Source: Naegleria gruberi | Lineage: Eukaryota | DNA: 10,458 nucleotides | NCBI GenBank assembly: GCA_000004985.1 | Contig: GG739024.1 | Reading direction: 5' to 3' (one strand) | In this document: piece after piece, positions 1 through 10,458 of the stretch | Position numbering within the stretch: position 1 is the stretch's first letter | Layout: the number at the start of each line of letters is the position of its first letter | The notes under the pieces: model-generated | Told to the model about the DNA's origin: nothing | Database searches by the model: none | Seen by the model: the letters and a program-made list of their open reading frames with translations, nothing else | Program-made: the position numbers and the translations under genes

Positions 1-97
1 CGTTCCAATATAGTAGTAAGCTTTGTTAATCCTTTCGATTCTGAGCCATTTTCACATCAACTTGAATCTATTTTTAACTTTTCCGCGCGTTTTTCGG

Positions 98-130
98 TTT
101 GATCAAGCGACAAAAATACTTTTGATCAAG
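98..130. promoter_or_regulatory. Two exact copies of the decamer TTTGATCAAG (98..107 and 121..130), each containing the 8-bp palindrome TTGATCAA, 170-200 bp upstream of the Sel1 gene. Candidate paired transcription-factor site.
   Basis: Exact 10/10 direct repeat with a palindromic core, 23 bp apart, flanked by a GC-rich CCGCGCG at 83..89 in otherwise AT-rich DNA. A TATA-like tatatataaata lies at 166..177. Confidence 0.3.
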
Positions 131-296
131 TGATTTTATTACCACTAGCCACCATCATAACTTGATATATATAAATATTTAACAATTTCACATCAGCCGT
201 ATATTGTGCCCCATTACAATCACCATCTTTTGACATCATTTGTGATATATATTGTTAATGTATTTAAGGAGAAAAGCTTAATAAATAGGGGTTGAC

Positions 297-923
297 ATGG
301 GATCCAAACCCTTTGGATTAAACCAAGATTTGCACAAAGCATTTGAATATTTTGAAAATTCTGCTGAATTGGGATGTATTGATGGAATTTTCAGAGTAGC
401 TTATGCCTACCACAGTGGTGAGGGTGTTAAATTGGATTATTCAAAGGCAATGGAATATTATTTGAAAGCTGCAGAGATGGGAGATGCTTTGGCAAAGAAT
501 AATATTGCAGACATGTATTTGAAAGGCCAGGGAGTTCAACAAAATTTTCAAACAGCTCTCAAGTGGATCAAAGAAGCAATGGAACAAGGTAATTGTGGCG
601 ATAGTTTTGCAACTTATGGAGAAATGCTTTTTAATGGAAATGGTGTGGAAAAAGATTACAATACGGCCTTTGACCATTTTAAAAGATCATCAGATACTGG
701 AGAAAATTATTTCGCACATTTTCTGCTTGGAAGGATGTATGAGTATGGATGGGGTTGTAAAAAGGATATCAATAAGGCTTATGTACTATATTTGAGAGGA
801 GCCAAAGATGGAGATGATGCTGCTATTGCTAGATTGGAAAGCCCATTCAAGAATTCGTTATTTACGAAATCGTTCCACCTATTTGATACAGTAATATTAA
901 CGGTGGAAAATGAAGATAGTTGA
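297..923 (+). CDS. Sel1-like repeat (TPR-like) protein, 208 aa. At least four Sel1 repeats and no N-terminal signal peptide.
   Basis: Uninterrupted ORF ending in TGA. Sel1 signature units recur about every 36 aa: AYAYHSGEGVKLDYSKAMEYYLKAAEMG, NIADMYLKGQGVQQNFQTALKWIKEAMEQG, ATYGEMLFNGNGVEKDYNTAFDHFKRSSDTG, FLLGRMYEYGWGCKKDINKAYVLYLRGAKDG. Codon usage (ttg Leu, aga Arg, caa Gln, ggt/gga Gly) matches the other genes here. ATG sits in a purine -3 context (gacATGg). The overlapping ORFs 441..677(-) and 595..795(+) are spurious. Confidence 0.7.
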   Translation: MGSKPFGLNQDLHKAFEYFENSAELGCIDGIFRVAYAYHSGEGVKLDYSKAMEYYLKAAEMGDALAKNNIADMYLKGQGVQQNFQTALKWIKEAMEQGNCGDSFATYGEMLFNGNGVEKDYNTAFDHFKRSSDTGENYFAHFLLGRMYEYGWGCKKDINKAYVLYLRGAKDGDDAAIARLESPFKNSLFTKSFHLFDTVILTVENEDS

Positions 924-1022
924 AGTGTATGGTATTATTGAAATAACAATCGTTTAATTTATTTCAGTATTAAGAAAAAGATTTCCAATATTCTGAAACA
1001 ATCGTTACATTTTATTGTTTAA

Positions 1023-1456
1023 TTACCAACGTTCAGCAACTTGTGGATTGTTGATAGCTGCCAAAAGTTCCTTAATTCTTGCATCGGTTTGCACGTTAAC
1101 TCTTGAATAAATGTATGGATTGGTGAGTTTCAAATCTTGAATGCTCTCCTTTAATTGTTCGAATTCTTTCAAAACCTGTCTCAATTCATCCTTTGATCTA
1201 CACAAGTAATCTTTACAGAGAATCTTTTGGAAAACTAATCTGGCATCATTATCATATTTTTCCATATAAAAGTCCATTGCTTCTAAACACTTATCAGCAT
1301 ACCCAAGAGCAATCATTCCATTAGCAGCATAACAAAGAGAATCAATAACAAAACTTGGATCCACAACTGATTCAAATCTTTCAACAGAAGAATAGGCATT
1401 GACTGCTAATTCATACATGTCACAAGCATAATAGCAACCTCCCTTAATCATATAAC
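1023..1456 (-). CDS. C-terminal fragment (at least 144 aa) of an alpha-helical repeat, TPR-like protein. The 5' part of the gene lies in assembly gap 1.
   Basis: The minus-strand ORF stays open from the gap edge (the codon continues into the Ns at 1455-1457) to TAA, which is the reverse complement of 1023..1025. Helical hairpin-like segments are present (CYYACDMYELAVNAYSSVERFE, IALGYADKCLEAMDFYMEKYDNDARLVFQKIL). Codon usage is consistent. Family is not assignable by eye. The M at 1451 is only the first in-frame Met after the gap, not the start. Confidence 0.55.
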
Positions 1457-2661
1457 NNNNNNNNNNNNNNNNNNNNNNNNNNNNNNNNNNNNNNNNNNNN
1501 NNNNNNNNNNNNNNNNNNNNNNNNNNNNNNNNNNNNNNNNNNNNNNNNNNNNNNNNNNNNNNNNNNNNNNNNNNNNNNNNNNNNNNNNNNNNNNNNNNNN
1601 NNNNNNNNNNNNNNNNNNNNNNNNNNNNNNNNNNNNNNNNNNNNNNNNNNNNNNNNNNNNNNNNNNNNNNNNNNNNNNNNNNNNNNNNNNNNNNNNNNNN
1701 NNNNNNNNNNNNNNNNNNNNNNNNNNNNNNNNNNNNNNNNNNNNNNNNNNNNNNNNNNNNNNNNNNNNNNNNNNNNNNNNNNNNNNNNNNNNNNNNNNNN
1801 NNNNNNNNNNNNNNNNNNNNNNNNNNNNNNNNNNNNNNNNNNNNNNNNNNNNNNNNNNNNNNNNNNNNNNNNNNNNNNNNNNNNNNNNNNNNNNNNNNNN
1901 NNNNNNNNNNNNNNNNNNNNNNNNNNNNNNNNNNNNNNNNNNNNNNNNNNNNNNNNNNNNNNNNNNNNNNNNNNNNNNNNNNNNNNNNNNNNNNNNNNNN
2001 NNNNNNNNNNNNNNNNNNNNNNNNNNNNNNNNNNNNNNNNNNNNNNNNNNNNNNNNNNNNNNNNNNNNNNNNNNNNNNNNNNNNNNNNNNNNNNNNNNNN
2101 NNNNNNNNNNNNNNNNNNNNNNNNNNNNNNNNNNNNNNNNNNNNNNNNNNNNNNNNNNNNNNNNNNNNNNNNNNNNNNNNNNNNNNNNNNNNNNNNNNNN
2201 NNNNNNNNNNNNNNNNNNNNNNNNNNNNNNNNNNNNNNNNNNNNNNNNNNNNNNNNNNNNNNNNNNNNNNNNNNNNNNNNNNNNNNNNNNNNNNNNNNNN
2301 NNNNNNNNNNNNNNNNNNNNNNNNNNNNNNNNNNNNNNNNNNNNNNNNNNNNNNNNNNNNNNNNNNNNNNNNNNNNNNNNNNNNNNNNNNNNNNNNNNNN
2401 NNNNNNNNNNNNNNNNNNNNNNNNNNNNNNNNNNNNNNNNNNNNNNNNNNNNNNNNNNNNNNNNNNNNNNNNNNNNNNNNNNNNNNNNNNNNNNNNNNNN
2501 NNNNNNNNNNNNNNNNNNNNNNNNNNNNNNNNNNNNNNNNNNNNNNNNNNNNNNNNNNNNNNNNNNNNNNNNNNNNNNNNNNNNNNNNNNNNNNNNNNNN
2601 NNNNNNNNNNNNNNNNNNNNNNNNNNNNNNNNNNNNNNNNNNNNNNNNNNNNNNNNNNNNN
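1457..2661. other. Assembly gap, 1205 N.
   Basis: Contiguous run of n. The non-round length suggests a scaffolding estimate. The X-filled ORFs 1444..2694 and 1448..2665 are artefacts. Confidence 0.99.
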
Positions 2662-2695
2662 CCATTCCTGATTTACAATCTTTAACATTAACAAT

Positions 2696-3238
2696 TCAAC
2701 CCTTCTTCATCAAGACATATGACTTCATACCAACATTTGATTTGAAGAATCTAACTTGCATGTTAACTGGATCATTAGTTTTTGGAAAGGTTTTGTAACA
2801 AAAATTAATGATATCACAAACTTCAACAAATAAGTGATTAGTTTCCAATTGAACAGGAGTAGGATGATTTCTACGATATTCAATAATATTTTCAGTTAAT
2901 TTCTTAAATTTGTCCTCAAGCACTTGATAATTTTTGATCAATTCATTCTGTTCTTGTTCGGAATAAACTGCTTTCTCTGCTGCTTGTTGTTTAGCCTTTT
3001 TCAAATCAAAGAACATTTTACTACTTGTTGTATGATAATTTCTTCTATTTGCAATTTCCATTGAAAAGTTTAATTGATGATGCTTTCCGACATTGATCAG
3101 TGGTACGGAATTAAAATTAATCATCATCAATCCACAACTACCACCAACAAGAATAGAACCATTCTTGAGAGATGATGAGGATCCTCGAGAAGCAGTAATA
3201 ATTGATGATGAGAGAACCTTGTTGGCAAGTGTTTTCAT
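2696..3238 (-). CDS. Hypothetical protein, 181 aa, starting MKTLANKVLSSS. N-terminus is basic and hydroxyl-rich (possible mitochondrial presequence), followed by a short hydrophobic stretch and a helical K/E/Q-rich C-terminal half.
   Basis: Minus-strand ORF 2696..3319 ending TGA (reverse complement of tca at 2696..2698). The preferred start is the ATG at 3236..3238, which sits immediately downstream of an A10-AA-A8 tract in an excellent A-rich context. The upstream 27 codons of the track ORF (..FTKKIKKKM) are simply the poly-A tract being translated. The N-terminus MKTLANKVLSSSIITASRGSSSSLKNGS has no acidic residues. ILVGGSCGLMMINFNSVPLI is hydrophobic. Codon usage is good (ggt, aga, caa, ttg). 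Confidence 0.5.
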   Translation of the reverse strand: MKTLANKVLSSSIITASRGSSSSLKNGSILVGGSCGLMMINFNSVPLINVGKHHQLNFSMEIANRRNYHTTSSKMFFDLKKAKQQAAEKAVYSEQEQNELIKNYQVLEDKFKKLTENIIEYRRNHPTPVQLETNHLFVEVCDIINFCYKTFPKTNDPVNMQVRFFKSNVGMKSYVLMKKG

Positions 3239-3260
3239 TTTTTTTTTAATTTTTTTTGTA
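3239..3260. promoter_or_regulatory. Poly(dA:dT) tract (T10-AA-T8 on the + strand) immediately 5' of the minus-strand start codon at 3238. Likely a promoter or 5'UTR nucleosome-excluding element.
   Basis: Homopolymeric dT tracts are seen directly in the sequence. Position is relative to the ATG at 3236..3238. Confidence 0.4.
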
Positions 3261-3713
3261 AATTGGAAATTAACACGAACTTGAATTGATAGGATTTTGT
3301 AAAGTGTTAATCCAATCAATTATTTCAAAAACCATTCATAGGGATATGGAGTTAATAGAAAATAAATGAGAGAATCTCTTGAAGGAAATTCCATGGTAGA
3401 GTGTTGTTGGTGGAAGGTTGCTGAATATCTTGGCCAACTTTTGAACTAAAAGAACAAGATGAACAGTAGTGTTAGATTACATTATAGACATGTATTTATT
3501 CATGTCTTGATGAAGAACGATCTAGTAGATGATGAATGATTAATGTTAGGAAGCATGTGAAAATTCAATTTGGCAATCTTTAGAAACTGTTGGAAAAACA
3601 TCGCCAAAATATCCTTGCTGATGTGGTACAATAGTAAATCTTTGTCTTCCTCTCGAAATTGACCAAGTTTCCAAAAGGTGCAAATGTTAATTCTTTGGAT
3701 GACCTTGTAAATT

Positions 3714-3944
3714 ATGAAATTGTCTGAATTGATGTATGTGAAAATTATTTACTTTCATCTTCTCCAACTCTTCATCCACTTGATGGAAAGTTTTGAAACT
3801 TTCCATGGTGATACTAATGAACATTTAGAGCATGCCTATGATGTTTTTGTTGCTCTGTATGATGTTCTTGATGATGAAAATATTAAAATTAATAAAATTG
3901 ATGAAAATATTCTTAAAGAGTCGCACCACTTGATTGTAGTATAA
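3714..3944 (+). CDS. Possible small ORF, 76 aa, with an acidic C-terminal half. Weak call.
   Basis: ORF with ttg-biased Leu usage and ending TAA. It lies in an otherwise ORF-poor 1.25-kb region. The opposite strand is also partly open here, so coding status is uncertain. Confidence 0.2.
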   Translation: MKLSELMYVKIIYFHLLQLFIHLMESFETFHGDTNEHLEHAYDVFVALYDVLDDENIKINKIDENILKESHHLIVV

Positions 3945-4287
3945 TTGGGGTGAATACTATAAGATGGTGCTACTTCTCCAATTCAACAAATTTTTCCGTC
4001 AATTCAATAATCGCCTTTTAAAAAGTGTAATTCATTTGTTAAAATCCAACAATACTATTTCCACACATTCCATATTATCCTATCGTCTTATCCTGAAAAT
4101 ATTTTCCACAATGATGAAGAACAGCCTTTGGTAATAAACAAATGATGAAACCTCTGAAACGTTTGCTTGGCTGATGATGAAAATTTTTTGTAATTTTAAT
4201 TTATCAAAAATATTCAACAAATAGTCTATGGACATTCTCGGAGTGGTTTTACATCATGAAACCACCAAACTTTCACGACATCATCTC

Positions 4288-4314
4288 AACATCATCATAA
4301 GTAGTAGTAGTAGC
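4288..4314. repeat. Short trinucleotide microsatellite: (cat)3 followed by (agt)4/(tag)4.
   Basis: catcatcataagtagtagtagtagcaa is seen directly, inside the ORF-poor region. Confidence 0.6.
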
Positions 4315-4570
4315 AATTTTTATTGGTGGATTATCATCAACAAGTTTCAAAAATATTGGATCAACATCAGGTACATCACTCTGCTGATTCTTGGAGTGAT
4401 TTCACATCTATTAACTCCAAGAATTTCACCACATCATCTCGTCATCATTTAAATAATAGTATTAATAGTAATTTTTGGAATTTAACAGTTGTAGATTTAT
4501 CATTATTAGAATCAATAGCTTTGATTTAGGTGAATATGTATTTCCTTACATATCATAAAGAATTGAGTTT

Positions 4571-4942
4571 TTATTTTGATTCAGTGATAGGAGCTACAAT
4601 TAATGTATTTTCATCTTCCTTTGATAAACTCAATTTGATTTCTAAAGTATTCTCATTAATGTTTGAATGGAAATCTTGTTGTTTTGCGTTCATTACAATG
4701 GACAAAGCGTTCAGAGGAAGTTTCTTTTCTAATAATGGCTTCACAATTTCTACTATGCAGGAAATACAAGTAGTTCCTGTCATTATTTGAGCCATCGGTG
4801 TGCTTAGATCCTCAAGAGATGGAAAGAAGGTTACTGTAAACATAACACCGGTTTCTTCCTTGATGTGCTCGATGAATTGATCAACAGCTCTTTCCATTTT
4901 CCAATTCCTAATACTCTTACCAATAGAGGTTGCAATTATCAT
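4571..4942 (-). CDS. Small protein, 123 aa, with a pattern compatible with a Roadblock/LC7-like (LAMTOR/dynein light chain) fold. This is a hypothesis only.
   Basis: The complete minus-strand ORF (ATG is the reverse complement of 4940..4942, with an in-frame TGA 13 codons upstream) has balanced composition and good codon usage. The plus-strand ORFs covering the same bases (4530..4790, 4865..) are F/S-rich and look like antisense noise. AVDQFIEHIKEETGVMFTVTFF resembles the N-helix plus first beta-strand of Roadblock proteins (compare [21 protein letters not shown] in LAMTOR5). The C-terminal EIKLSLSKEDENTLIVAP resembles the terminal strand (compare LRIRSKKNEIMVAP in DYNLRB). The resemblance was judged by eye. 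Confidence 0.5.
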   Translation of the reverse strand: MIIATSIGKSIRNWKMERAVDQFIEHIKEETGVMFTVTFFPSLEDLSTPMAQIMTGTTCISCIVEIVKPLLEKKLPLNALSIVMNAKQQDFHSNINENTLEIKLSLSKEDENTLIVAPITESK

Positions 4943-4987
4943 GTCATCAGAGATGTTTTTGGAAATTCTTGGTGTTTCAAATCAAAT

Positions 4988-7900
4988 NNNNNNNNNNNNN
5001 NNNNNNNNNNNNNNNNNNNNNNNNNNNNNNNNNNNNNNNNNNNNNNNNNNNNNNNNNNNNNNNNNNNNNNNNNNNNNNNNNNNNNNNNNNNNNNNNNNNN
5101 NNNNNNNNNNNNNNNNNNNNNNNNNNNNNNNNNNNNNNNNNNNNNNNNNNNNNNNNNNNNNNNNNNNNNNNNNNNNNNNNNNNNNNNNNNNNNNNNNNNN
5201 NNNNNNNNNNNNNNNNNNNNNNNNNNNNNNNNNNNNNNNNNNNNNNNNNNNNNNNNNNNNNNNNNNNNNNNNNNNNNNNNNNNNNNNNNNNNNNNNNNNN
5301 NNNNNNNNNNNNNNNNNNNNNNNNNNNNNNNNNNNNNNNNNNNNNNNNNNNNNNNNNNNNNNNNNNNNNNNNNNNNNNNNNNNNNNNNNNNNNNNNNNNN
5401 NNNNNNNNNNNNNNNNNNNNNNNNNNNNNNNNNNNNNNNNNNNNNNNNNNNNNNNNNNNNNNNNNNNNNNNNNNNNNNNNNNNNNNNNNNNNNNNNNNNN
5501 NNNNNNNNNNNNNNNNNNNNNNNNNNNNNNNNNNNNNNNNNNNNNNNNNNNNNNNNNNNNNNNNNNNNNNNNNNNNNNNNNNNNNNNNNNNNNNNNNNNN
5601 NNNNNNNNNNNNNNNNNNNNNNNNNNNNNNNNNNNNNNNNNNNNNNNNNNNNNNNNNNNNNNNNNNNNNNNNNNNNNNNNNNNNNNNNNNNNNNNNNNNN
5701 NNNNNNNNNNNNNNNNNNNNNNNNNNNNNNNNNNNNNNNNNNNNNNNNNNNNNNNNNNNNNNNNNNNNNNNNNNNNNNNNNNNNNNNNNNNNNNNNNNNN
5801 NNNNNNNNNNNNNNNNNNNNNNNNNNNNNNNNNNNNNNNNNNNNNNNNNNNNNNNNNNNNNNNNNNNNNNNNNNNNNNNNNNNNNNNNNNNNNNNNNNNN
5901 NNNNNNNNNNNNNNNNNNNNNNNNNNNNNNNNNNNNNNNNNNNNNNNNNNNNNNNNNNNNNNNNNNNNNNNNNNNNNNNNNNNNNNNNNNNNNNNNNNNN
6001 NNNNNNNNNNNNNNNNNNNNNNNNNNNNNNNNNNNNNNNNNNNNNNNNNNNNNNNNNNNNNNNNNNNNNNNNNNNNNNNNNNNNNNNNNNNNNNNNNNNN
6101 NNNNNNNNNNNNNNNNNNNNNNNNNNNNNNNNNNNNNNNNNNNNNNNNNNNNNNNNNNNNNNNNNNNNNNNNNNNNNNNNNNNNNNNNNNNNNNNNNNNN
6201 NNNNNNNNNNNNNNNNNNNNNNNNNNNNNNNNNNNNNNNNNNNNNNNNNNNNNNNNNNNNNNNNNNNNNNNNNNNNNNNNNNNNNNNNNNNNNNNNNNNN
6301 NNNNNNNNNNNNNNNNNNNNNNNNNNNNNNNNNNNNNNNNNNNNNNNNNNNNNNNNNNNNNNNNNNNNNNNNNNNNNNNNNNNNNNNNNNNNNNNNNNNN
6401 NNNNNNNNNNNNNNNNNNNNNNNNNNNNNNNNNNNNNNNNNNNNNNNNNNNNNNNNNNNNNNNNNNNNNNNNNNNNNNNNNNNNNNNNNNNNNNNNNNNN
6501 NNNNNNNNNNNNNNNNNNNNNNNNNNNNNNNNNNNNNNNNNNNNNNNNNNNNNNNNNNNNNNNNNNNNNNNNNNNNNNNNNNNNNNNNNNNNNNNNNNNN
6601 NNNNNNNNNNNNNNNNNNNNNNNNNNNNNNNNNNNNNNNNNNNNNNNNNNNNNNNNNNNNNNNNNNNNNNNNNNNNNNNNNNNNNNNNNNNNNNNNNNNN
6701 NNNNNNNNNNNNNNNNNNNNNNNNNNNNNNNNNNNNNNNNNNNNNNNNNNNNNNNNNNNNNNNNNNNNNNNNNNNNNNNNNNNNNNNNNNNNNNNNNNNN
6801 NNNNNNNNNNNNNNNNNNNNNNNNNNNNNNNNNNNNNNNNNNNNNNNNNNNNNNNNNNNNNNNNNNNNNNNNNNNNNNNNNNNNNNNNNNNNNNNNNNNN
6901 NNNNNNNNNNNNNNNNNNNNNNNNNNNNNNNNNNNNNNNNNNNNNNNNNNNNNNNNNNNNNNNNNNNNNNNNNNNNNNNNNNNNNNNNNNNNNNNNNNNN
7001 NNNNNNNNNNNNNNNNNNNNNNNNNNNNNNNNNNNNNNNNNNNNNNNNNNNNNNNNNNNNNNNNNNNNNNNNNNNNNNNNNNNNNNNNNNNNNNNNNNNN
7101 NNNNNNNNNNNNNNNNNNNNNNNNNNNNNNNNNNNNNNNNNNNNNNNNNNNNNNNNNNNNNNNNNNNNNNNNNNNNNNNNNNNNNNNNNNNNNNNNNNNN
7201 NNNNNNNNNNNNNNNNNNNNNNNNNNNNNNNNNNNNNNNNNNNNNNNNNNNNNNNNNNNNNNNNNNNNNNNNNNNNNNNNNNNNNNNNNNNNNNNNNNNN
7301 NNNNNNNNNNNNNNNNNNNNNNNNNNNNNNNNNNNNNNNNNNNNNNNNNNNNNNNNNNNNNNNNNNNNNNNNNNNNNNNNNNNNNNNNNNNNNNNNNNNN
7401 NNNNNNNNNNNNNNNNNNNNNNNNNNNNNNNNNNNNNNNNNNNNNNNNNNNNNNNNNNNNNNNNNNNNNNNNNNNNNNNNNNNNNNNNNNNNNNNNNNNN
7501 NNNNNNNNNNNNNNNNNNNNNNNNNNNNNNNNNNNNNNNNNNNNNNNNNNNNNNNNNNNNNNNNNNNNNNNNNNNNNNNNNNNNNNNNNNNNNNNNNNNN
7601 NNNNNNNNNNNNNNNNNNNNNNNNNNNNNNNNNNNNNNNNNNNNNNNNNNNNNNNNNNNNNNNNNNNNNNNNNNNNNNNNNNNNNNNNNNNNNNNNNNNN
7701 NNNNNNNNNNNNNNNNNNNNNNNNNNNNNNNNNNNNNNNNNNNNNNNNNNNNNNNNNNNNNNNNNNNNNNNNNNNNNNNNNNNNNNNNNNNNNNNNNNNN
7801 NNNNNNNNNNNNNNNNNNNNNNNNNNNNNNNNNNNNNNNNNNNNNNNNNNNNNNNNNNNNNNNNNNNNNNNNNNNNNNNNNNNNNNNNNNNNNNNNNNNN

Positions 7901-8700
7901 NNNNNNNNNNNNNNNNNNNNNNNNNNNNNNNNNNNNNNNNNNNNNNNNNNNNNNNNNNNNNNNNNNNNNNNNNNNNNNNNNNNNNNNNNNNNNNNNNNNN
8001 NNNNNNNNNNNNNNNNNNNNNNNNNNNNNNNNNNNNNNNNNNNNNNNNNNNNNNNNNNNNNNNNNNNNNNNNNNNNNNNNNNNNNNNNNNNNNNNNNNNN
8101 NNNNNNNNNNNNNNNNNNNNNNNNNNNNNNNNNNNNNNNNNNNNNNNNNNNNNNNNNNNNNNNNNNNNNNNNNNNNNNNNNNNNNNNNNNNNNNNNNNNN
8201 NNNNNNNNNNNNNNNNNNNNNNNNNNNNNNNNNNNNNNNNNNNNNNNNNNNNNNNNNNNNNNNNNNNNNNNNNNNNNNNNNNNNNNNNNNNNNNNNNNNN
8301 NNNNNNNNNNNNNNNNNNNNNNNNNNNNNNNNNNNNNNNNNNNNNNNNNNNNNNNNNNNNNNNNNNNNNNNNNNNNNNNNNNNNNNNNNNNNNNNNNNNN
8401 NNNNNNNNNNNNNNNNNNNNNNNNNNNNNNNNNNNNNNNNNNNNNNNNNNNNNNNNNNNNNNNNNNNNNNNNNNNNNNNNNNNNNNNNNNNNNNNNNNNN
8501 NNNNNNNNNNNNNNNNNNNNNNNNNNNNNNNNNNNNNNNNNNNNNNNNNNNNNNNNNNNNNNNNNNNNNNNNNNNNNNNNNNNNNNNNNNNNNNNNNNNN
8601 NNNNNNNNNNNNNNNNNNNNNNNNNNNNNNNNNNNNNNNNNNNNNNNNNNNNNNNNNNNNNNNNNNNNNNNNNNNNNNNNNNNNNNNNNNNNNNNNNNNN
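4988..8700. other. Assembly gap, 3713 N.
   Basis: Contiguous run of n. The X-filled ORFs 4865..8767, 4930..8724 and 4941..8705 are artefacts. Confidence 0.99.
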
Positions 8701-8701
8701 T

Positions 8702-9409
8702 TTAAGTCCTCATTGCCTTCATAAAGTAATTTCTCCTCTCCTCAGTAATTGTGAATGGTTTTTCTAATTGCTCTGGTAATGCCTCTACCAGTGCTTGAAT
8801 GATTGGAAGGAGAACCTTATCAGATTCAATAGATTTCGGAATTTGAATTGAAGTTAGAACGGCTTTGTCATTCTTATCATCCACTTGTTGAATCATGGTT
8901 GCAATTACTGTAGAATATCCTCTCACCCTAACAAAAACAATTGTTTCCATATCAATATCACCCCCCTCAATATCCAAGAAAAAGCAATCAGGAAAACAGT
9001 TATTCATCTCGAAATAGTAAACATCATCATTGGCCACATACTTGTTGGTCTCACCAGAACTGAGCCACTTTCCCCAAGTTGACAACAATTGCTCATCTCG
9101 TTTTTCATACTTTGAAAGAGCTCTCGATACTTTCTTTTCTGCTATTGAGGATTTTTTATCCTCAGTTGATGTATTTGATGTATTTACAGGATCTTGTTCT
9201 TGTTTTGTTTGAATATGATGAGAGGATTTTTCTGCTGATAGTGATGATGACGAAGCTTGTTTTACCTCCTCCTTCTTTGCCTCGGTATGTTGCTTTTGAT
9301 CGTTCTTTGAAACACTCGATCTCAGCACCTTCTTTGGTTTTTCAGTGGAAATCCTTTGAGGTTCTTCAACATTCTTCAATTGCTTTTGTGTTGAACAGGC
9401 TGAACCCAT
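8702..9409 (-). CDS. Protein of 235 aa with an N-terminal dual-acylation motif (MGSACS: Gly2, Cys5, Ser6), a K/S/E-rich low-complexity linker and a C-terminal globular domain of about 120 aa of unrecognised family.
   Basis: Uninterrupted minus-strand ORF. ATG is the reverse complement of 9407..9409, in the context aaaagATGg. TAA stop is the reverse complement of 8702..8704, directly abutting gap 2. MGSACS fits the N-myristoyltransferase consensus M-G-x-x-x-S/T, with Cys5 available for palmitoylation (SH4-like). Residues 10-110 are basic/Ser-rich (KPKKVLRSSVSKNDQKQHTEAKKEEVKQASSSSLSAEKSS). The C-terminus has an alternating hydrophobic pattern (TIVFVRVRGYSTVIATMIQQ, VLLPIIQALVEALPEQL). All 14 Gln codons are CAA/CAG. 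Confidence 0.6.
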   Translation of the reverse strand: MGSACSTQKQLKNVEEPQRISTEKPKKVLRSSVSKNDQKQHTEAKKEEVKQASSSSLSAEKSSHHIQTKQEQDPVNTSNTSTEDKKSSIAEKKVSRALSKYEKRDEQLLSTWGKWLSSGETNKYVANDDVYYFEMNNCFPDCFFLDIEGGDIDMETIVFVRVRGYSTVIATMIQQVDDKNDKAVLTSIQIPKSIESDKVLLPIIQALVEALPEQLEKPFTITEERRNYFMKAMRT

Positions 9410-9718
9410 CTTTTCTAATATCTACGAATAACTTTGCAAAATACAACAGTGAACCTTTTTTTTTAAGCAGAGTGAGAGATGATGGCTAGTGAGTGTATTG
9501 AGGCAATTTTTTTAAAGTTCCTTCCGAGAAGTTGAACACTCTTTTGGTACTTCTGAACTCATTAAGAGAAATTTTTGACTGTACGTGTTCTTAAATTCCT
9601 TTTTGTTAAAGTAGTGTTGATGACGTATTGCTGGTGATGCTATTAAATATAATGGAGATGACAATTTTCTGAGTATAGTACTCAATTATGCCATCAGAAA
9701 GAGATTAATTATACATCA

Positions 9719-9728
9719 CCTATAAGGC
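9719..9728 (+). promoter_or_regulatory. TATA-like element (TATAAG) about 75-80 bp upstream of the EML start codon.
   Basis: tataaggctctcccgcc begins at 9721. Spacing to the ATG at 9801 is typical for yeast-like promoters. Sequence-only inference. Confidence 0.3.
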
Positions 9729-9800
9729 TCTCCCGCCAAAATTAGATGAACTTAAAGTACAAATATTTGAGCAGAGATAAAAACAACCAAACTGAAAAAA

Positions 9801-10090
9801 ATGTCTTCAAAACAAATCGATAAATACCCAAGGTTCTTGAAAACAACTCATCCACCTCCAAACTCATCGGGATTGATGGAATCAAATCCTGAGAAGCCAT
9901 TATCCAAGCTAAAGATTGAATATATTCATGGATGCTCAAAGAAGGGTTGTTATGGAAACGTGTTTCATGTTGATGATGAACAGCATTTAGTCTATCCTGC
10001 TGCTGGTTGTGGGGTAGTGCTTAATGTTGAGGATAACACTCAAAAGGTATTCTGCAAGCATGATGATGATGTTGTTGCTTTGGCTAAACA
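9801..10090 (+). CDS. EMAP-like (EML/EMAP family) microtubule-associated WD-repeat protein, exon 1. N-terminus plus the HELP motif.
   Basis: ATG in the context aaaaaaATGtct. IEYIHGCSKKGCYGNVFHVDDEQHLVYPAAGCGVVLNVEDNTQKVFCKHDDDVVALAK aligns to the EML HELP / first propeller blade consensus (..WVYGYRGRDCRNNLY.L..GEIVY..A.V.VLYNV....QR.Y.GH.DDI.CLA..). The exon ends at ..aaaca|GTATGT. Confidence 0.8.
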
Positions 10091-10144
10091 GTATGTTGTT
10101 GATATCAAATTGTTATATTATTGACACCCTATTATTAACAACAG
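10091..10144 (+). other. Spliceosomal intron of 54 nt, phase 2, within the EML gene.
   Basis: Donor GTATGT is at 10091. The acceptor ..tattaacaacAG ends at 10144, with a TAYTAAC-like branch sequence (tattaac) about 7 nt upstream of the AG. The track's in-frame TGA at 10122..10124 lies inside the intron. Splicing joins ..HDDDVVALAK to HPNGRYFASGQMGKDD, reproducing the conserved EML segment (..DDILCLAIHPDRV.VATGQVGKD). Confidence 0.7.
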
Positions 10145-10458
10145 TCCAAATGGTAGATACTTTGCTTCGGGGCAAATGGGAAAGGATGATATGATTTACA
10201 TTTGGGACAGTCACCAACCTGAGGCAGGTCCAATTAAGGCACTCAAAACAAACACCCAATTCAAAAATGGAGGTGTGTTAACTTGTTGCTTTTCAACCGA
10301 AGGATCCTTACTAGCCTGTGTTGGTGGTAGTCCTAAAATGAACATTATTTTAATTTATGATTGGAATAAGGGAACATGTCTTGCCAATGTGAAAGGAACT
10401 AATGAGGAAGTATATGCTTTATGTTTTTCAAAGAGATGACAATAATTTGACTTGTGTG
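10145..10458 (+). CDS. EML/EMAP-like protein, exon 2 (partial; continues beyond the window). WD blades. Contains an apparent +1 frameshift at the T5 run 10424..10428.
   Basis: (H)PNGRYFASGQMGKDDMIYIWDS..GGVLTCCFS..LLACVGGSPKMNIILIYDWNKGTCLANVKGTNEEVYALCF matches the EML segment HPD..ATGQ..VRVWDS..GVGCLDFS..HLCVIDDSNEHMLTVWDW..KTTNEVVLAVEF. After 10428 the homologous residues (QRDDNNLTCV, about HPTD.NTIITCG) are in the +1 frame. The frame-0 TGA at 10437..10439 is therefore not the true stop. Confidence 0.75.

What the first reader, a model, noticed from the sequence alone, without database searches (positions are those of the whole stretch)
8702..9409. Dual-acylation (myristoyl-Gly2 / palmitoyl-Cys5) N-terminus on a protein with an unassigned C-terminal domain
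MGSACST satisfies the NMT consensus (G2, small residues at 3-5, S6), with Cys5 positioned for S-palmitoylation. This SH4-type signal targets proteins to the plasma membrane or endomembranes. It is followed by a long lysine/serine-rich, probably phospho-regulated linker and a compact C-terminal domain that I cannot place in any family by eye. It is not AMPK-beta-like, not LAMTOR1-like, and not calcineurin-B or ARF-like. That makes it a candidate new membrane-anchored adaptor. It is transcribed divergently from the EML gene across a 390-bp intergenic region.
Basis: partly seen in the sequence, partly recalled or inferred. Interest (0 to 1): 0.5.

Follow-up and report, generated by a model that had tools for sequence, protein, structure and literature searches.

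The report
Gap-truncated fragment of acylated ankyrin protein
The 235-residue "adaptor" is only the first 15% of a 1,578-residue Naegleria gruberi ankyrin-repeat protein, cut short by an assembly gap and a sequencing error; its lipid-anchor signal at the start (MGSAC...) is there and is conserved in a second species, but nothing else about it is unusual.

Summary
The ORF at 8702..9409(-) exists and begins MGSACST. This fits the N-myristoylation consensus, and Cys5 is placed for palmitoylation. The window is a whole 10,458-bp Naegleria gruberi scaffold with two N-runs.

The 235-aa model (NAEGRDRAFT_54743) shares a 90%-identity cluster with NAEGRDRAFT_73916, a 1,578-aa protein on a 250-kb scaffold. 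The two agree up to ...RRNYF. There the window lacks one base, 20 nt from the N-run, and reads MKAMRT-stop instead of IEGNEDFK. Past the N-run, window 4981..4574(-) encodes the last 136 residues of the long protein exactly. The gap length (3,741 nt) fits the missing 1,216 codons (3,648 nt). The neighbouring gene is truncated in the same way at the other gap.

So the "compact C-terminal domain" is an internal domain. Ankyrin repeats and about 1,150 residues with no recognised family follow it.

The only other relative found is a collinear 1,585-aa Naegleria lovaniensis protein. It keeps MGSAC(A)TQ (7 of 8 residues, against 29% identity in the rest of the linker).

Best reading: a lineage-restricted ankyrin scaffold, probably held on a membrane by two lipid groups. 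The small-adaptor idea comes from an annotation artefact. Interest is low.

The parts
9389..9409 (-). Codons 1-7, MGSACST: predicted N-myristoylation at Gly2 and S-palmitoylation at Cys5
   Evidence: Sequence read. The NMT pattern test is true for the window copy, the full-length N. gruberi copy and the N. lovaniensis orthologue. 7 of 8 residues are identical between the species.
9422..9424 (-). In-frame TAG stop 5 codons upstream of the ATG; fixes the start unless there is an upstream exon
   Evidence: Read. The N. lovaniensis gene also has an in-frame stop, 11 codons upstream of its MGSAC start.
9095..9388 (-). Codons 8-105: hydrophilic Ser/Lys-rich linker, including the conserved VEEPQ block (codons 14-18, window 9356-9370)
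   Evidence: Composition and hydropathy. The region is poorly conserved and varies in length between species, apart from VEEPQ. Both structure models show no confident structure here.
8723..9094 (-). Codons 106-229: conserved domain of unassigned fold (helix, then 3-5 strands, then helices). This is an internal domain of the full protein, not its C-terminus
   Evidence: Aligns to N. lovaniensis residues about 135-259. No Pfam or PDB sequence hit. AlphaFold2 pLDDT is below 50 with 1 or 3 sequences.
8701..8722 (-). Frameshifted contig end: reads MKAMRT-stop (TAA at 8702-8704), while another frame reads EGNEDL, matching IEGNEDFK of the full-length copy. The stop is false
   Evidence: Three-frame translation against P0003; P0003 sequence.
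4988..8700 (.). Run of 3,713 N (assembly gap) hiding about 1,216 codons of the gene, including the ankyrin repeats
   Evidence: N-run coordinates. The window distance between the last and first matching codons is 3,741 nt, against 3,648 nt expected from P0003. The N. lovaniensis gene is an intronless 4,758-nt ORF.
4982..4987 (-). Contig end on the far side of the gap: reads I-stop (TGA at 4982-4984), where the full-length copy reads SFE. A second 1-nt deletion
4571..4981 (-). Last 136 codons plus the true stop of the gene (FETPRISK...APITESK-stop)
   Evidence: 100% identical to the C-terminus of P0003. Aligns to N. lovaniensis residues 1466-1570 with score 103, against 39.7 +/- 5.1 for shuffles; 0 of 300 shuffles reach it.
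9410..9800 (.). 391-bp divergent intergenic region between this gene and the EML-like gene that starts at 9801(+)

Best explanation
The ORF is the 5' end of a second, gapped copy of the N. gruberi gene NAEGRDRAFT_73916. The copy is probably allelic.

Shown:
- The real product has about 1,578 residues.
- The 235-aa model NAEGRDRAFT_54743 ends at a false TAA. A 1-nt deletion creates it 20 nt before the contig end.
- The middle of the gene lies in the 3.7-kb assembly gap, and the last 136 codons resume at 4981..4574(-).
- The full-length architecture is: MGSAC N-terminus; a Ser/Lys-rich linker of about 100 residues; a conserved domain of about 125 residues with unassigned fold; ankyrin repeats at about 268-400; then about 1,150 residues matching no recognised family, apart from one weak, sub-threshold ankyrin match (residues ~1028-1114). 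There is no transmembrane segment.

Inferred mechanism:
- The initiator Met is removed and NMT myristoylates Gly2 during translation.
- The weakly membrane-bound protein is then S-palmitoylated on Cys5 by a membrane DHHC enzyme. Nearby basic residues (K9, K12, K24-27, R30) add to the binding.
- This holds the N-terminus stably on the plasma membrane or an endomembrane.
- The flexible linker then presents the ankyrin repeats and the rest of the protein as a binding platform for other proteins at that membrane. Its partners are unknown.
For: Truncation:
- P0001 (235 aa) and P0003 (1,578 aa, on a 250,472-bp scaffold) share one 90%-identity cluster.
- P0003 matches the window protein over residues 1-229, with 4 substitutions and one 3-aa indel. 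It then continues IEGNEDFKNLMQ, which the window encodes in a shifted frame as EGNEDL.
- Window 4981..4574(-) equals the last 136 residues of P0003 exactly.
- The gap arithmetic fits: 3,741 nt in the window against 3,648 nt expected.
- The adjacent window gene model (180 aa, EFC35793) is likewise the N-terminus of a 646-aa protein, EFC38279. That accession is adjacent to P0003's, on the same scaffold. An extra G 38 nt from the other gap breaks it, and its C-terminus resumes at 1451..1026(-) with 139 of 142 residues identical.
- The N. lovaniensis orthologue P0002 (1,585 aa, intronless) is collinear over its whole length at 32% identity.

Acylation:
- The consensus is met in all three sequences.
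- In-frame stops lie upstream of the ATG in both species.
- The first 8 residues are 7/8 identical, against 29% in the rest of the linker.
- No transmembrane-like segment is shared between the orthologues.

Ankyrin repeats:
- Ank_2 scores 31.3 bits against a cut-off of 27.3 in P0002.
- Ank_4 scores 26.5 bits against 22.7 in P0003 residues 231-460.
- This part of the 3-sequence AlphaFold2 model has pLDDT 60-79.
Against: - I could not fetch the DNA of the 250-kb scaffold. The deletions are therefore inferred from protein and frame comparison, not from a DNA alignment.
- A genuine frameshift allele cannot be formally excluded.
- Lipidation is only predicted. No NMT or palmitoylation predictor was available, and there are no experimental data.
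- Position 6 is Ser in N. gruberi but Ala in N. lovaniensis. Ala is allowed but less favoured.
- The scaffold function is inferred from ankyrin repeats that cover under 10% of the protein. The other 1,150 residues could hold an enzymatic or other domain that I could not detect.
Confidence: 0.88

Rival explanations
1. The 235-aa ORF is a real short protein. A recent duplicate or allele of the long gene acquired a true frameshift, so the cell makes a lipid-anchored fragment (anchor, linker and one domain). This fragment would be either a pseudogene product or a new short adaptor.
For: - The stop codon is present in the deposited sequence.
- The window copy differs from the long copy by 4 substitutions and a 3-aa indel, so it is a distinct sequence and not a duplicate assembly of the same reads.
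- Naegleria is described as a heterozygous diploid (PMC9928731).
Against: - All three frame-breaking indels on this scaffold lie within 40 nt of contig ends next to N-runs (8 nt, 20 nt and 38 nt). That is what low-quality read ends produce, and it is very unlikely for three independent real mutations.
- Coding sequence in the correct order, 100% identical to the long protein, resumes after the gap.
- The shifted frame still encodes the expected residues up to the contig end.
Confidence: 0.05
2. The gene is the long one, but the MGSAC N-terminus is not lipidated, or is only myristoylated. The match to the consensus would be incidental, and the protein would be cytosolic or targeted by other means.
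For: - The NMT pattern is permissive, and many MG-start proteins that fit it are not substrates (general knowledge).
- No predictor or experiment was available here.
- The conservation rests on a single interspecies comparison.
Against: - Gly2 and Cys5 are kept, along with 7 of the first 8 residues, in a linker that is otherwise 29% identical and contains large indels.
- The start codon is secure in both species.
- Basic residues follow the motif in both species.
Confidence: 0.2
3. The N-runs are deliberate masks over real sequence, not assembly gaps, and separate genes lie under them. On that view the 235-aa ORF and the ORF at 4571..4942 would be independent genes.
Against: - The public record is 10,458 bp long, the same as the window, and carries exactly these truncated gene models.
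- The N-run lengths do not match the missing coding lengths exactly: 3,741 against 3,648 nt, and 1,210 against 936 nt. Estimated gap sizes would behave this way.
- In either case the flanks are the two ends of one collinear gene.
Confidence: 0.03

Closest known systems
NAEGRDRAFT_73916 (XP_002671024.1, UniProt D2VXZ7), N. gruberi uncharacterised protein, 1,578 aa
   Same: It is the same gene. Residues 1-229 are about 97% identical to the window ORF, and the last 136 residues are 100% identical to window 4981..4574(-). Its neighbour gene is also shared with the window.
   Different: The window copy is interrupted by a 3.7-kb gap and has 1-nt indels at both contig ends. It also carries 4 substitutions and an extra NTS tripeptide, which suggests the other allele.
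C9374_014602 (XP_044553194.1), Naegleria lovaniensis hypothetical protein, 1,585 aa
   Same: A collinear orthologue at 32% identity over its full length. It has the same MGSAC start, the VEEPQ block, the internal domain, the ankyrin repeats and the C-terminal region, and its gene is intronless.
   Different: Its linker is longer and very different. Position 6 is Ala rather than Ser. Its flanking genes differ, so no synteny with the EML or Sel1 neighbours was detected.
SH4-type dually acylated N-termini (Src-family kinases such as Fyn and Lck; plant CBL1-type calcium sensors)
   Same: Met-Gly start, a small residue at position 3, Ser at position 6 and a nearby Cys for palmitoylation. The expected outcome is stable membrane anchoring. 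This rests on established knowledge; see PMC2132482 and PMC4990929, listed.
   Different: There is no homology beyond the short motif. The Cys is at position 5 rather than 3. The body of the protein is ankyrin repeats plus unassigned sequence, not a kinase or EF-hand protein. Lipidation has not been tested.
Ankyrin-repeat membrane scaffolds (for example animal ankyrins, which are S-palmitoylated)
   Same: Ankyrin repeats combined with a lipid anchor, which suggests a membrane-tethered platform for binding other proteins (inference).
   Different: Only 2-3 repeats are clearly recognised. No spectrin-binding, death or other ankyrin-family domains were found. The resemblance is functional only, and it is not a member of that family.

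Membership tests
N-myristoyltransferase substrates | Initiator Met followed by Gly2; an uncharged, non-bulky residue at position 3; Ser/Thr/Ala/Gly/Cys/Asn at position 6; no Pro at position 7 | tested here: met
   MGSACST matches the pattern in the window copy, P0003 and P0002.
N-myristoyltransferase substrates | Gly2 is truly N-terminal (correct start codon, no upstream coding exon) | tested here: inconclusive
   In-frame stops lie 5 codons upstream in the window and 11 codons upstream in N. lovaniensis, and independent gene models use the same start. No transcript data were available to exclude an upstream spliced exon.
N-myristoyltransferase substrates | Covalent myristate on Gly2 | not testable with these tools
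   Needs metabolic labelling or mass spectrometry.
SH4-type dual acylation (myristoyl plus palmitoyl) | Cys within the first ~6 residues, next to the myristoylated Gly, and conserved | tested here: met
   Cys5 is present in all three sequences. Palmitoylation itself cannot be tested here.
Ankyrin-repeat proteins (Pfam clan Ank) | A Pfam Ank-family match above the gathering score | tested here: met
   For the full-length proteins only: Ank_2 at 31.3 bits against 27.3 in P0002, and Ank_4 at 26.5 bits against 22.7 in P0003 residues 231-460. In the window this region lies inside the N-run, and the 235-aa ORF has no Ank match.
Known small lipid-anchored adaptors or regulators (LAMTOR1, AMPK-beta, calcineurin B/CBL, ARF/ARL) | Sequence match to the family's Pfam domain | tested here: not met
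   No Pfam match better than E = 0.17 for the 235-aa ORF. No PDB sequence match better than E = 0.9. The protein is in any case 1,578 aa long, not small.
Complete, independent 235-aa gene product | A genuine stop codon and no continuation of the reading frame | tested here: not met
   The stop follows a 1-nt deletion 20 nt from a contig end. A shifted frame and the sequence beyond the gap continue the 1,578-aa protein.

The most novel reading that the evidence does not exclude
The full-length 1,578-aa protein may be a Naegleria-restricted, dually lipidated membrane scaffold. Its conserved 125-residue N-terminal domain and its roughly 1,150 residues without a recognised family could be folds or functions not yet described, for example a lineage-specific membrane-associated complex. 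No relative outside Naegleria was detected among 1.84 billion representative proteins, and no family matched beyond 2-3 ankyrin repeats.
Probability: 0.25. Interest if true: 0.3.

Novelty: new member of a known kind. Interest (0 to 1): 0.12.

Why it matters
The result matters mainly as a correction. NAEGRDRAFT_54743 and its neighbour NAEGRDRAFT_76547 are truncated duplicate models, produced by gapped allelic scaffolds with error-prone contig ends. They should not be counted as small orphan proteins.

There is also a database trap. The 235-aa fragment is the representative of its 90%-identity cluster, so it hides the 1,578-aa protein from homology searches.

The biology that remains is modest. 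The real protein is a lineage-restricted ankyrin-repeat protein with a conserved predicted myristoyl/palmitoyl anchor. It could be a useful membrane marker in Naegleria if validated, but it is not a new kind of system.

Tried and rejected
- Pfam scan of the 235-aa ORF: nothing better than E = 0.17.
- PDB sequence search of the ORF: nothing better than E = 0.9.
- AlphaFold2 on the single sequence: mean pLDDT 41.
- AlphaFold2 on P0003 residues 85-430 with a 3-row alignment: mean pLDDT 47. The N-terminal domain stays below 50, and only the ankyrin part reaches 60-79. I therefore ran no fold search, because matches to such a model would be meaningless.
- Word-index homology search with the ORF: found only itself. 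The same search with P0002 also found only itself.
- Profile search with the post-ankyrin alignment A2: returned nothing, not even P0002, whose sequence is one row of A2 (the other row's parent, P0003, is not a cluster representative in that database), so this negative is uninformative.
- tblastx of the window against the N. lovaniensis locus: only the gene itself matches, with no conserved neighbours.
- Exact-sequence contig look-ups for P0001 and P0003: not on record, so no DNA-level comparison of the two N. gruberi copies was possible.
- Literature search for the locus tags and accessions: 0 papers.
- Splice donor before the gap: considered and rejected. The last 60 nt of the coding strand contain no GT, and the shifted frame continues the homologous protein.
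- Transmembrane segment: considered and rejected. The maximum 19-residue hydropathy is about 1.6, at positions that do not correspond between the orthologues.
- Pfam scan of P0003 in overlapping 230-aa pieces: only ankyrin matches, plus one weak ankyrin match at about 1028-1114.

Full report
**What is at the coordinates**

The minus-strand ORF at 8702..9409 encodes 235 residues beginning MGSACSTQKQLKNVEEPQ. The ATG at 9407-9409 is preceded by an in-frame TAG five codons upstream, at 9422-9424. Residues 1-105 are 18% Ser and 17% Lys and strongly hydrophilic. Residues 106-235 have the composition of a folded domain. The next gene on the + strand starts at 9801, 391 bp away, and matches the HELP motif and the EML beta-propeller. 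The ORF's stop codon, TAA at 8702-8704, lies one base from a 3,713-nt run of N at 4988-8700.

**Origin**

The protein is identical to "predicted protein [Naegleria gruberi]" (NAEGRDRAFT_54743, XP_002668538.1). It sits on a record of 10,458 bp, so the window is an entire small scaffold.

**The ORF is a fragment**

A full phmmer scan of 1.84 billion representative proteins found only one other relative, P0002. P0002 is a 1,585-aa hypothetical protein of Naegleria lovaniensis, encoded by an intronless 4,758-nt ORF.
- It begins MGSACATQRSTQHVEEPQ.
- Its first 259 residues align with the whole window ORF.
- Its residues 1466-1570 align with the minus-strand ORF just beyond the N-run, at 4571..4942. 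The score is 103, against 39.7 +/- 5.1 for shuffled sequences, and 0 of 300 shuffles reach it. Both sequences stop about 15 residues later.

An exact-sequence cluster look-up then showed that the 235-aa model shares its 90%-identity cluster with P0003. P0003 is NAEGRDRAFT_73916 (XP_002671024.1, D2VXZ7), a 1,578-aa N. gruberi protein on a 250,472-bp scaffold.
- P0003 equals the window ORF over residues 1-229, apart from 4 substitutions and a 3-residue indel.
- It then continues ...RRNYF-IEGNEDFKNLMQ..., where the window reads ...RRNYF-MKAMRT-stop.
- The window encodes EGNEDL in the adjacent frame, so one base is missing 20 nt before the contig end.
- On the other side of the gap, the window reads I-stop-FETPRISK where P0003 reads SFEFETPRISK, which is another 1-nt deletion 8 nt from the contig end.
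- From FETPR to the stop, all 136 residues are identical to the C-terminus of P0003.
- The span between the last and first matching codons is 3,741 nt in the window. P0003 predicts 3,648 nt, so the estimated gap size fits.

**Independent confirmation from the neighbouring gene**

The window's gene model at 2699..3238(-) is 180 aa long (NAEGRDRAFT_76547, EFC35793). It clusters with a 646-aa protein, NAEGRDRAFT_81647 (EFC38279), on the same 250-kb scaffold. That accession is adjacent to P0003's, which is EFC38280.
- The window reads MKKG-stop where the long protein reads MKKVELLMLKIVNQEW. The continuation is present in a shifted frame, so there is an extra G 38 nt from the edge of the first N-run.
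- The C-terminal 142 residues resume at 1451..1026(-), with 139 of 142 identical.

The scaffold is thus a redundant copy of two adjacent genes and is most likely allelic. Naegleria is described as a heterozygous diploid (PMC9928731). All three frame-breaking indels lie within 40 nt of contig ends, which is the signature of low-quality read ends. A genuine truncating mutation is therefore unlikely (about 5%).

**What the real protein looks like**

P0003 and P0002 are collinear over their full length at 32% identity. The architecture is:
- the MGSAC start;
- a poorly conserved Ser/Lys-rich linker of variable length, containing one conserved block, VEEPQ;
- a conserved domain, N. gruberi residues about 106-230, predicted as a helix followed by 3-5 strands and helices. 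Neither AlphaFold2 run gave a usable model of it (pLDDT below 50), and it has no Pfam or PDB sequence match;
- ankyrin repeats at about 268-400, above Pfam thresholds and modelled with pLDDT 60-79;
- about 1,150 further residues with no family match, apart from one weak ankyrin-like hit at about 1028-1114.

There is no conserved transmembrane-like segment.

**The acylation signal**

MGSAC[S/A]T satisfies the NMT pattern in all three sequences. The first 8 residues are 7/8 identical between species, against 29% for the rest of the linker (P about 1e-3). Both species have in-frame stops just upstream of the ATG. Basic residues follow the motif in both.

From established knowledge of SH4-type signals, the likely mechanism runs as follows. 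Gly2 is myristoylated during translation. A membrane DHHC enzyme then palmitoylates Cys5, and the N-terminus becomes stably attached to a membrane. The ankyrin repeats and the rest of the protein are held there on a flexible linker as an interaction platform. Lipidation and the identity of the membrane are inferred and were not shown here. I rate lipidation at about 0.7-0.8 and the scaffold role at about 0.5.

**Comparison with known families**

The protein is not LAMTOR1-, AMPK-beta-, calcineurin-B- or ARF-like. It resembles SH4-anchored proteins only in the short motif, and ankyrin-type membrane scaffolds only in general logic. The gene is already in public databases as an uncharacterised protein, and no paper mentions its identifiers.

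**Limits**

- I could not fetch the DNA of the 250-kb scaffold, so the indels are inferred from frame comparison.
- The last profile search returned nothing, not even P0002, one of whose sequences made up the query alignment, and it carries no weight.
- Whether N. fowleri or other heteroloboseans have an orthologue is unknown.

**Verdict**

The N-terminal motif is present in the sequence and conserved. The "235-aa adaptor with an unassigned C-terminal domain" is an assembly and annotation artefact. What remains is an ordinary predicted lipid anchor on a lineage-restricted ankyrin-repeat protein. Interest is low, at 0.12.

Noticed in passing
window 2696-3238(-), N-run 1457-2661, and 1023-1451(-): A second gene on the scaffold is truncated in the same way. 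The 180-aa model NAEGRDRAFT_76547 is the N-terminus of the 646-aa NAEGRDRAFT_81647. An extra G near 2697-2700 creates MKKG-stop, and the C-terminal 142 residues resume after the gap with 139 of 142 identical.
   Followed up: yes
protein database cluster of P0001/P0003: The 235-aa fragment is the representative of its 90% cluster, and apparently of its 50% cluster too. Homology searches therefore return the fragment and hide the 1,578-aa full-length protein. It came to light only through the cluster-member look-up.
   Followed up: yes
window 9356-9370(-), codons 14-18: A VEEPQ block in the otherwise divergent linker is identical in N. gruberi and N. lovaniensis. It could be a short binding or modification motif; its function is unknown.
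   Followed up: no
window 297-923(+): An ORF of 208 aa with five Sel1 repeats (Pfam E = 2.3e-36). This exact ORF is not in the protein collection, so the annotated model, if there is one, has different boundaries.
   Followed up: partly
window 9801-10458(+): An EML-like gene (HELP motif plus EML beta-propeller) runs off the scaffold end. Read by eye, a 54-nt GTATGT...AG intron at about 10091-10144 joins ...VVALAK to HPNGRYFASGQMGKDD.
   Followed up: partly
L001 (N. lovaniensis PYSW02000008.1, 593542-618299): The orthologue's neighbours are a MINDY deubiquitinase/U-box gene, an RNB-domain gene, a BTB gene and a dNK gene. None match the window's neighbours (EML, Sel1), so local gene order is not conserved between the two species.
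   Followed up: partly
No N. fowleri orthologue appeared, although N. fowleri is the closest relative of N. lovaniensis. This could reflect gene loss, a missing annotation or database coverage. It was not resolved.
   Followed up: no

Follow-up and report, generated by a model that had tools for sequence, protein, structure and literature searches.

The window analysed here is a stretch of 10,458 nucleotides that carries, at its right-hand end, the beginning of a gene of the EML family and, divergently oriented upstream of it, both ends of a second gene. N accounts for 4918 of the 10458 bases (47%), in two runs, and the remaining part is AT-rich (GC 0.30-0.37). The longer run is close in size to what the neighbouring gene's 1213 absent codons would occupy (3639 nt plus about 90 nt), and by this fit it looks like a sized scaffold gap. 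The coordinates of all features are collected in the table below.

Features of the window (positions are those of the whole stretch)
Feature	Position	Strand	Remarks
Intronless ORF, 208 aa	297-923	+	five Sel1 repeats (Pfam 2.3e-36)
ORF beside the first N run	1023-1451	-	without significant Pfam match
N run 1	1457-2661		1205 bases
ORF beside the first N run	2696-3319	-	without significant Pfam match
Neighbouring gene, probable allele of NAEGRDRAFT_73916 (1578 aa)	4574..9409	-	located by tblastn; bridges the 3713-N gap
N run 2	4988-8700		3713 bases
ORF of the neighbouring gene, NAEGRDRAFT_54743 (235 aa)	8702-9409	-	clusters with NAEGRDRAFT_73916
Intergenic region, 391 bp	9410..9800	.	between the divergent EML gene (+) and its neighbour (-)
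Exon 1 of the EML gene	9801..10090	+	aa 1-96 and the CA of the His97 codon
HELP motif, aa 33-72	9897..10016	+	Pfam PF03451, profile positions 2-40 of 40
Intron, GT-AG, 54 nt, phase 2	10091..10144	+	GTATGT...TATTAACAACAG; borders GTATGT...CAG
Exon 2 of the EML gene, incomplete	10145..10458	+	first blades of the N-terminal propeller; runs off the scaffold end
In-frame TGA, apparently spurious	10437-10439	+	stop of the 194-aa model NAEGRDRAFT_76549

The exact product of the Sel1-repeat ORF was absent from the protein collection searched; public annotation either lacks this ORF or models it differently. The two minus-strand ORFs around the first gap probably belong to a single gene, as exons or as its ends. 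Both promoters of the divergent gene pair presumably lie in the intergenic region. A scan of that region for sigma-70 promoters and terminators returned nothing, such signals being irrelevant in a eukaryote. No further N. gruberi introns were recovered within the window; the remaining coding sequence of the neighbouring gene lies within the N gap, and the Pfam matches of the other ORFs were uninformative.

No start codon lies between the upstream stop and the ATG at 9801, and the translation of exon 1 is identical to residues 1-96 of two N. gruberi proteins. One of them (P0001) is a "predicted protein" recorded as EFC35792.1, XP_002668536.1 and NAEGRDRAFT_76549; positions 9801-10090 and 10145-10436, when spliced, encode 194 aa that are 100% identical to it. 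The other (P0270, NAEGRDRAFT_73917) is 684 aa long and bears the UniProt name "Uncharacterized protein FM169". Both the protein and its intron are therefore already present in GenBank/RefSeq, and the Naegleria genome project had curated the full-length allele under the name FM169. Beyond the TGA that closes the 194-aa model, the +1 frame reads DDNNLTCV up to the end of the scaffold. With one base removed at 10433/10434, the corrected product matches residues 1-198 of FM169 at 198 of 198 positions, including FSKDDNNL. FM169 goes on as ...DDNNLYLCGK, so that a T is missing from the window between 10449 and 10450 as well. Sequences similar to the DDNNL stretch are found in orthologues at two related loci (FSSDDSKILLCGK in L001 and FAKDDSCVYLCGK in L004), and the same kind of indels occurs at the other contig edge (8714-8735). 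Two single-base indels within the last 26 nt or so thus account for a false TGA, which we regard, on comparison of the two copies, as an indel artefact.

An alternative is that the window copy is a truly truncated or pseudogenised paralogue whose 194-aa product does end at the TGA at 10437; the public model NAEGRDRAFT_76549 ends there, and the stop is present in the sequence as given. We consider this improbable, because the +1 frame past the stop (DDNNL) agrees with the full-length allele, the shift is compensated by another 1-nt indel 13 nt further on, and missing T's at the opposite contig edge truncate the neighbour in the same manner. Furthermore, synonymous and protein identity is complete over 198 aa, and a piece of 194 aa would be an incomplete propeller that could not fold. 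Reassignment of stop codons of the ciliate type, considered for the TGA/TAA at 10437-10445, was ruled out by the identity of the +1 frame to FM169. We are therefore highly confident that positions 9801-10458 represent the 5' third of an N. gruberi EML gene with a single TAPE domain, a copy of FM169 that carries a true intron and a false TGA.

The full-length N. gruberi copy of the EML gene, NAEGRDRAFT_73917, is encoded on a 250,472-bp scaffold, and its product falls into the same 90%-identity cluster as the window product. NAEGRDRAFT_73916, which has the adjacent locus tag, lies on the same scaffold, and this gene is duplicated too: NAEGRDRAFT_54743 in the window is 96-100% identical to it. 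In a tblastn comparison, residues 1-229 of its 1578-aa protein (P0272) map to 9409..8714 (95.7% identity, with a 3-aa indel) and residues 1443-1578 map to 4981..4574 (100% identity). Since both ends of the protein match around the N run, one gene bridges the gap. The 3-aa indel consists of the residues NTS and lies within a low-complexity stretch. Beside the gap, at 8701-8735, the window reads ATGAAGGCAATGAGGACTTAAA, while the 1578-aa allele needs ATTGAAGGCAATGAGGACTTTAAA (IEGNEDFK). The absence of two T's at this point leads to a false stop, and the public 235-aa model NAEGRDRAFT_54743 is a truncated artefact.

Because the EML gene and its neighbour are both repeated on the 250,472-bp scaffold, the window duplicates the 73916-73917 locus, and we interpret it as an alternative haplotype (haplotig) or an unmerged duplicate of that locus. 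Between the two copies, identity is 100% in the EML part and in the last 136 aa of the neighbour, and 96% in the N-terminal 232 aa of the neighbour. Such mixed identity is consistent with allelic haplotypes, which it favours over plain re-assembly of the same reads. The window copy could instead stem from a recent segmental duplication, but it is probably an allele of NAEGRDRAFT_73917. A redundant haplotig with indels at its edges has in this way given rise to two truncated public models, NAEGRDRAFT_76549 (194 aa) and NAEGRDRAFT_54743 (235 aa).

The published definition of an EML protein asks for WD repeats preceded by a HELP motif (PMC4761370). In the N. gruberi protein the HELP motif is recognised with an E-value of 7.8e-4 and 19.3 bits, under the Pfam cut-off of 27; in four orthologues it scores above the cut-off (36.0 bits in P0073, 33.1 in P0108, 30.0 in P0019 and 28.4 in P0089). 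The N. gruberi segment also aligns with the HELP region of EML1 in the structure 4ci8, so that the motif is identified by position and alignment while remaining sub-threshold by score. Behind it, the window fragment matches the Pfam WD40 model (aa 81-118, E 2e-13) and the Beta-prop_EML model (aa 80-198, E 2.1e-20, profile positions 1-124 of 267). The latter match reaches 73.8 bits against a cut-off of 88.2 because only this portion of the profile lies on the scaffold; full-length FM169 scores 168.5 bits, above the cut-off. The second propeller, which completes the tandem atypical propeller (TAPE) fold and is encoded beyond the end of the window, scores 350.5 bits in FM169 with the Beta-prop_EML_2 model (cut-off 90).

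Structural comparison leads to the same assignment. The best PDB match of the window fragment by sequence is the TAPE domain of EML1 (4ci8, 8.4e-17), followed by CFAP57 (1e-12) and CFAP52 (3e-11). Full-length FM169 matches 4ci8 with an E-value of 4.4e-86 over aa 24-624 and CFAP52 with 1.7e-24, and a profile of the orthologues aligns with 4ci8 end to end (6.8e-135). The AlphaFold2 model of FM169 has a mean pLDDT of 83.6 and a pTM of 0.83, with residues 1-25 and 628-684 disordered. In an overall superposition on 4ci8, which spans 621 columns at 31% identity, it reaches TM scores of 0.82/0.87 and an rmsd of 1.9 Å. The orthologue reconstructed from L001 (632 aa) has animal EML2/3/4 as its best named homologues (about 32% identity over 95-100% of the length, E about 1e-87).

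Certain axonemal proteins with two WD propellers (CFAP52/WDR16, CFAP57, CFAP43/44) resemble EMLs, and the product might be one of these instead. They provide the next-best PDB sequence matches of the fragment (1e-12 to 3e-11), their folds reach TM scores of 0.65-0.73, CFAP52 has a similarly short N-terminus and a length of about 620 aa, and the gene belongs to the FM set. However, the EML1 match of FM169 is some 60 orders of magnitude better than that of CFAP52, the orthologue profile gives only 4e-37 on the axonemal side, and the rmsd of 1.9 Å at 31% identity for EML1 compares with 4-8 Å at 16-20%. Given also that both EML-specific Pfam propeller models exceed their cut-offs in FM169 and that animal EMLs head the named homologues of the orthologue, we consider an axonemal WD protein very improbable. 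The gene is an EML family member by the published definition, of the kind that lacks the coiled coil and has a single TAPE unit, and the full-length product is shown by these comparisons to be essentially a bare TAPE domain, i.e. a HELP motif and two beta-propellers. A preliminary description of this DNA, made from the letters alone, had already recognised an EML-family gene with a HELP motif and first WD blades, and the comparison of the spliced translation with EML proteins that it proposed agrees with that assignment. It made no mention of the in-frame TGA at 10437-10439, of the N runs or of the truncation of the gene by the scaffold end.

The same description had placed an intron at 10091..10144. 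If the intron is retained, an in-frame TGA appears at 10122-10124. Its removal gives ...VVALAKHPNGRYFASGQ..., with the junction VVALAK(CA|T=H)PNGRYFASGQ, and the frame then stays open until the TGA at 10437-10439. The spliced product aligns without gaps across the junction both with EML1 (4ci8) and with the orthologues, and this junction is also the one in the public gene models. Prokaryote-style gene calls in relatives break at this point: two calls that cover exon 1 only (P0089 and P0108) stop at the same residue as exon 1 and end in ...AKQ*, and a third (P0070) begins at exon 2. Additionally, the same codon is interrupted in the same phase at related loci, by an intron of 106 nt in L001/L002, 44 nt in L003 and 41 nt in L004; conservation covers the exons on either side, and the intron interiors are unrelated. 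Taken alone, the splice-signal pattern exceeds chance only weakly (one match against 0.07 expected, with at least one match in 11 of 200 shuffles), and it is the comparative evidence that is decisive. We accept the intron on account of the stop upon retention, the restored alignment, the broken gene calls and the conserved position, three of these four lines being independent of gene models. Judged by them, 10091-10144 appears to be a genuine spliceosomal intron of the U2-type GT-AG class, which related heterolobosean-like genomes apparently inherited at this position. An RNA-seq dataset exists for N. gruberi (PRJEB23822; PMC6142364).

Related loci also differ in their intron content. L001 has two extra introns, at 6645-6699 (55 nt) and 7098-7155 (58 nt), and the position of the first is intronless in exon 2 of N. 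gruberi. The more distant L005 lacks the AK|HPNG intron and carries a 49-nt intron with a GTATGT donor inside the HELP motif (2913-2961).

The GTATGT donor and a branch-like TTAAC near the acceptor, with its A at 10138 and 6 nt from the last intron base, were correctly located by the preliminary description. A second branch candidate, TTGAC, has its A at 10124, at the conventional distance of 20 nt from the acceptor. The preliminary description had taken a GTATGT donor with a branch-like motif so near the acceptor as the rigid splice grammar of intron-poor eukaryotes, a generalisation that the introns compared here do not support. We compared seven introns of this gene alone, from the window and four related loci, six of the seven coming from relatives. 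Their donors are GTATGT (two), GTAAGT (two), GTACGT, GTTTGT and GTAGGT (one each). YTRAY-like motifs lie 4-42 nt from the acceptor and are absent in one of the seven, and YTAAC lies 6-7 nt from the acceptor in two of the seven. Five donor variants and varied branch distances in this small set, drawn mostly from relatives, argue against rigid signals, and N. gruberi has been described as an "intron-rich excavate" (PMC6142364). A literature search on Naegleria splice signals yielded nothing useful. An intron of the Trichomonas/Giardia type, suggested by a ACTAACACACAG motif and about 33% GC, was discarded in view of the exact N. gruberi match.

The gene had further been placed in a budding-yeast-like, intron-poor compact genome, where an EML would be a taxonomically informative anomaly; horizontal transfer or an unusual fungus are examples of what such an anomaly could mean. 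The AT richness of the window and the GTATGT donor with a TAAC motif near the acceptor do fit such a genome. We nevertheless give this reading practically no credence: two genes of the window correspond to exact RefSeq proteins of N. gruberi (NEG-M), the EML product itself being 100% identical to a protein of this member of the Heterolobosea (Discoba). The nearest relatives are the heteroloboseans Pharyngomonas and Percolomonas, and there are zero fungal sequences among the close matches. In Naegleria, a protist that forms flagella, the presence of an EML is nothing unusual. Nor does a GTATGT/TAAC intron in AT-rich DNA identify a yeast.

Only 32 residues precede the HELP motif, close to the approximately 35 of the preliminary description, and they are proline-rich (PRFLKTTHPPPNSSG), which leaves no space for a coiled coil. 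Neither the coiled coil nor the basic linker of the EML1-4 subclass was found, and residues 1-25 have pLDDT values below 50. The coiled coil and basic linker are additions in EML1-4, and EML5/6 are without both (PMC4761370); absence of the coiled coil consequently marks a subclass and does not exclude the protein from the family. In an exhaustive HMMER search, single-TAPE relatives aligned from approximately their first residues. They include two metagenomic proteins (P0019, 634 aa; P0025, 615 aa), a complete transcript ORF of Pharyngomonas kirbyi (P0073, 638 aa) and a Percolomonas protein that matches from its own residue 3 (P0031, 722 aa). The closest of these relatives have a YP.F.K motif 5-10 residues after the start methionine. 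The short N-terminus thus appears to be conserved in other Heterolobosea and in metagenomic relatives.

At the other end of the protein, residues 628-684 of FM169 form a tail (pLDDT about 27) that extends past the end of the EML1 TAPE domain and of all orthologues (QW.I..). The tail may be real, or the gene model may run on through a 3' intron or a stop that was overlooked. On the metagenomic contig L004, a tRNA-Phe (GAA) is encoded at 406-478 on the minus strand, about 110 bp upstream of the start of the EML orthologue.

Microtubule assembly in Naegleria is confined to mitosis and the flagellar apparatus. The label FM presumably refers to a set of flagellar-motility genes from the Naegleria genome project. 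Together with the structural kinship to axonemal propeller proteins, this label suggests a flagellar or basal-body role for FM169. The intact TAPE domain of EML proteins associates with soluble tubulin, its HELP motif being buried between the propellers, and EML1-4 need their N-terminal trimerising coiled coil and basic linker for binding to the microtubule lattice (PMC4761370). As FM169 has neither the coiled coil nor the linker, it should be monomeric and would contact tubulin or microtubules through its propellers. Searches of the literature for Naegleria EML/EMAP proteins, FM169, NAEGRDRAFT_73917 and the accessions found no experiment or expression datum. A tentative and rather doubtful extension of this scheme is that the single-unit, N-terminally naked TAPE protein represents an old, flagellum-linked form of EML, which acts without the coiled-coil and basic module, perhaps by docking its propellers on axonemal or basal-body microtubules in the manner of CFAP52-type proteins, and that animal EML1-4 gained their N-terminal module later. 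With its microtubules restricted to mitosis and flagella, Naegleria would be a clean system for testing this idea, and the conserved bare-TAPE EML of Heterolobosea could serve as a simple model of the TAPE domain alone. The biological weight of the present case is small, and its main value is corrective.

Among known systems, the Naegleria protein is close in plan to the TAPE domain of human EML1 (4ci8) and of EML1-4 in general. Both have the HELP motif followed by two beta-propellers, and they align end to end over about 620 residues at 31% identity; the Naegleria protein differs in having some 30 poorly ordered residues before the fold. Human EML5 and EML6 and short splice variants of EML2 are likewise without the coiled coil and provide a precedent for a TAPE-only EML (PMC4761370). 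However, EML5/6 consist of three HELP-WD units, whereas Naegleria and its heterolobosean relatives have one (615-684 aa). Giants with several TAPE units exist among protists too, as in Diphylleia (P0002, 2703 aa). The Pharyngomonas, Percolomonas and metagenomic proteins (P0073, P0031 and P0019/P0025) and the products of L001-L004 have the same architecture, short N-terminus and YP.F.K motif at 34-55% identity. L001-L004 also have the intron position in common with N. gruberi but differ from it in intron length, donor and branch context, and the C-terminal tail of about 57 aa in FM169 is lacking in the other single-TAPE EMLs. CFAP52, CFAP57 and CFAP43/44 are flagella-associated proteins with a related double-propeller fold and are the next-best structural matches, but their similarity in sequence and fold is much lower, which places the gene outside these families.

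Follow-up and report, generated by a model that had tools for sequence, protein, structure and literature searches.

An apparent frameshift in an EML-like gene at the end of a Naegleria gruberi scaffold is best explained by read-end errors

Introduction

The window analyzed in this study is one entire small draft scaffold of Naegleria gruberi NEG-M, 10,458 bp in length, and at its right end an EML-like gene appears to lose its reading frame shortly before the sequence stops. Does this break reflect the biology of the organism or the quality of the assembly? The initial annotation, made from the letters alone, located a single indel within a run of five T residues and left open whether it was a homopolymer error or a genuine inactivating mutation. 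The scaffold is built from three contigs (about 1.5, 2.3, and 1.8 kb) joined across two gaps of N (Table 1), the NEG-M genome was sequenced with Sanger technology (PMC9928731 Table 1), and Naegleria is described as mainly heterozygous diploid (PMC9928731). Here, we compare the locus with an intact copy of the same gene, with the twins of its neighboring genes, and with close orthologues. The comparison very probably places the apparent frameshift among the consequences of base calling at the end of a redundant, low-coverage scaffold, where two errors rather than one would be responsible.

Results

The interrupted gene encodes an EML-family protein

The assignment of the gene as EML-like was borne out. 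The fragment encoded within the window matches the Pfam Beta-prop_EML entry (1.9e-20), together with a weak HELP motif, as well as the PDB structure of EML1 (4ci8; 3e-17). By itself, the fragment scores 69-74 bits on the profile of the first EML beta-propeller (PF23409), which is below the gathering cut-off of 88.2 because it ends after about 124 of the 267 profile positions; the intact copy of the protein described below, FM169, passes the same cut-off with 168.5 bits. Because the window ends before the second EML beta-propeller (PF23414), which forms the tandem TAPE domain together with the first, this propeller was scored on FM169 only, where it passes its cut-off of 90 with 350.5 bits. The HELP motif (PF03451) is matched by residues 33-72 with 19.3-19.5 bits (E about 7e-4) against a cut-off of 27, and the HELP-like stretch aligns with EML1 from residue 48 onward. 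Vertebrate EML1 proteins are about 32% identical to FM169 (E about 1e-85). These profile and sequence matches place FM169 in the EML family, as a member whose N-terminus is very short and whose HELP match falls below threshold.

The portion of the gene in the window comprises two exons separated by a short intron (Table 1), with exon 1 encoding the weak HELP-motif match plus the start of the first beta-propeller. The spliced window product is 99% identical to a public 194-aa model (P0001, 'predicted protein [Naegleria gruberi]'). In the clustered protein set, FM169 falls within the same 90%-identity cluster as this 194-aa model, and it is the latter, a probable artefact, that represents the cluster, with the intact 684-aa protein being a mere member. 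When 1.84 billion representative proteins were searched with high sensitivity, the matches included proteins of about 630 aa that share the N-terminus, as well as unspliced ORF fragments of related organisms that stop at the same intron position. Intron 1 is found at the same codon (between ..AK and H/Q..) in the window (10091..10144), in locus L001 (about 862..905), and in locus L002 (about 6361..6457). Two further introns occur in the EML-like gene of the organism represented by L002 and L003, while the window, FM169, and L001 each have a single long second exon.

An intact copy of the gene locates two indels downstream of the T5 run

The last 60 bases of the window read ..GAAGTATATGCTTTATGTTTTTCAAAGAGATGACAATAATTTGACTTGTGTG. 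Several elements of the initial annotation are indeed present in these letters: the T5 run exists, frame 0 reads ..NEEVYALCFSKR before reaching TGA at 10437..10439, and the +1 frame from 10429 reads QRDDNNLTCV through the last base at 10458. From the stop, only 19 bases remain before the gene leaves the scaffold end. The openness of the +1 frame is not evidence in its own right, because 10 open codons in that frame would be expected by chance with a probability of 47% at the base composition of the window; homology alone counts.

Such homology is available from within the same genome. A full-length copy of the gene is NAEGRDRAFT_73917 (P0153; XP_002670977.1 / EFC38233.1 / UniProt D2VXZ8), a protein of 684 aa named 'FM169' and encoded on a 250,472-bp scaffold. 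We take the 'FM' of this name to denote the flagellar-motility gene set of the N. gruberi genome paper (Fritz-Laylin et al. 2010). All comparisons with this main copy were made at the protein level. In a tblastn alignment, FM169 residues 1-193 lie on 9801..10433 in a single frame, the sole difference being the intron, which is scored as a gap, and none of the 193 amino acids differs. A second HSP places residues 191-198 at 10426..10449 in frame 1. At the site of the apparent frameshift FM169 reads CFSKDDNNLYLCGK; the window product is the same as FM169 through ..GTNEEVYALCFSK (..ALCFSK), after which FM169 continues DDNNLYLCGKNTFKYY.. (DDNNLYLCGKN). Since FM169 keeps C-F-S-K, the codons TTT TCA AAG through and after the T5 run are correct in frame 0.

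To this protein we fitted the last 64 bases of the window by scoring all single edits and all deletion-plus-insertion pairs against FM169. The best single edit is the deletion of 10433 or 10434, which yields CFSKDDNNL. The best pair combines that deletion with the insertion of a T at 10449/10450, upon which 21 of 21 residues are identical to FM169 (..DDNNLYLC) and the window equals FM169 at each of the 201 residues that it encodes up to the scaffold end. The window form of the two indel sites is AAAGAGATGAC...TTTGACTTG. Only 15 or 16 bases are therefore out of frame (10434/10435..10449), and both indels are located at most 25 bases from the scaffold end. Within this patch, frame 0 meets a false TGA at 10437..10439 and a TAA at 10443..10445, while frame 0 resumes before the scaffold end, where it reads ..DLC. 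These results relocate the break that had been assigned to the T5 run, as removal of 10433 or 10434 fits better than removal of a T. They also explain the TCV that had been equated with a TCG blade motif, which results from reading (Y)LCG out of frame, and they add a second, compensating indel (the missing T) that had been overlooked.

Close orthologues were examined at the same site. In related heteroloboseans (loci L001-L003), the sequence F-[SA][KS]DDxxx[YIV][LM]CGKN is encoded in one frame, as seen in FAKDDSCVYLCGKN of P0070 (an ENA metagenome contig, L001) and FSSDDSKILLCGKN of the Logan contig L002. Five residues separate DD from CGK in all of the orthologues, these two included, whereas repair of the T5 run would give four. 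The close orthologues are in line with the two-indel reading. A homologue search with FM169 yielded no near-identical protein of N. gruberi from a different assembly, a paralogue at 50% identity (P0158) being the next relative, and metagenome contigs searched with a degenerate DNA pattern covering the window and intact forms of the site gave no match.

The same comparisons bear on a simple miscount of the T5 run at 10424..10428, in which case the true DNA would be TGTTTTCAAAGAGATGAC, with four T residues, and the protein would continue as QRDDNNLTCV. Deleting one T does open the frame to the scaffold end and recovers DDNNL. Furthermore, the Pfam scores do not separate the repairs (73.9 bits for the T5 fix, 73.8 for the two-indel fix, and 69.1 for the raw model). 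The profile is too general to choose among them; discrimination comes from the near-identical copy and from close orthologues alone. The intact copy reads FSKDDNNLYLCG and not FQRDDNNLTCV, the latter having two mismatches (QR for SK) and being one residue short before the CGK that is conserved in all close orthologues. In addition, the raw frame 0 already contains both S-K, following the T run, and the terminal L-C. We consider a T5 miscount to be extremely improbable.

Recoding, whether by programmed +1 frameshifting, by a micro-intron, or by reassignment of TGA, could also be signaled by an in-frame TGA with homologous sequence following in a different frame, and this is the one observation in favor of such a scenario. 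Against it, the same protein is encoded in one uninterrupted frame elsewhere in the same genome, and each of the three variants was rejected individually. A programmed +1 frameshift is contradicted by FM169 and loci L001-L003, all of which are in one frame, and the shift site is not conserved; a micro-intron would remove the out-of-frame patch, which encodes the conserved DDNNL; and a reassigned TGA would be followed in frame 0 by CAA and then TAA, another stop. The chance that recoding is involved seems vanishingly small.

Frame-shifting indels are confined to contig ends across three neighboring genes

The other two gene models compared on the scaffold have much longer twins as well. NAEGRDRAFT_54743 (P0154; D2W560), 8705..9409 (-), 235 aa, is an N-terminal fragment of NAEGRDRAFT_73916 (P0155; D2VXZ7), 1578 aa, and NAEGRDRAFT_76547 (P0156; D2W559), 2699..3238 (-), 180 aa, is an N-terminal fragment of NAEGRDRAFT_81647 (P0157; D2VXZ6), 646 aa. 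Both twins are encoded on the same 250,472-bp scaffold as FM169, and the consecutive accessions D2VXZ6, D2VXZ7, and D2VXZ8 suggest that the three are neighbors in a segment of which the small scaffold is a second, redundant copy. Elsewhere on the small scaffold, positions 297..923 (+) contain a 208-aa ORF with four Sel1 repeats (Pfam 2.3e-36); this exact ORF was absent from the protein collection searched, so its public gene model, if any, differs.

Comparison with the twins revealed that, wherever a gene runs on past another coding contig end, that end also carries an indel of this kind (Table 1). The extra G at about 2700..2702 truncates the 180-aa model at a false stop (..KKG-stop), while the true frame runs on as VELLMLKIVNQEW into the gap. 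Likewise, the two omissions within 8705..8722 create the false C-terminus MKAMRT-stop of the 235-aa model, which upon repair becomes IEGNEDFK as in its twin. In total, six of six frame-shifting single-base indels are located within 40 bases of a contig end: one at 2662, one at 4987, two at 8701, and two at 10458. Across the 2,735 coding nt that were compared with the three twin proteins, no frame-shifting indel was found in the interior, and if the six were placed uniformly, all of them would fall within the five 45-base end zones with a probability of about 3e-7.

Table 1. Positions of the features discussed, given for the whole 10,458-bp window. Extra and missing bases are relative to the twin protein named.
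Feature	Position	Strand	Basis or reading
Scaffold gap, 1205 N	1457..2661	none	Read from sequence
Extra G (GGG for GG), 38-40 nt from contig end 2662	2700..2702	-	Deleting one G gives 34/34 against P0157 (..LMKKVELLMLKIVNQEW)
Missing base (TTTGA-TTTGAA), 5-6 nt from contig end 4987	4981..4983	-	Inserted A restores FEFETPRISK of P0155
Scaffold gap, 3713 N	4988..8700	none	Read from sequence
Two missing bases (8722/8721, 8706/8705), within 21 nt of contig end 8701	8705..8722	-	Inserting both gives ..RRNYFIEGNEDFK of P0155
Exon 1 of EML-like gene, ATG at 9801	9801..10090	+	Translation is FM169 (P0153) residues 1-96; used by public model P0001
54-nt spliceosomal intron, GTATGT...AG, phase 2	10091..10144	+	Splicing yields ..ALAKHPNGRYFASGQ, identical to P0001 and FM169
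Exon 2, part correct in frame 0, including T5 run and TCA AAG (S K)	10145..10433	+	tblastn with FM169
T5 run, not the site of the frame change	10424..10428	+	Intact copy keeps C-F-S-K through the run
First probable error, one extra base (G or A) in AAAGAGAT	10433..10434	+	Deleting 10433 or 10434 gives ..CFSKDDNNL as in FM169
Out-of-frame patch, GAT GAC AAT AAT TTG, DDNNL in +1 frame	10435..10449	+	Second tblastn HSP
Second probable error, missing T (TTG-TAC read as TTG-AC), back to frame 0	10449..10450	+	Insertion plus first fix gives 21/21
Last 9 scaffold bases, frame 0 again, (Y)LC plus first base of G codon	10450..10458	+	FM169 has YLCG here

The two copies of the segment are not entirely identical. 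The 235-aa model differs from the N-terminus of its twin by 6 substitutions and an in-frame 3-aa indel, and 3 substitutions distinguish the copies at the C-terminus of NAEGRDRAFT_81647; the three other stretches are 100% identical. The in-frame difference is a 9-nt one at about 9165..9175 (-), where the 235-aa model reads ..VNTSNTSTED.. and its twin ..VNTSTEE.., with 'NTS' as the tandem unit. Because this difference is situated in a contig interior, it resembles genuine allelic variation, which suggests that the scaffold may derive from a second haplotype and not from a re-assembly of the same reads. From these features, the small scaffold has the appearance of a second haplotype in a heterozygous genome, although it could also be a very recent duplicate.

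If the scaffold does represent a second haplotype or a recent segmental duplicate, then the indels in the EML-like gene might themselves be real, making this copy an inactivated allele or a pseudogene of FM169. The real-looking variation between the copies, namely the NTS repeat indel and the 9 substitutions, would be in accord with this scenario, as would the mainly heterozygous diploid state of Naegleria (PMC9928731). However, several observations argue to the contrary: 1) upstream of the patch, the 0/193 amino-acid differences show no sign of the relaxed constraint expected of a pseudogene, 2) an intact 684-aa copy is encoded in the same genome, 3) the two indels compensate for each other within 16 nt, and both of them lie no more than 25 nt from the scaffold end, and 4) two other genes show the same type of indel at a further three contig ends, with none in the interior (P about 3e-7). 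Real inactivation would accordingly require two neighboring pseudogenes as well, each of them broken only at read ends. Between the two explanations that had originally been offered for the frameshift, sequencing error is now strongly supported, albeit not in the form of a T5 homopolymer miscount, and a pseudogene is very unlikely.

Discussion

The current study asked whether the frame of an EML-like gene is truly broken at the end of a small N. gruberi scaffold. From the position of the indels relative to FM169, and from the recurrence of similar indels at the ends of the other contigs, we infer that they are base-calling errors, and it is with considerable confidence that we attribute the apparent frameshift to two such errors at the end of a redundant, low-coverage Sanger scaffold. 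The clustering of the indels at contig ends is what favors an artefact over a pseudogene, a programmed frameshift, or a micro-intron. Three adjacent genes are broken exactly at contig ends, a pattern that is explained by error-rich tails of Sanger reads where contigs are thinly covered and not by independent inactivation. The frameshift is not a real biological feature, and it reveals no new biology.

A plausible sequence of events can be proposed. The small, low-coverage NEG-M scaffold would duplicate a segment that is well assembled on the 250,472-bp scaffold and includes NAEGRDRAFT_81647, NAEGRDRAFT_73916, and NAEGRDRAFT_73917 (FM169, the EML-like two-propeller protein), either as a second haplotype or as an unmerged duplicate. 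The poor-quality tail of the terminal read or reads would then have contributed an extra base at 10433/10434 and lost a T at 10449/10450. Together, these two errors would shift 15 or 16 bases and thereby expose the false TGA, which the gene predictor presumably accepted, giving rise to the spurious 194-aa model NAEGRDRAFT_76549. Based upon this reading, the intact DNA at the site should be TCAAAGGATGAC (or TCAAAAGATGAC) and TTTGTACTTGTGTGG.

A more specific alternative is that NEG-M is heterozygous for a null allele of FM169, with the scaffold being a true second haplotype and both of its indels real. In that case, one would have to assume either that the indels at the other contig ends are coincidental errors or that they, too, are real, and we regard such a null allele as even less likely than the inactivation of this copy in general.

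With read-end errors as the preferred explanation, the consequences are limited to data hygiene: three public models would be truncated, redundant fragments whose ends stem from base-calling errors. The entries D2W561 (NAEGRDRAFT_76549), D2W560, and D2W559 would be truncated duplicates of D2VXZ8, D2VXZ7, and D2VXZ6, respectively. Fragment models of this type inflate gene counts and could pass for paralogues or pseudogenes.

The locus can be compared to known systems at three levels. Firstly, at the level of the protein, its HELP-like segment and the first propeller of the window can be aligned with the EML/EMAP family, as represented by the TAPE domain of human EML1 (4ci8). Unlike EML1, the N. 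gruberi protein lacks a long N-terminal region, since only about 32 residues precede the HELP-like segment. Secondly, at the level of the gene, the window copy and NAEGRDRAFT_73917 share the same neighbors and identical residues 1-193, but NAEGRDRAFT_73917 is full length on the 250,472-bp scaffold, whereas the window copy meets a false TGA and, soon afterwards, the scaffold end. Thirdly, at the level of the assembly, haplotigs with poor read ends are a well-known class of artefact in Sanger shotgun drafts of heterozygous genomes. We saw no difference between the window and that class: like such haplotigs, the window is small, gapped, and collinear with a segment of a large scaffold to which it is 96-100% identical at the protein level, and its indels are likewise confined to the contig ends.
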